Assembly (NCBI GenBank): GCA_963707215.1
Contig: CAVPPB010000003.1
Coordinates: 96,001-160,000 of the forward strand
Length of the DNA: 64,000 nucleotides
Source of the DNA: an uncultured Chloroflexia bacterium
Lineage (GTDB): Bacteria; Chloroflexota; Limnocylindria; Limnocylindrales; CSP1-4
Reading direction: 5' to 3'
Every line of letters begins with the position of its first letter. The first letter of the stretch is position 1. The translations under genes were made by a program, and so were the position numbers. The notes under the pieces are model-generated. The model worked only from the letters and a program-made list of their open reading frames with translations. It was not told the DNA's origin and ran no database searches. This document shows positions 1 to 64,000 of the stretch, one piece after another.

Positions 1-890
1 CGCACCCGGACGTCGTCGAATGGCGGCCGAGACGCATCGAAGCCGAGATAGGAAACGGCCAGCGAGGGGACCTCGCGAAGCTGTGGCCCGAGCCCCGGGT
101 CGTAGCGGATCCAGCTGGCGTCATAGACGCTGATCGGGGTGTAGTCGAGCTCCCCGTCCTCGAACGCCTCGACGGCGCTCTTCCCGCCGAGATCGGTCAC
201 CAGGCGGATCCGGTCGATCGCCGGAGCACCGGCCCAGTACCGCTCGTTGGCGACGAGGTCGAACCCGTCCATGTCGATGCTCTCGACGCGATAGCCGCCA
301 CTCACCGCCTGTCGTGTTGGGTCCTCCGTCCCGTCGAAGCCGGGGGGGACGATCCCGAAGCTCGGCCCTGAGACGATGGCCGGGAAGTCGCCGGTGGGCC
401 GAACGAGGTCGACCTCAACCCGCAGCTCATCGACAGCTCGGAGGCCGACCGAAGATGCGTCACCCTCGCCACGCCGGTAGGCCTCGACGCCGACCACGTC
501 GTCCATGAGCGAGGCCAGCGGCGAGGGCGACGCCGGGTCCACGACCCGGAGCCAGCTCCGGACGACGTCGGCCGCACCGAGGGCCGAACCGTCGGAGAAG
601 GTCAGGCCAGGCCTCAGGACGAAGGTGATCCGCCGCGCGTCGGGCGAGACGTCCCAACGCTCAGCGAGCGCGGGTCGAAGCTCCAGCGAAGGATCGAAGG
701 CCGTCAGGGACTCGAAGAGCTGGGCGATGAAGGCGGCCGAGCCGGCATCGCCGGCGGCAGCCGGGTCGAGCGTGGCCGGCTCGCCGACGGCGATCCGCGC
801 TTCCGCGGCGGCCCGCCCGGGGTCAGCGCCCAGCAAGCCGCCCGCGAGGACGATGCCGATGACGCCGAAGAGGAGCGCCGCGCGAGCCAT
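1..890 (-). CDS. Peptide/nickel ABC transporter substrate-binding protein (family 5, OppA/DppA-like), runs off the left edge
   Basis: Manual translation of the minus strand: MARAALLFGVIGIVLAGG (signal) ...EPATLDPA...QLFESLTAFDPSLELRPALAERWDVSPDARRITFVLRPGLTFSDGS, the SBP family 5 signature. Not in the ORF track because it is open at the edge; alternative in-frame TTG at 914. Confidence 0.85.
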   Translation of the reverse strand, partial: MARAALLFGVIGIVLAGGLLGADPGRAAAEARIAVGEPATLDPAAAGDAGSAAFIAQLFESLTAFDPSLELRPALAERWDVSPDARRITFVLRPGLTFSDGSALGAADVVRSWLRVVDPASPSPLASLMDDVVGVEAYRRGEGDASSVGLRAVDELRVEVDLVRPTGDFPAIVSGPSFGIVPPGFDGTEDPTRQAVSGGYRVESIDMDGFDLVANERYWAGAPAIDRIRLVTDLGGKSAVEAFEDGELDYTPISVYDASWIRYDPGLGPQLREVPSLAVSYLGFDASRPPFDDVRV

Positions 891-1308
891 CGCGGGGACG
901 ATCCTCCGGCTCAAGGTCGGAGATACCACGCGGCCGTCACCGGCAGGCCGTCACGGTCCTGGCCTCGGAAGCGGTGGAGCGGACGCTCGATGGGGACGGG
1001 CTGGCGCATCCGCGCCCGGGTGGCATCGGATGCTTCGCCGCCGAAGACAGCAAGTAGAGCGGCGATGCAGACCCAGCGGCGCATGGGCCGAGTATAGGTT
1101 CGTCCGGCGGAATGCCCCGTCGGCAGGTCCGGGCAGGATTGAGGCCCCGTCGGACCACACCGCCGGGGGAACGATGTCATGTGACGGGGCCTCGCCGGGT
1201 AGAACGAAGGAGGCGCCAGCATCGTTAGGGGGGAGGGGCTCGCGACTTCTCGACGGGAGCGCCGGCGGCGGCCCCCACCGGGCCGAGGGCGGTAGCATCG
1301 ACGGCACG

Positions 1309-2850
1309 ATGTCCGCGCAGCTTCGCCTCCGTGACACCCTGCGACGATCGGTCGAGCCGGTCGAGATCCCGGACGGCCCCGTCCGCATGTACACCTGCGG
1401 GCCCACCGTCTACCGCTACGCTCACGTCGGCAACCTGCGCAGCTACCTTCTCGCGGACCTGATCCGCAGGGCCCTCCTCTACCACGGTCACCACGTACGC
1501 CATGTCAAGAACATCACCGATGTCGGCCACCTGCGCGACGAACGGCTCGATCAGGGTGAGGACCGGATGCTCGTCCAGGCCGGCCTCGAGGGAAGGAGCC
1601 CTGCCGAGATCGCCCATGCCTACGAGGCGGCCTTCCACGCCGACGAGGCGCTGGTCAACATCCTTCCTGCCCATGTGTTCCCGCGGGCCACTGAGCACAT
1701 CCCCGAGATGGTCGAGATCGTCGAACAGCTCGAGGACGCGGGAGCCGCCTATCGGTCGGAAGCGGGAAACGTCTACTTCGCCGTCGCACGGGCGGCCGGC
1801 TACGGGCGGCTCTCGGGCAACAGCCTCGACGAACTCCGAGCCGGCCACCGCGGCCAGATCGAGAGCGACAAGCGTGACCCGGCCGACTTCGCCCTCTGGA
1901 AGGCCGCCGGCGAGGGTCGTCTGCTGAAGTGGCCGACCACGCGCTACGGCGAGGGCTTTCCGGGTTGGCACATCGAGTGCTCGGCGATGGCGCTCCGCTA
2001 CCTGGGCGACCGCTTCGAGATCCACACCGGCGGCATCGACAACGTCTTCCCCCACCATGAGGACGAGATCGCCCAGTCGTCGGCGCTGACCGGGATCGTG
2101 CCGGCCGCCCACTGGGTCCACGGTGAGTTCCTGCTCATGGCCGGCCGCAAGATGGCCAAGTCGGCGGGCAACTTCCAGCGGATCACCGAGCTCCTGGACG
2201 AGGGCCTCGACCCCCTGGCGTTCCGCTACCTCTGCCTCACCGCTCGCTACGGTCGCAAGCTCGAGTACTCGACCGAGTCCATCCGGGCAGCCGCGGCCGG
2301 GTTGCGGTCGCTGCGGTCTGCGGTCGCCGACCTCGGGCCGGCTCCGATGACCGGACCGTGGACTCCCGATGCCCCCGTCATCGCGGGCCGCGCCCCCGGC
2401 CATCCGGTGGGTCTCGCCGAAGGGCCCACCGGCCACGGTCGCGGGACGGCGCCGCCGGTCCGCGACCGATCGCTGCTCCCGGCGCTCCCCTTCTCCCCGA
2501 CCGGGGCAGAGCTGCACCGTCGCTTCGTGACCGCCATCGACGACGATCTGGACACGCCAGCGGCTCTCGCGGTCGTTCGCGACATGCCGAGGGCTGGACT
2601 CGGTCCCGACGAGGCCCGTTGGCTCGTTCTCGACGCCGACCTGATCCTCGGTCTCGACCTCCATCGGTCCCCGGCGCCGCCCAGCGACGCTGACACGCCC
2701 GCGGCGGTCCGGGAGCTCCTCCGGCGACGGGCGATCGCCCGAGCCACCCACGACTACGCCGAGGCCGACGCGATCCGCGACGAGTTGGCCGACGAGGGTT
2801 GGCTCGTGGAGGATCGCTCGGACGGCACCTCGAGCGCCCGTCGAGGCTAG
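1309..2850 (+). CDS. cysS: Cysteine--tRNA ligase
   Basis: MYTCGPTVY, HVGN (HIGH), DFALWK, PGWHIECSAM, FPHHEDE, KMAKS (KMSKS), DDDLDTP helical domain and C-terminal anticodon-binding domain. Start trimmed from ORF 505..2850. Confidence 0.95.
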   Translation: MSAQLRLRDTLRRSVEPVEIPDGPVRMYTCGPTVYRYAHVGNLRSYLLADLIRRALLYHGHHVRHVKNITDVGHLRDERLDQGEDRMLVQAGLEGRSPAEIAHAYEAAFHADEALVNILPAHVFPRATEHIPEMVEIVEQLEDAGAAYRSEAGNVYFAVARAAGYGRLSGNSLDELRAGHRGQIESDKRDPADFALWKAAGEGRLLKWPTTRYGEGFPGWHIECSAMALRYLGDRFEIHTGGIDNVFPHHEDEIAQSSALTGIVPAAHWVHGEFLLMAGRKMAKSAGNFQRITELLDEGLDPLAFRYLCLTARYGRKLEYSTESIRAAAAGLRSLRSAVADLGPAPMTGPWTPDAPVIAGRAPGHPVGLAEGPTGHGRGTAPPVRDRSLLPALPFSPTGAELHRRFVTAIDDDLDTPAALAVVRDMPRAGLGPDEARWLVLDADLILGLDLHRSPAPPSDADTPAAVRELLRRRAIARATHDYAEADAIRDELADEGWLVEDRSDGTSSARRG

Positions 2851-2860
2851 GCTCCCGTGA

Positions 2861-3853
2861 TCAGGATCGCCGGCTCGCGATCAAGAGGTCGCTCCGTCCC
2901 CTGAAGCGGTCGAGGATGCGGTAGAAGTTCCGGCGACTGAGGCGCTCCCGCTCGTCCTCAGGGAGGCTCGTGTAGCCCCGGTGCTCATGGCGGGCCAACG
3001 GCAGGACCAATCGGACCGCGCGCCGCGGCGGCCGCTCAGGGCCCTCGTCGCGGAGGACCAGGCTCCACCAGATGTCCAGGTTGCGGTAGAAGCGGAACCG
3101 CTCATCGAGAGGTCCCCGCTCGGCAGCGTCGCTCCGTCGGAACGCCTGGCAGTAGCCCTCGATCGCGTCGACGTCACCTGGCGGCGCGTCCTCGAACCGC
3201 CGAAGGTCGTCGGAGACGATCCCCCAGCCACCGGCGACCGCCACGGTCGGGTCGACAAGGGCATCGCGGAGCGGCGCCAGGAAGTCACCCTCTGGTTCGA
3301 GGCTCGTGTCGAGCAGGACGACCATCTCTCCTGTAGCCCGTCGGATGCCGCCGTTGGTCGCTGCACCGTGGCCCAGCCGCGCCGACGTCCGGAGGATCTC
3401 GACGACCGGTGGGCCATCCAGGTCGATGGCGTCCAGGGCCACGACCTGCTCCGGGGAGGGGTCGTCGGCCACGATCACCAGCTGTGTGTCGGGCGGCACA
3501 TGGCGCCGCAGGCCAGCGAGGCAGCGCTCGAGGTCGGCCGGCCAGTCGGTCGCCAACAGGACGACCGTGGCCGCTGTCATCGGTGCCTCGTCGAGCCGCG
3601 AGGGGACGCTCTCACTCCGACCGTACCGGACGAGGGCACCGTCTGCGACATCCGGCGGATGGACCGTCTCCAGCCGGTATGAGAGCCCCTGGTCGACGAC
3701 CCGCCACCCGCGCGCCTCGAGCTCGGATCGCAGGCGATCGGCGGCCTCCCACTCCTTGCCCGCGCGGGCGAGGGCCCGCTCGTCTGCAAGCGCCCGAACG
3801 TCGTCGGGGATCTCCGTCGATCCTTTCGAGCGAGGGCTAGCCGGCTCGCTCAT
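2861..3853 (-). CDS. GT2/GT-A-fold glycosyltransferase-like protein with an N-terminal CysRS C-terminal (anticodon-binding-like) domain
   Basis: N-terminal ERALARAGKEWEAADRLRSELEARGWRVVD; then ATVVLL...LERCLAGL...LVIVADDPS, LGHGAATNGGIRRATGEMVVLLDTS and GPLDERFRFY, typical of GT2. Confidence 0.85.
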   Translation of the reverse strand: MSEPASPRSKGSTEIPDDVRALADERALARAGKEWEAADRLRSELEARGWRVVDQGLSYRLETVHPPDVADGALVRYGRSESVPSRLDEAPMTAATVVLLATDWPADLERCLAGLRRHVPPDTQLVIVADDPSPEQVVALDAIDLDGPPVVEILRTSARLGHGAATNGGIRRATGEMVVLLDTSLEPEGDFLAPLRDALVDPTVAVAGGWGIVSDDLRRFEDAPPGDVDAIEGYCQAFRRSDAAERGPLDERFRFYRNLDIWWSLVLRDEGPERPPRRAVRLVLPLARHEHRGYTSLPEDERERLSRRNFYRILDRFRGRSDLLIASRRS

Positions 3854-4295
3854 GCGGCACCCCCTCGTCGCTCGGTCCGACCCGCCCCGACGGGCCTCGA
3901 TCTTCATCCCGGTTCTGCAGGGCCACGGCCGCCCCGCGGAAGTACTCGAGCAGTCGCTCGCGGGCCGAGGTCGGCGCATCGCTCGCCTCGACGGCGCGGC
4001 GCATGTGCCAGAGCCAACGCTCGCGCGCGGTCGGCCCGATCCAGAACGGGAAGTGCCGGGCGCGCAGACGGGGGTGGCCACGCTCGAGGCTGTAGGTCGG
4101 GGGACCTCCCCAGTACTGGGCCAGGAACAGGCCGAGCCGGCGACGAGCGCCGCCGAGGTCGGCTTCTGGGTACAGGGGGCGGAGCACCTCATCAGCTTCG
4201 ACGCCGGCGTAGAACGATGCGACGAGCGCCTCGAAGAACGGCATCCCGCCGACCTCCTCGTAGAGGGACGGAGTGGTCGGGGCGTCCTGGCTCAT
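3837..4295 (-). CDS. glbO: Group II truncated hemoglobin (GlbO-like)
   Basis: SLYEEVGG...FYAGV..D..LRPLYP...FLAQYWGGP..YS..RGHPRLRARH..F.IG...RERWL..M. Confidence 0.92.
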   Translation of the reverse strand: MSQDAPTTPSLYEEVGGMPFFEALVASFYAGVEADEVLRPLYPEADLGGARRRLGLFLAQYWGGPPTYSLERGHPRLRARHFPFWIGPTARERWLWHMRRAVEASDAPTSARERLLEYFRGAAVALQNRDEDRGPSGRVGPSDEGVPHERAG

Positions 4296-4400
4296 GCTCC
4301 GATGCTACCTGCCCGGCCGTTGCGTCGGCGCGCCGCGGACACGGGGGGTACCCTGCATTCGAGCCATGGCCCGCCCGACGAAGCGCCCGACCCTACGCGG

Positions 4401-5186
4401 ATGAGCGACCTCCCGATCTCGGCCCTCAGCCTCATCGTGCTCGCCGTCGGGGCCCTGCTCGGTGGGCTCGCCCACCTCATCCTGCCCCGCCCTCGACGCC
4501 TGACCTGGGCCGCCACCGTCGTGGTGGCGGTCCTCGGCGCTTCGACCGTGGGCCTTGCCCTGGAGCTCTTCGGCGTCGAGGAGCGATCAGTCACCTGGCT
4601 GCTCGGCCCGGTACTGGCCGCCGTGGGCGCCGTAGGCGTCGCGGACTCGCTGAAGATCGTCCAGGAGCGGCGCCGTGGTCGAGGGGTACCCGGCGTGCCC
4701 ACCGCCCGTCTGATCGCCCAGGGCGAGGGAGACCGGGTCGAGTTCAAGTCCACGGCTCGACGGAACCTGCACACGCGGGCGCGCGACGACCGGATCGAGG
4801 CGGAGGTGGTGATCACCGTCGCCGGCTTCATGAACGCGACGGGCGGGACACTCCTGATCGGCGTGGCCGATGACGGCTCGATCCTCGGCGTGGAAGACGA
4901 GCTCGAGCTCATGCCCCGGCCCGACCGTGATGGCTTCGAGCTCTGGCTGCGCGACGCCCTGGCGAGCCGCATCGGCCGGCCTGCCACCGCCGACGTGGCC
5001 GTCACCTTCGAGTCCCTCGACGGGCGCGACGTCTGCCGGGTGGACGTCCCGCCAGCCGCAGCGCCTGCCTATGTCAACGAGGGCAAAGGGCCCAGGACGG
5101 CTGACTTCCACCTCCGGATCGGCAACACGACCCGCAAGCTCCTCACCGATGAGGTGGTCGCCTACACGGCACGCCGCTGGGACTGA
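4401..5186 (+). CDS. Membrane-anchored (about 3 TM) Schlafen/AlbA_2 domain protein
   Basis: Hydrophobic N-terminus, then LIAQGEGDRVEFKS, VAGFMNATGGTLLIGVADDGSILGV and FHLRIGNTT, the AlbA_2 signature. Confidence 0.88.
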   Translation: MSDLPISALSLIVLAVGALLGGLAHLILPRPRRLTWAATVVVAVLGASTVGLALELFGVEERSVTWLLGPVLAAVGAVGVADSLKIVQERRRGRGVPGVPTARLIAQGEGDRVEFKSTARRNLHTRARDDRIEAEVVITVAGFMNATGGTLLIGVADDGSILGVEDELELMPRPDRDGFELWLRDALASRIGRPATADVAVTFESLDGRDVCRVDVPPAAAPAYVNEGKGPRTADFHLRIGNTTRKLLTDEVVAYTARRWD

Positions 5187-5192
5187 AGCGCG

Positions 5193-5218
5193 CGGGGCGA
5201 CCTGCCTGGGTCGCCCCG
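5193..5218. terminator. Hairpin between convergent genes, probable bidirectional terminator
   Basis: CGGGGCGACC-tgcctg-GGTCGCCCCG, a perfect 10-bp stem. Confidence 0.5.
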
Positions 5219-5228
5219 ACGTCCGGGG

Positions 5229-5549
5229 TCAGCTCTCGCGAGCCTCCTCGGCCGCCTCCTGGATCGTCTCCTCGGCAGCTCCGAGCGCTTCCTCGGCTGC
5301 CTCGGTCGCCGCTTCGGCCTCACCCTCGGCCGCCTCACGCGCCTGGGCGATCCGCTCCTCCACGACCGACTGGAGCTCCTTGAAGCGGCTCTCCAGGCGC
5401 GCTCCGAGGGCATCCATGTCGCGGTTCTGGATGTCGTTGCGGACCTGCTCGTACTCCTCCCGCAGGTCGCGGCCGGTCTGGACGGAATAGAGCACGGCAC
5501 CGGCGGCGCCGACGAGGACGCCAGCGAGGAACCCGAACGCGAATCGCAT
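5229..5549 (-). CDS. YtxH-like membrane-anchored coiled-coil protein
   Basis: MRFAFGFLAGVLVGAAGAVLYS..TGRDLRE followed by an Ala/Glu-rich helix; AGGAGG RBS. Confidence 0.75.
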   Translation of the reverse strand: MRFAFGFLAGVLVGAAGAVLYSVQTGRDLREEYEQVRNDIQNRDMDALGARLESRFKELQSVVEERIAQAREAAEGEAEAATEAAEEALGAAEETIQEAAEEARES

Positions 5550-5820
5550 GTCAACCTCCTTGGTCGCCTCCGGTACTCGGGCGGCCGACTCGACAGCGCG
5601 CCAGGTTCGGGAGGCAGGGACAGTACCGATCATCCGACGATCGAGAAAATCCTACGCCCTCACGCCGGGCCACGGGCCTGGCGTCGCGGCGCTCGGTGCG
5701 GGTCGCCGTGCGTCAGGGGCAACAGCCATGACTCTCGTACCGTCGCTCGGACGCACCACTGGGCGTAGATTCAGCCAGACCAGACCTCTCCGACGCCCGT
5801 CGAGGTGCAGCCAGACCCTG

Positions 5821-6591
5821 ATGAACGACCTGCTGGTCCTCGTCATCGTCGTCGCCGTCGTCGCCAACGTGATCCTGATCGTCGGCGCGATCGTCTATGC
5901 CCGAAGTCGCCGGACCGCCGACGAGCCGGCCCCGGCGATGGTCGCGCCCGGCCCGGGTGGGCCCCCTCCGGGGCCGTCCCCGGAGCCCGCCCCCACGCCG
6001 AGCCTCGATTTCGTGCCGGAGCCCGCCCCGCCGCCGATCGACCGACCGGAGTCGCCCGTCCAGGAGACCGATGTGGACTCGCCCAGTAACGACCTCCCCG
6101 ATTTCCTCGACCCGCTGACCGGACTCGCCACGGCGGTCGGCTGGGAGCAGGTGCTGCTGCTCGAGGAGCGTCGACTCTCGCGGTACGGGCGACCGGCCAC
6201 GGTCGTGGTGGTGGAGCTCGACCGTCTCGACGCCCTCGCCGAGCGGCTTGGCAGTGACATCGCCGACCGACTCATCCCGGCGGTCGCCGAGACGATCCGC
6301 CGGTCATCCCGTGCCGCGGACGTGGTGGCCCGGACCGATCATGCGGTCTTCCGCGTCCTGATGCCGGAGACCGATGAGATCCGCGCGATCAACTTCGTCG
6401 AGCGTCTCCGGGAGACGTGCGACACGTGGCTGGAGGCGTCCGCGGTCGCCGTTCGGCTGGCCATCGGTTGGGCCAGCGCGGGACCCGGTGGGGACGTCAG
6501 AGCAGCCGCGAGGATCGCCACCGAGCGCATGTACGCGGACCGCTCCCGCGGTCGTCCGGCGCCGGGCCGCCCGCCGACTCTCGCCTCGTAG
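5821..6591 (+). CDS. Membrane-anchored degenerate GGDEF-domain protein
   Basis: TM helix, Pro-rich linker, DPLTGL; RAAD I-site followed 5 residues later by DHAVF in place of GGDEF; MY near the C-terminus. Confidence 0.85.
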   Translation: MNDLLVLVIVVAVVANVILIVGAIVYARSRRTADEPAPAMVAPGPGGPPPGPSPEPAPTPSLDFVPEPAPPPIDRPESPVQETDVDSPSNDLPDFLDPLTGLATAVGWEQVLLLEERRLSRYGRPATVVVVELDRLDALAERLGSDIADRLIPAVAETIRRSSRAADVVARTDHAVFRVLMPETDEIRAINFVERLRETCDTWLEASAVAVRLAIGWASAGPGGDVRAAARIATERMYADRSRGRPAPGRPPTLAS

Positions 6592-6729
6592 ATCCCGCCC
6601 GGCCCCTGGACCCGCGTCGATCCGCGGAGACCCGCGTGTCTCCGTTCCCGCGCTCGCGCGGCCCCGGTTCGCCCCGCCGGCGTCCCGGCCACTCGCGGTA
6701 CCCTAGGGCCCACCGCCCGGAGCCCGCCC

Positions 6730-7032
6730 ATGCCCGACCGACCCACCCGAGAGTACGTCCGTCTCACCAGCCTGGCGCTCGACGGAGAACCCCTGGAGAT
6801 CACCTCAGCCGAGCTGTGCAGGATCCAGCACTGGGCTGGGGATGAGCCGGCGCAGGTCGAGTGGGAGATCCGCGGGAGGACGAAGGACGAGCGACTCCGT
6901 GACGGCACCCGGGGGATCGACATGGCTGCCGGTGACCGTCGCTATCGGGGCCGGGTCATCGTCTCCAGCTCAGCGTCCGGGGGCCTGACGGTCTTTGAGA
7001 TGGTCGTCCTCGGGGACCTCGTCGAGTCCTAG
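6730..7032 (+). CDS. Hypothetical protein (100 aa)
   Basis: Globular-looking ORF filling the gap, GGAG upstream; family not recognised. Confidence 0.6.
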   Translation: MPDRPTREYVRLTSLALDGEPLEITSAELCRIQHWAGDEPAQVEWEIRGRTKDERLRDGTRGIDMAAGDRRYRGRVIVSSSASGGLTVFEMVVLGDLVES

Positions 7033-7092
7033 CTGCGGGTCCGAGCGCCGCTTCTGGGATACTGGTCTGCCAGAAATCACGCGAGGGCCCAC

Positions 7093-8688
7093 ATGTTCGT
7101 CGACGCTCGGTCCCTCCCCGATGGCGCCACCCTGCATGCCGATCTCTGCATCGTGGGCGCAGGCCCGGCGGCGATCACGCTCGCTCTCGAATTGACCGGT
7201 CGAGGCCTGCGGGTCCTACTGGTCGAGAGTGGCGCCATCGAGCCCCAGATCCGCCGGAAGTACCTCGACATCGGCTCGAGCGTCGGCCACCCGTACTACA
7301 ACCTCATGTTCACCCGCGCCCGCGCCTTCGGCGGTACGAGCAGTCGGTGGCACATGCACACGCATGGCGACGAAGGCTGGATGGCCCGTCCGCTTGACCC
7401 GATCGATTTCGAGTCGCGGCCCGGCCTCCCCTGGAGTGGCTGGCCCATCGCCTACCGGGATCTCGAGCCGTACTACCGGAGAGCTCATTCGATCTCCGAC
7501 CTTGGGCCGGACACGTTCGCAGCCGACGACTGGGAGCGTCCTGGGATGCAGCGGCTACCGCTCCGGGGCTCCCACTTCGAGACGACCATCCTCCAGCGCG
7601 GGATGGCCAAGTTCTCCCGGTTCCGAGACGAGTTCGCCATCATGCCTGACGTGACGGTCCTCCACCACGCGACGGTGGTCGACATCGTTTCCGCGGGCGA
7701 GCCCCCCGCGGTCGAGCGGGTCGTCGCCGCCACGACGGCCGATCGCCGGTTCGAAGTCACCGCCCGGACGTTCGTTCTGGCGGCCGGCGGGATCGAGAAC
7801 CCCCGCCTGTTGCTGGCGAGCGTCGGGCAGCAGCCAGACGGTCTCGGTAACGGCAATGATCTCGTCGGCCGTTTCTTCATGGAGCATCTCGCTGGCCGGA
7901 TCGGCTACGTCCGTCCAGCAGACCGCGGCCTCGTCAGCTCCGGCGGACTCTACGACAGCCACCCGGAGGGATCGATCTTCATCCAGGCCGCGCTGATGCC
8001 CCGCCCCGAGGTCCTGCGAGCAGAGCGCCTCCTGAACGTCGCCTTCTTCCTTGTGCCACGAACCGAGGCGTTCGTTTCCGAGGGCGTCCGATCCCTGAAG
8101 GCTCTGATCACCTCGACCTACCGGCGGCCGATCGCCGGGAACGCCGCAAGACACGTGAGAAACGTCCTTGCCGATGCCGGATCGGTCGCACGGACGATCG
8201 CCTTCCGATTCGGCCCCGAAACCCAGCCCGATACGGTACTGGCGGTCCGAGCCCAGGCGGAACAGGCCCCGCACCGTGAGTCCCGGATCCGTCTCGGTCG
8301 GGCGCGCGACCGCTATGGCGTCCCACGTCCGGTCCTTGCCTGGAAGGTCAGTGACTCTGACATCGATTCGATCCGTCGCGCCCAGCGGATTCTCGATGTG
8401 GACCTGCGAGCCAGCGGCCTCGGCCACCTCGAGCGGATGCTCGGGGACGAAGACCCGCCCGTCGTGTTCGAGGGCGATCATCACCATATGGGCACCACGA
8501 AGATGGCAGCGGATCCGCGCGACGGCGTCGTGGACGTCGACTGCCGTGTTCACGGGGTCCGGAACCTCTATGTGGCCGGAGCATCCGTGTTCCCGACCGG
8601 AGGCTGGATGAACCCGACCCTGACGGTCGTGGCTCTCGCGGTCCGCCTGGCCGATCAGCTCAAGCAGCAGGTCACCGTGCGACCCTGA
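7093..8688 (+). CDS. GMC-family FAD oxidoreductase
   Basis: IVGAGPA FAD-binding start, FGGTS, LAAGGIENPRLLL, VGRFFMEH, HHMGTTKM, GVVDVDCRVHGVRNLYVAGASVFP, NPTLT. Confidence 0.92.
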   Translation: MFVDARSLPDGATLHADLCIVGAGPAAITLALELTGRGLRVLLVESGAIEPQIRRKYLDIGSSVGHPYYNLMFTRARAFGGTSSRWHMHTHGDEGWMARPLDPIDFESRPGLPWSGWPIAYRDLEPYYRRAHSISDLGPDTFAADDWERPGMQRLPLRGSHFETTILQRGMAKFSRFRDEFAIMPDVTVLHHATVVDIVSAGEPPAVERVVAATTADRRFEVTARTFVLAAGGIENPRLLLASVGQQPDGLGNGNDLVGRFFMEHLAGRIGYVRPADRGLVSSGGLYDSHPEGSIFIQAALMPRPEVLRAERLLNVAFFLVPRTEAFVSEGVRSLKALITSTYRRPIAGNAARHVRNVLADAGSVARTIAFRFGPETQPDTVLAVRAQAEQAPHRESRIRLGRARDRYGVPRPVLAWKVSDSDIDSIRRAQRILDVDLRASGLGHLERMLGDEDPPVVFEGDHHHMGTTKMAADPRDGVVDVDCRVHGVRNLYVAGASVFPTGGWMNPTLTVVALAVRLADQLKQQVTVRP

Positions 8689-8843
8689 CGGACGCCCGGA
8701 CGTACCAATCGGCTCTCACCGGCAAGATGGCTGCGGGAAGCCCCCAAGAGGCCTCTCCGGTCAATCCGAGGGCAGTCCAGGTGCGGGATGCCCACCCAGG
8801 GGGCCGCCCCTGCGCCTGCTACGCTCGTCGCCGCCGGGGCCCG

Positions 8844-9209
8844 TCAGCCCCCGATGGCGATGAACATCGGGCTGAAGTACGGAACGAGCCAGATCGCCCA
8901 GACGACCACGCTGAACTTGTGGAAGTCGCGGATCCACCGTTCGTCATGACGGGCCAGCACGATCGTCGCCCAGACCGCGTGGACCAGCATCAGCAGGATG
9001 GCCAGGACGCCGGTCACGCCGTGGACGTCGGCAGTGAGGCCCCCGGCCATGTCCAGCATCAGGCCGGTGCCCCAGGTGTCGAAGAGCAGGCCGAGCCAGA
9101 AGAAGGCCAGGTGCCAGGGCTTGAGGCGTCCCTGTAGGCGCTCACTCCAGACGCCGACGGAGTACGAGACGAGGGCCAGGGTGATGATGATCCCCGAGGT
9201 CGTGGTCAT
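8844..9209 (-). CDS. HsmA-like (TIGR03987-type) small membrane protein
   Basis: ALVSYSVGVWSER..GRLKPWHLAFFWLGLLFDTWGT..M...HGVTG..AILLMLVHAVWAT...FHKFSVVVWAIWLVPY; GAGGAGG RBS. Confidence 0.8.
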   Translation of the reverse strand: MTTTSGIIITLALVSYSVGVWSERLQGRLKPWHLAFFWLGLLFDTWGTGLMLDMAGGLTADVHGVTGVLAILLMLVHAVWATIVLARHDERWIRDFHKFSVVVWAIWLVPYFSPMFIAIGG

Positions 9210-9385
9210 GAGCCTCCTCGCGTACTGGCCGGAGCTTCGGCGCCTGCAGACCGAAGCGGGCACCTGGCGCGCATGATGCTCGGGGCATCACCGGGCACCG
9301 GGCGAGGGCCCGTTCCGCCTGAACGGTCGGGCCCATCGTCATCGCGACGGGATCGCCCTGCTAGCGCACCGGGCGCTCGGACGCC

Positions 9386-12181
9386 CTACTCTGGCTGGAC
9401 CAGTCGAACGCCGCCCGCTCTGAGCGGCAGATCGGCGAGACGCTCCCCCGTGGCGTCGGCGATCGCGTTCGCGACGGCCGGCGCGACGACCATGTTCGAG
9501 CACTCGGCCACGCCACGAAGCTGGAGGGGCGGGGGCTCTGCCGGGTCGCCGACGAGGATCGTCTCCATCTCGGGCATGTCTCGACTGCGCGGGATCCGGT
9601 ACTCCCTGAACCCCTGCGTCACGCCCGGGATGAAGTCCTCGTGGAGCGCGAAGCCAAGGCCCATCGCGATGCCGCCCTCGATCTGTCCGACGACGCCCTC
9701 CGGGAAGGCTGGGCGTCCCACGTCGTGGGCGGCGACGACTCGGAGGACCCGCACCTCGCCGGACAGGGTGTCGACCTCGACCTCGGCCATCTGGGTGCCG
9801 GTGACGTACATCGCGTACGGCTCGCCGAGGCCGCTACGTGGGTCAAAGGCCGGGACGTCGGCGTCGAACGACCCCTCGAAGCGGTTCGCCTGGCCGGCTG
9901 CGGTCCTCGCCGCGGCGACCTCTGCGAGGGAGACCCCCTTGTCGAGGGCTTCACGGGGCGCGACCCGATCGTCGACCAGCTCGAGCTCGACGAACGGGCG
10001 AGCGAGCATGGCGCCAGCCGAGCCGAGGATCGCCTCGCGCAGATCGGCGGCCGCGTTCGCCACGGCGTTGCCGACGAAGAACGTCACCCGGCTGCCGACG
10101 GTCGGTCCCGCGTCGCCGCAGGTGGCCGTGTCGCCCATCTCCACCTGGATCCGGTCCTGCGTCACGCCCAGCTCCTGGGCAGCTACCAGGCCGAGCGCGG
10201 TGGCGCTTCCCTGCCCGAGGTCCATCGCCCCTGTGCGGAGCGAGAAGGACCCGTCGGCAAGGAGTTCGAGCGTTGCGCGACCGGGTCCGCGGCCGACGGT
10301 CAGGGCAGGGTCCTGACCCGGGGCGGGCCCGCCCCCTCCACCACCGATGCCGTACCAGATGGACGCGACCCCGGCGCCCCGGCGGACGTTGGGTCGACCG
10401 GGGACCGACCGACCTGCCCGCTCCCTCGCCTCCAGCCAGTGCGGCCGGATCGCCTCGATGGTGCTGAGATAGGCCGGCTCATGTTGGAGGACCTGGCCGG
10501 ACAGCACCCGGTCGCCTTGCCGCAGGCGGTTGCGGGCCCGAAGATCCAGCGGGTCCACGCCCAGCCGCTGGGCGAGCCGATCCATCTGCGACTCGATCGC
10601 GAAGGCGACCTGCGTCGTCCCGGGTCCACGCATGCAGCCGGCCGTCGGGTTGTTCGTGTGGACCACCCGGCCGCGGAGCTCGACGTTCGGCCATCGGTAG
10701 GGTCCGGTGGCCGAGGCGAAGGTCTTGACCATGAGGCCGGGGCCGAACGACGCGTAGGCCCCGGTGTCGGCGAGGATGTCGACGTCCAGCGCGACGAGGT
10801 CTCCGGCCGAGGTCGCGCCGCTGCGACAGCGGATCCGGTAGGGGTGGCGCTTCGTCGTCGAGGCGAACGATTCCTTGCGGCTGTACACGATCCGCACCGG
10901 CCGGCCCGTTCGCCACGCGGCCAGCGCCGCCAGGCATTGGCACGAGACATCCGTCTTGCCACCGAATGCGCCGCCGACGACCGTCGGGGCGACCCGGACG
11001 CGTTCCGCCGGCAGCCCCAGCACCCGTGCGACCTCGGCGCGGTGATAGTGGGGGTACTGGGTCGCCGTCCGGACGACCAGGGTCTCCCCGTCCCACTCCG
11101 CGAGGGTCGCCTCCGGCTCAAGGTAGGCGTGCTCATTCCACGGCGTCGCGTATGTCTCCTCGACGATGACGTCCGCGTGGGCGAACCCCTCCTCCAGGTC
11201 ACCCCAACGGAGCCGGTTCTCGGCCAGCAGGTTGCCGTCCGGCTGGATCGCCGTTGCCGCGTCGGCAAGCGCCTCGTCGGGCGTGAAGACGGCCGGCAGC
11301 GACCGGTAGGTGACCTCGATCAGGTCGAGAGCCTCTGACGCCGCCGCGGCCGTCGTGGCCACCACGAGCGCGACCGGATCCCCGACCTGACGGACCCGGT
11401 CGTCGGCCAGGACCGGCTGGTCCTTGAGCCTTCGGCCGTGGCGGTTCACGCCGGGGACGTCGCCGGCCGTGAGGACCGCCACGACCCCAGGGTGCCGGCG
11501 GGCGCGCTCTGGATCGATGGCCTTGACATCGGCGTGGGCATGGGGGCTACGCAGCGCTCGGGCGTGGAGCATCCCTGCGACCGACAGGTCGGCCGCGTAG
11601 AGGGCGCGCCCGGTCGCCTTGGCCAGGGCCTCCGGCCGGACGCGTCGCCCGGGCTCGACCGAGCCGTCCCGCCCGCCGGTCGGGCTCGCAGGCAGGGCGC
11701 GTGGCGCGCCCGGCTGCCCATGGGCCACCCATTCGACCGCGTCCACGATCGCCTGGTACCCGGTACACCGACAGAGGTTGCTGCCGAGCCAACGAACGAT
11801 CCGTTCGCGATCCGGATCCGGCTCGCGCTCGAGGAGCGCGGCCGCGGCCATGATCATCCCCGGAGTGCAGAACCCGCACTGGACCGCGTCGGCCTCGACG
11901 AAGGCTTGCTGGAGTGGATGCGGGTGCTCGGGGCTGCCCAGGCCCTCGATCGTCAGCACGCTCCGCCCGGCCGCGTCGCTCGCCGACATGCGACAGGCGC
12001 GGACCACGCGCCCGTCGAGCAGCACGGCACAGGTCCCGCAGGTGCCGTCGTCGCAGCCTTCCTTCGTCCCGGTCAGGCCGAGGCTATCCCGGAGCAGCTC
12101 GAGGAGTCGCCGACCGCACTGGACGTCGACGCGGTGCTCGGCTCCGTTGACCCGCAGGGAGACCATGGTCGTTCGGTCCAT
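9386..12181 (-). CDS. Xanthine-oxidase-family molybdoenzyme with fused 2Fe-2S and Mo-binding domains (aldehyde oxidoreductase-like)
   Basis: GLTGTKEGCDDGTCGTC, QCGFCTPG, NLCRCTGY, HAYLEPE, GGAFGGK, GQIEGG and C-terminal RGVAE. Start is 12181 or 12166. Confidence 0.92.
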   Translation of the reverse strand: MDRTTMVSLRVNGAEHRVDVQCGRRLLELLRDSLGLTGTKEGCDDGTCGTCAVLLDGRVVRACRMSASDAAGRSVLTIEGLGSPEHPHPLQQAFVEADAVQCGFCTPGMIMAAAALLEREPDPDRERIVRWLGSNLCRCTGYQAIVDAVEWVAHGQPGAPRALPASPTGGRDGSVEPGRRVRPEALAKATGRALYAADLSVAGMLHARALRSPHAHADVKAIDPERARRHPGVVAVLTAGDVPGVNRHGRRLKDQPVLADDRVRQVGDPVALVVATTAAAASEALDLIEVTYRSLPAVFTPDEALADAATAIQPDGNLLAENRLRWGDLEEGFAHADVIVEETYATPWNEHAYLEPEATLAEWDGETLVVRTATQYPHYHRAEVARVLGLPAERVRVAPTVVGGAFGGKTDVSCQCLAALAAWRTGRPVRIVYSRKESFASTTKRHPYRIRCRSGATSAGDLVALDVDILADTGAYASFGPGLMVKTFASATGPYRWPNVELRGRVVHTNNPTAGCMRGPGTTQVAFAIESQMDRLAQRLGVDPLDLRARNRLRQGDRVLSGQVLQHEPAYLSTIEAIRPHWLEARERAGRSVPGRPNVRRGAGVASIWYGIGGGGGGPAPGQDPALTVGRGPGRATLELLADGSFSLRTGAMDLGQGSATALGLVAAQELGVTQDRIQVEMGDTATCGDAGPTVGSRVTFFVGNAVANAAADLREAILGSAGAMLARPFVELELVDDRVAPREALDKGVSLAEVAAARTAAGQANRFEGSFDADVPAFDPRSGLGEPYAMYVTGTQMAEVEVDTLSGEVRVLRVVAAHDVGRPAFPEGVVGQIEGGIAMGLGFALHEDFIPGVTQGFREYRIPRSRDMPEMETILVGDPAEPPPLQLRGVAECSNMVVAPAVANAIADATGERLADLPLRAGGVRLVQPE

Positions 12182-12568
12182 CCAGCCCGTCCTCGCCGAC
12201 GCGGCACCATCGCCCGCGCATCGCTCGGCGGGCGGTGCTCCAGGGACCATCGTCAGCCATGGGAATCCGCGACCGGAGGGCCGACCGGCCCACTTCCGCC
12301 TGACCACCGGGCCTGGAGCCATCCGACCCGAGCCAAGCCCGCCGGTCCCGACCGACCCGCGGGCGTTCCACCGCAGCGACGGTGCGGCTCCCTGGACTCC
12401 TGTGCCCCGAGCAGCCTCACGAGCGCACGGTGACGACAGACAGCGTTGACAGCCGTCACCATGTCGATGTCTCGAGCTGCCGCACATCCGCGGTCCCCGG
12501 CTAACATAGCCACTCTGCTGCGGACGCCCCCGGAGCCCCCCAGCGACCAGATGGAGGACATCGTGCCC

Positions 12569-14299
12569 ATGACCCCTACCCCCCGGCGGTTGATCGCGCT
12601 CGGCGCAGCCCTCGTGCTGACCGCGACCATGGCCGTCTCCGCCACCGGCGCCCAGCCTGACCCGAGCGGTCAGCTGATCCCGGTCCAGCTCCTGGCCTTC
12701 AACGACTACCACGGCCACCTCGAGTCGAGCACCCCAGGGATGATCGACGGGACCGCCGCCGGTGGAGCGGAGTACCTCGCGGCGAAGCTCGCCGAGCTGC
12801 GCGCGGGCAACAAGTTCAGCCTGACCGTGGCCGCCGGCGACCTGATCGGAGGCTCCCCGGCCTTCTCCGGCCTCTTCCACGACGAGCCGTCGGTCGAATC
12901 GCTGAACGCGATGGGCCTGGACGTCTCGAGCGTCGGCAACCATGAGTTCGACGAAGGGGTCACCGAGCTCCTGCGGATGCAGGACGGTGGCTGTCACCCG
13001 GTCGACGGCTGCTACTTCCCCGAGGCGCCCTACGCCGGGGCCGACTTCCAGTGGCTCGCCGCCAACGTCGTCAACGAGGGCACCGGCGAGACCCCCCTCC
13101 CGCCGTACTGGATCGAGCGCTTCAACAACGTCAAGGTCGGCTTCATCGGGATGACCCTCGAGGCGACCGACACCCTCGTTGCGGCCGTCGGCATCCAGGG
13201 CTGGGACTTCCTCGACGAGGCCGAGACGGCGAACGCGCTCGTGCCGATCCTCCAGGCCCAGGGTGTGGAGGCCATCGTCGTCCTGTTGCACGAGGGCGGT
13301 TCGCAGACGCCGCCTCCGGGCGCCATCGACGCCTGCGTCGGCATCTCCGGTCCGGTGGTCGCGATCAACGACGCGCTCGATCCCGCGATCGACGTGATGA
13401 TCACCGGCCACACCCACCTGCCGTACAACTGCGTCCTGCCCGACGCCGCCGGCCAGCCGCGCATCGTGACGAGCGCCTACTCGTACGGCCGCGTCGTCTC
13501 GGAGCTGGACCTCGTCCTCGACAAGCGGACCCACGACGTCCGCCGCGACCTCAGCACGGCGGCCAACCACCTCGTGGACCAGGCGGCCCTGACCCCGGAC
13601 GCGACGCAGACCGCGATCATCGCCAAGTGGCAGCCGCTCTACGACGCGGCCGGCAGCACGCCGGTCGGGACGATCACCACCGACATCAACCGGGGCGGCA
13701 CGCCGCCCGGATCCGACCGCGGCGTCGAATCCGCTGCTTCCAACCTCGTCGCCGACGCGCAGCTGTGGAACACCTCGGCCGCCGGCGCCGACGTGGCCTT
13801 CATGAACCCCGGTGGCGTCCGCTCCGACCTGATGTACGCCCAGTCGGCCGGTGAGGGCGACGGCGTCGTCACCTTCGGCGAGGCGTTCACCTTCCAGCCC
13901 TTCGGCAACACGCTCGTGACGTACGGGATGACCGGGGCCCAGATCCTCTCCGTCCTCGAGGAGCAGTGCCAGCCGGCCGGTTCCAGCCGCCCGTTCCTCC
14001 ACCTCGGCGTGTCGGAGGGCTTCACCTACGACCTCTCGAAGACGATCGTCGCGGGCACCTGCACCGCGGTCACCATCAGCAACGTCATGCTCAACGGCGT
14101 CGCGCTCGACCCGACCGCGACGTACGACGTGACGGTCAACAACTTCCTTGCCGACGGCGGCGACAACTTCACCACCTTCGGGACCATCACCTCCCCGCGC
14201 CTGGACGGTGGCAACGACCTGCAGGCCCTGGTCAACTACCTGGGCACCTTCAGCCCCGTCGCCCCGCCGAGCACCGACCGGGTGAACGAGCTGCCGTAG
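12569..14299 (+). CDS. Secreted bifunctional metallophosphatase/5'-nucleotidase
   Basis: Signal peptide; FNDYHGHL, AAGDLIG, GNHEFD, TGHTH, NPGGVRSD, FTFQPFGN, NNFLADGGDNF; GGAGG RBS. Confidence 0.93.
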   Translation: MTPTPRRLIALGAALVLTATMAVSATGAQPDPSGQLIPVQLLAFNDYHGHLESSTPGMIDGTAAGGAEYLAAKLAELRAGNKFSLTVAAGDLIGGSPAFSGLFHDEPSVESLNAMGLDVSSVGNHEFDEGVTELLRMQDGGCHPVDGCYFPEAPYAGADFQWLAANVVNEGTGETPLPPYWIERFNNVKVGFIGMTLEATDTLVAAVGIQGWDFLDEAETANALVPILQAQGVEAIVVLLHEGGSQTPPPGAIDACVGISGPVVAINDALDPAIDVMITGHTHLPYNCVLPDAAGQPRIVTSAYSYGRVVSELDLVLDKRTHDVRRDLSTAANHLVDQAALTPDATQTAIIAKWQPLYDAAGSTPVGTITTDINRGGTPPGSDRGVESAASNLVADAQLWNTSAAGADVAFMNPGGVRSDLMYAQSAGEGDGVVTFGEAFTFQPFGNTLVTYGMTGAQILSVLEEQCQPAGSSRPFLHLGVSEGFTYDLSKTIVAGTCTAVTISNVMLNGVALDPTATYDVTVNNFLADGGDNFTTFGTITSPRLDGGNDLQALVNYLGTFSPVAPPSTDRVNELP

Positions 14300-14323
14300 C
14301 GCACCATCCCTCGGGATGGACCG

Positions 14324-14364
14324 CCCCCGGGTCGGACGATCGTCCGGCCCGGGGGTCTTCGTTT
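14324..14364 (+). terminator. Rho-independent terminator
   Basis: CCCCCGGGTCGGACG-AT-CGTCCGGCCCGGGGG stem followed by TCTTCGTTT. Confidence 0.7.
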
Positions 14365-14383
14365 GCCTACGGACCGGTGCGGA

Positions 14384-15163
14384 TCACCCGCGGCGGAGGC
14401 GCCAGATGCACTCGGCCGGCCACCGCCTCGCCCAGGCGAGCTCGTCAGCGTCCCGGAACGTGGTGGTGGCGTCGGGAGGCGGGCGGGGCTCGATCAGGTC
14501 CTCGACCACGAACCCGTTCGCCCGGAACAGTCGGATCCACTCGCCGTACGGCAGCTGGTAGAAGACGTCCTCGCCGTCGTCGATCCGATGGAGGTCGAAG
14601 TAGTCGAGGGCCAGCCGGTCGCCGACCTTGTCGGCATCCAGCGGCCAGCAGATCGTCTCGATCGGCGAGTGGTGGCTGAACGCGAAGAGGCCACCGGGAC
14701 GGAGCAGCCGAGCGACCTCGGGGACGGTCCGGTACGGGTCGGCGAAGGTCATCGCCCCGTGATCGCAGAACACGATGTCGAAGGAGCGATCCGGGAGCGG
14801 CACGGCCTCGGCGCTGGCGTGTACGAGCGGGAACTCGACGCCGGCTTCCGCCATCAGCCGTCTCGCATGATCGAGCTGCCGAGCCGACAGGTCCAAGCCC
14901 ACTGGGCGGGCACCGACCCGAGCCAGCCCGATCGACCACTGCGCCGCGCCGCAACCGAGCTCCAGGACGTCCTTGCCCGCCACGTCGCCAAGGACCGGCA
15001 GCTCCGACTCACGGATCCCGCTGGTGCCCCAGTGGAGCCCGTCGTCCGCCGCGAGCGTCTCCGCGTGCTTCGCCTGGTACTCGTCGCTGTAGGCATCCCA
15101 CATGGCCCGGTTGCGGGCGGCGTCAGGCGTGAGGCCGGGGAGATCCCTGGCGTCGCCGCTCAT
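14384..15163 (-). CDS. Class I SAM-dependent methyltransferase
   Basis: VLELGCGAAQWS, GLDLS, ASAEAVPLPDRSFDIVF, EVARLLRPGGLF; ATGA overlap with the upstream gene. Confidence 0.9.
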   Translation of the reverse strand: MSGDARDLPGLTPDAARNRAMWDAYSDEYQAKHAETLAADDGLHWGTSGIRESELPVLGDVAGKDVLELGCGAAQWSIGLARVGARPVGLDLSARQLDHARRLMAEAGVEFPLVHASAEAVPLPDRSFDIVFCDHGAMTFADPYRTVPEVARLLRPGGLFAFSHHSPIETICWPLDADKVGDRLALDYFDLHRIDDGEDVFYQLPYGEWIRLFRANGFVVEDLIEPRPPPDATTTFRDADELAWARRWPAECIWRLRRG

Positions 15164-16461
15164 CGCTCGGCACTCGCGGTCGGTGTCGGCCCAGGACTGC
15201 CGGATCGGGCCTGCTCCCAGAGTTCCTGGAACGCCTCGACCGCGGCGTCGGCGAAGTCGTCGTCGTTGATGTTCGCCCCCACGGTCAGGCACCGGATGTC
15301 GGGCCGAAGGCGCGCGCGGATCGCCTCGAACAGGACCTCGTCGGCAGCAGGGTCGGCGAACGGCCCGCCGACCCGCGAGAACGTCGAGCAGCCGCCCAGC
15401 GGCAGGAGGACCGTCGTCGGGCCGGTCGCCACGTTGACCCGCTCGGCGAAGCGAGTGCCGATCTCGGCCGCCTCGGATGGGTCCGCCCGGACCGAGGTGA
15501 CGGACGGACTGTGGATAACGATGCACCGGTCCGAGCCGGCGAACCGCTCCGGGACGCTCGCCCGCGGTCCGAAGTTGACGACCTCCAGGGCACCGGGGGC
15601 CACGACCTGCGGGAGCCCCTGGAGACCCGCCGTCGTCAGGCGCTCGGGTCCGGCCGAGAGGATCCCTCCGTAGAGCTCCGAGGTGAGCTCGTTGGTCGTG
15701 AGGTCGACGACCCCGTCGATCGCGCCCGCCCCGATGAGCTGCTCCATCGCCATGCCACCGGAGCCGTTGGCGTGGAAGACGATCGTCTCGAAGCCGGCTG
15801 CCTCCAACCGGGCCTGGACCGCCCGCGCACCCGCGGTCGTCACGCCCATCATCGAGATCGCGACGAGCGGGGCGTCCGTCTCCATCACGGTCGCCGCCCG
15901 GAGCACCATGCCGGCCATGGCATTGGCGGCGTTGGCGAGGACCCGGCGCGAGACCCGATTGAGCCCCTGGATGTCCGTCACCGAGTTGACGAGCGTCAGA
16001 TCGCTCGACCCGACGTAGGGCCGCATGTCGCCCGACGTCATCGTCGACACGAGGAGCTTCGGGACGCCGAGCGGGAGCGACCGCAGGACCGCCGAGACGA
16101 TCGTCGAGCCGCCGCTGCCACCGAGGCCCATGACGCCGTCGCAGCGACCGCTGGCACGCCATCCGGTCACCAGCTCGGTGGCTCCGCGGGCCATCGCCTC
16201 AAGAGCGATCGCCCGGTGGCCGGCCTCCATCCCGGCAGCCCGCAGCTCCTCGATCGTGGTCCCGGCAGCCCGGGCGACGTCATGGGCCGCCACGTCGGCC
16301 TCCACGGTCGGGCGGTCGAGGATGCCGACATCGACCAGGGTCGCCTCTACGCCGGCCTCGCGAAGCCGATCGCGGACGAAGGCATGCTCGGGCCCCTTCG
16401 TGTCGAGCGTACCCAGGACGATGACGACCGGCCTCGTGACCACGGACGCATCATCGACCAT
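15160..16461 (-). CDS. Tm-1-like ATP-binding domain protein (UPF0261)
   Basis: LGTLDTKG.E, GLGGSGGST, LPLGVPKLLVST, DIQGLN, MMGVTT, FHANGSGG.AME, DLTTNE, VNFG. Start approximate. Confidence 0.88.
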   Translation of the reverse strand: MVDDASVVTRPVVIVLGTLDTKGPEHAFVRDRLREAGVEATLVDVGILDRPTVEADVAAHDVARAAGTTIEELRAAGMEAGHRAIALEAMARGATELVTGWRASGRCDGVMGLGGSGGSTIVSAVLRSLPLGVPKLLVSTMTSGDMRPYVGSSDLTLVNSVTDIQGLNRVSRRVLANAANAMAGMVLRAATVMETDAPLVAISMMGVTTAGARAVQARLEAAGFETIVFHANGSGGMAMEQLIGAGAIDGVVDLTTNELTSELYGGILSAGPERLTTAGLQGLPQVVAPGALEVVNFGPRASVPERFAGSDRCIVIHSPSVTSVRADPSEAAEIGTRFAERVNVATGPTTVLLPLGGCSTFSRVGGPFADPAADEVLFEAIRARLRPDIRCLTVGANINDDDFADAAVEAFQELWEQARSGSPGPTPTASAER

Positions 16462-16643
16462 CGAGCGATCCGCCGCGCACCGGACCCGAACCTCGAGGCA
16501 CGGAGCCGGTCGACCTTCGGCCCTTGGGTGGACGGGGGGGTGCTGCCAGCATCCGTGCCATCGGCGTCGCCGGCCCGCTGCCCGATCAGCTGGCGGACGC
16601 CCCGACACACCCTTGGAGGGATGCTGTGGTCAGTCCATCGGCG

Positions 16644-18170
16644 ATGACCGAGAGCGTCATCCAGAGCCGGCTCGGTCGGCTGCGCGGGGATGTCGAGCGG
16701 GGCGTCCATCGGTTCCTGGGTGTCCCGTATGCCCAGCCGCCCTTCGGCCCGGGTCACCTGCGACCACCGCGCAGGGTCGTCCCGTGGGACGGCGTCCGGG
16801 AGGCGCTCGCGTTCGGCCCGGAGCCGCCGCAACCCAGGGTGCCCGCCGACCATCCCGCCGCGGCGATGGTCTGGGACCCGGCCATCCCCGGCGAGGACTG
16901 CCTGAACCTCAACGTCTGGACGCCTGACCCGGCGACGTCGGGTCTGCCGGTGATGGTCTGGATCCCCGGTGGCATGTTCGAGGTCGGAAGCGGGGCGACC
17001 TATGACGGCAGCCGCTTCGCCCGCGACGGCGTCGTCTGCGTGACGATCAACTATCGCGTCGGCGCCGAAGGGTTCCTCTTCCTGGACGACGGGGACCCGA
17101 ACCTCGGCCTTCTCGACCAGGTCGCCGCGCTCGAGTGGGTCCGTGACCACATCGCGGCGTTCGGCGGCGATCCCGACAACATCACGGTCTTCGGCGAGTC
17201 GGCCGGGGCGATGAGCATCGGCACGCTGCTCTCGATGCCACGAGCCGACGGCCTCTTCCGGCGGGCCATCTGTGAGAGCGGTGCGGCCCACCGGGTCGTC
17301 CCGGCCGACACGGCGCGACGGGTCGGCACGCTCCTGGCCGACCGACTGGGGATCGCGGCGCGCCGGGACGTGGTGGCAGAGGTGGACCCGGCCCGTCTGC
17401 TCGGGGCGGCGACGGCGCTCAAGGCGGAGATGCTGGAAGATCCGGATCCCGATCGCTGGAGCCTCGACGTCGTCGCCAGCGCGCTGCCCTGGCAGCCGGT
17501 CGTGGACGGTGCGGTGGTACCGGCTCGACCCGTCGACCGGATCGCCGCCGGCGCCGGTGCCGAGCTCGACGTCATCGTCGGCTGGAACGCCGACGACTGG
17601 CGTCTACTGACCATCTCCAACGGCTCGCTCGACCGAGTGACCGAGGTGTCCCTGACGGGCCCGGTCCGCGAGCATGGGTTCGAGACCGCCGCCGCCTACG
17701 GCCTGGGCCCTGATGCGGTCGCTGCCTATGGGGCGGTCTTCCCGGCGGCGAGACCCGGCGAGCTCCTCGCGGAGATCCAGTCCGATTGGTGGTGTCGCAT
17801 CCCGGCCCAGCGGCTCGCCGATGCCCGGGCGCGGTCGTCTGGCGGTACGTACGTCTACGAGTTCGGATGGCCATCGCCCGCATTCGGCGGGGTGTTCGGT
17901 GCCTGCCACGCCCTCGAGATCCCGTTCGTCTTCGACACGCTCGACCTCGGGCCCCGACAGATGCAGGGATCCCTTCTCGGCGACGCTCCGCCCCAGGCCC
18001 TGGCCGACGCGATGCACGGCGCCTGGACGTCGTTCGCGAGCACCGGCGATCCCGGTTGGCCGCGCTACGACGGGATCCGACGACCCACCATGCGCTTCGA
18101 GGTCGAGTCGCGGGTCCTCGACGACCCTCGAGCCGTCGAGCGGGCCATCTGGGATGGCCTCCTCCTCTAG
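16644..18170 (+). CDS. Type-B carboxylesterase/lipase
   Basis: FLGVPYAQPP, EDCLNLNVWTP, NYRVG, AFGGDPDNITVFGESAG, GACHALEIPFVF. Confidence 0.93.
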   Translation: MTESVIQSRLGRLRGDVERGVHRFLGVPYAQPPFGPGHLRPPRRVVPWDGVREALAFGPEPPQPRVPADHPAAAMVWDPAIPGEDCLNLNVWTPDPATSGLPVMVWIPGGMFEVGSGATYDGSRFARDGVVCVTINYRVGAEGFLFLDDGDPNLGLLDQVAALEWVRDHIAAFGGDPDNITVFGESAGAMSIGTLLSMPRADGLFRRAICESGAAHRVVPADTARRVGTLLADRLGIAARRDVVAEVDPARLLGAATALKAEMLEDPDPDRWSLDVVASALPWQPVVDGAVVPARPVDRIAAGAGAELDVIVGWNADDWRLLTISNGSLDRVTEVSLTGPVREHGFETAAAYGLGPDAVAAYGAVFPAARPGELLAEIQSDWWCRIPAQRLADARARSSGGTYVYEFGWPSPAFGGVFGACHALEIPFVFDTLDLGPRQMQGSLLGDAPPQALADAMHGAWTSFASTGDPGWPRYDGIRRPTMRFEVESRVLDDPRAVERAIWDGLLL

Positions 18171-18186
18171 CGACCCGAGCGACGAC

Positions 18187-19576
18187 GTGCGCCCGGCGAT
18201 CCGGCGGCTCACGACGTACGACCAGCACTGTCTCCGCGTCGAGACCCCCGCCCGGCCGCTCCAGCTCGGGGTGCTGGCCGTCCTCGAGGGCGGTGGGCTG
18301 CTCGACCGGACCGGTCGGCTGCGCGTCGATGCCGCCCGCTCGTCCATCGAGCGCCGCCTGGCCGAGGTGCCCCAGCTCCGCCAGGTCGTCCACGACCCCG
18401 GACCCCTGGCCGGCGGACCCATCTGGGTCGACGACCCCGCGTTCCGGATCGAGGAGCAGGTGGTCGCCGTCGACCTGCCGCCTCCCGGTGACGAGGCGAC
18501 CCTGCTGGCGCTCGTGGAGCGCCTGGTCGCCCCGCCGCTCGACCGGAGCCGCCCACTGTGGCGGATGTGGCTCATCGGTGGCCTGGAGGGGGGTCGCGTC
18601 GGGGCACTCGTCGTGCTCCATCACGCGCTCGCCGATGGGCGGACCGCGATGCGGATGGTCCGCTCGCTGCTGGAGGGTGACGACGCATCGTCCGAGCCCG
18701 CGGCGCCGACGCCGACGAAGGTCGCTCCCCCACCGCCATGGCGAGTCCTCGTCGGGGATCGCGTCAGAGCGACGGGAGCCTCGGTCCGGCAGCTCGCCCG
18801 CCCGGCCACCTGGCGGCAGTTCGCCGAGGTCGTCCGCTACGGTCGCCGAGTCATCGCCCTCGGGCGTCGCTCTCGAGCCGTCCTCGCTCAACGCCCCGGT
18901 CGGCCCCAGACGGCGCCTCACCGTGCTGCGGCTGGAAGGAACGGCCGCCAGGCGGATCGCTCGGTCCGAGGGTGCCTCGGTCAACGACCTCATCCTCTGC
19001 CTGGTCGCGGGAGGGCTGCGGTCGCTGCTCCAGGGCCGTGGCGAGCGCGTGGAACGGCTGAAGCCACGCGTCGGCATCGCGGTGGCCCTGTTCAGCGCTG
19101 GCCGCGGCGACCGACCCGGCAACGACATCGGCACGATGCTGCTCCCGTTGCCGGTGGCCGAGGCCGACCCGCGGGCCCGGCTGGCCCGCATCGCGGTGGC
19201 GACCGACCGAGCCGGTCGAGACCCGATGATCGCGATCGAACCGACCTTCCGCGCCTGGATCCGCCGGCTCGGCGGCGGGCGCTCGATGGAGCACCAGCGC
19301 CTGGTCAACCTCCACGAGACCTTCCTGCCCGGCCCGCCGAGGCCCATCCGGGCGCTCGGCACCGAGGTCCTCGAGCTGGTCCCGGTCGCGCCGTTGGCCG
19401 GGAACCTGGGGCTCTCGGTCGTCGGCCTGTCCTACGCCGGGCGACTCGTGATCGCCGTCCGCGCCGACGCGGACACGTTCCCGGACCTCGATGTCATGAC
19501 CGAGGCCATGCAGGGGGATCTGCGGGCCCTCGACGCGGGGATCGGAGCGGTCAGACCGGGGGCCTCGATCCCGTAG
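18187..19576 (+). pseudogene. Wax ester synthase/DGAT-family acyltransferase split by a single frameshift near 18860-18880
   Basis: The N-half (PLDRSRPLW, HHALADG) is in the frame of ORF 17674..19629; the C-half (SSLNAPVGPRRR, SVNDLIL, LSYAGRL..AVRAD) is in the frame of ORF 17786..19576. Confidence 0.8.
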
Positions 19577-19603
19577 CCGGGACCGCTGGCCGGCGCTGGT
19601 CGC

Positions 19604-21280
<1,677 letters not shown>

Positions 21281-21328
21281 GGCCCAAGGGTACCGAGGCG
21301 ACCCGCACCGTGCCGCCCGCCGGTCGCG

Positions 21329-21874
21329 TCAGGCCGGCTCTGACGGGCCGTCCGCGGCGCCGGGTGCGATCCGCGGCCGGAAGGCCCGGGTGACCACCAG
21401 GAGGAGCAGCCAGGCGTCCATGAAGAGCACGAGCACGATCGAGCCGAGGTAGAGCGCAGCCTCGTGCTCCGGGAGCAGGCCGAGGACGACCACGACCAGG
21501 GCGATGGTCATGGGCACCCAGAAGACCGCTCCGGTCACCTCCATCCTCCAACGGGCCCCGAGCGGCTGGGCGGCCATGTACGCCCGGCGCTCCGGGAAGA
21601 TGCGGATGAAGACCTCGTCGCCGGCCCAGAAGAGGACGAGCGCGCAGAGACTGCACGTCAGCCAGAGCTCGTGGCCGCCGACGCCGAAGCGGCCCATGAC
21701 GACCGGGACGAGCGCAAGGACGACCACCACGATCGCCAGCCAGACGATCATGCCGACGCCGGTCAAGTCGTACACGTCGCCCCTGTCGCCGCCTCGGATG
21801 GCGATGAGCGCCCCGAAGCCGACGAAGATGCCGGCGATCTCGGCCAGCGAGAGGAACAGCTCGACGTCCTGCAT
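21329..21874 (-). CDS. Hypothetical multi-pass membrane protein (paralog of 57675..58211)
   Basis: About 5 hydrophobic helices; LAEIAGIFVGFGALIA motif; GGAGGAGG RBS. Confidence 0.75.
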   Translation of the reverse strand: MQDVELFLSLAEIAGIFVGFGALIAIRGGDRGDVYDLTGVGMIVWLAIVVVVLALVPVVMGRFGVGGHELWLTCSLCALVLFWAGDEVFIRIFPERRAYMAAQPLGARWRMEVTGAVFWVPMTIALVVVVLGLLPEHEAALYLGSIVLVLFMDAWLLLLVVTRAFRPRIAPGAADGPSEPA

Positions 21875-22146
21875 GGCCCGCCTCCTCCACGGCGACGGCC
21901 GGCCCGCGATCTGGGGTCCGATGCCTCGTGCACGTGCTCACCGGCCGTCTGCCGAGGTCAGCGTGCTCGTCCAGAGAGGCCGGCACCAGAGGCGGATGGC
22001 CTCGCGGCGCCGCACGTGCGCCAGGCAGCGGACACGAGGTTCGCCGCCGATGAAGCGGCCCGACCGAACCCATCGGTGCCGTCTGCGGGTCGCACACCAG
22101 CTCGAGACTCTCGACGAACACCTCCGACAGCAAGAACAACCAGCAC

Positions 22147-22704
22147 GCACGACGGGGGCTCGTGCTCCAGGAGGCGAACTCCATCGGCACGACGTACCTC
22201 CGGGCCGGCTACCTGCCCGAACCGGCAGCCAGCGACAGCCGGGACCTGCTCCGCGAGTACGTGCCCCTGCGCATCGTCGGCAACGACCTGGCTGACATCC
22301 AGGAGCGCATCGCCCGTTCGGTCGAGATCCAGGACGAGCTTTGGACGATCGCCGAGGACCTGGCCCGGGACCGGTCGTCCGACGTGCTGGCCCTCTACAT
22401 CGATTCCCTGAACGAGACCATCGACCTGAACGAGTCGCGCGTCACTGCCGGCCTGTACGCTCGCGTGCCGGAGACGGTCCTGGTGCTCCTCATCGTCGGC
22501 TCGGCCCTGACGCTGGGGATGCTGGGCTACAGCGCCGGCCTGACACGGCGGCGCAGTCCGCTGACCGCGGTCGTGATGATCGCCGTCCTCGGGGCGGTGA
22601 TCACGCTCGTGGTGGACCTGGACCGACCTCGCGACGGCTTCCTGGAGGTCAACCAGCAGCCGCTCATCGACCTGCAGCAGCAGATCGGACCACCCGGCGC
22701 CTGA
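22147..22704 (+). pseudogene. 5'-truncated DUF4239/bestrophin-like membrane protein
   Basis: RRGLVLQEANSIGTTYLRA...SLNETIDL...VDLDRPRDGF..V.QQPL. The N-terminal TM helices expected for the family are missing, and there is an in-frame TGA at 22051. Confidence 0.6.
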
Positions 22705-22786
22705 CGCCCGAGGAACGCATCGACGTCGTGCCGAGAGGCTCTGGCGGGCTGCCTCCGGTTCCCGATACTGGGGGCGGAGGGTCGCC

Positions 22787-22981
22787 ATGCAACCTTGGTC
22801 TCGCTCGGCCGGGTCCGCGCTCCTCGTCCTGGTGGTGGCCGTCGTCTTCGTCGTCGTCGTGATCTGGGCGGTCTCCCCGGAGGACGTGCGCGGCGTGCTG
22901 ATGCTCGCCGGTGGCGTGCTGACCGTGGCCGTCTACGTGGTCCTGTACGTCCTCCAGCGCCGCCGGCACTGGGGCTCCTGA
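22787..22981 (+). CDS. Small two-TM membrane protein (64 aa)
   Basis: Two hydrophobic helices, GGAGG RBS, host-like codon usage. Confidence 0.6.
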   Translation: MQPWSRSAGSALLVLVVAVVFVVVVIWAVSPEDVRGVLMLAGGVLTVAVYVVLYVLQRRRHWGS

Positions 22982-23080
22982 CCCGGCCGCCCCGCGGCCC
23001 TTCAGGCGCTGCCGCCGCCTGCCGTGGGCGAGGCCGCCGGGCGCCTGCGGCGATCTCCGGGCGGCTGCTACCGTGGCGCG

Positions 23081-25426
<2,346 letters not shown>

Positions 25427-25439
25427 TCGCCGCGTCCTC

Positions 25440-25979
25440 CTAGCGGGAGCGATCCGACGCGTCGTAGGCGACCATGCCGCCGAAGGTGAACGTCATGTAT
25501 CCGTCCGGCAGGCCGAACAGCGCGTCGCCACCGGGAACGTCGCCGACGGTCTCCCACGAGCCGGAGCCCGTGGCGCTCGCGAAGCGGCCCGTCCCGCCGA
25601 CCGCCGTCCAGGTGCCCTCCCCGGTGAAGCCCTCCATGGCCCCGATCACCGCGTACGTGCCGACATGGGCGATCACCAGCTCGTCGCCGTTGTCGGCCAC
25701 GAAGGTGAAGGTTCCCGGGGTGATGCTGAAGTCCGGGTACGTGCAGTGCGTGAATGTGTAGTCGACCGGGCCCAGATGCGACATCTGGCCAGTGCCCCAC
25801 CCATGGAAGCGCCAGATCGCGCCCTCCCCGCAGCCGGGGGCGGTCACGTCGGGCGCACCTTCGCCCAGCAAGGTTCCCCGGATCGGGACAGCCTTGCCGG
25901 GTCCGCCGGCCAGCACCGAGCTCGTGCTCAACGCCAGGAGGGCCGCGACGACGAACAGGACGCGAAGGAACCGCAACAT
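25440..25979 (-). CDS. Secreted hypothetical beta-barrel-like protein
   Basis: Signal peptide ending VLA; GGTGRFASATGSG motif resembling dirigent/allene-oxide-cyclase-like barrels; GAGGAG RBS. Confidence 0.7.
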   Translation of the reverse strand: MLRFLRVLFVVAALLALSTSSVLAGGPGKAVPIRGTLLGEGAPDVTAPGCGEGAIWRFHGWGTGQMSHLGPVDYTFTHCTYPDFSITPGTFTFVADNGDELVIAHVGTYAVIGAMEGFTGEGTWTAVGGTGRFASATGSGSWETVGDVPGGDALFGLPDGYMTFTFGGMVAYDASDRSR

Positions 25980-26077
25980 CACGAGCTCCTCTCGCTTCCT
26001 GTGTGGCCCGACTCCCCCATGGCCCTCCGATCTCCCGCTCAGTCGATCCCAGCTGACGGTCCGGCGTTGATCCCGCC

Positions 26078-26965
26078 TCAGCGAGGCGGCTCGCTCGCCT
26101 CGAACCCAGCCGCCGCGAGCGCCTCGACGAGGACGTCGACACCCGGACCAGTGAGGTGCATCGCGTCGTCGAGGATCCAGCCCTGCTCGGCCGGGTCCTG
26201 GTCGTGCCCTGGGCCGGTGAAGACGTCGAGCATCGACACGTAGACCGCCCCGGCCGCCTCGGCCGCCTCGCGCATCACCTGGTCGATGGCCTCCTCGCCA
26301 GCCGTGCACTCGGTCTCGATCCCCAGCCGGCGCCAGACGGGGATCCACGGGTTCCAGCCGCCATAGCCCCGGATGACCGTCGGCCGGCCCTCCCGCAGCG
26401 TCCAGATCGCCTCGTACTCCCGGTCGAGCGCGTCCCGCCATGCCTGCCAGTCCTCGACGGTGGTCGCCTTGGGCGGTGGATCCCACGTCTGCCCAGGGGC
26501 GAACGTCCCACCCGGGTAGTCCGGATCGAAGACTTCGAGCGCCTCGAGGCAGGGCAGGAACTCCGGTGGCTCGTAGTCGGCGGGTGGGAAGTAGAAGAGG
26601 ATCACTTCGGCCCCGGCCACGATGTCGGCATAGAAGCCCTCTGTCCCGCTCAGGAGCTCGGAAGGCAGCGCGCCGATCTTGCTGTGGGTCCGCACCTCGC
26701 GGCCGAGCGCGGCCGCAAGGAGGGGCGCGTACCGCTCGGAGACGCCCGCGCCACCCGAGGCAGCCACGACCACCAGGTCGACCGGCTCAGCCGAGGGGGA
26801 CGCCTCGCCACCTGAGCTCGAGAGCGCCGCCGTAGCCGATGGCGCGGCAGTGGGTGTCGGCGTTGCTGTCACGGACGGTGTGAGCGTCGCCCCGCTGGCG
26901 CCGCAGGATGCGAGCGAACCTGCCAGCACCACCACGACAGCGAGGACGACGACTGAGCGGGTCAT
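26078..26965 (-). CDS. Lipoprotein with SGNH/GDSL-hydrolase-like domain
   Basis: Lipobox LASC, PT-rich linker, C-terminal DDAMHLTGPG (DxxH) motif. Confidence 0.65.
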   Translation of the reverse strand: MTRSVVVLAVVVVLAGSLASCGASGATLTPSVTATPTPTAAPSATAALSSSGGEASPSAEPVDLVVVAASGGAGVSERYAPLLAAALGREVRTHSKIGALPSELLSGTEGFYADIVAGAEVILFYFPPADYEPPEFLPCLEALEVFDPDYPGGTFAPGQTWDPPPKATTVEDWQAWRDALDREYEAIWTLREGRPTVIRGYGGWNPWIPVWRRLGIETECTAGEEAIDQVMREAAEAAGAVYVSMLDVFTGPGHDQDPAEQGWILDDAMHLTGPGVDVLVEALAAAGFEASEPPR

Positions 26966-26993
26966 CCCCTGTCCCCCTTCCAGGACGCCTGCG

Positions 26994-29384
26994 CTATGGC
27001 CACGGCTCCACCAGCCAGCGCCACTGGCCGGTGGCCGTCGAGAAGGCCGCGACGCCACCCAGCGACCCGGCCCGGCAGACGATGCGGCCGTTGATGGGGT
27101 CGTACACCGGATCGAGGCTGTCGCACCAGCTGCGGTTGCCGGCTGACGGGTGGGCGCGCCACCCGCGTTGTCCGTCGTAGACCTCGGTCCATCCATCCGA
27201 GGACATGAACAGCGTCACCCCGCTCGCCTCGTCGAACGACACCCGATTGGCTGGCCCAACGAAGTACCCGCTGTCCTGCCACAAGACGCCGGCCGGGACC
27301 TGCGAGGGCATCAGGCGCCAGCGGCTCGTCCCCGGATCGAAGGCCCAGATCTCGAGGGCGGCGGTCTCCACCCACGCCCAGTAGGGGCGAGAATCGCTCC
27401 GGAGGAAGCTGGCGTCGCGGCTACGGAGCTCGTCCGGCGTGGCCGCGGCGGCGATGAGAAGGTCGCGGTCGCGGTCGTAGACGACGGCCGTGACACCCTC
27501 CGGCACGCCAGAGCCGGTCGGCGGCGAGACGTCCGGCAGCTGGCGGACCGTCGTCATGCTGTTCGTGTCGACGTCGTAGGCCCACATGGACTCGCCGTCG
27601 TAGACGATGACCAGCCCCGACGGCTCGTGGTACACGGCTGCGGTCCTGTCGCCGGATCCCCACCCCGCGATGCCGCGGATCGGACTCGCGAACCGACCTT
27701 CCATCGTCCAGCGGTCGGCTGCGAGGTCGTAGCTCCAGACGCGGTCGGCCTCGAACGCCAGGGTCCGGTCGGAGTCGGCATCGTAGACGAGCCTGACCGG
27801 GTCATCCCAGAGCGGCTGCTCGGCCCCCCACGGTTCCATCCACTGCCAGGTGTTCGTGCAGACGTCGAAGGTGTAGGTGCGTCGCCCCGGCTGGTCATCA
27901 TTGGCCAGGGCGACGATCCGCCCGGCGTGGCGGTCGAACGCCATCGCTCCGTCCCCGCGGATGGGACCCTCCTGGCCGGACGGACCGAGCGCATCCGGGT
28001 CGCTTCCCGGTGGGCAGGTCGCCTGGACCGGGAGCGGCCTGGCCTTCGTCGTGGCCAGGATGTCGGTACCCTCGACGATCCGCACGGTGGCGGGCGTCGG
28101 CGTCGGCGAGGGCGACGGCGAGGGCGAGGCGCTCGGTGTCGGAGTGACACTCGGAGTCGGCGCAACGGCGAGCGTGACCGCCCAGACCCTGACGGTCCCG
28201 TCGGAGCCAGCGGTGGCGATCCGGGCGCCGTCCGGGCTCCAGGCGACGTCGTTCAGCGGGCCAGTATGGCCGGCCAGGGTCACGAGCTCGCCGCCGGTCG
28301 CCGCGTCAAGGATCCTGGCCATTCCGTCATGACCCGCGGTGGCGATGCGGGTTCCGTCCGGATTCCACGCGACATCCGTCGCCCTGAGGGGCACCCGGCC
28401 GATCGCAACCACTTCGCCGCCGGGGGTGGCGTCCCAGACCCCGGTGTCCTGCCCCCCGGTGGCGGCGATCCGGGCGCCATCCGGGCTCCACCCAACGTCG
28501 GTCACGACGAACCAGCTGCTGATCTCGTACTGCTTGCTCTCGGACGTCGTGGCGTCCCAGACCTCGATGTCCATCCCGCAGGCGACCGCGAGGCGGGTGC
28601 CGTCCGGGCTCCACGCCATCGACCACCAAACGCAAGCCGATGGACCCCAGATCCTTCCTACCCATAGGAGCTCGTCCCCGGTGACCGCGTCGTGGATCTG
28701 GACGTGCACCCCCCATGCGAGATCGACCAAGACGCCGATGCGAGTGCCATCGGGGCTGTAGGCCATGACGCCACCCGGGTCGGCATCGCGGAATGCGTCC
28801 CTTAGGTCGACAAGCACCTCGCCGGTAGCTGCGTCGTACACCGTCGACCCTACTGCCAGGCCGGTTCCGTCGGGGCTGTACTCAACGGACAACGGCGCCG
28901 CATTCGGGGGATCCGGCGACAGGTCGTGCTGCAGGATGAGCGTCTCCTCCCCGGTCGTTGTGTCAAGGACCTTCACGGTCCCGTCGCTGGCTGCGGCCGC
29001 CAGGTGGGCGCCGTCGGGACTCCATGCGATCGACGACAGCTCACCGGTCGTGACGGTGATCGTCAGGTCGACCGCCGGTGGCGGCACGACCGTCAGCTCA
29101 CTGCTGCGGCGCAGGAGCTCGCTGCCCACGAACACCGCCGTGACCGTCGCCACGATCAGCAGCGCCGCTGCGGCGAGCGCCCAGGCCATCCGGGCCGCCG
29201 GGCTCCGGCCGGTCGGGAAGCCGACCAGCGAACCCGCCCTGGGCGTCGGGCGGCCATGGCGACGGGGCTCGGCAGCCGCAACGGATCGGGCGAACTCGAG
29301 CGCGTCGAAGTCGGTCGGGCCGTCGGCCACCCGCCGGGCGAGGGCGGTCCGCAGGCGGGCCTCGAAGATCTCCTGCTCAGCCAT
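26994..29384 (-). CDS. Single-pass membrane protein with WD40 propeller and a second propeller-like domain; probable anti-sigma factor
   Basis: Short N-terminal domain, TM helix, repeated WSPDG.RIAT...D..V..WD, PS/PT linker, second repeat domain; overlaps the ECF sigma gene. Confidence 0.8.
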   Translation of the reverse strand: MAEQEIFEARLRTALARRVADGPTDFDALEFARSVAAAEPRRHGRPTPRAGSLVGFPTGRSPAARMAWALAAAALLIVATVTAVFVGSELLRRSSELTVVPPPAVDLTITVTTGELSSIAWSPDGAHLAAAASDGTVKVLDTTTGEETLILQHDLSPDPPNAAPLSVEYSPDGTGLAVGSTVYDAATGEVLVDLRDAFRDADPGGVMAYSPDGTRIGVLVDLAWGVHVQIHDAVTGDELLWVGRIWGPSACVWWSMAWSPDGTRLAVACGMDIEVWDATTSESKQYEISSWFVVTDVGWSPDGARIAATGGQDTGVWDATPGGEVVAIGRVPLRATDVAWNPDGTRIATAGHDGMARILDAATGGELVTLAGHTGPLNDVAWSPDGARIATAGSDGTVRVWAVTLAVAPTPSVTPTPSASPSPSPSPTPTPATVRIVEGTDILATTKARPLPVQATCPPGSDPDALGPSGQEGPIRGDGAMAFDRHAGRIVALANDDQPGRRTYTFDVCTNTWQWMEPWGAEQPLWDDPVRLVYDADSDRTLAFEADRVWSYDLAADRWTMEGRFASPIRGIAGWGSGDRTAAVYHEPSGLVIVYDGESMWAYDVDTNSMTTVRQLPDVSPPTGSGVPEGVTAVVYDRDRDLLIAAAATPDELRSRDASFLRSDSRPYWAWVETAALEIWAFDPGTSRWRLMPSQVPAGVLWQDSGYFVGPANRVSFDEASGVTLFMSSDGWTEVYDGQRGWRAHPSAGNRSWCDSLDPVYDPINGRIVCRAGSLGGVAAFSTATGQWRWLVEPWP
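28180..29050 (-). repeat. Intragenic WD40 repeats (about 7 units)
   Basis: Recurring (W/Y)(S/N)PDG motif, visible in DNA as variants of GCCGTCCGGGCTCCA. Confidence 0.75.
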
Positions 29385-29916
29385 GGTCGAGGTCCTTCCG
29401 GAGGCGATCCAGGACGCGAGCCAGCCGCGTGCGGACGCCGGACGCGGAGCGCCCGGTCACGAGCCCGATCTCGCAGGAGTCCAGATCGGCGACGTACCGC
29501 AGGGCGACCAGCGCTCGGTCGTCGGTGCTCAGTCGCCGCAGGGCGTTGCCCAGATCGATCTGGTCGATCCCGTCGGTCAGTCCGTCGCTTCCTGCCGGAT
29601 CGCCGGCGAGCGACAGCTCGACGACCGGGCGCCGACGTTCGCGCCGCACGATCGCCCGTGCCTCGTTGGCCGCGACGGCCATGAGCCACGGTCGGAGCGA
29701 GGTCGGGTCGCGCAGCGACGGGAGCTTGCGCCAGGCGTTGACGAGGGCCGCCTGCGCGGCGTCCTGGGCAAGGTCCCAGTCCCCGGACACGACGTACGCG
29801 ACCCGGACCATCTCGGCTCGGTGCGTCGCGACGATCCGGGCGAACGCGACCTCGTCACCGGCAGCAGCGCGCTCCACGGTGGTTGCGGTCGCGAGGTCCG
29901 TCGCGAGGCTGCTCAT
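29377..29916 (-). CDS. ECF RNA polymerase sigma factor
   Basis: AAAGDEVAFARIV, AQDAAQAALVNAWRKL, LRPWL, and region 4 LRY..DL...EIG...G...SGVRTRLAR. Confidence 0.92.
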   Translation of the reverse strand: MSSLATDLATATTVERAAAGDEVAFARIVATHRAEMVRVAYVVSGDWDLAQDAAQAALVNAWRKLPSLRDPTSLRPWLMAVAANEARAIVRRERRRPVVELSLAGDPAGSDGLTDGIDQIDLGNALRRLSTDDRALVALRYVADLDSCEIGLVTGRSASGVRTRLARVLDRLRKDLDHG

Positions 29917-30150
29917 GCCCTTGAGATGTCGCGTCGCCCCCGTCCTGTCCCACGAATTGTCGAAGTGCTCGGGCGGCGCCTGTCGACTGTGCCCTCATCC
30001 GAGGGCCGGGTCGAGGGCCGTGGAGCCCGACCGCACACGCCCCGCCGGTCGAGATGATCACGCGGCGCGCGCGGGAGGCACCTCGTGGTGCACCCTTGAC
30101 GCGGCGCGGCGCCGGCTCCCAGCGCTCCGCGTCCGAGGGAGGACCACCCG

Positions 30151-31302
30151 ATGGCCGACACGCCGTACCCCCCGCCGCTGACCATGGGCCCCGACTGGAA
30201 GGCCGACACGGTTGCCGTGCAGGCCGGCCGGCCCGCACGTACGCCTGGCGCGCCCATGAACCCGCCGATGATCCTGAGCTCCACCTACGTCCACGACGCG
30301 ACGATCGAGTACGCCCGCGACGGCAACGCCGGTTGGGGAGCGCTCGAGGCGGCGATCGGCACGCTCGAGGGTGGCCGGGCCGTCACCTTCGCGTCGGGCC
30401 TCGCCGCGACCACCGCGATCGCCGACCTCGTGCCGGCCGGCGGGAGCGTCGTGCTCTCCACGGTGACGTATCACGGCGTCAGGGACATCTTCGAGCGGAT
30501 GCAGGCGCGAGGACGCCTGCACGTCCGCATGGCCGCGGCCGACGACACGGCCACCGTCCTCGCGGCCGCCGACGGGGCGGACATGGTGTGGGTCGAGTCG
30601 ATCGCCAACCCGCTCCTGGTGGTCGCCGACGTTCCGGCGATCGCGGCGGGAGCCCGCGATCGCGGCGCGATCACCGTGGTCGACGCGACGTTCGCCACGC
30701 CGCTCCGCCAGCGCCCGCTCGCGCTCGGCGCGGACGTCGTCCTGCATTCCGCGACTAAGCTCATCGGCGGGCACTCGGACCTCCTGCTGGGCGCGGTTGT
30801 CTGTCGGGACGACGTGCACGCCGGCCAGGTGGCGCGGTATCGCCACGATCACGGCGCGATCCCCGGGGGCCTCGAGGCCTTCCTCGCCCTGCGCGGGCTG
30901 CGCACGCTCGCCGTCCGTCTCGACCGGGCCGAGTCGTCGGCTGCCGAGCTCGCCCGCCGGTTGCAGTCGCACGCCCACGTCGCGCGGGTCCACTACCCGG
31001 GCCTGCCCGGCGATCCGCAGCACGAGCGAGCCTCGCGCGTGCTGCCGAACGGGTCGGGGTCCATGCTCTCGTTCGAGGTGGCCGGGTCCGTCGAGCAGAC
31101 CGAGGCGTTCCTCGCGCGGCTGCGCCTCGTCACGCACGCCACCAGCCTCGGCGGCGTGGAGTCGCTGATCGAGCGACGGGCGCGGTACCCGGGCGACGCC
31201 GCGATCGTCGGCCCCACGCTCTGTCGCCTCTCGGTCGGCATCGAGAACGTCGAGGACCTCTGGGCCGACCTCGACGAGTCCCTCTGCGCCGTGCTCGGCT
31301 AG
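30151..31302 (+). CDS. PLP-dependent trans-sulfuration enzyme (cystathionine gamma-synthase/lyase family)
   Basis: YARDGN, FASGLAA, VDATFATP, LGADVVLHSATKLIGGHSD, ATSLGGVESL, RLSVGIE. Confidence 0.92.
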   Translation: MADTPYPPPLTMGPDWKADTVAVQAGRPARTPGAPMNPPMILSSTYVHDATIEYARDGNAGWGALEAAIGTLEGGRAVTFASGLAATTAIADLVPAGGSVVLSTVTYHGVRDIFERMQARGRLHVRMAAADDTATVLAAADGADMVWVESIANPLLVVADVPAIAAGARDRGAITVVDATFATPLRQRPLALGADVVLHSATKLIGGHSDLLLGAVVCRDDVHAGQVARYRHDHGAIPGGLEAFLALRGLRTLAVRLDRAESSAAELARRLQSHAHVARVHYPGLPGDPQHERASRVLPNGSGSMLSFEVAGSVEQTEAFLARLRLVTHATSLGGVESLIERRARYPGDAAIVGPTLCRLSVGIENVEDLWADLDESLCAVLG

Positions 31303-31393
31303 CATCCGGCGGATCCGATGGGCGGCCCTTGACGCTCGCTCTCGCAGGTCATCTCGACGATCCACGGCCGCGCACCGCCGTACCATGCCGCTC

Positions 31394-32050
31394 ATGGTCA
31401 GGTCGCTCCGTCGCCTTGTCGTGCTCGTGGTCGTCCTCGCAGCAGGCGCCGCGATGCTCCACCGAGCGCGGACCCAGGCCGTGCCTGCCGGCGGCGGCAT
31501 CCTCATCGCCGACGCACCTCTGTACGACCGGCTGACCGGCTGGCTCCTTGGGTCGTTCTACATGGGCATCGCCGACGACGTGGCGGCGACCGCCGGCCCG
31601 GGCGCCCGGGTCCTCGACGTCGGGTGTGGGCCTGGCCATCTCGTCGGGCGCCTCGTCGAACGCGGCATGACCGTGAGCGGGATCGACCTCGACCCGGCCA
31701 TGATCGAGCGGGCCGCGCGACGCCACGGCGGCCGGGCTGATCTCGTCGCGGCCGATGTAGCCTCGCTGCCCTTCCCCGATGGCTCGTTCGACCTCGTCGT
31801 CTCGACGCTCTCGATGCACCACTGGGCGGACCATCGAGGCGGACTCGACGAGATCGCACGCGTCCTGGCACGAGACGGGCGTGCGCTCATCTTCGACTTC
31901 GGCGGCGCCCACGTGCCGCTGCATGGGCTCGCCCAGGGGCCGGCGCACCACGTCGATGGCTCGGCGCTCAGACTGGTCGCCGACACGCGATGGCGCTGGC
32001 CGGGGCCGATCTCGCTCGTGCGCCGGGTGGAGGCACGGCCCGACGCCTGA
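31394..32050 (+). CDS. Class I SAM-dependent methyltransferase with N-terminal hydrophobic segment
   Basis: VLDVGCGPG, GIDLD, LPFPDGSFDLVVSTLSMHHW. Start chosen 7 nt after TACCAT; the ORF track starts at 31385. Confidence 0.88.
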   Translation: MVRSLRRLVVLVVVLAAGAAMLHRARTQAVPAGGGILIADAPLYDRLTGWLLGSFYMGIADDVAATAGPGARVLDVGCGPGHLVGRLVERGMTVSGIDLDPAMIERAARRHGGRADLVAADVASLPFPDGSFDLVVSTLSMHHWADHRGGLDEIARVLARDGRALIFDFGGAHVPLHGLAQGPAHHVDGSALRLVADTRWRWPGPISLVRRVEARPDA

Positions 32051-32175
32051 CGGTCAAAGCGCGGACACCGCCCGGGCGTGGTCGTCGCGGAGCTCCTCGT
32101 GCGAGTCGCGGCTCCCAGCGTCGACAGGGGCTCGGTGGCCAGCCGGGCCGCCGGCCCGACCGTCGCCGAGGTCGG

Positions 32176-32847
32176 TCAGGGAGCTGGCGTTTCCTTCTTC
32201 AGCTGACCGGGCGCGCCATCACGGCCATGGCCCCTGCCGGGCTTGCCGTCGGCCATCCAGTCCTTCCAGCCCGGATGCGTCGAGCCAACGACCCAGGGCC
32301 CGCCAGCCCAGGGCGGCTTCCCAGGCGCGCGAAGGGCCGTGCCATCGACCGCCTCGACGTCGATCTCGGACGAATCCGTACGCGTCGTGCCGGCGACCGT
32401 GACCGACTTCCCCACGTAGGCGTTCAGGGGGTTCGCGTCACCCCAGAACCACGGCGGCCCGGCCGAAAGATCCCAGGTCTTCCCTTCGACGGCCATCGTG
32501 TAGGTGACCCGGCCATCGTCTTCGACGGCCTTCCGGACGGTGCCCGTGAGCGACATGGCGGTCTCCGGGCCCTTGTCGGGCTTGGCCGTCCTGCCGGGCT
32601 TCGCCGTCGCATCGGGCGTGACCGGCACGGCTGTCGGATCGGCCGACGCGACTGCCGATGCGGCGGGCGCGGGCGACGTCGTAGGCGAGGCGGAGGCGTC
32701 GACCGTCGGGGATGGAGCCGAAGATGGCGCCGGCGAGGCCGTGGACGGCGACGCGGACGGTGCCGGTGACGCCGCCAGCACCGGGATGCCGATCGCCAGG
32801 AGAGCGATCCCCGCCGCAACGGCGGTGCCGTGTCTCGATGCCTTCAT
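32176..32847 (-). CDS. Secreted hypothetical protein with SP/TP-rich linker
   Basis: Signal peptide, low-complexity linker, small beta domain, KPPWAGGP and APGQLKK motifs. Confidence 0.7.
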   Translation of the reverse strand: MKASRHGTAVAAGIALLAIGIPVLAASPAPSASPSTASPAPSSAPSPTVDASASPTTSPAPAASAVASADPTAVPVTPDATAKPGRTAKPDKGPETAMSLTGTVRKAVEDDGRVTYTMAVEGKTWDLSAGPPWFWGDANPLNAYVGKSVTVAGTTRTDSSEIDVEAVDGTALRAPGKPPWAGGPWVVGSTHPGWKDWMADGKPGRGHGRDGAPGQLKKETPAP

Positions 32848-33052
32848 GCTCGCATCATTCACCGCGAACCTTGCAGCTGACAGGGCGAGAGCGCTCGAAG
32901 GGCGCGATCGGTGGTGCGTGCCGGCACCAGGCCTCCTCCGGCTTCACCGGACATCCAACGACGTGTCCGCGCAGTCGTCCGCCCTGGAGGCGCTGCCCAG
33001 GAAGCCCCACCCGTCGGCGGCGCTGGGGGTCGGCCGGGGTCGTCCCTGAAGC

Positions 33053-33451
33053 CTATGCGCCACCGGCCCGCCGAATGCGCTCGAGCTCGCGCCGCAGGCG
33101 CTTGCTCGGCCGGCCCTCGCCCCGCACGGCCATGATCCCCGGCCGGACTTCCCTCACCACCGGCGGCGGGCTGTGATCCACGTAGCAGGTCACCGCGACC
33201 GGTGCCCCGACCCGCGATTCGATCGGCCGCACGACCTCCACGATGCGCTCGCGGCCGCCGATCAGCGCGGCGACCCGGTCGCCGGGCTGGACCTTCGTCG
33301 ACGGCTTCGCGGCGTTCCCGTTCACGAGGACGTGGCCGGCGTCACACAGCTGCGTGGCCGCCGGGCGCGTCTTGACGAGGCGTACCGCGCACAGCCAGCG
33401 GTCGATGCGGGTCTCGTCCTTCCCTGCGGAACCAGCCACGCCCCCAAGCAT
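33053..33451 (-). CDS. S4-domain RNA-binding protein (Hsp15/HslR-like)
   Basis: RIDRWLCAVRLVKTR..A...C..GHV.VNG..AKPS..V.PGD and GRPSKR.RR. Start may be a few codons downstream. Confidence 0.88.
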   Translation of the reverse strand: MLGGVAGSAGKDETRIDRWLCAVRLVKTRPAATQLCDAGHVLVNGNAAKPSTKVQPGDRVAALIGGRERIVEVVRPIESRVGAPVAVTCYVDHSPPPVVREVRPGIMAVRGEGRPSKRLRRELERIRRAGGA

Positions 33452-33595
33452 CGCACGGGTCGAGGTAGGTTGCGGGGGCTCGGCGGAGGCTCAAGGACCG
33501 CCAAGCACTCCCCTGCGGTGGGCTCGCTCGATCGCGGGGCTCGGCCGAACCAAAGGCAGCACGGCCGTCCTGCGCAGACGCAGATGATCTGCTTC

Positions 33596-33671
33596 TGGCG
33601 CCCCCGGACGGACTCGAACCGCCGACGCGCACCTTAGGACGGTGCCGCTCTATCCACTGAGCTACGGGGGC
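33596..33671 (-). tRNA. tRNA-Arg (anticodon CCT)
   Basis: GCCCCCGTAGCTCAGTGGATAGAGCGGCACCGTCCTAAGGTGCGCGTCGGCGGTTCGAGTCCGTCCGGGGGCGCCA; 76-nt cloverleaf with encoded CCA. Confidence 0.95.
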
Positions 33672-33836
33672 CCACGGCCATGGTACCGCGGGCACAGCGG
33701 CCACCGGGGCGCAGGCCAGGCAGCCCGACCCACTTCAGCGTTCGGCCTCGATCCGGTGACGTTGGCCGGTCCCCGCAGACACGCTGACGGCACGCCGGCG
33801 CAGCCGCGACGCCGGTTCGCGGTAGCATCGACCCTG

Positions 33837-34166
33837 ATGACCGACCTTCAGCCCGCGAAGGCGCTCCTTCTGTACAGCCGGGACGGCTGCCACCTGTGCG
33901 AGGACGCGCACGCCGTCTTGGAGGCACTCCTGGAGCGACGGGGCGCAGCAGGCCTGTCCGCGCCGCCGGTCCGGATCGTCGATATCGACCTGGACGCAGC
34001 CGCCCACGATGCCTTCCACGACGTCATCCCGGTGATCGCCTGGGGCGAGCAGCGGCTCGAGCTGGCGACCTCGGCCGCGGCGATCGGACGCTTCCTGACG
34101 GCGACGCTGGACGCCCTCGGCCCTGCCTTCGGCGGGCAGGTCCCATCGAGCGAGGCCGGCGCATGA
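33837..34166 (+). CDS. Glutaredoxin-like protein (DUF836 type)
   Basis: LYSRDGCHLCE, VDID, IPV. Confidence 0.85.
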   Translation: MTDLQPAKALLLYSRDGCHLCEDAHAVLEALLERRGAAGLSAPPVRIVDIDLDAAAHDAFHDVIPVIAWGEQRLELATSAAAIGRFLTATLDALGPAFGGQVPSSEAGA

Positions 34167-34975
34167 GCGGCGACATCACGATCGCCGTCGCATTCTTCGC
34201 CGGCGTCATCAGCTTCCTCTCGCCCTGCGTACTGCCCCTCGTGCCCGCGTACCTCGGGCAGCTCACCGCGATCGCCGTCCGCGCCCACGAGGATGGGCGG
34301 CCACCATCGCGCTGGCTGGCGATGCGTCACGCGGCCGCATTCGTCCTCGGCTTCGGGGCCGTCTTCACGGTCCTCGGGGTGACGGCCACGTTCGCCGCCG
34401 GCCCGCTGGTCGACTACCTGCCGTGGCTCCGGCGGATCGGCGGGCTCGTCCTGATCCTCCTCGGCCTGAGCCTCGCCGGCCTGATCAAGATCCCGGTCCT
34501 GGAGCGCACCTGGCGACCACTCGACGCCGGCGCCCAGGCCTCGCTCGCTTCGGCGTCGGGGACGATGGCGCTGGCCGGGACCGGCGGCGGCTCCTCGACC
34601 CTCGACCGCGTCGGCGGCAGGCTGGTCGGGGGCAGCGGCTTCCTCGCCTCGTTCGGGCTGGGCGCCATCTTCGCCGTCGGCTGGACACCCTGTATCGGCG
34701 TCATCCTCGGCGGCATCCTGACGCTGGCGGCCAGCTCGGGCACGGTTCTCCAGGGCGGCCTCCTCCTCGTCACCTACACCCTGGGCCTGGGCATCCCCTT
34801 CCTCCTCATGGGCCTCCTCTACGACCGGGCACCCGCCCTGATGCGCCCGCTCATCCGGCACGGCCGGATCGTCTCGCTCATCGGCGGCCTGCTCGTGGTC
34901 GCCATCGGTGTGGCGATGCTCTTCGACTGGCTCGCGCTCCTGCCTCGCTACATCCCGTTCAACACCTCGATCTGA
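34163..34975 (+). CDS. ccdA: Cytochrome c biogenesis protein CcdA
   Basis: AGVISFLSPCVLPLVPAYL, FAVGWTPCIG, YTLGLGIPF. Confidence 0.92.
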   Translation: MSGDITIAVAFFAGVISFLSPCVLPLVPAYLGQLTAIAVRAHEDGRPPSRWLAMRHAAAFVLGFGAVFTVLGVTATFAAGPLVDYLPWLRRIGGLVLILLGLSLAGLIKIPVLERTWRPLDAGAQASLASASGTMALAGTGGGSSTLDRVGGRLVGGSGFLASFGLGAIFAVGWTPCIGVILGGILTLAASSGTVLQGGLLLVTYTLGLGIPFLLMGLLYDRAPALMRPLIRHGRIVSLIGGLLVVAIGVAMLFDWLALLPRYIPFNTSI

Positions 34976-34976
34976 G

Positions 34977-35711
34977 GTGACTGAGGAGCGTCCCGCGGAC
35001 GGATCCGCGCCCGGACCGGGCGCGCCTATCGAGCCGGCACCGTCGGCCCCGGAACCGACCGCCCCGCTTCCCGCTCGGCGTCGCGGCCTGGTCGGGCCGT
35101 TCAGCGGCCGCCAGATCGCGTCGGCTGCCGCTGCGGTGCTGGCCGTCGCGGTGATCGTCCTGGTCGCCACCGCGCCGATCGCCCCGGCTGGAGCCGACCC
35201 GACTGCGGTCGACCCCCGGGCGACGCCGTATCTCCTCGCTTCCCCGCCGACCGAGGGCGTCCGCCCAGGCTCCCTGGCCCCGGAGCTCGAGGTCATCGGC
35301 CCGGACGGGGCGCCCATGCCCATCACCGACCTCGACGGGCAGCCGGTCCGCCTCGCCGAGCTTGCCGGTCGGCTGGTCTGGCTGAACTTCTGGGCCAGCT
35401 GGTGCCCACCCTGCCAGGCCGAGACCCCGGTCCTGCGCGAGATGGCCCAACGCTACGGCGACCAGGGCCTCAGCGTCGTTGGGATCAGCGTCCAGGAGAC
35501 CTCCGAGGACGACGTCCGGGCCTACGCCTCGCGCTACGACCTGGACTACACGATCGCCGCCGACCTGGCGGGCGACGTCTTCCGGACCTACAAGGTCTTC
35601 GCCCTGCCGACCCAGTTCTTCATCGGAGCCGACGGCCGGGTCGTCGAGGTCGTGAATGGGCCGCTGGAGACGGAGTCGGCGGCGGCGCTGATCGAGTCGC
35701 TGCTTCCCTGA
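34977..35711 (+). CDS. Membrane-anchored TlpA/ResA-family thiol-disulfide oxidoreductase
   Basis: LNFWASWCPPCQAETP and LPTQFFI; TM helix. Confidence 0.92.
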   Translation: MTEERPADGSAPGPGAPIEPAPSAPEPTAPLPARRRGLVGPFSGRQIASAAAAVLAVAVIVLVATAPIAPAGADPTAVDPRATPYLLASPPTEGVRPGSLAPELEVIGPDGAPMPITDLDGQPVRLAELAGRLVWLNFWASWCPPCQAETPVLREMAQRYGDQGLSVVGISVQETSEDDVRAYASRYDLDYTIAADLAGDVFRTYKVFALPTQFFIGADGRVVEVVNGPLETESAAALIESLLP

Positions 35712-35748
35712 CGGCGGCCGGCCGACCCGTCGAAGCGGCCCTGCAGCC

Positions 35749-36606
35749 CTACTCGGCCTCGAAGCGGAAGCGGTCGCGGTCCGCCACGAGGCGCCCGATC
35801 GGCTGGCGCGGCTCGTGCGAGAGGACCACGGTCCAGCCGCCCTCCGCGGCCATCCCGAAGGCCCGGCTCTTCCACTCGACCGAGTCGAGCGGGAAGTCGT
35901 CGAAGGACGCGACCCAGCGCGGGTGGGCCGACCAGGGTCGCATCGCCAGGTCGCCGAAGAAGGCCACGGTCTCGCGGGCGCCCCGGACGACGATGGCCTG
36001 GTGGCCGGCCGAGTGGCCGCCCGACGGCATGACCGAGACGCCCGGCAGCAGCTCGCGCTCCCCCTCGACCCAGCCCTCGGCCCCCCAGTCGCGGGCCAGG
36101 GCCAGCTCGGGCTGGTCGTAGCTGGCCACGATCCGGCTGTTGTCGCTGAAGGCGATCTCCCATTCGGCCCGCTGGGCGACGATCCTGGCCCGCGGGAACG
36201 CCCGCGATCCGTCGGCCAGCAGCAGCCCACCCGCGTGATCGAAGTGGAGGTGGCTGAGCAGGACAAGGTCGACCGTGACCGGGTCGAAGCCGGCCGCCCG
36301 CAGCGCGGGCGCCACGGGCTTGCCCTCGTAGCCGCGCATCGCCCGGGACTTGTCGCTGAGCCGCTCGCCGATGCCGGTCTCGACGAGGACCCGGCCGGCG
36401 GGCGTCTCCACGAGCAGGCAGTTGAGGGCCTGGGTCAGGCGATGATCGTGGTCGATCTCATCGGCGACGAGGCGATCCCAGAGCAGCCGCGGCACCGGCC
36501 CGAAGACGGCCCCGGCGTCGGTCCGGAAGACCCCGGCCTGGACGAGGGCGACCGTCGTGCCCCCGCCGAGGTCGCGCCGCCAGTCTACGGATGCGCTGAT
36601 GCCCAT
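35749..36606 (-). CDS. MBL-fold metallo-hydrolase (YtnP-like)
   Basis: DAGAVFGPVPR.LW, SHLHFDHAGG, GHSAGHQ, FFGDL, SHEP. Confidence 0.88.
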   Translation of the reverse strand: MGISASVDWRRDLGGGTTVALVQAGVFRTDAGAVFGPVPRLLWDRLVADEIDHDHRLTQALNCLLVETPAGRVLVETGIGERLSDKSRAMRGYEGKPVAPALRAAGFDPVTVDLVLLSHLHFDHAGGLLLADGSRAFPRARIVAQRAEWEIAFSDNSRIVASYDQPELALARDWGAEGWVEGERELLPGVSVMPSGGHSAGHQAIVVRGARETVAFFGDLAMRPWSAHPRWVASFDDFPLDSVEWKSRAFGMAAEGGWTVVLSHEPRQPIGRLVADRDRFRFEAE

Positions 36607-36614
36607 CGGTCGGC

Positions 36615-37214
36615 TCAGCCCTCCTTCCCGGGTTCGGGCCGGGGGCCTGCGTCGAAGTCCCTGTGGAAGGCCGACGCGGTCGGCTCGGCCTGGCCCTGGT
36701 AGCGCGACCGCAGCTCCGGGCTGCCATAGGGCCGCTCGACCGGGCTGCTCATCCGGAAGAAGCTGATCTGGCCGATCCGCATCCCGTGGTAGAGGGCGAT
36801 CGGCAGGTTGGCGACGTTCGAGAGCTCGAGCGTCAGGTTGCCCTTCCAGCCCGGGTCGACGTAGCCGGCCGTGGAGTGGATGAGGAGGCCGAGGCGCCCC
36901 AGACTCGACTTCCCTTCGAGCCTCGCCACGAGATCGTCCGGCAGCTCCACCCACTCGAGCGTCTGGCCGAGGACGAACTCCCCGGGATGGAGCACGAAGG
37001 GCTCGTCGTCGGCGATCGTCAGCAGCTCGGTGAGGTCCGGCTGGGGCTGGCGGACGTCGATGTATGCGTAGCGGTTGTTGCGGAAGACCCGGAAGCTGCG
37101 GTCGAGATGCAGGTCGACCGACGACGGCTGGAGATCGGCCGGCTGATAGGGGCGGATGACCACCCGGCCGGCCTCGAGCTCGGCCCGGATGTCGCGGTCG
37201 GCGAGGACGCTCAC
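36615..37214 (-). CDS. dcd: dCTP deaminase
   Basis: [55 protein letters not shown]....SRYQGQ. Confidence 0.95.
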
Positions 37215-37239
37215 CGGCGCTTCCCCTGCCGCGCGCTCA

Positions 37240-37713
37240 CTAGACGCGCGCTCCGGCGCCTCGCTCCTCGAACAGGGAGTCGACCTCGCGCTTGAGGTCC
37301 TCGAGGTCCTCGAAGCTCTGGTAGACGCTGGCGAACCGGATGTAGGCGATCTGGTCGAGATCGCGCAGCCGGGCCTGGGCAAGCTCGCCGATCCGGGAGC
37401 TGGGCACCTCGGACACGCCGGCGCTGCGGAGCTCGGCCTCGATGTCGTCGGCGGCCCGCTCGGCGGCGTCCTCGGGCACCGGCCGCCGGGTCAGCGCCTT
37501 GCGGAGACCTGCCGCCAGCTTGTCCCGGTCGAACTCCTGGCGGACGCCGTCCCGCTTCACCACGACCAGCCGGGCCGCCTCGACCCGCTCGTAGGTCGTG
37601 TATCGCGTGCCGCAGACCGTGCACTCGCGGCGGCGTCGCACGGTCGCGGCATCGTCGAGGTCCCGGGAGTCGACGACCCGGCTGTCCCGGGCGTCACACT
37701 GTGGGCATCGCAT
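37240..37713 (-). CDS. nrdR: Transcriptional repressor NrdR
   Basis: MRCPQC...DSRVVDSR...[20 protein letters not shown] cone, AYIRFASVY. Confidence 0.97.
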
Positions 37714-37732
37714 CGCGCTCGTCGCTCCTCGA

Positions 37733-37779
37733 CCACTACACCTTGTGGTGCGCCACTAGGCTACCACGACATGTAGGGG
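37733..37779. promoter_or_regulatory. Tandem NrdR boxes
   Basis: CCACTACACCTTGTGG (37733-37748) and CCACGACATGTAGGGG (37764-37779): two 16-bp near-palindromes resembling acaCwAtATaTwGtgt, 31 bp apart, directly upstream of nrdR. Confidence 0.8.
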
Positions 37780-37800
37780 TGCGCGACGCTTCCCAAGCGA

Positions 37801-38343
37801 TCAGCGACGGCGTGATTCCTCGGGACTCCGCCAGGCGACCGCCCGGGCGGCCGCCTCGCCGATGGCCTCGCGGGCGTGGAGGAGATTGAGGTACCCCCGC
37901 TTCACCGACGTACCGGCCTCCAACTCTCGACCCCGGACCCGGGCCGAGGTCAGGATGGTACGGCCGTGCTCGGCCATGGACATGGCTCGCTGCGACCGGC
38001 CGAGCTCCTCGCGGATGATGCCGAGCACCGGCATGAGGCCGTCAGGGACCCTCAGCTCCCCGGCCTCGGCATCGAGACCCGCCAGCTCCTCGGCAACGCC
38101 CTCGAGGTCCGTGTCGATCGCCTGTGCCTCCACGAGGCCGCGCCTGACCCGGTCGATCGGACCGATCGCCCGTGCAAGGGCGTCATCCGCGCGGGCGGCG
38201 AGATCGGCAACGACCCGCCGACCGGCGTCGGCCTCCCTGGTGGCGAGCACGATCTCGCGAGCCCGGCGGACGAACAGGAAGACGGCCGCAGCGAGGGCGG
38301 CCGCCAGGGCGATCGGTAGCGCCAGGAGCCCCGCCTCCAGCAC
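37801..38343 (-). CDS. Hypothetical membrane-anchored helical protein
   Basis: N-terminal TM helix then coiled-coil; follows etfA at 13 nt. Confidence 0.7.
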   Translation of the reverse strand: MLEAGLLALPIALAAALAAAVFLFVRRAREIVLATREADAGRRVVADLAARADDALARAIGPIDRVRRGLVEAQAIDTDLEGVAEELAGLDAEAGELRVPDGLMPVLGIIREELGRSQRAMSMAEHGRTILTSARVRGRELEAGTSVKRGYLNLLHAREAIGEAAARAVAWRSPEESRRR

Positions 38344-38356
38344 CGCCGGTCGCCCG

Positions 38357-39337
38357 TCAGCCCTTCCGGGCCCGAAGCTCGTCGAGAAGCGCCGGCCCGA
38401 CCTCGAACAGGTCGCCGATGACCACGAGGTCGGCGAACTCGGCGATCGGCGCGTCTGAGTCGCGGTTCACCGCCACGATCGTCTCCGACGTCTGCATCCC
38501 CACCTTGTGCTGGATCGCCCCGGAGATGCCCAGCGCGAGGTACAGGCTCGGCTTCACGATCTTGCCCGTCTGGCCGATCTGCTGGGCGAAGGCGATCCAG
38601 CCGGAGTCGACGGCCGCCCGGCTTGCGCCGACCGCGCCACCAAGCTCCGCCGCCAGCTCCCGCACGAGGCCGAAGCCCTCCGGCCCGCCGACGCCCCGGC
38701 CGCCGGCGACGATGACGCGGGCCTCCTCGATCGGCACCTCGTCGCCCACCTCGGCCACCCGGTCGCCGACGGGCACGACCGGCAGCGCGAGCGGTGCCTC
38801 GACGCTCGCCGCCTCGACCGTACCGGCCGAGCCGCTGGGTGCGGCCGTCACCGCGTTCTGCCGGACCGTGACGATCCCGCGATCGGACGTGAGCGAGCTC
38901 GTCGTGAGGACCGACCCGCCCAGGATGGCCGAGCCGACCTGGAGGCCATCGAGACCCCAGGCAGCCTCGAGGGCATTGACGAGGACGCCCCAACCGAGCC
39001 GCACCGAGAGGATGCCGGCGACATCGCGACCGTCCGGGCTTGCCCCGATCAGGAGGTGCGACGGCTCGTCCGGATCCACCAGGGCCGCGACCCGCTCGGC
39101 GACGGGGACAGCGACGGCGTGCTCAGCAGCCAGCGGCTCGGTGCCCTGGATGACTCGTGGCAGGTACTCGGCAAGCTCCGTTGCCGCTCGACCAGGGTCC
39201 GCCCCCACGACCACGCCGACGGCCTCGCGCCCGGAGGCCTCCGAGAGCGTTCGGGCGAGGGTGGCGACCTCGGTGGAGATACGGGCCAGCGATCCGTCGG
39301 CCGCGATCTCGCCGACGACGATGAAGCGACCGCCCAT
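38357..39337 (-). CDS. etfA: Electron transfer flavoprotein alpha subunit
   Basis: ARVIVAGGRGVG, GASRAAVDSGW, QIGQTGKIVKPSLYLALGISGAIQHKVGM. Confidence 0.95.
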   Translation of the reverse strand: MGGRFIVVGEIAADGSLARISTEVATLARTLSEASGREAVGVVVGADPGRAATELAEYLPRVIQGTEPLAAEHAVAVPVAERVAALVDPDEPSHLLIGASPDGRDVAGILSVRLGWGVLVNALEAAWGLDGLQVGSAILGGSVLTTSSLTSDRGIVTVRQNAVTAAPSGSAGTVEAASVEAPLALPVVPVGDRVAEVGDEVPIEEARVIVAGGRGVGGPEGFGLVRELAAELGGAVGASRAAVDSGWIAFAQQIGQTGKIVKPSLYLALGISGAIQHKVGMQTSETIVAVNRDSDAPIAEFADLVVIGDLFEVGPALLDELRARKG

Positions 39338-40125
39338 CAGATGACCCTCCGCTCGACCAGCAGGTCGACGATCGCCTTGGCCGCCTCCTGTGGTGGACCC
39401 TCGAAGACCATGGTCTCGCCGCGCGACTCGGGCGGCCGGGCGTCGTCGAGCCGGGTCGTCGCCACGGCGCCGCCGACCGGGACGCCGCCGAGGTCCAGGT
39501 CGGCCAGGGAGAGGGTCCTGATCTCCTTGGAGCGGGCGCCCATGATCCCCTTCAACGACGGATAGCGGGGCTCGCCCAGGACCTGGGTACAGCCGACGAA
39601 GGCCGGCCACGGCGCCTCCAGCAGGTCGTAGCCGACCGGCGAGAGCCGGCGGACCCGGACGCGCCGGGCGTCTGGATCGGGCTCGATGCGACCGGCGTAG
39701 CTGAGGTACGGGAGGCCGAGCAGCGTAGCGATCCCTGCCGCGACGACGCCGCCGTTGCCGTCGGACGTGTCGATGCCGGCGAAGATCATGTCGTACTCGA
39801 TCGTCCGGAGCGCGGCGGCCAGGACCCGGGTCGTCGTCACGATGCACGATCCCTCGAGCGCCGGGTCGGTGACCAGCACGGCACGGTGGGCACCCATCGC
39901 GAGGCCCTTGCGGAGCGTCTCCGGCGCCGTCGTCGGGGCCATGGCCAGCAAGGTGACCTCCCCGCCCTGGGCCTCGGTCAGCTTGAGGGCCGCCTCGAGC
40001 GCGTACTCGTCGTTGCCGTTGATGACGGTCGGTAGCCCGGCTCGGACGAGTCGGCCGTCGGGACCCAGGCGCTCTCCCCCCGACGCCGGGTCGGGGACCG
40101 GCTTGGTCAGGACCACGATTCGCAC
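39337..40125 (-). CDS. etfB: Electron transfer flavoprotein beta subunit
   Basis: MRIVVLTKPVPD, DEYALEAALKL, LAMGA, EPRYPSLKGIM.A. Confidence 0.95.
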   Translation of the reverse strand: MRIVVLTKPVPDPASGGERLGPDGRLVRAGLPTVINGNDEYALEAALKLTEAQGGEVTLLAMAPTTAPETLRKGLAMGAHRAVLVTDPALEGSCIVTTTRVLAAALRTIEYDMIFAGIDTSDGNGGVVAAGIATLLGLPYLSYAGRIEPDPDARRVRVRRLSPVGYDLLEAPWPAFVGCTQVLGEPRYPSLKGIMGARSKEIRTLSLADLDLGGVPVGGAVATTRLDDARPPESRGETMVFEGPPQEAAKAIVDLLVERRVI

Positions 40126-40162
40126 GCCGGACGTACCTCCTGCTGTTCGCTCGCCGGTCGCC

Positions 40163-41324
40163 TCAGCCGCGTCCCAGGAGGGCGCGGGCCACGACCAGCC
40201 GTTGGATCTGCTGGGTGCCCTCGTAGAGCTGGGTGATCTTGGCGTCGCGCATCATCCGCTCGACGGGATATTCGTCGATGTAGCCGTAGCCGCCAAGGAC
40301 CTGGACCGCGTCCGTGGTCACGCGCATCGCCGCATCGCCCGCCACGAGCTTGCACAGCGCCGACCAGCGGCTGGCATCGCGCTCGCCGGTGTCGATGGCC
40401 ACGCACGCCGCGTAGAGGAGCTGTCGAGCGGCCTCCGTGGCCGCGTCCATGTCGGCCAGCATCGCCTGGATCATCTGGAACTCGCCGATCGGGCGGCCGA
40501 ACTGGCGCCGCTCGCGAGCATATGCCGCGGCAGCGTCCAGGGCACCCTGGGCGATGCCCGACGGCCTGGGCCGCGATGCCGGGCCGCGACCGGTCGAGGG
40601 TCCGCATCGCGAGCGAGAACCCTTCGCCCTCGGCTCCGATCCGGTTCGCGGTCGGGACGCGGACGCCGTCGAAGGCAAGCTCGGCCGTCGGGCTCCCCCG
40701 GATGCCCATCTTGTGCTCGGTCCGCAGCACCGCGAAGCCGGGTCGGTCGGTCTCGACGATGAAGCACGAGATCCGGGCGTGCCGCTCGGCGCCAGGGTCG
40801 GTGACGGCGAACACCGTCACCAGGTCGGCCACCGACCCGTGGCTGATGAAGCGCTTCGTCCCGGTGATCACGTACTCCTCGCCCTCGGCGACGGCCCGGG
40901 TCCGGATGGCCGCGGCGTCGGAGCCAGCCTCGGCCTCGGTGAGGGCGAAGGCGATGAGCTTGCGGCCGGTCGCCAGGTCGGGGAACCAACGAGCACGCTG
41001 CTCCTCCTCGCCGGCCAGCAGGAGGGGCAGCGCCCCGAGCTCCTGGACCGCCAGGATGAGCCCGGTGGTGGCACAGGCCCGGCTGAGCTGCTCGATCGCC
41101 AGGCAGACGGTGAGGAGGTCCGCCCCCACGCCGCCGTGGGATTCGGGGAACGGCAGGCCCAGGATCTCGTATTCCGCGAGAAGGTCCTTGAGGTCCGCCG
41201 GGAACTCGCCCGCCCGGTCCACCTCGGCGGCCCGAGGGGCGACCCGCTCGTCAGCCAGGGCGGCGACGGTGTCACGCAGGAGCCGCTGCTCCTCGGTCAG
41301 CCGATAGGGCCCGCTCGCCTCCAC
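40163..41324 (-). pseudogene. Acyl-CoA dehydrogenase with a single-base frameshift at about 40557-40559 (possibly a sequencing error)
   Basis: [30 protein letters not shown]...GIAAQAVG in one frame; continues as GIAQGAL...RRQFGRPI...QVLGGYGY...[12 protein letters not shown] in another. Confidence 0.85.
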
Positions 41325-41436
41325 GAGCAGAATCGTAGCACCCGGTACTGGCCGGCCGGCCGCGGGCCCGCTACCCTCCGGATAGACGGAGGTCCCGGGC
41401 GCGGCGACTCGCGACCCCGGCTATCGGGGAGAGCGC

Positions 41437-41658
41437 ATGGACCAGACCCTCATCCTGATCCTGGTCGGGGCCGCGGTCGTCGGGATCGTCGCCATCGTCC
41501 TGATGCTCGAGCGGTCACGCCGGCAGGCTGGGGAGGCGCAGCGGGCGGACCGCTTCGCGGCGAGCTCCGAGGGCGAGAAGCGCTGCGCCAGCTGCGGGAT
41601 GGGCAACCTCTGGACCGAGGACCGCTGCGTCGCCTGCGGAGCGAAGCTCCCCGGCTGA
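41437..41658 (+). CDS. Small membrane protein with C-terminal zinc ribbon
   Basis: TM helix plus CASC-x10-CVAC; GGGAGAG upstream. Confidence 0.75.
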   Translation: MDQTLILILVGAAVVGIVAIVLMLERSRRQAGEAQRADRFAASSEGEKRCASCGMGNLWTEDRCVACGAKLPG

Positions 41659-41690
41659 GCGGCCCTCGCACCGGCCCTGCCCGAAGCCGC

Positions 41691-43820
41691 CTAGACGACC
41701 GGCAGCTGGCGGTCGGCCCCGGCGGCAATCCGCTCGGCGAGGATCTCGCTGACGTCCATGGAGACGACCCGGCCGTCGCCGTCCTGGGCCGCATCGAGGC
41801 CGTCCTTCATCATCACCATGCAGAAGGGACAGGCCGTGGCGACCGTCGTGGCCCCCGTGGCGAGAGCCTGGCGGGTCCGCTCGGCATTGATCCGGGTCCC
41901 GCTCGTCTCCTCCATCCACATCCGGCCACCGCCGGCCCCGCAGCAGAACGTCTGGCGCCCGGACCGCTCCATCTCGACGACCGGCACCCCGGCCGCGCCG
42001 AGGATCGATCGCGGCGCGCCCACGATCCCGTTGTAGCGGGCGAGGTAGCAGCTGTCGTGGACGGTGACGGTGCCCGGGGCATGGTCGCCGTTCGACCGTC
42101 CGGCCTCCGCATCGGCCGGGATCGTCCGGAGGCGACCGGACCGGAGCAGGCCGGCGAGGTAGGCCGAGTGGTGGACCACCCGGTAGCGGCCGCCGAACTC
42201 CGCGTACTCGTTGCCGAGGCTGTTGAAGCAGTGGGGGCAGGCGGTCACGATCGTCCTGGCCGGGGCCCCGTAGCGGTCGAGCGTCTCGACGTTGGCCATC
42301 GCCAGCATCTGGAAGACGTACTCGTTGCCCATCCGGCGGGCCGGATCGCCGGTGCAGGACTCCTCCTGGCCGAGCACGGCGAAGCGGACGCCGGCCGCAT
42401 GGAGGCAGGTCGCGACGGCGCGGGCGACCTTGCGGTTGCGCTGGTCGAAGGCGGCCGCGCAGCCGACCCAGTAGATGACCTCGAGATCGTCGAGCCGACC
42501 CTCGGCGGCCACCTCGGCAGCGATCGGGACGGCGAACGGCAAGCCCTTCGCCCAGTCGAGGCGGGCCGATGCCGGCTGGCCCCACGGATTGCCCTGGACC
42601 TCCATCCCCCGGAAGGCGGCGGTCACCTCGGTCGGGAAGCGGCTGTCCTCGAGGACGAGGTTGCGGCGCAGCCCGACGATCTTGTCGACGTGCTCGATGA
42701 GGACCGGGCACGCTTCGACGCAGGCGCCGCAGGTGACGCAGTCCCAGACGCCCTCGTACGGGATCGCGTCGTCCACGATCGGGGCGGCCATCCGGGTCGG
42801 GTCCGGCCGGCGATCGTCGACCCCTCGGAGCAGCCGGACATCGGGGCCATCGGGGATGAGGTCGACGCCACGCTCGGCATCCTCGGACATCCGCCGCAGG
42901 CCCATGATCATCGACCGCGGGTCGAGGACCTTGCCGGTCCGGTTGGCCGGGCAGGCGTCGGTGCAGCGGCCGCACTCGGTGCAGGTGAAGCCGTCGAGGA
43001 CGTCCTTCCAGGACAGGTCCTCGAGGGTCCTGACCCCGAAGGTCGCGTCCTCGCGCTCCAGATCGAGCGACGGCAGGCGACCGCGCGGCGCGAGCTTGCG
43101 GAGGTAGACGTTGACGAACGACGTGTAGACGTGGAAGTGCTTGTTGAAGGGGATGTAGACGAGGAAGGCCGACAGGAAGAGCACGTGGGCCCACCAGAGG
43201 ACGGCGAAGGCCGTCTCGCTCACCGCGGGGTCCAGCGTCCCGAGCGGCACCGCGAGCGCGTTGGCGACGATCGCGCCCGGGATCTCGCCGTAGGCGGCGG
43301 CCTCGAAGGCCTGGGCGACGAGCTCGGTCGCGACGACGGCGAAGATGAAGGCGAGGATCAGGTAGGAGGTCCGGGTCGTGTGGAGCCGGGCCGGTCGGCG
43401 GACGATCCGCCGGGCGGTCGCCCAGATCACCGCCCCGAGGACGAGGACGGCGAGCACGTTCTGGACGGCCAGGAGGGCGGCCCAGAGGACCCCGTCGAGC
43501 GGCCAGCCGACGATCGCCCGGGGCAGCCCACCGGTGACGATGTCGATGTTGCCGATGAGCAGGAGCGTCGAGCCCAGGAAGAGGGTGTAGTGCATGACCC
43601 CCGTGCGGGGGTCCTGGAACATCCGGCTCTGGACGATCGCGTAGCGGATGACACCGCCGGCCCGCCGGGGGATCTGGGCGATGGCGCTGGGGCCCTCCGC
43701 CCGCGCCTGGGCGAAGATCCGCAGGTGCCGGGCGACGACGAGCGCAAAGAGCACGAAGGCGCCCCAGAAGACCGGGAAGACGAGCGGGTAGGCGGGGACC
43801 TCAGCGTAGGCCTCGAGCAT
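41691..43820 (-). CDS. fadF: Membrane Fe-S oxidoreductase, FadF/EtfD-like (heterodisulfide reductase-related)
   Basis: TM domain, CTECGRCTDACP, CVTCGACVEACP, CCG domains (CTGDPARRMGNE, CPHC, HDSCYL.RYN, CCGAGGG, CPFC); close to etfAB. Confidence 0.88.
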   Translation of the reverse strand: MLEAYAEVPAYPLVFPVFWGAFVLFALVVARHLRIFAQARAEGPSAIAQIPRRAGGVIRYAIVQSRMFQDPRTGVMHYTLFLGSTLLLIGNIDIVTGGLPRAIVGWPLDGVLWAALLAVQNVLAVLVLGAVIWATARRIVRRPARLHTTRTSYLILAFIFAVVATELVAQAFEAAAYGEIPGAIVANALAVPLGTLDPAVSETAFAVLWWAHVLFLSAFLVYIPFNKHFHVYTSFVNVYLRKLAPRGRLPSLDLEREDATFGVRTLEDLSWKDVLDGFTCTECGRCTDACPANRTGKVLDPRSMIMGLRRMSEDAERGVDLIPDGPDVRLLRGVDDRRPDPTRMAAPIVDDAIPYEGVWDCVTCGACVEACPVLIEHVDKIVGLRRNLVLEDSRFPTEVTAAFRGMEVQGNPWGQPASARLDWAKGLPFAVPIAAEVAAEGRLDDLEVIYWVGCAAAFDQRNRKVARAVATCLHAAGVRFAVLGQEESCTGDPARRMGNEYVFQMLAMANVETLDRYGAPARTIVTACPHCFNSLGNEYAEFGGRYRVVHHSAYLAGLLRSGRLRTIPADAEAGRSNGDHAPGTVTVHDSCYLARYNGIVGAPRSILGAAGVPVVEMERSGRQTFCCGAGGGRMWMEETSGTRINAERTRQALATGATTVATACPFCMVMMKDGLDAAQDGDGRVVSMDVSEILAERIAAGADRQLPVV

Positions 43821-43825
43821 CCTGG

Positions 43826-44326
43826 CTACCCTCCTTCTACGCCGGCGTGGTCGAACGGCCCGGCCAGGGTCTCGAGCGCGTGGTCGAGGAGCGCCTCGAT
43901 GGCCGCCAGCGACTCGAGCGCCCCGCGTGGGCTCCCGGGCAGGTTCACGACGAGGCTGCGGCCGCAGACGCCGGCCACCCCGCGTGACAGGTCGGCCATC
44001 GGAGTGCTGCGCCGGCCCTCGGCCCGGATGGCCTCGGCGAGCCCTGGGACCTCGTAGGCAAGTACCGTCATCGTCGCCTGGGGGGTGACGTCCCGCGGCG
44101 TGAGCCCGGTCCCGCCTGTCGTGAGGACGAGACCGTGCCGGGACGCGGCCCCGACGATCGCCGCTGCGATCGCCTCGGCCTCGTCGGGGACGACCCCGCG
44201 CTCCACGTGGAAGCCGAGTTCAGCGAGTCGTCGAGCGAGCGAGGCGCCGGACTCGTCATCGCGAACGCCGGCCGCGACTCCGTCGCTGCAGGTCAGGACG
44301 AAGGCGGACCGGGCAGTCGCTGTCAC
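43826..44326 (-). CDS. mog: MogA/MoaB molybdopterin adenylyltransferase
   Basis: LTCSD...RDDESG, TTGGTGLTPRDVTPQAT, PGLAE, LSRG.AG, NLPGSP. Confidence 0.92.
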   Translation of the reverse strand: MTATARSAFVLTCSDGVAAGVRDDESGASLARRLAELGFHVERGVVPDEAEAIAAAIVGAASRHGLVLTTGGTGLTPRDVTPQATMTVLAYEVPGLAEAIRAEGRRSTPMADLSRGVAGVCGRSLVVNLPGSPRGALESLAAIEALLDHALETLAGPFDHAGVEGG

Positions 44327-44340
44327 CGACCCGACCCTCC

Positions 44341-44961
44341 TCAGCTCCGCCGCTGCGATCGGATCCGGCCAGCGGCGCGACCGCCCTTGCTACGGCGCGC
44401 GTCATGGTCAGGCGGCCCGTCGGGCGGCCGGGTCCACTCCCCGCTCTTGCCGCCGGTCTTCGAGACCAGGCGGACGCTCCGGATCTCCACCCCGCGCTCG
44501 ACACCCTTGACCATGTCGTACACGGTCAGGGCGGCCACGGATGCTGCTGTGAGCGCCTCCATCTCGACACCGGTCGGCGCCGTGGTGGCCGCCTCGGCCC
44601 GGATCCGGAGCACGCCCGCCGACCGGTCCGGGGTGATCTGGACGAGCAGATCGGTAAGCGGCAGTGGGTGACACAGCGGGATCAGCTCCGCCGTCCGCTT
44701 GGCGGCCATGACCCCTGCCAGCTCGGCTACGGTGAGGACATCGCCCTTGGGCCCCGTGCCGTCGATGACGAGGCTCAGCGTCTCCGGCTCCACCGTGACC
44801 AGGGCCTCCGCGACCGCCCGGCGGGCTGAGGCCAGCTTCTCCGACACGTCGACCATGCGGGGTCGCCCGCTTCGGTCGACGTGGGTGAGGCGACGCCGCT
44901 CGCGACGCGTCGCCCCATCGGCGGGTGGTCGGTCCATCGATCGTCCCTCGTCCGCGCTCAT
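44341..44961 (-). CDS. moaC: Cyclic pyranopterin monophosphate synthase MoaC
   Basis: LTHVD..G.PRMVDVSEK, KGDVL, LIPLCHPL, TGVEMEALTA, YDMVK, KTGGKSG. Alternative start 44937. Confidence 0.95.
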   Translation of the reverse strand: MSADEGRSMDRPPADGATRRERRRLTHVDRSGRPRMVDVSEKLASARRAVAEALVTVEPETLSLVIDGTGPKGDVLTVAELAGVMAAKRTAELIPLCHPLPLTDLLVQITPDRSAGVLRIRAEAATTAPTGVEMEALTAASVAALTVYDMVKGVERGVEIRSVRLVSKTGGKSGEWTRPPDGPPDHDARRSKGGRAAGRIRSQRRS

Positions 44962-46289
44962 CGTTCGATCCAGCGAAGCTCGACGGGTGTCCCGGCTTCG
45001 ACCCGGTCGACGTCCTCCGGGATGACAGCGTAGCCATCCGCGAGAGCGAGTGCCGAGAGGACATGACTGCCCTGCCCCCCGGCGAGACGGACCCGGACCC
45101 GACCGGCCTCGTCGCGGACGATCCCGCCGTCGTTGTGCCGCTCGGCCACGACACGGAGGAAGGCCCGGCGTGCGGCGCCCTTCGAGGCCGCGTCGAGGAG
45201 CACCGCCCGGTCCGCCGGCTCCACGACGTCTCGACGGCCGGCGAGTCGTCGGATGGCCGGGCGGACGAACAGGTCGAAGGTCACGAAGCCGGAGACCGGG
45301 TTGCCCGGCAACCCGAAGAGCAGGACGGATCGGGAGCGCCCGGCGACCGCATCGGAGCGTGGCACGATCCCGAAGGCGAAGGGCTTGCCCGGCTGCACGG
45401 CGACCCGCCACAGCTCGACCCGTCCGAGCTCGGCGAAGGCATCCCGGACGACGTCGTACGGACCGACCGACACCCCGCCCGAGACGACGACGGCATCGAC
45501 CGCCGACAGCACGCTCGCGATCCGATCCAGGACGACATCGAGACGGTCCGGGGCGATCCCGAGGTCGACCGGCTCTGCGCCCATCGTCGCCACCAGGGCG
45601 CGGATGCCCGGCCCGTTGGCGTCGGGGATGCCGGCCGGCCCGAGTGGTTCGCCGGCGGGGACCACCTCGTCGCCGGTCGCCAGGACCGCGACCCTGGGCC
45701 GGACGTGGACGTCGAGCTGGGCGACGCCAGCTCCAGCCGCGACCGCGATCCCGGCCGGTCCGAGCACCATCCCCGCATCCAGGATCGTGCTGCCGGCCCG
45801 CAGGTCGTCGCCTCGCGATCGGATGTTCGCGCCTCGTGCGACGGCAGCGTGGACGAGACAGGCGTCCGGCAGCGGGCCCGTGGCGTCCCGGCCGCGCGGG
45901 CCGCTCGGCCGGGACGACGCGTCGAGCGGGGTCGTCAGCTCCACCGGCACCACCGCGTCCGACCCGGCCGGGATCGGCGCACCGGTGGCGATCCGGATGG
46001 CCGTTCCCGGCTCCAGAGCCCGCCCAGGCGCGGTACCCGCCGCGACCTCGCCCACGACGGGCAGGGCGATCGGCTGCTCCTCCTCGGCCCCGGCGATGTC
46101 GGTCGCCCGGACGGCGTAGCCGTCCATGGCGCTGTTGTCCCATGGCGGCAGGTCGGTGGTCGCGAGCACCGGGCGCGCCAGGACCCGGCCGAGTCCGCTG
46201 GCGACCGGCACGGACTCGGGCGGCAGCGGGCCCTCCACTGCCGCCAGCACGGCATCCCGGGCGGCCTCGACCGACAGGAGGCTGGTCAC
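44958..46289 (-). CDS. moeA: Molybdopterin molybdotransferase MoeA
   Basis: PPWDNSAMDGYAV, RIATGAP.P.G.DAVVPVE, ATGDE, SGGVSVG, QPGKP, GLPGNPVS. Confidence 0.95.
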   Translation of the reverse strand: MTSLLSVEAARDAVLAAVEGPLPPESVPVASGLGRVLARPVLATTDLPPWDNSAMDGYAVRATDIAGAEEEQPIALPVVGEVAAGTAPGRALEPGTAIRIATGAPIPAGSDAVVPVELTTPLDASSRPSGPRGRDATGPLPDACLVHAAVARGANIRSRGDDLRAGSTILDAGMVLGPAGIAVAAGAGVAQLDVHVRPRVAVLATGDEVVPAGEPLGPAGIPDANGPGIRALVATMGAEPVDLGIAPDRLDVVLDRIASVLSAVDAVVVSGGVSVGPYDVVRDAFAELGRVELWRVAVQPGKPFAFGIVPRSDAVAGRSRSVLLFGLPGNPVSGFVTFDLFVRPAIRRLAGRRDVVEPADRAVLLDAASKGAARRAFLRVVAERHNDGGIVRDEAGRVRVRLAGGQGSHVLSALALADGYAVIPEDVDRVEAGTPVELRWIER

Positions 46290-47017
46290 CGTTCGGTCGC
46301 CAGGGGGTCCTGGGACGTCGCTGGCGGGACCGCCGTCCCGAGCGCGACCCGTCGACCACGTCGCTCGGCCAGGATCAGGGTAAGGGCCCCGAGGACGACA
46401 AGGACCACCCCGAGCGCGATCGATGTTTCGAACCAGAACTGCATGGGGAACAGCTGCACGAGTCGCTCCGTCGCCGGGTCGAACGCGTACGTACCGGAAG
46501 CGAAGAAGATCCGGTGGAAGATCTCGAACACGGTCTCGAAGGCGACGACCGACAGGATCCCGAGGGCCACCACTCCGGCGATGAGCGCGGTCGCCCCGAC
46601 CCGGATCCCCCGCCAGGTCGGGGACGATCCCGTCAGCCGCCAGGCGACGACGATGGACGCCGCCGCGACCGCCACGGCGACCGCGAAGGCGATCAGGACG
46701 GCCCGAACGTCCTGGAGGTGGCCGACCTCGCGTTCGTTGAAGACCGGCTCCCCATCGACGACCTGGTCGAAATCGGGCGGGCCCAGGATGAGGTCCACGA
46801 GGACCGAATCGGTCACCTCGTGGACCGTGGCCATCGTCCAGCCGGTCCAGGCGTCGGCCTCAGCGCGCTCCTGGCCGAAGCCGACCCAGATCGGGTTCAG
46901 GAAGGGAAGCAGCGCCAGGGCGACGAGCAGGACGATCGTCGCGACCGCGACGATCCCGCTGGCGACCCATCCACCGAGGCCACCGGAGGACGGCCCGACG
47001 GCGGCGCCGGAGGCCAC
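46286..47017 (-). CDS. DUF1461/TIGR01906 membrane protein (lipoprotein intramolecular transacylase Lit-like)
   Basis: FNEREVGHLQDVR, FEIFHRIFF, FDP...LVQLFP.QFW; 4 TM helices. Confidence 0.8.
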   Translation of the reverse strand: MASGAAVGPSSGGLGGWVASGIVAVATIVLLVALALLPFLNPIWVGFGQERAEADAWTGWTMATVHEVTDSVLVDLILGPPDFDQVVDGEPVFNEREVGHLQDVRAVLIAFAVAVAVAAASIVVAWRLTGSSPTWRGIRVGATALIAGVVALGILSVVAFETVFEIFHRIFFASGTYAFDPATERLVQLFPMQFWFETSIALGVVLVVLGALTLILAERRGRRVALGTAVPPATSQDPLATER

Positions 47018-47021
47018 GCCC

Positions 47022-47411
47022 CTACTCTTCCTCGAGGGTCTTGGCCTGGTCCCACCAGCCCTGCACGGCGAGGTCGCTCGGCGGTCCGTCCCCGAGCTCG
47101 CCGGCCGCTTGCGCGAGCCGTGCCCGGAAGTCGTCGAGGGAGAGCCCGATCACGTCGCGGACGCCGTCGATGCCGGCCTGGATGAAGAGCCGGTGCTCCT
47201 CCGGGCCGAAGCCGGCGAGGTTCAGCAGGAGCGCCTCGTCGCGCCACACGGCGACGTCGTTCGTGGAGGCATCGACGTGGTCGGCAAGGGACTGCCGGCG
47301 GGTCGGGGTCTCGGACACCTCGAGGAGGATGCCGGTGGTGAAGACGCCCTGCTTCTCGAGGCGATCGAGGTGGACCGGCTCGATGCGGGTCAGCTCGCTG
47401 ATCGGGGGCAC
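47022..47411 (-). CDS. DUF4332-like helix-hairpin-helix protein
   Basis: I.ELTRI......LEK.G..T...LL......RR.LA...W...A.L..L.G.G.....L...AGI..V and PP....V..W...AK pattern. Confidence 0.75.
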   Translation of the reverse strand: MPPISELTRIEPVHLDRLEKQGVFTTGILLEVSETPTRRQSLADHVDASTNDVAVWRDEALLLNLAGFGPEEHRLFIQAGIDGVRDVIGLSLDDFRARLAQAAGELGDGPPSDLAVQGWWDQAKTLEEE

Positions 47412-47557
47412 GCGATGGGGTCCTCCTCGTGGCGGCGCTCACCACGATCGGTGGCGGCCCCGATGATGCCACGCCGGGACCGCGTGTGGCGGCCCGGCGA
47501 GCCGGCAGGGTGCTCCCGGCCCCGACGCCGAAGCGTCGGGGCCGGGCGTGGTCGTCG

Positions 47558-48346
47558 TCAGGCGCCGGGGCTGCCCTGCGGCGGGCCACCGCCGGACGCG
47601 GCGCCACCCTGGGCCCCGCCGGATGGCGCGGCGGTCGGGGCCGCCGGCGCGTCGGATGCTTCGCCGATCCGCGCAGCCATGTCGCCGGTCCTGCTGTACC
47701 AGTTCCGGGCGATCTCGGCCGCGACCTCACGCCCACCGAGCCCGAAAGCGAGCCCGATGGCGAGAGCCATGGCGCCGACCACGCCGATGAACAGGATGTT
47801 CACCAGGTCGGAGGCGATGCCGACCTGGTAGAGGGCGACGATGACGCCGAAGGCCACCACGGCGAACTCCGCCAACCGACCGAGGAAGGTAGTGTTCGAC
47901 AGCCCAAGGCCGCCGCCCGATGCCTCGATCGCCGTCCGCAGGAGTCGCCCCAGGACCGGCGCCGCGAGGACGATGATGATCGCGACGATCAGGTTGGGCA
48001 GCCAGGCCAGGAAGTCGTTGATGAGGATGCTGACCTGGCTCCAGCCGAGGAAGTTGGCCGCCGCCAGGAAGAACACCAGGTAGATCAGCCAGCGGGCCAG
48101 GATGCCGATGTACTGGCTGGGCTTGGTCTTGCCGGGCTCCTCACCGTAGATCGAGCCCGCGTATCGCGCGAACAAGTGGTCAGCGTTGGCGGTCGCGAGC
48201 AGACGCGTCACCAGGCCGCCGACGATGCGGCCCACGATCCAGCCGATCAGCAGGATGAGCAGCGCACCGATGACCGTCGGCAACGCGTTGACGAGATCCC
48301 CGAGCGCCTCGTTGAAGGCTTCGACGAGCGTATCCCACAGGTCCAT
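47558..48346 (-). CDS. Conserved TM-helix repeat membrane protein (CmpX/mechanosensitive-channel associated)
   Basis: LPTVIGALLILLIGWIV, WLPNLIVAIII, ALYQVGI, ALAIGLAFGLGGRE.A; GGGAGG RBS. Confidence 0.82.
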   Translation of the reverse strand: MDLWDTLVEAFNEALGDLVNALPTVIGALLILLIGWIVGRIVGGLVTRLLATANADHLFARYAGSIYGEEPGKTKPSQYIGILARWLIYLVFFLAAANFLGWSQVSILINDFLAWLPNLIVAIIIVLAAPVLGRLLRTAIEASGGGLGLSNTTFLGRLAEFAVVAFGVIVALYQVGIASDLVNILFIGVVGAMALAIGLAFGLGGREVAAEIARNWYSRTGDMAARIGEASDAPAAPTAAPSGGAQGGAASGGGPPQGSPGA

Positions 48347-48639
48347 TCGGTCCTCCCTTGCTTGGGGCGCGGCCGCCGCTGGGGTCACGGCCAGGCCCGG
48401 TCAGTGACGGACGCCCGGTGTCTGGGCGCACCGCCTTGACCTCCCCACCCTACCGGCACGATGCAACCTCGCGTCCCGCCTGTCAGCGGTGGCGGCCGTG
48501 ACCCCCTCGTCGGCGTGAAGCTCCGTGGATGCAACGACACGGCCACTGCGGCGTCCCCGGCGACGACCGCGACCATCGCGCCGATCCCGGGGATCCGTGC
48601 GGGCTCCCTGCCCTCCACCCGTCGTAGCATCGAGGGGCA

Positions 48640-49080
48640 ATGCTGACTCGGTCGATCGCCCATCGGTGGATCACCCTGGTCGTGACGGCGGTCCTCGCCG
48701 TCGTGGCCTGCGGTGTGCCCGGGACTCCCCCATCCCCGGAGCCCGAGGCAACCGCTCAGGCGCCGGATCAGCGCTTCCCGGACGTCCTGGACGTCCGGCT
48801 CGTTTCGCGTGGCGAGCGCGTCTTCGACGTCGCGGTCACGATCTCCTCGCCGTACGACACGCCAGGGCGATACGCGGACGGTTGGCGTGTGCTCGGGCCG
48901 GACGGGACCGTGCTGGGGTCGCACGAGCTTCTCCACGACCATGCCGGTGAACAGCCGTTCACCCGGACCCAGACGGGCCTCACCATCCCCGAAGGGATCA
49001 CGGAGGTGACGATCGAGGCTCGCGACCTCGTCCACGGCTTCGGGGGCGCCCGGCTCACGGTCCCCGTGCCGGAGGGCTGA
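48640..49080 (+). CDS. Conserved hypothetical lipoprotein
   Basis: Lipobox VVAC; YADGWRV...G..LG..ELLHDH..EQPFTR and ARD..HGFGG. Confidence 0.75.
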   Translation: MLTRSIAHRWITLVVTAVLAVVACGVPGTPPSPEPEATAQAPDQRFPDVLDVRLVSRGERVFDVAVTISSPYDTPGRYADGWRVLGPDGTVLGSHELLHDHAGEQPFTRTQTGLTIPEGITEVTIEARDLVHGFGGARLTVPVPEG

Positions 49081-49239
49081 CCGGCGAGCGGGGCCGAATG
49101 GGCCATGGGTCACTGGCACCCGCGGACGTGGCGTCAGCCCATCCCGGTAGCGAATCGTCGTCGCCGCTTGACGGCCCACTCGACGACGTCGGGGCGCCCG
49201 GCTCGGCACGGGGCCGCCGGCGAGCGTACGATCGGAACG

Positions 49240-50103
49240 ATGACCTCGGACGCGGTAGCCCATCGACCGGATCTCGTCGTCGCGGTGCACGATGGCGAGA
49301 CCCTGTCCGCCGACGCCTGGTTGCCGGTGGGCGCCGCCCGACCGCCGGCCCTGATCCTCCTCCATGGCGGCGCCTGGACGAAGGGATCGAGGCACGCCTA
49401 CGCTGAGTGGGGCCGCTATCTGGCCGGGCGGGGCATCGCCGCGGTCGCCATCGACTACCGGTTGGCCACCCCGGGACGTTCGGCGTTCCCGGAGAGCCTC
49501 TGGGACGTGAAGGGCGCGATCCAGGCTCTCCGGGCGGGACACCTCGGATTCGAGGTCGACGGGAACCGCATCGGGATGCTCGGCGGATCAGCCGGTGCGC
49601 ACCTGGCCGCCCTCGCAGCACTGACCGCCGGCGATCCCGTCTGGCGCAACCCGTACCCTGACCCGTTCGCTGACGTCTCGGCCGCCGCCCCGGTCGTGAT
49701 CGGGCTCGCGGGAACGTACGACATGATCGAGCGTTGGGTGCACGACCGCCTCGATCGGACGCCCGACGACAGCTCCGCCGAGCTGCTGCTCGGCGGGACG
49801 CCGATGTCGCAGCGACGGCGCTACTACGAGGCGTCGCCCGTGTTCCATGCCTCCGAGGCCAACGCCCGAGGCACGCGATGGCTCCTCGCCTGGGGGACCG
49901 AGGATGACGTGACGCCACCCGAGACGCAGTCGCTCGCGCTGTCTCGGCACCTGAAGCTCGCGGGAGCCGTCGTCCGCCACGCTCCGATCGTGGGGGCGCC
50001 GCACTACTGGTACTTCGAGACCGAGCCCGATGCGCCGGGCTCCTTCAACGCCCGCTTCGCGGAGCGACTGCACGTCTTCCTGGAGCGCTGGGCCGGCTGG
50101 TAG
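49240..50103 (+). CDS. Alpha/beta hydrolase (HSL-like esterase)
   Basis: LHGGAW, DYRLA, GGSAGAHLA, GTEDDV, GAPH. Start chosen 7 nt after TACGAT. Confidence 0.88.
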   Translation: MTSDAVAHRPDLVVAVHDGETLSADAWLPVGAARPPALILLHGGAWTKGSRHAYAEWGRYLAGRGIAAVAIDYRLATPGRSAFPESLWDVKGAIQALRAGHLGFEVDGNRIGMLGGSAGAHLAALAALTAGDPVWRNPYPDPFADVSAAAPVVIGLAGTYDMIERWVHDRLDRTPDDSSAELLLGGTPMSQRRRYYEASPVFHASEANARGTRWLLAWGTEDDVTPPETQSLALSRHLKLAGAVVRHAPIVGAPHYWYFETEPDAPGSFNARFAERLHVFLERWAGW

Positions 50104-50163
50104 GCCGCGTCGGCGATCCCGGACCCTCGGCGGGGGAGCATACCGGTCTGGGGGTGGCCGGCC

Positions 50164-51111
50164 TCAGGAAGTGGCCCGGATCTCAGTGACGAGATCCTGC
50201 AGCCCGGCGTCGAGATCGAACCGGGGCTCCCAGCCGAGATCCTCTCGCGCCCGGGCGAGATCGAAGGGGAACCGCCGCGGGAACGGGTCCGGCCGGGTCG
50301 TGATCCCCGCCTCGAGGCGGAAGCCTCGCACGAGTCGAGCGATGGCGGCGGCCACCTCCTCGGGTGTGACGAGCACGCCCGATCCGACGTTGTACGTGTC
50401 GTACCGGAGCTCCTTCACGGAGCAGGCGGCGACCACGGCCGCGGCGACGTCCTTCACGTGGACGAGCTCGTAGGGTGATGGCATCCCGCCGCTGGAGGTG
50501 CCCGGTCGTCCCGCCAGGGCGGCGCGGATCCAGCCATCGATCTCGGTGCCGACCCCGGAGCCTCCTGCGAAGTGGCCCAGGCCGTACACGCCCGCGAAAC
50601 GGAGCATGGCCAGCTGGAGACCGTAGGCTCGCGCCGACGCCCGGAGGACCTGCTCGGCGGCAACCTTCGAGGCCCCGTAGACGCGTCCGCCGGAGCCGAG
50701 CGGGAACCGCTCGTCGATCGGGCCAACCTGCGGCTGGGAGAGGTCGTTCGTGCCGAGCGTGCTCGCATGGACGATCCGTGGGATGTCGGCCAGCCGGGCG
50801 GTCTCGACGACGTTGATCGTGCCGACGACGTTGACCTGGAAGCCTCGGTACGGGGCCGCCTGCGCCGCCCCACCGATGAGTGCCGCTGTGTGGACGATGA
50901 CGTCGGCGCCATGGTCGCGGCCCGCCGCCGCGAGGACCGGGAGGTCCAGGATGTCGCCACGGTAGACCGGGGTCGCGGCGCCGGCGACGCGGGTCACGTA
51001 CTCGGTTCGCGGGTCTGCGTCGAACAGCGCGGGGTGGTGTCCCGCGTCGGTCAGGGCTCGGGCCGCATGACAGCCGACCATCCCGGCCCCGGTGATGAGG
51101 ATGCGTGCCAT
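50164..51111 (-). CDS. NAD-dependent epimerase/dehydratase
   Basis: ILITGAGMVG, HTAA, NVVGT, YGASK, RFAGVYG, YNVGSG. Confidence 0.9.
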   Translation of the reverse strand: MARILITGAGMVGCHAARALTDAGHHPALFDADPRTEYVTRVAGAATPVYRGDILDLPVLAAAGRDHGADVIVHTAALIGGAAQAAPYRGFQVNVVGTINVVETARLADIPRIVHASTLGTNDLSQPQVGPIDERFPLGSGGRVYGASKVAAEQVLRASARAYGLQLAMLRFAGVYGLGHFAGGSGVGTEIDGWIRAALAGRPGTSSGGMPSPYELVHVKDVAAAVVAACSVKELRYDTYNVGSGVLVTPEEVAAAIARLVRGFRLEAGITTRPDPFPRRFPFDLARAREDLGWEPRFDLDAGLQDLVTEIRATS

Positions 51112-51296
51112 CGACGACCTCCCGCAGCTGGGCAGGCGCGTGGTGCGCTGCCCGATGCATCGATGGTACCGACCGGGTCACGGGAGCACGGAGCGCGCCC
51201 CCCGCCCGGATCCCGGACCGGGATCCGGACTCCTACGTCGCGACGCTCGGAGGTCGACCGGGTGCCTGGGCTCTACCATCCGCTACGGAGATCATC

Positions 51297-51591
51297 ATGC
51301 GATCGAGGGCGCTGGTCCGGGGCGTGGCCCTGGCCGTGGGTGCCTGCTCGTCAGGGGTCGAGCCGACCGAGCGCCCGGAGTCGACCCCGGGCCGGCGGCG
51401 CCAGCTTCACGGTCTTCGCCTTCGGCTCGGCGGAGGCCGTCGACGGCCCGTATGACCGAGGCCAGCTCTACTGGCACGACGGCGGCACGATCTCCGCACG
51501 GGTCTGTACGGCCATCGACGTGATCGAGGCGAGCGACGGGAGCTTCGAGTCCCGCTCCGAAGAGGCGGAGTCCACCTTCCCGAACCGGTAA
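51297..51591 (+). pseudogene. Possible degraded lipoprotein gene remnant
   Basis: GGAG RBS and MRSRALVRGVALAVGAC (lipobox-like); protein-like text resumes in another frame (ASFTVFAFGS...QLYWHDGG) near 51400. Confidence 0.3.
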
Positions 51592-51857
51592 CCCGGCCCA
51601 GCGACAACCGTCCTGGCAGCATCGCTGGCAGCGATGGAGGCGGACAGAGGCGGACACACGGAAGGCGATCAGCCCGCGGCCGGGACGGGGGCCTGTTCCT
51701 GTCAAGGTCGTCATCCGTATCACTCGATAACCGTCTAGCAGCATTGCGACGACGTCGAAGCAAGTCGATGCTCCGAACCGGGCGGAAACCGCGACCCAGC
51801 CACCCGAGAGCCCGCCCTGGGATCCTCGGGGCGAGGCTCAACCGTGTGCAGAACCGC

Positions 51858-51890
51858 AAGCAACGCCCCGCCGGGAGACCCAGCGGGCGC
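51858..51890 (-). terminator. Probable terminator of the aldehyde dehydrogenase operon
   Basis: Minus strand CCCGCTGGG-TCT-CCCGGCGGG stem followed by GCGTTGCTT. Confidence 0.55.
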
Positions 51891-51912
51891 GTGATCGTGC
51901 GTGGACGGCGAC

Positions 51913-53439
51913 CTACTCCGCCTTCGCGTCTCCGAAGATCGTGTAGTGCCAGGGCTTCTCGGCCTCGCCGGTGAGCTCGATCATCACGTGCTTGACCTGG
52001 GTGTACTCCTCGAACGAGTACATCGACATGTCCTTGCCGAAGCCCGACTGCTTGAAGCCGCCGTGGGGCATCTCCGAGGCGACCATCAGGTGGTCATTGA
52101 CGAGGACATGACCGAAGTTGAGCTGCCGGGCGACGTTCATCGCGGTGAACACGTTCGTCGTCCAGACCGAGCTGGCCAGGCCGTAGATCGTGTCGTTGGC
52201 CATCTCGATCGCCTCGTCCATGGTGTCGAACGGCACGACGACCAGGACCGGCCCGAACACCTCGCGCTGGACGATCTCGCTGTCCTGGGCGGCGCCGGTG
52301 ATGAGCGTCGGCCGGTAGAACGCCCCGCCGTCGAAGCCCGGCACCGACGGCCGCTCGCCCCCACAGGCGATCGTCGCGCCGGCCTCGCGGGCCCGCTGGA
52401 CGAAGCCGTCGACCCGCTCGACCTGGGCGGTGCTGATGAGCGTGCCCAGGTCGGTGTCGGGCGCCATCGGGTCACCCACCCGGACCGACCCGAAGAGCTC
52501 GACCATCCGGGCCACCAGGCGATCGTGAACGGACCGCTCCACGTAGACCCGGGTGGCGGCCGTGCAGTCCTGGCCGCCGTTGATGAGGGCGCCGGCGGTG
52601 GCGCCACGGGCGGCGGCCTCCAGGTCGGCGTCGGAGAAGACGAGGAGCGGGGCCTTGCCACCGAGCTCGAGGTGGACCCGCTTGAGGTTCGCCGAGGCGA
52701 GGGCCATGATCCGCCGCCCGGTCTCCGAGTCGCCGGTCAGCGAGACGAGGTCGATGTCGCGATGGGCGGCGATGGCGGCCCCAACCACGTCACCACGGCC
52801 CGTGACGACGTTGAAGACGCCGTCGGGGAGGCCCGCCTCCTTCGCCAGCTCGGCGACACGGATGGCCGTCAGCGGGGTCGCCGTCGCCGGCTTCAGGACG
52901 ACCGAGTTGCCGGCCGCCAGCGCCGGCCCGATCTTCCAGGCGGTCATCCAGACCGGGTAGTTCCACGGAGCGACCTGGCCGACGACACCGATCGGTTCGC
53001 GGCGGACCATCGAGGTATGGCTGCCGCTGTACTCGGCGGCCGCCTTGCCCTCGAGATGGCGGACGGCGGTGGCGAAGAAGCGCAGGTTGTCGATGGTGAA
53101 CGGCAGGTCGCTCTCGCGGCGCAGCTTGAAGGCGGTCCCGGTCTGGGCCGTCTCGAGGGTCGCCAGCTCGTCGGCGTTCGCCTCGAGGAGATCGGCCAGC
53201 CTCAGAAGGACCGCGCTGCGCTCGGAGAGGAGCGCCCGGCTCCAGCTCCCGTCACCGAAGCTCCGACGGGCCGCCAGGACGGCCCGGTCCACGTCCGCCT
53301 CGGTCCCCGCCGGCGCCCGCCCGACGACCTGGCCCGAGGCCGGGCTGCGGACCTCGATCCACTTCCCGGACGACGCCTCCAGGGACCGGCCGTCGATGAA
53401 CATCCGCAGGTCGGGGCCGCTTCCGATCGCCATCGTCAT
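51913..53439 (-). CDS. NAD-dependent aldehyde dehydrogenase, gamma-aminobutyraldehyde dehydrogenase-like
   Basis: HTSMVRREPIGVVGQVAPWNYP, LELGGKAP, NGGQDCTAATR, EVFGPV, SEMPHGGFKQSGFGKDMS; GAGGAGG RBS. Confidence 0.92.
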   Translation of the reverse strand: MTMAIGSGPDLRMFIDGRSLEASSGKWIEVRSPASGQVVGRAPAGTEADVDRAVLAARRSFGDGSWSRALLSERSAVLLRLADLLEANADELATLETAQTGTAFKLRRESDLPFTIDNLRFFATAVRHLEGKAAAEYSGSHTSMVRREPIGVVGQVAPWNYPVWMTAWKIGPALAAGNSVVLKPATATPLTAIRVAELAKEAGLPDGVFNVVTGRGDVVGAAIAAHRDIDLVSLTGDSETGRRIMALASANLKRVHLELGGKAPLLVFSDADLEAAARGATAGALINGGQDCTAATRVYVERSVHDRLVARMVELFGSVRVGDPMAPDTDLGTLISTAQVERVDGFVQRAREAGATIACGGERPSVPGFDGGAFYRPTLITGAAQDSEIVQREVFGPVLVVVPFDTMDEAIEMANDTIYGLASSVWTTNVFTAMNVARQLNFGHVLVNDHLMVASEMPHGGFKQSGFGKDMSMYSFEEYTQVKHVMIELTGEAEKPWHYTIFGDAKAE

Positions 53440-53483
53440 GGTCCTCCTCGTGTGGTTCGCCGAGTCTAGGTAGCCCCCCGTCG

Positions 53484-53840
53484 TCAGCCCAGGGGGCGGG
53501 GCTCCAGCGGCACGTCCCAGTGCGCCTCCAGGAGCTCGAACCGGCGCCGCTCCTCGGCCGCGTAGCGCTCCTGGTCGGGGAAGAGCCGGCGGGCGATGTC
53601 GCCGTCGCTGTGCTCCTCCAGGGCCGCCCAGTCGCGATAGGTGATCGAGACCAGGACGTCCCAGGCCGCCTCCCCGGCACCGTGGAAGCGCGGCGTCCAC
53701 ATCTCCACCGCCGTGAAGCGACCAGCCTCCAGCTGCTCCTGGAGGACCGGCCAGTGGTTGCGCCGGAACAGCTCCACGAACTCGTCGTGGCCGCCCCAGC
53801 AGGTCCGGTAGAAGTAGAGCACCTCGACTGGCCGGTCCAT
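53484..53840 (-). CDS. Conserved hypothetical protein (possible dimeric alpha/beta barrel)
   Basis: YFYR..WG..DEF.ELF.RNHWP.L...WD....ITY.D...EE.RRFELL.AHWDVP; AGGAGG RBS. Confidence 0.75.
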   Translation of the reverse strand: MDRPVEVLYFYRTCWGGHDEFVELFRRNHWPVLQEQLEAGRFTAVEMWTPRFHGAGEAAWDVLVSITYRDWAALEEHSDGDIARRLFPDQERYAAEERRRFELLEAHWDVPLEPRPLG

Positions 53841-53862
53841 CTCGTTCCTCCTGCCTGATCGC

Positions 53863-55086
53863 TCAGTCGTCGGCGCGCTCGCGCTCCAGCAAGGTCGCCG
53901 CGAACCCGGCCAGGGCGACGTCCTCCAGGGGCGGGTTGACGAGACCCGCGCGAGCATCACGGAATGCCCGCTCAAGGGGCCCGGCCAGGAAGCCCGGCCC
54001 GCCGGCGATCCGGAGCGCCTCGTCGGTCGCCTCGACGGCCGCACGCGTGGCGACCAGCTTCGCGAGCTGGACGTCGGCCAGCAAGGACGGGCGCGCGGCC
54101 GGCTCGGCCTCGTCCCAACGGCGGGCGACGTCGAGCAGGACCACGCGGGCCGCGCGCAACGTGGCATCCAGCCGGCCGAGGCGGAAGCGCACCGAGGGCA
54201 CGTCGGCGACGGCCGTCGAGCCGTCGCCCGGCCGACGCTCCAGCGCCCAGCGCGCTACGGCGCGCCTGGCTCCCTCCCCCACCCCGAGATACGCGGCTCC
54301 GGCGCACAGCCCGAACCAGGCCGCAGGATCCGGCCCGCGCGGATCGGGCATCCCGGGCGCTCGCCGCGACACCAGGGCATCGCCCTCGACATCGACGTCG
54401 ACGAGACGCAGGTGCCCCGACGCCGAGGCCCGCATGCCAAGGGACGGGTCGGCAGGGAGCCGCTCGACGCCGGGCGACGTCAGGTCGACGAGCAGGTTCC
54501 CGAGCTCGGGCGCCGAGGCCGGTCCGTCAGCGGGTGCCTCCAGGCGCACCGACACGACGGCCAGCCGGAGCGCGGGCAGCCAGGTCGTCCAGGCCTTCTC
54601 ACCGGTCAGCCGCCAGCCGGCATCGGTGGCCATGGCCGACGTCGCCGGCAGGGCCCCACGGGCGGGTGAGCCCCCGGCCTCCTCGGTCGCCGCGGAGTTG
54701 ACGAGCGCCCCCTCGTCACGGACGAGCCGGACCAGCCGGTCCAGGGCCGCCGGAGCCCAGCCCGCGCCTCCCACCGCCGAGCCGACGACGTGGAGATGCA
54801 TCGCGAAGCCGAGCGCAGCGGAGCCATCCACGGCCCCGATCACCGCCAGGACCCGGGCAGCCAGGGCGACGGTGGGGCCATGCCCGCCGTCCCCGGGGGC
54901 CAGCGGGAGCCGGTGCAGCCCCGCCTCGACCAGGGCCGCCGGGACGGCCGGGTCGAAGGCTTCCGACGCACTGGCGGCCTGGATCCTCGGGAGGGCGCGT
55001 CGCAGCGCTGCCGCGACCTCGGCCGGCAGGTCGGTGGGCACCTGCGGCGGCGCCGGGCGAACGCGCGCCCCGGGGATCTCGCTCAC
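53863..55086 (-). CDS. Acyl-CoA dehydrogenase-fold flavoprotein (YdbM/monooxygenase-like)
   Basis: DGSAALGFAMH, NSAATE..GGSP.RG.LP, LTGEKAWTT, LGMRASASG, AAYLGVG, ALRIAGG, LERAFRDARAG..NPP. Confidence 0.85.
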   Translation of the reverse strand: MSEIPGARVRPAPPQVPTDLPAEVAAALRRALPRIQAASASEAFDPAVPAALVEAGLHRLPLAPGDGGHGPTVALAARVLAVIGAVDGSAALGFAMHLHVVGSAVGGAGWAPAALDRLVRLVRDEGALVNSAATEEAGGSPARGALPATSAMATDAGWRLTGEKAWTTWLPALRLAVVSVRLEAPADGPASAPELGNLLVDLTSPGVERLPADPSLGMRASASGHLRLVDVDVEGDALVSRRAPGMPDPRGPDPAAWFGLCAGAAYLGVGEGARRAVARWALERRPGDGSTAVADVPSVRFRLGRLDATLRAARVVLLDVARRWDEAEPAARPSLLADVQLAKLVATRAAVEATDEALRIAGGPGFLAGPLERAFRDARAGLVNPPLEDVALAGFAATLLERERADD

Positions 55087-56660
55087 TCGCCGGCTCCACC
55101 GGTGTCCGGTCGCGACCGATCGGACCAGCGCCCCTCGATCTCGTCGATCGCCAACGTGGCGGCGGCCTCGCGCAGCAGCTCCCAGCAGCGCGCCACGTGC
55201 CGCTCCTCGGTCCGCAGGTTGCCGATCGACACGCGGATCGTGAAGCGATCGGCGAGCCGGGTGTGGGACAGGAACACCTCGCCGGTCCGGTTCACCGCGT
55301 CGAGGATGGTCGCGTTCGCCGCGTCGAGCCTCGCTTCGATCCCCGGCTCGTCCTCGCGACCGGCCCACGCGGCCGGCCGCCACCGGAAGCAGGTGGTCGA
55401 GAACGGCGCCGGCGCCAGGAGCTCCCAATCCGGATCCGCGTCAACCCAGGCGGTGAACAGTCGCGACAGCTCCAGATGGTGCCGCAGGCGTCGTCGGATG
55501 CCCTCGAGCCCGAACCAGCGAAGCTGGACCCAGAGTTTCAGCGCCCGGAAGCGGCGACCAAGCTGGGGCGTGTACTCGTTGATGTCCCGGACCGGTGCCT
55601 CGCGGTCGAGGGTCCGCAGGTACTCGGGCACGAGGCTGAAGGCCGCCCGCAGGTCGGGCATCCGGCGGGTCAGCAGGAGGGATGCGTCGAGCGGGGTGAA
55701 GAGCCACTTGTGCGGATTCACCACGATCGAGTGGGCTCGCTCCCAGCCCCTGAAGCTGGCCGCTTCCTCCGGCAGCATCGCCAGGACCCCCGCGTAGGCC
55801 GCATCGACGTGGAGCCACAGGTCCTCGCGGGCCGCCACATCGGCGATCGCGTCCACCGGGTCGACCGACGTCGACGAGGTCGTGCCCAGGGTCGCCACGA
55901 CGGCGATCGGGAGCCGCCCGGCGGCCCGGTCCCGGGCGATGGACTCGTCAAGCAGATCGACCCGGAGGCGATACTCGTCGTCGACCGGGACCCGGACGAC
56001 GGCGTCGCGTCCGAGCCCCAGGGTCATCGCCGCCTTCTCGATCGAGGAATGCGCCTCGGTCGATGCGTAGACCCGGAGCGCTGGCACGTCCGCTCGCCCC
56101 GGCAGGCCCTCGGCCGCGACCGCGAGCCCTGCCGCCTCACGAGCGGCGGCCAGCGCGATCAGGGACGATGTCGACGCCGTGTCGGTGATGAAGCCGTCGA
56201 ATGACGCGGGCAGGTCGAGCGCCTGGCGCAGCCAGCCGACGACGACGATCTCGAGCTCGGTCCCGATCGGCGAGGTCCGCCAGAGCATGGGGTTCTGGCC
56301 GAGGGCGGCGGTCAGCATCTCGCCCAGGATCCCCGGCCCCGAGGCGGTGGTGGCGAAGTAGGCCATGAATCCGGGGTGCTGCCACTGGGTCGCGTTCGGG
56401 GCGACGAGCGACCGGACATCGGCGAGGACGTCCGCAAGGGGTTCGGGAGCCTCGGGCGGTTCGGCCGGGAAGCGCGGGGCCAGGGTGCCTGGCTCGATCG
56501 CCGGGAAGACGGCATACGTCTCGATATCGCGCAGGTAGTCGGCCATCAGGTCGACGACCTCGTGGCCAGCCGAGCGGAACGCCTCGGGGTCCATGTCGAG
56601 CAGTCCGTCGAGCTGCTCCGGGTCGAGTCGGGCGGCGGCCGGATCGCGGTCGTCAAGCAC
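55083..56660 (-). CDS. PLP-dependent group II decarboxylase, aromatic-L-amino-acid decarboxylase-like
   Basis: WQHPGFMAYF, SPIGTELE, AHSSIEKAA, ATLGTTS, WLHVDAAYAG, VNPHKWLF, LGRRFRALKLW. Confidence 0.92.
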   Translation of the reverse strand: MLDDRDPAAARLDPEQLDGLLDMDPEAFRSAGHEVVDLMADYLRDIETYAVFPAIEPGTLAPRFPAEPPEAPEPLADVLADVRSLVAPNATQWQHPGFMAYFATTASGPGILGEMLTAALGQNPMLWRTSPIGTELEIVVVGWLRQALDLPASFDGFITDTASTSSLIALAAAREAAGLAVAAEGLPGRADVPALRVYASTEAHSSIEKAAMTLGLGRDAVVRVPVDDEYRLRVDLLDESIARDRAAGRLPIAVVATLGTTSSTSVDPVDAIADVAAREDLWLHVDAAYAGVLAMLPEEAASFRGWERAHSIVVNPHKWLFTPLDASLLLTRRMPDLRAAFSLVPEYLRTLDREAPVRDINEYTPQLGRRFRALKLWVQLRWFGLEGIRRRLRHHLELSRLFTAWVDADPDWELLAPAPFSTTCFRWRPAAWAGREDEPGIEARLDAANATILDAVNRTGEVFLSHTRLADRFTIRVSIGNLRTEERHVARCWELLREAAATLAIDEIEGRWSDRSRPDTGGAGE

Positions 56661-56734
56661 GGTCCGAGTCTACGGCCTCTGGGCGTGACGGGACCGCGCG
56701 GGCCCACGGGCCGGCAGGCCGGTCACCGAGCGCG

Positions 56735-56986
56735 TCAGTCCTGATCGGCGTCCTCGACCGAGTGGTGCGGATCGGCCTCCGGGTGGCCGCAGACCGCGCA
56801 GACGTGCGCCTCGTAGGAGCTGTCGTCCATCCAGACCCAGCCCCCGGCCCCACGCCCCGACCGCTGCGTGCCGCCACCGACGAACGGATGGCCGGCGTGC
56901 GGGGCGGTCGGAGTATGGCCGGTGGCAGGGCCGCGATGGAGGATGCGGTCCACGATCCCCGGCTGCGGCGCCTCGGGCTTCGACAT
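56735..56986 (-). CDS. Small His/Cys-rich putative metal-binding protein (83 aa)
   Basis: GGAGG RBS; HPF...CAVCGHPEADPHH. Confidence 0.65.
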   Translation of the reverse strand: MSKPEAPQPGIVDRILHRGPATGHTPTAPHAGHPFVGGGTQRSGRGAGGWVWMDDSSYEAHVCAVCGHPEADPHHSVEDADQD

Positions 56987-57127
56987 GGTTCAGCCTCCGC
57001 GACGATCGTCGGACCGGGGGCCGCGGACCGATAGAGCCGGTCGGCCGGACCTGCGGTGGGCCGCCCCGGGCGATCCGATCCCGACCTCGAGACGCGACGC
57101 GGCAGGCGGGGACCCTGCCGGACCGGA

Positions 57128-57484
57128 TCAGCCTACGGCGACGACGGCCTCGCTCCACTCCTGCATGGAACGCATCACCCCGCCATCCACGTAGGCGTCC
57201 ACGACGCCGAAGCCCTCGAGACAGATCCCGGCACGAAGCACCAAACTCCTGAACTCCGGTGTCATGCGGAGGCGTCCCAGGCGCTCTGGATCGCCGCGCA
57301 GGAGGGCGAAGCCGCCGAGGTCGCCACCGTGGGCCGACAGGAGGACGAGCTCGAAGCTCTCGATCTCGCCCGCTGCCTGGAGCCCGTTCCAGTAGGCGAC
57401 CCCTTCCTGGAACAACTTGCCAGCTGCCGCTTCCTTGCCGGAGCGCGAGGCGCCCCACCCGATGAAGAGCCCGCTATCTGCCAT
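57128..57484 (-). CDS. Conserved hypothetical protein
   Basis: MADSGLFIGWG...G.IESFE.VLL..HGGDLGGF.LLRG; GGGAGG RBS. Confidence 0.75.
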   Translation of the reverse strand: MADSGLFIGWGASRSGKEAAAGKLFQEGVAYWNGLQAAGEIESFELVLLSAHGGDLGGFALLRGDPERLGRLRMTPEFRSLVLRAGICLEGFGVVDAYVDGGVMRSMQEWSEAVVAVG

Positions 57485-57674
57485 GGCGTCCTCCCGGAAC
57501 GGATGTGCGCGGGTCGGTCTCGCCAGTGGCTCGGCACGGTCCGGTTCAGCGGCCGTGGGCTCAGGATCGTGCGTCGATGCCCCCCGCGCTAAGGTGGTCA
57601 GGGTGCCGGTAGGCGACGCCTCGCCTGGAGGCCGATGTACCGAACGACCCCAGTGGAACGCCCGGGGGGTCGCC

Positions 57675-58211
57675 TCAGGCAGTCGCGGGACGTCGCTGCG
57701 CGAAGACCAGGGTGAGGAAGGTCCATCCGGCGCCGAGCAGGTACAGCACCACCAGCGCGTAGTAGAGCGCTGCCTCGAGCTCCGGCACGACACCCACGAT
57801 GATGACGATCGGCGTGAGCGTCCACAGGGCCATGAGGAGGAGGTAGGCCACCCACACCGTTGCCGCGATCCACCGCGGGCTCGAACCTGCCCGCTCCTCC
57901 ACCGGCTCCTCAGCCCAGACCGCCCGGGACTCGGGCGCCCGGAAGATCGCGGCGAGATTGACGAGCCAGGCGACCAGGACCACGGCACTGCTCAGCGCCC
58001 ACACCTCGTGCTCCGTCAGGTCGAAGCGACCGAAGGCCCCGGGGGTGAGGCCCGCGATGATCGTCAGCATCCCCATCGACACCACGACCCGCATCGGCGC
58101 GACCTCCCGGGGCTCGGTCGGCCCGCCGCTGCGCAGGGCGATGAGCGCCCCGAAGCCGACGAACACGCCGGCGATCTCCGCCAGGGGGATCAACATCTCG
58201 GTGTCCGCCAT
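57675..58211 (-). CDS. Hypothetical multi-pass membrane protein (paralog of 21329..21874)
   Basis: LAEIAGVFVGFGALIA motif, about 5 TM helices; GGAGGT RBS. Confidence 0.75.
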   Translation of the reverse strand: MADTEMLIPLAEIAGVFVGFGALIALRSGGPTEPREVAPMRVVVSMGMLTIIAGLTPGAFGRFDLTEHEVWALSSAVVLVAWLVNLAAIFRAPESRAVWAEEPVEERAGSSPRWIAATVWVAYLLLMALWTLTPIVIIVGVVPELEAALYYALVVLYLLGAGWTFLTLVFAQRRPATA

Positions 58212-58886
58212 GACCGCACCTCCCGCACCCGTGCTCGACTCGATGGGCGGGAGTGTCGGCCGGTCGGCGGTCCCTCGACCAGATGCGGAGGTCGCGAAGC
58301 GTCCGCCGCCGCCCGCCCTTAGGCTGGTCATCCCCCGGCGCAATCGCCGCCGGGTCGCCCTTGGCCGCCGGGTGGGGTCGCGCCGACCGGCGCGCCGCCG
58401 GGGTCGGCGCCCGATCGTTCCAACCCTTCGGCCGTATCAAGACCGCGGCGTCAACGAGGCGCTGCAATCAGCCGTTGGGGGTTGCCGTGGGATAGGCCGT
58501 TCCAGGCGCAGCTGGGCGAGAGGACAGGCCCGGATGGACGCTGGCCGCCGCACCGCCCGCGACCGCAACGGCTTCGAGGGCATCCTCGTGGCCGGCCACG
58601 TCGGTCCCCATGTGGCCTCCAGGGTGATCCGGAGCTGGGTCGACGAGCCCACCCCGCCCACCGAGAAGGAGTCGGCAGGCGTACTGGCCGAGGAAGCCAC
58701 GACGGCAACCCCGGATCAACCCCACGGTCCTGACTAGCCCACGACCGGGCGACGCCGTCCGTTCAGGCCCTCAGCCTCTTGCCCGGTACGTTCCACGACC
58801 GGCACCCTGACCGCCATGGCACGGGGGCGCTGCGGTCTCTCCTGACCAGCCCGCCTCGCGACGAGGCGTCCCGGGAGGGACATGAA

Positions 58887-59426
58887 GTGCGCAGGATCGC
58901 GGCGCTTGCAGCAGCGATCGGACTGCTTGCCGGCGTCGCCGGACCTGGCTTGGTGCTGGCCGCACGGTCAACACCGAGCTTCGTCGGTGACTTCGCCGTG
59001 TTCTGGGATACGGGAGGTGTGTCCCATCCGCTTGGTCGGCTCCACGCGCAGCTGTCGGTGCCAGATGAGCGACAACTCGTCCCGGGAACCTATGACCTCA
59101 CGAGGGCTGGGGCCGAGACCCACGCGATCTTCGGGGACGCCGCGTTCTGGCTCGACCCTGACTACAAGGGCGGTGCGAGAGTCGCCTTCGGTGAGGGTGT
59201 CGAATGCCACTTCTGGAGCTTCCCCGGGGGCGCTGCGTCGGAATGTGGCGTCCACGCCGTCATGTTCATCGATGTGCTCGACCCATCGGAGCCAGATGAG
59301 GTCGCCTTCTCCTGGTACTACGACCAGAACGGCTGGTTCTTCGAGTGGAGGAGGGTGGGTTCCGGCTCCTTCCAGATGCTGGGAGACTTCCCGACGGAGT
59401 GCCCGTTCTACACCTGCCCGCTATGA
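58887..59426 (+). CDS. Secreted hypothetical protein, Cys- and aromatic-rich
   Basis: GGGAGGGA RBS, signal peptide RRIAALAAAIGLLAG..VLA, four Cys; visibly less GC-biased codons. Confidence 0.65.
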   Translation: MRRIAALAAAIGLLAGVAGPGLVLAARSTPSFVGDFAVFWDTGGVSHPLGRLHAQLSVPDERQLVPGTYDLTRAGAETHAIFGDAAFWLDPDYKGGARVAFGEGVECHFWSFPGGAASECGVHAVMFIDVLDPSEPDEVAFSWYYDQNGWFFEWRRVGSGSFQMLGDFPTECPFYTCPL

Positions 59427-59728
59427 CTGAGCCTCAAGGCGCTCGTCGCTGAGGGAGCGCCGCTCCTTCGCCCACTCATCCAAGCCTCCCCAGATCGCCG
59501 AGGTCCCGCGCTGACCGCCCTCGGCCTCGGGCTAGCGCCTCCCAGGCTGCCACGGCCTCCTCGCCCGCCTCCGGGGGCAATCCGGGCGACGTCACGGAAC
59601 CGGGCGACCTGGGCCGCTCGATGCCGGCTACGGCCCAGGAGCGGCCAAGGCGCCGATGGTGGCGCGGAAGGGCGCTCTGGGCGGGCCCCAGGCGAGTGGG
59701 CGGCTCGGTGTCTTGCCCGGGCCCGTGC

Positions 59729-60244
59729 CTAGTCGGCCGGCAGCGACCGCAAGTAGTCGGCGAGGTCCTCGAGGTCCTGCGAGGACAGCTGCCATCGCGG
59801 CATGTCCGGGTCGAGCGGATCGCCGTCGGGGTGCTGGCCGTCGATGACGGCCCGCCCGAACGTCTCGAGGTCGTACCCCTCGTGGTCAGCCTCGTCGCCG
59901 TGCTCCTCGTCCTCATGGGCGGCGAGCACCGCCCAGCGGATGTCGGGGGCGTCCATCACCTCCATGTGCATCATGTGGATGCCGCCTCGCGCATCGGGGG
60001 CGTGACAGGAGGCGCAGGAGAGGCGCCCAGACATCATCATCCCGCCGATGTCGGGGCCGCCGGTGTAGTCGATCGACCCCGCGCGCTCGCTGGTCCCGGT
60101 GAAGTAGATGCGCTCCCCGTTCGACTCGAACGCCCCGTCGCCCCATGCCGTGCCGGATGGCCCGCAGGCGGCCAGAATCATCAAGGTGGTCGCTACGAGT
60201 CCGACGGCACGAGCGAGATCGCGCGGTCCGGACCTCGTGCGCAT
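59729..60244 (-). CDS. Monoheme c-type cytochrome lipoprotein
   Basis: Lipobox LAAC, NGERIYFTG, CASCH heme motif, distal MPRW, DLADYL. Confidence 0.88.
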   Translation of the reverse strand: MRTRSGPRDLARAVGLVATTLMILAACGPSGTAWGDGAFESNGERIYFTGTSERAGSIDYTGGPDIGGMMMSGRLSCASCHAPDARGGIHMMHMEVMDAPDIRWAVLAAHEDEEHGDEADHEGYDLETFGRAVIDGQHPDGDPLDPDMPRWQLSSQDLEDLADYLRSLPAD

Positions 60245-60804
60245 GGGACTCAGGGTGTCGGCCGTGGGACGCACCGGTCCAGAGGCAGAGGGCCCGATCG
60301 GACGCCGTCGCTGGACCGGCGGTCGGTCGGAGCCGGGGCCGTGGGCGAGACGCCAGATGGCCCAGCTCACAGGACGCTGCGCCTGCCAGGCCGCGAGGCC
60401 GAGCGACACATCTCGTGGGTCGCCGGGTCCACGGAGCCCGGCTGCGCGATCGCGCGATGACGAGGAAGCCGTCCAGGGAGTCGCGGAGCTGGTCAAGGTC
60501 ACGAACGGGTAGTCGGCGCGAAGTCGAACCGGGGGGAGAGGGACACTCCTCCCCCATGCGGCCGCGCGTCCAGGATGCTCCCCCTCCCCCGGGGTGGTCG
60601 TTAACCCGGGATCGGCCCCCTCTCTCTGAGAGCTCGAGGATGGCCCAGGACCCCCGCCAGGCGCCACGGAGGTGGTGACTTCTGACGGCCGCGAGACGCC
60701 ACGACTACCGATCCGGACCGTCTGTCACGCTCCCGACGGCTGCCACGGAGCCCCCGACGGGCTGGCCAAGTGGGCCGGAGAGGGCCGTTTCGTGCGTGGA
60801 TCGG

Positions 60805-60881
60805 TGGTCGGGGCGACTGGATTCGAACCAGCGACCTCCTGAACCCCATTCAGGTGCGCTACCAGGCTGCGCCACGCCCCG
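60805..60881 (-). tRNA. tRNA-Pro (anticodon GGG)
   Basis: CGGGGCGTGGCGCAGCCTGGTAGCGCACCTGAATGGGGTTCAGGAGGTCGCTGGTTCGAATCCAGTCGCCCCGACCA; 77 nt with encoded CCA. Confidence 0.96.
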
Positions 60882-61755
60882 ACGGCGGCGAGTCTACCAC
60901 CGGCACCCGCCCCCCACCGACGCCGCCGGGTCTCGACCCCCGGTGGTGGCGACGACCCGGCGATCCCGACCCGTGACGCTCCTCATCGAGGTGGGTGCGG
61001 ATCCGCGACGCCATCGCGTCCTCGACGACGCTGTCGGCATCGCGAAGCCCCTCGACCGCGGCCTGGACCCCAACCAGCGCCGCGTAGAGGGGCGGACAGG
61101 TCGGGCAGGCGGCCAGGTGGGCCTCGACGGCGGCTGCAGCCTCGGGCTCGAGCTCCGTGTCGAGGTACGCCGAGACCTGGCGTCGGGCCTGCCAGCAGCG
61201 CATCGGCTGGGCCAGGCTGGCGCGTCGCTTGGCATCGTCGTGAGCCAGCCCGCTCACAAGCATCATCCGGCCCCGCCGGAGCCGTTGCTTGGCCGCCGGA
61301 AGCCCGATCCCGATCGTCCTGGCGATCTCCGGCGAGGACCATCCGAGGGCATCGTGGAGGACGACGGGCAGGCGGTAGATCGCGGGCAGCCGGGCGATGG
61401 CGTCCTCGAGCTCGTCGCGGAGCTCGGCCCGCTCGACGACCATCTCCGGCTGGACGGTGAAGCTGTCGTCCCGCCACTCGGCCTCGACCGAGTCGATCTC
61501 GACGGTCGGGCGCTCGGCTCGCGACCGGTCGATGACCCGTCGCACCAGGGCGGTCCGGAGCCAGCCGCGCAGGGCGGCCTCGTCGCGCAGCTGATCGCGC
61601 CGACGCCAGGCCGCCACGATCGTCTCCTGGGCCAGGTCCTCGGCCGCATCGGCGTCGCGGACGAGGCGCGTGGCGAGGCGGACGAGCCACGGCAGCTCGT
61701 CACCGAGCCGGGCCGCGAACGCGTCCGCCTGCGCATCGGACGGGGCCAGCGTCAT
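60859..61755 (-). CDS. ECF sigma factor fused to a C-terminal zinc-binding anti-sigma (zf-HC2/ZAS) domain
   Basis: AEDLAQET...AW, LRGWL, LP..YR..VVLHD..G.S..EIA...G......KQRLRRGR; then MRCWQARRQVSAYLD.EL......VEAHLAACPTC. Confidence 0.88.
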   Translation of the reverse strand: MTLAPSDAQADAFAARLGDELPWLVRLATRLVRDADAAEDLAQETIVAAWRRRDQLRDEAALRGWLRTALVRRVIDRSRAERPTVEIDSVEAEWRDDSFTVQPEMVVERAELRDELEDAIARLPAIYRLPVVLHDALGWSSPEIARTIGIGLPAAKQRLRRGRMMLVSGLAHDDAKRRASLAQPMRCWQARRQVSAYLDTELEPEAAAAVEAHLAACPTCPPLYAALVGVQAAVEGLRDADSVVEDAMASRIRTHLDEERHGSGSPGRRHHRGSRPGGVGGGRVPVVDSPPSGRGAAW

Positions 61756-61768
61756 CCGTGACCCCGGC

Positions 61769-61981
61769 TCACTTCCGGAGCGGGCAGGTGCTGAGCCCCA
61801 CGAGCGCGTAGATCGGGCAGAAGCCGAGGGCGCCCGTGGCGAGCATGATCGCGCCGAAGCCGAGGGCGAGATAGCCCCAGGGGGCGGCGACCAGGCCGAC
61901 CGCGAAGGCCGCTAGCAGGGCGATCCCGATCGCCAGCCGGGCGATGCGGTCGATCGTGCCGACGTTCTTGGAGAGTGTCAT
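61769..61981 (-). CDS. DUF2892 (YgaP-like) small membrane protein
   Basis: KNVGTIDRIARL..G...TG..GFCPIYAL.GLSTCP; GGAGG RBS. Confidence 0.88.
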   Translation of the reverse strand: MTLSKNVGTIDRIARLAIGIALLAAFAVGLVAAPWGYLALGFGAIMLATGALGFCPIYALVGLSTCPLRK

Positions 61982-62219
61982 CTGAGGCCTCCATCCGGTG
62001 CTCGCTGGATGCGACCCGTCGCGCATCCTTCACCTGGAGGACGGAGGTCGGCGCCGAAGCGATACATCGGGTCACGTCGACCCATACGGCCGGGTCGCCC
62101 GGGTGGATCCGATCAAGGGCGGAGACCCGTTGGCCCGTCCTGCGCGTCCCGGCGTCGCCCAGGGGCCGAGGGCGGGCGATGCTCTCTCCGCACGCTCGCG
62201 CCTCGCCGGCGGCCCGCCC

Positions 62220-63347
62220 TCAGGTCGAGCTCACCTCTCGGGCACCGACGCTGCGAACCCAGGCCCGGAAGTCGACCAGCTCGTCCTTCTGCTCCCGCGA
62301 CAGCAGGTCCACGAGGCAGCGCATGACGCTCTTGCCCTCGAACAGGGCGCGATGGACCTCGCGGGCGATCGGCATCTCGACGCCGAGCCGATCGGCCAGG
62401 GCGAGCGCAGCGTCCACCGTGTAGGCACCCTCGGCCACGCCCGGCAGCGACGCCTCGATCTCGGTCCACGAGCGGCCCTTGGCCAGCTCGGCGCCAAGCC
62501 GGTGGTTGCGCGACAGGCTCGAGCCGCAGGTCGCGATGACGTCGCCGATGCCGGCCAGCCCGGCGAAGGTCAGCGGATTGGCCCCGGCGGCGATGCCGAG
62601 GCGCATCATCTCGGCCAGGCCCCGGGTCATCAACCCGGCCTTGCCGTTGTCGCCGAAGCCGACCTCGTCCATGGCCCCGGCGGCGATCGCAACGACGTTC
62701 TTCAGCGCGCCGCAGAGCTCCACCCCGACGATGTCCTCGTTGACGTAGATGCGGAAGCGGCGCCGTCCCAGCCGATGCTGGACGCGGGCCGCCAGCGCCT
62801 CGTCACGGGCGGCCACGACGGCCGAGGCCGGCAGCCCTCGGGCGATCTCGAGCGCGAGGTTGGGGCCCGACAGGGCGGCCACCCGGTCCTCGTCCACGCC
62901 CAAGGCCTCCGCTACGACCTGGCTCATCCGGTCCAGGCTGCCGGGTTCGAGCCCCTTGACGACCGAGAGCAGGTCGGCCGACGCGGCGATGTGCGGCCGG
63001 AGCCGCTCCACGGTCGACCGCAGGTGAGCCGACGGGACCGCAAAGACGATCAGATCGACTGCCGCCTCCAGGGCGGCAGCGTCGGCGGTCGCCCGCACCA
63101 GCGCTGGCAGGGCGACGCCGGGCAGCCGGGCCTCGTTTCGGCCCTCCGCAGCGATCCGGGCAGCCGTCTCCGGCGAGTGGCACCAGAGGGTGACCGGCTC
63201 CCGACGGGCCAGCAGGAGCGCAAGCGTCGTCCCCCAGGCTCCGGATCCCACGACGGCGACGCGTGGCGTCGATCCGCCCGGGGGCATGGGCCGGCTTCCC
63301 GGAGCGTCCTTGCGGACGGTCGACGACGGCTCTGCCACCGGGGTCAT
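62220..63347 (-). CDS. gpsA: NAD(P)H-dependent glycerol-3-phosphate dehydrogenase
   Basis: VVGSGAWGTTLA, AVPS, KGLE, LSGPNLA.E, GALKNVVAIAAG, GLAGIGD..ATC.S.LSRN; ATGA overlap with der. Confidence 0.95.
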   Translation of the reverse strand: MTPVAEPSSTVRKDAPGSRPMPPGGSTPRVAVVGSGAWGTTLALLLARREPVTLWCHSPETAARIAAEGRNEARLPGVALPALVRATADAAALEAAVDLIVFAVPSAHLRSTVERLRPHIAASADLLSVVKGLEPGSLDRMSQVVAEALGVDEDRVAALSGPNLALEIARGLPASAVVAARDEALAARVQHRLGRRRFRIYVNEDIVGVELCGALKNVVAIAAGAMDEVGFGDNGKAGLMTRGLAEMMRLGIAAGANPLTFAGLAGIGDVIATCGSSLSRNHRLGAELAKGRSWTEIEASLPGVAEGAYTVDAALALADRLGVEMPIAREVHRALFEGKSVMRCLVDLLSREQKDELVDFRAWVRSVGAREVSST

Positions 63348-64000
63348 CGACGGCTCCGCCCCGCGCGCCCGGACCCCCCACCGCCGACCCGTCGGCGCTT
63401 GCGCGGCAGCTTGACCGAGGTGCGATCGCGGAACACGAGCCGGATCGGCGTGCCATCGAAGCCGTACGCCTCGCGGAGGCGATTCTCGAGGTAGCGCCGG
63501 TAGCTGAAGTGGATGTTCGCCGCGTCGTTCGCGAAGAACACGAAGGTCGGCGGCGCGACACCGACCTGGGTGCCGTAGAAGAGCTTCGGGCGGCGCCCTC
63601 GCACGGCCGGCGGCGCCTGCCGGTCGACGGCATCGGCGAGGAGACGGTTCAGCTCGCCGGTCGGGATGCGCCGGCGCCGCTCGCCCCAGATGTCGATGGC
63701 CAGCTCGAGCGTCTTCGTGACACGCTGGCCGGTCTTGGCGCTGATCGAGACGACCGGAGCGAAGTCGAGGAACGGGACCTGGCGGCGCATCAACATGACG
63801 AAGGCGTCGAAGGTCCGGTCGCTCTTCTCGGTCAGCAGGTCCCACTTGTTCACGGCGATGACGAGCCCCTTGCCCTCCTCCGCGACGTAGCCCGCGACGT
63901 GGGCGTCCTGCGCGGTCAGACCGTCGGCGGCGTCGATGAGCAGCACGGCGACGTCCGCCCGCGAGATGGCGCGCAGGGCGCGCAGGGTGGAGAGCCGTTC
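63344..64000 (-). CDS. der: Ribosome biogenesis GTPase Der (EngA), C-terminal part
   Basis: LRAISRADVA.LLIDA..G.TAQD, NKWD, ISAKTG, KH-like PPTFVFF.N...SYRRYLENRLRE.YGF.GTPIRL. Confidence 0.95.
   Translation of the reverse strand, partial: ERLSTLRALRAISRADVAVLLIDAADGLTAQDAHVAGYVAEEGKGLVIAVNKWDLLTEKSDRTFDAFVMLMRRQVPFLDFAPVVSISAKTGQRVTKTLELAIDIWGERRRRIPTGELNRLLADAVDRQAPPAVRGRRPKLFYGTQVGVAPPTFVFFANDAANIHFSYRRYLENRLREAYGFDGTPIRLVFRDRTSVKLPRKRRRVGGGGSGRAGRSRR

Follow-up and report, generated by a model that had tools for sequence, protein, structure and literature searches.

What does a glycosyltransferase (GT) gene do when its product begins with a piece of cysteinyl-tRNA synthetase (CysRS) and the gene itself lies tail-to-tail with cysS? 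This question is raised by a locus in contig CAVPPB010000003.1 of an uncultured Chloroflexia bacterium (GCA_963707215.1), of which a stretch of 64,000 nt (contig positions 96,001–160,000; hereafter, the window) was analysed, and all coordinates refer to this window (Table 1). The anatomy described in the initial annotation holds: the cysS-like frame runs to 2850 and that of the GT, on the opposite strand, to 2861, the two stop codons are 10 bp apart, and the GT gene (start ATG at 3853, with an SD-like GAGGGGG 8 nt upstream) overlaps glbO (3837–4295, minus strand) by 17 nt. The glbO gene does not belong to the conserved unit: of 80 related loci, only 2 have it upstream of the GT, and its linkage to the GT in the window genome is incidental.

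Table 1. Features of the cysS–glycosyltransferase locus in the window.
Feature	Position	Strand	Evidence
Accessory CysRS paralogue P0002, 513 aa	1309..2850	+	Pfam, TIGR00435, 41 orthologues, CysRS tree
CysS_C anticodon-binding domain of P0002, residues 461–506	2689..2826	+	PF23493, E 2e-8, 34.6 bits
10-bp spacer with convergent stop codons on either side	2851..2860		ORF ends
Whole CysS_C-GT2 gene, P0001, 330 aa, soluble	2861..3853	-	Translation, homologues, AlphaFold2 model
N-terminal CysRS-type anticodon-binding domain of P0001, residues 14–63	3665..3814	-	Pfam, BLASTP, alignment to 1li5/1u0b, AlphaFold2, Foldseek
Linker of P0001, residues 64–92, conserved RYG.S..VPSRL.EP	3578..3664	-	Consensus, fusion sequences, model
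GT-A fold glycosyltransferase domain of P0001, residues 93–330	2864..3577	-	Pfam GT2, Foldseek, motif counts
glbO-type truncated haemoglobin	3837..4295	-	Pfam Bac_globin, 5.5e-32

The N-terminus of P0001 had been likened to the C-terminus of the neighbouring CysRS (P0002) on the basis of 18 identities in 39 ungapped positions, a count that was reproduced on the translations. In a pairwise BLASTP comparison of the two proteins, 20 of 50 residues were identical in a gapless alignment covering P0001 residues 6–55 (E 5e-6). The CysS_C model (PF23493) matched residues 14–55 in hmmscan with an E-value of 3.6e-4 and 21.0 bits, against a gathering cut-off of 23 bits, and the same stretch scored 24.1 bits, above the cut-off, in a six-frame search of the genome; the relatives P0242 and P0254 scored 27.4 and 25.6 bits, respectively. 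The AlphaFold2 model of residues 15–65 (pLDDT 94.7) consists of two helices and a beta-hairpin, as in the CysRS C-terminal domain. When this model was searched against 350,542 PDB chains with Foldseek, the best two matches were both CysRSs, i.e. 1u0b_B (E. coli CysRS with tRNA-Cys; TM 0.83, rmsd 1.1 Å over 46 columns) and 3sp1_B (Borrelia CysRS; TM 0.80), their E-values being only 0.05–0.07 because the domain is short. The rest of the top 15 matches had TM values of ≤0.45, except for 3sp1_A (0.69), which belongs to the Borrelia structure already named. A few low-probability matches below the top 15 reach TM values of 0.5–0.67. A phmmer search of the whole protein against the PDB gave only weak GT2 matches, plus CysRS at E 0.09. 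By both sequence and fold, P0001 therefore begins with a genuine anticodon-binding domain of the CysRS type, as had been proposed.

The alignment of P0001 residues 17–54 with residues 414–451 of E. coli CysRS (1li5/1u0b) is gapless and equates R26, R30, W35, and D39 with R423, R427, W432, and D436, respectively. In the E. coli enzyme, as described in PMC12684709, Arg427 and Asp436 form hydrogen bonds with G34, Trp432 stacks on G34, and Arg423 takes part in a shared water network. Among 80 family representatives (33–64% identity to the query), R26, R30, and D39 are each present in 80/80, and position 35 is W, F, or Y in 80/80. The same holds in close homologues, where R26, R30, and D39 are found in 120/120 and position 35 is aromatic in 120/120 (W in 108 and F in 12). 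Apart from D54, the residues of this G34-reader set are the sole invariant columns, and the N-domain is the best-conserved region of the protein in this family. The invariant D54 corresponds to D451 of E. coli CysRS. Since the reader residues stay invariant even in members with diverged GT motifs, they are under selection for something besides support of catalysis; in the CysRS fusions described below they are needed for ordinary aminoacylation, and hence only the stand-alone forms carry weight in this respect. The linker that follows the domain recurs in the fusion proteins, where it joins CysS_C to the GT, and is modelled with high confidence as short strands and coil.

The remainder of P0001 is a GT2 domain (PF00535 on residues 105–220; E 4.4e-12, 46.7 bits; cut-off, 23.3 bits). 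The AlphaFold2 model of the whole protein has a pLDDT of 94.6 and a pTM of 0.90, and on account of these values the reader and the GT domain are predicted to be one rigid body. In Foldseek, P0001 was matched by GT-A enzymes with E-values of 1e-9 to 3e-11, the best being ppGalNAc-T2 (2.7e-11) and further ones WrtF, Leptospira 6p61, and the chondroitin polymerase K4CP, all at a level of only 14–18% sequence identity between the GT domain and solved structures. The motifs of the domain are D130-D131, D182-T-S184, E186, D190, D260, and H289-E-H-R292, among which the roles of D130-D131, D182, D260, and H289/H291 are assigned by analogy. An acidic motif follows the fourth strand and histidines lie near the C-terminus, resembling the D-x-H plus His metal site of the polypeptide GalNAc-transferases (ppGalNAc-Ts; GT27), which are related to the GT2 enzymes. 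Unlike in these families, Ser replaces the second Asp of D-x-D (D-T-S), the H-E-H-R motif is specific to the P0001 family, and the protein is soluble and carries an RNA-reader domain with no lectin or membrane part.

The neighbouring gene encodes a CysRS: P0002 matched tRNA-synt_1e (3.1e-88), CysS_C (2e-8), and TIGR00435 (364 bits; cut-off, 340), and it has an insertion at about residues 340–400 in addition to its own C-terminal anticodon-binding domain. The residues of the Zn site and of the HIGH and KMSKS motifs (C30, H39–N42, W220–C224, H249–E253, and K281–S285) do not vary among its 41 orthologues, nor do R474, R478, D487, and D502. In a CysRS tree, P0002 is sister to the clade of fused CysRSs (support 89/88) inside a 98/98 clade and is placed apart from the other, housekeeping-type cysS located elsewhere in the genome. 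The gene is therefore an accessory paralogue that shares its lineage with the fused CysRSs and not the housekeeping gene. Its pairing with the GT is conserved across relatives: the convergent cysS–GT pair was identified in 69 of 80 close loci, and full CysRS-GT2 fusions reinforce this linkage. The window genome contains one tRNA-Cys gene, with the anticodon GCA; no special tRNA-Cys isoacceptor was found in this 85%-complete genome, and no tRNA-Cys gene is present within the window. When gene neighbourhoods were clustered (crude gene calls for 89 loci and Pfam searches of the flanks of the fusions and of the GTs of family f4), the recurrent flank genes besides cysS were those for a peptide-binding protein, peptidases, rhomboid, ankyrin, arginase, and FabF.

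Scoring of 8,000 candidates yielded more than 3,198 homologues of P0001, and the family comprises 231 clusters at 50% identity with E < 1e-30. The CysS_C-GT family is Chloroflexota-wide, spanning several classes, and in other Chloroflexota the GT is fused behind a whole CysRS with intact motifs, making up the C-terminal half of a CysRS-GT2 protein of ~740–900 aa. In one such protein, P0244, tRNA-synt_1e, CysS_C, and GT2 follow one another and every CysRS motif is present. The GT and the CysRS catalytic domain share one open frame of 720–786 aa in 8 genomes of the class; outside the class, the fusion was found in 7 of the 14 regions fetched, and 73 of 78 loci retrieved with one fusion as the query spanned both halves. 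These loci include records from Thermogemmatispora, Dictyobacter, Ktedonobacteraceae, Chloroflexia, Roseiflexaceae, and Dehalococcoidia. The short form retains only the anticodon reader of a synthetase that is present whole in the fusion form. Literature searches yielded no description of a CysRS–glycosyltransferase fusion or of CysS_C outside CysRS. These data bear on the explanation that P0001 is an ordinary cell-envelope or polysaccharide GT2 whose likeness to CysRS and adjacency to cysS are functionally meaningless. NCBI records label its relatives plain glycosyltransferases, and in sequence the GT part is matched best by generic GT2 enzymes; nevertheless, this explanation is very improbable, as P0001 has no membrane segment, no envelope gene cluster surrounds the GT in the neighbourhoods examined, conservation within the protein is highest in the N-domain, which has CysRS as its top PDB fold match, and whole CysRS fusions occur in at least four named classes.

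Because the reader domain is genuine, its G34 residues are kept, the link to cysS is conserved, and fusions exist, a tether to tRNA-Cys is the best reading of P0001, and we put at roughly 45% the probability that it binds the anticodon of tRNA-Cys and acts as a sugar transferase towards tRNA-Cys or Cys-tRNA. P0001 would accordingly be described as a cytoplasmic GT2 of the GT-A fold, with an N-domain that works like the anticodon-binding domain of CysRS and would dock on the GCA anticodon via its conserved Arg-Arg-aromatic-Asp set. The GT domain, predicted to be packed rigidly against the N-domain, would bind a nucleotide-sugar via D130/D131, D182, and H289/H291 and pass the sugar on to an acceptor group of the docked tRNA-Cys. 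An anticodon-arm nucleotide would be the likelier acceptor, because the reader and the GT are rigid in the model and the anticodon and acceptor ends on CysRS are up to ~70 Å apart; the alternative would be the cysteinyl group of Cys-tRNA. The enzyme would have as its partner a CysRS from one specific lineage, which in many classes is fused to the GT and in the window is encoded tail-to-tail with it. A bolder and more doubtful proposal is that the CysRS-GT2 fusion and the short form represent a new kind of tRNA enzyme, i.e. a GT aimed at a single tRNA by the anticodon reader of a synthetase and placing a sugar either on the anticodon arm of tRNA-Cys or, in Cys-tRNA-Cys, on the cysteine, with the dedicated CysRS lineage making or accepting the modified species. 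We know of no GT-A enzyme that acts on bacterial tRNA or aminoacyl-tRNA, which counts against glycosylation, and tRNA-Cys is not known to carry queuosine, so that known tRNA sugar chemistry is not transferable. The single tRNA-Cys gene of the window genome, with no special isoacceptor beside it, counts against this reading as well.

Transfer to tRNA has to be weighed against a small-molecule pathway in which tRNA is not the substrate: the CysRS half would, in the manner of MshC, activate cysteine and hand it over, the acceptor being an amino-sugar or another compound that the GT half makes or holds. The product would be a conjugate of Cys and a sugar, for example a low-molecular-weight thiol, and the anticodon domain would be an inherited scaffold that positions the GT. 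A two-step Cys-glycoside pathway would be expected to take this form, with a cysteine-activating enzyme and a sugar transferase in one fusion. MshB-like deacetylases are present in 49 of 61 genomes of the class (111–221 bits; cut-off, 224), short MshC-like paralogues occur there as well, suggesting that GlcN-thiol chemistry may exist in the class, and BshC was not found. In addition, MshC is a CysRS paralogue that works independently of tRNA, as described in PMC2922099. However, MshC and the MshC-like clade of these genomes have lost the anticodon domain, having no CysS_C match and covering only positions 1–389 of the 466-position cysS model, whereas this domain is the best-kept part of the P0001 family, with invariant G34 readers also in the stand-alone proteins, where the CysRS catalytic part is missing. 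The MshB-like gene is found in 3/3 genomes of group f2, which have no GT, yet in only 1/5 genomes of group g19, which carry the fusion, and no deacetylase, acetyltransferase, sugar-nucleotide, or thiol gene is conserved beside the GT or the fusion in the 89 loci and Pfam-searched flanks. The small-molecule pathway is therefore regarded as unlikely.

The analogy to mycothiol synthesis drawn in the initial annotation extends to the pathway (MshA, MshB, MshC, and MshD) as one in which a CysRS relative is tied to sugar chemistry, and it breaks down at the level of the enzymes. MshA is a GT4 (GT-B) enzyme, whereas the GT of P0001 is GT2/GT-A; the best match to the MshA model (TIGR03449) in the window genome lies elsewhere than P0001 and scores 137 bits against a cut-off of 462. 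With the MshC model (TIGR03447; cut-off, 485), P0002 and the fusion P0244 score 226 and 217 bits, respectively, and P0002 keeps its anticodon domain. The MshB-like gene of the window genome (190 bits; cut-off, 224) is unlinked to the GT and surrounded by unrelated genes, and across the 61 genomes the MshB-like profile does not track the GT. A mycothiol or bacillithiol link was rejected as the main reading on the basis of the MshA score, the unlinked MshB-like gene and its distribution, and the lack of a BshC match.

Conservation of the GT motifs differs between close homologues and the wider family. In close homologues, the motifs of P0001 are kept in about 104–120 of 120 sequences: D182, S184, D250, E251, and D260 in 120/120, H289 in 117, and H291 in 119, the least-kept positions being E290 (111; 118 with Asp) and T183 (104). 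Among the 80 clusters at 50% identity, D182 is present in 34 (absent from 46), D260 in 42, and His at both 289 and 291 in 15 (absent from 65), and from these counts the GT domain may be non-catalytic in much of the family. P0001 might then be a tRNA-Cys-binding protein with a mainly non-catalytic GT-like domain, i.e. a sensor, chaperone, or sequestering factor that couples the level or charging of tRNA-Cys to nucleotide-sugar status or passes tRNA-Cys to the partner CysRS. Invariant readers beside varying GT motifs fit such a role, as do genomes of genus g5, in which the protein is retained, its C-terminal motif has diverged, and CysRS is single. The strict motif selection in the window's own clade and the retention of GT motifs in every fusion examined argue against it, leaving it only a slim chance, and indicate that catalysis has very probably been retained in P0001 and its clade. 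Members with diverged motifs may simply be in decay, their partner CysRS having been lost. In the window's family, GT motifs are intact in 5/6 genomes with the accessory CysRS lineage, and the 12 genomes without it comprise 1 intact, 2 partial, and 9 diverged cases, an association that comes from related genomes and few independent events. The motifs are also intact in 15/15 GTs of family f4. Two exceptions were identified: G047 has the CysRS paralogue and a GT without the His pair, and G053 has an intact GT without a second CysRS.

The tRNA-Cys reading can be compared with known systems that share one or other of its elements. Like the C-terminal domain of E. coli CysRS (~403–461, 1U0B; PF23493), the P0001 N-domain has the two-helix and hairpin fold with the G34 residues; unlike in CysRS, this reader precedes a glycosyltransferase domain, and the protein contains no catalytic domain of a synthetase. 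The eukaryotic queuosine glycosyltransferases QTGAL/B3GNTL1 and QTMAN/GTDC1 transfer a sugar onto an anticodon-loop nucleoside, the queuosine of tRNA-Tyr and tRNA-Asp, and have no aaRS domain. P0001 would resemble them in the proposed sugar transfer to a particular tRNA and would differ in that tRNA-Cys (GCA) is not known to carry queuosine. According to PMC8762117, bacteria have a SepRS to which a ThrRS-type editing domain acting on tRNA-Cys is fused, and this is likewise a second catalytic domain aimed at this tRNA via a synthetase fusion; there, a hydrolytic editing domain is directed to the acceptor end, whereas here a glycosyltransferase adjoins the anticodon reader.

As P0001 carries a piece of CysRS and has relatives fused to a whole synthetase, it points to an undescribed enzyme working on tRNA-Cys in a soil Chloroflexota bacterium. 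Chloroflexota are abundant in soil and freshwater. To our knowledge, enzymes that borrow the anticodon reader of a synthetase for one tRNA are rare, and none is a glycosyltransferase. If the glycosylation reading is true, it would provide the first case of bacterial tRNA or aminoacyl-tRNA glycosylation, and thus a new modification of these molecules and a new reason for the duplication of a synthetase gene; if it is false, a conserved partner of CysRS would still be defined. The presence of the complete fusion in cultured Thermogemmatispora and Dictyobacter makes the proposal directly testable.

Another family that contains CysS_C, with proteins of ~350 aa, was found in three other Chloroflexota genomes; it was not detected in the window genome, where a six-frame search gave three CysS_C matches at E < 0.001. 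Its CysS_C domain is C-terminal (32.7–34.8 bits), such that the same CysRS reader as in P0001 is combined with a different catalytic domain in a different order. With an HMM built from the N-domains of the GTs, the reader of this family scores 49–61 bits, compared with 24–29 bits for housekeeping CysRSs.

The window has a G+C content of 71% and lies in a genome of 3.26 Mb (five contigs, 85% complete); the sequences most closely related to it come from records titled Candidatus Limnocylindrales or Limnocylindria (Chloroflexota). The 10-bp spacing between the stop codons of cysS and the glycosyltransferase (GT) gene and the 17-nt overlap of the latter with glbO, both reported in the initial annotation, agree with the sequence, in which the GT gene starts at an ATG at 3853 preceded by GAGGGGG.

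Genes of the cysS-GT locus (positions in the window)
Feature	Position	Strand	Basis
cysS-like gene (P0002, 513 aa)	1309-2850	+	CysRS catalytic domain (3e-88) and CysS_C (Pfam)
CysS_C-GT2 gene (P0001, 330 aa), convergent with cysS	2861-3853	-	Pfam GT2 and CysS_C match
glbO	3837-4295	-	bacterial globin (Pfam)

The GT2 domain of P0001 (residues 105-220, E 4.4e-12; Pfam) is preceded by a match to CysS_C, the CysRS-type anticodon-binding domain (residues 14-55, E 3.6e-4), which at 21 bits is slightly below the 23-bit cut-off. By BLASTP, residues 6-55 align without gaps to residues 454-503 of P0002 (20/50 identical, E 5e-6), and a recount on the translations gave the same 18/39 identities between the GT N-terminus and the CysRS C-terminus as had been counted originally. 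The CysS_C domain of P0001 (hereafter the reader) was modelled from 37 sequences (residues 15-65, pLDDT 94.7), and the best two matches among 350,542 PDB chains were both CysRS, i.e. 1u0b_B (Escherichia coli CysRS with tRNA-Cys; TM 0.83, rmsd 1.1 A over 46 columns) and 3sp1_B (Borrelia CysRS; TM 0.80). The Foldseek E-values of these matches are weak (0.05 and 0.07), as expected for a domain of only 51 residues. The remainder of the top 15 had TM values of 0.45 or less, except for the second Borrelia chain (3sp1_A, 0.69), and some low-probability matches lower down reached 0.5-0.67. The CysRS-like N-terminal part of P0001 that had been noticed initially is therefore real. The model of the whole protein (pLDDT 94.6, pTM 0.90) predicts that the reader and the GT domain form a single rigid body, and its body resembles GT-A enzymes in a structure search (ppGalNAc-T2, E 2.7e-11; also WrtF, 6p61, and K4CP). 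That P0001 acts as an ordinary envelope GT is very improbable.

Residues 17-54 of P0001 align without gaps (phmmer) to residues 414-451 of E. coli CysRS (1li5/1u0b), so that R26, R30, W35, D39, and D54 correspond to R423, R427, W432, D436, and D451. According to an excerpt of PMC12684709 (citing Hauenstein et al. 2004), G34 of tRNA-Cys is hydrogen-bonded to Arg427 and Asp436 and stacks on Trp432, and a water network is common to G34, Asp436, and Arg423. Conservation was assessed in 80 sequences, namely P0001 and 79 of the best 150 representatives at 50% identity, retaining proteins of ~300-360 aa with a single-stretch match and leaving out fragments and long forms. R26, R30, D39, and D54 are the sole invariant columns; position 35 is W, F, or Y (58, 16, and 6 sequences, respectively), and G49 and W50 are almost invariant. 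The reader shows the same pattern in 120 close homologues. Among the 80 representatives, position 182 of the GT domain is Asp in 34 and Glu in 6, D260 is kept in 42, and His occurs at both 289 and 291 in 15. In the close clade, D182, S184, D250, E251, D260, and R292 are conserved in 120/120 sequences, H289 in 117, E290 in 111, and H291 in 119. The putative G34-reading residues thus carry the strongest selection within P0001; this family-wide invariance marks the reader as the one constant feature of the family, and the motifs kept in the close clade make the enzyme of the window look catalytically competent.

The genome contains a second CysRS gene (contig C3, ~645.6-647.0 kb) and a single tRNA-Cys(GCA) gene (C1:51458-51534). 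In a tree of 21 CysRS-type sequences picked from 10 genomes (a non-exhaustive sample) plus P0244, a CysRS-GT2 fusion protein from a relative, this second CysRS clusters with the sole CysRS of sister genomes and is therefore of the housekeeping type. P0002 groups with its counterparts in two other genomes, G050 and G038 (support 100/100), in a clade that is sister to the fused CysRS (89/88), within a larger clade (98/98) also containing the CysRS of family f4 of the class. P0002 is thus an accessory CysRS paralogue, and the retention of every catalytic and anticodon-reading residue in its 41 orthologues indicates that it is a working CysRS. Linkage to cysS, proposed as a check in the initial annotation, was found in relatives: of the 80 closest loci, 69 have a convergent cysS-GT pair (spacing, <100 bp to ~1.9 kb), 8 have no cysS although their downstream sequence extends over 3.4 kb or more, and 3 are too short to tell. 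glbO lies upstream of the GT gene in two of these loci.

Several irregularities were observed among these genes. The housekeeping-type cysS (L001:1474-2887, outside the window on the minus strand) is broken into two frames that overlap: the catalytic domain lies in an ORF of 358 aa, and the DALR and CysS_C parts are encoded by one of 172 aa. The break is due either to a frameshift or to misassembly of this long-read MAG. In G059, the GT-adjacent paralogue (L139:3159-4773, minus strand) also lies in two frames, corresponding to P0002 residues 5-237 and 236-511, which may reflect decay or sequencing error; its GT retains the catalytic motifs. Two contigs labelled as Verrucomicrobiia and Saccharimonadales MAGs (L014 and L073) carry a GT (63% identical) and a convergent cysS, and are probably mis-binned because all other close loci are labelled Chloroflexota. 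Outside the window, ARAGORN predicted a tRNA-Sec(TCA) gene and an unusual tRNA for which the called anticodon has two bases (G000:C3:1213406-1213504 and G000:C1:225137-225218).

GT motifs were compared with CysRS lineage in 18 genomes of the window's family. Of the six with a P0002-type cysS, five (that of the window, G050, G059, G029, and G038) have intact GT motifs, and G047 lacks the His pair. Among the 12 without it, motifs are intact in G053, partial in G023 and G041, and diverged in nine (G002, G005, G008, G014, G017, G020, G026, G032, and G035). Contrasts occur inside genera g3 and g4, and each of the 15 GTs from family f4, like every fusion examined, has intact motifs. The reader residues were kept in all proteins of the comparison, two fusions having His at position 26. 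GT-motif integrity thus seems to follow CysRS lineage, a pattern that is suggestive rather than a statistical result because the genomes are related. A mainly non-catalytic role in tRNA-Cys binding would fit the members with diverged motifs but not the window's clade, and is quite unlikely for P0001; in this clade, at the sequence level, both the catalytic-type motifs and the adjacency to a CysRS of the same lineage are conserved.

In many lineages, the GT is covalently fused to an intact CysRS. When 61 genomes of the class were searched with the CysRS catalytic domain and with P0001, the GT was found in 43, and in 8 (G016, G058, G028, G004, G022, G055, G034, and G013) both lie within one open frame of 720-786 aa; the claim also holds without the unpublished G058. 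In two further genomes the matches adjoin on the same strand, in separate open frames in G052 and in one frame with a split CysRS part in G043. P0244 (736 aa) consists of tRNA-synt_1e (16-325), CysS_C (425-463), and GT2 (502-613; Pfam), scores 404 bits against the cysS model, and has intact CGPT, HIGN, WHIECS, HHEDE, and KMAKS motifs. Outside the class, 23 of the 135 Chloroflexota genomes sampled matched the family HMM at E <=2e-55, almost all at full length. Fourteen regions fetched from outside the class comprised 7 fusions (open frames of 737-896 aa, G+C 0.48-0.73), 4 stand-alone GTs, and 3 members of another family with a C-terminal CysS_C; four such genomes have three CysRS-type genes each, the fusion being an extra one. 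When one fusion was used to scan the collection, 78 loci matched, 73 of which cover both halves. Among them are records titled Thermogemmatispora carboxidivorans, T. aurantia, T. tikiterensis, and Dictyobacter aurantiacus, as well as MAGs with the labels Ktedonobacteraceae, Chloroflexia, Roseiflexaceae, Chloroheliaceae, and Dehalococcoidia. The other family (~350 aa; L122:351-1394(+), L123:1311-2366(-), and L124:1225-2280(-), in three genomes) has a CysS_C of 32.7-34.8 bits and no Pfam match in its first 300 residues; its reader scores 49-61 bits with the GT N-domain HMM, versus 24-29 bits for housekeeping CysRS.

P0001 may be grouped, by prediction, with a known kind of enzyme, one aimed at a single tRNA by a borrowed synthetase domain. 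We infer, with a probability of roughly 45%, that the reader would dock on the anticodon of tRNA-Cys and that the GT domain would transfer a sugar to the docked tRNA. According to an excerpt of PMC4519929, a distance of up to ~70 A separates the two functional ends of a synthetase-bound tRNA; with the GT packed against the reader in the model, the anticodon arm is favoured over the cysteinyl group as acceptor. Full-text literature searches returned no description of a CysRS-GT fusion, and relatives of P0001 are named 'glycosyltransferase', 'hypothetical protein' or, wrongly, 'cysteinyl-tRNA synthetase' in databases. Since cultured organisms carry the fusion, the proposed function is testable. 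A tRNA-independent pathway to a Cys-glycoside is unlikely: the reader is retained in the P0001 family but lost in MshC-type ligases (MshA, MshB, and MshC being mycothiol-pathway enzymes), across genomes the occurrence of the MshB-like gene is uncoupled from that of the GT, and no pathway genes were found near the GT or fusion loci examined.

Clade 'a' of the CysRS tree is MshC-like (325-382 bits to the MshC model, under its 485-bit cut-off) and consists of short proteins without CysS_C. Such short paralogues without an anticodon domain occur in families f3 and f4 of Limnocylindria (L095:1574-2833, L106:1232-2656, and L090:1663-2862). An MshB-like PIG-L deacetylase (111-221 bits versus a 224-bit cut-off) is present in 49 of the 61 class genomes, including that of the window (C3:1634562-1635473; L149:7533-8477), whose own family has the MshB-like and lacks the MshC-like gene. 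The MshC-like and MshB-like genes hint at a mycothiol-like thiol outside Actinomycetota. The best MshA-model match of the window's genome (137 bits versus a 462-bit cut-off) is a GT4 enzyme directly downstream of a HAD-type phosphatase gene, an arrangement (L150:3261-5315; G000:C1, ~679.3-681.3 kb) that resembles a sugar-phosphate synthase paired with its phosphatase.
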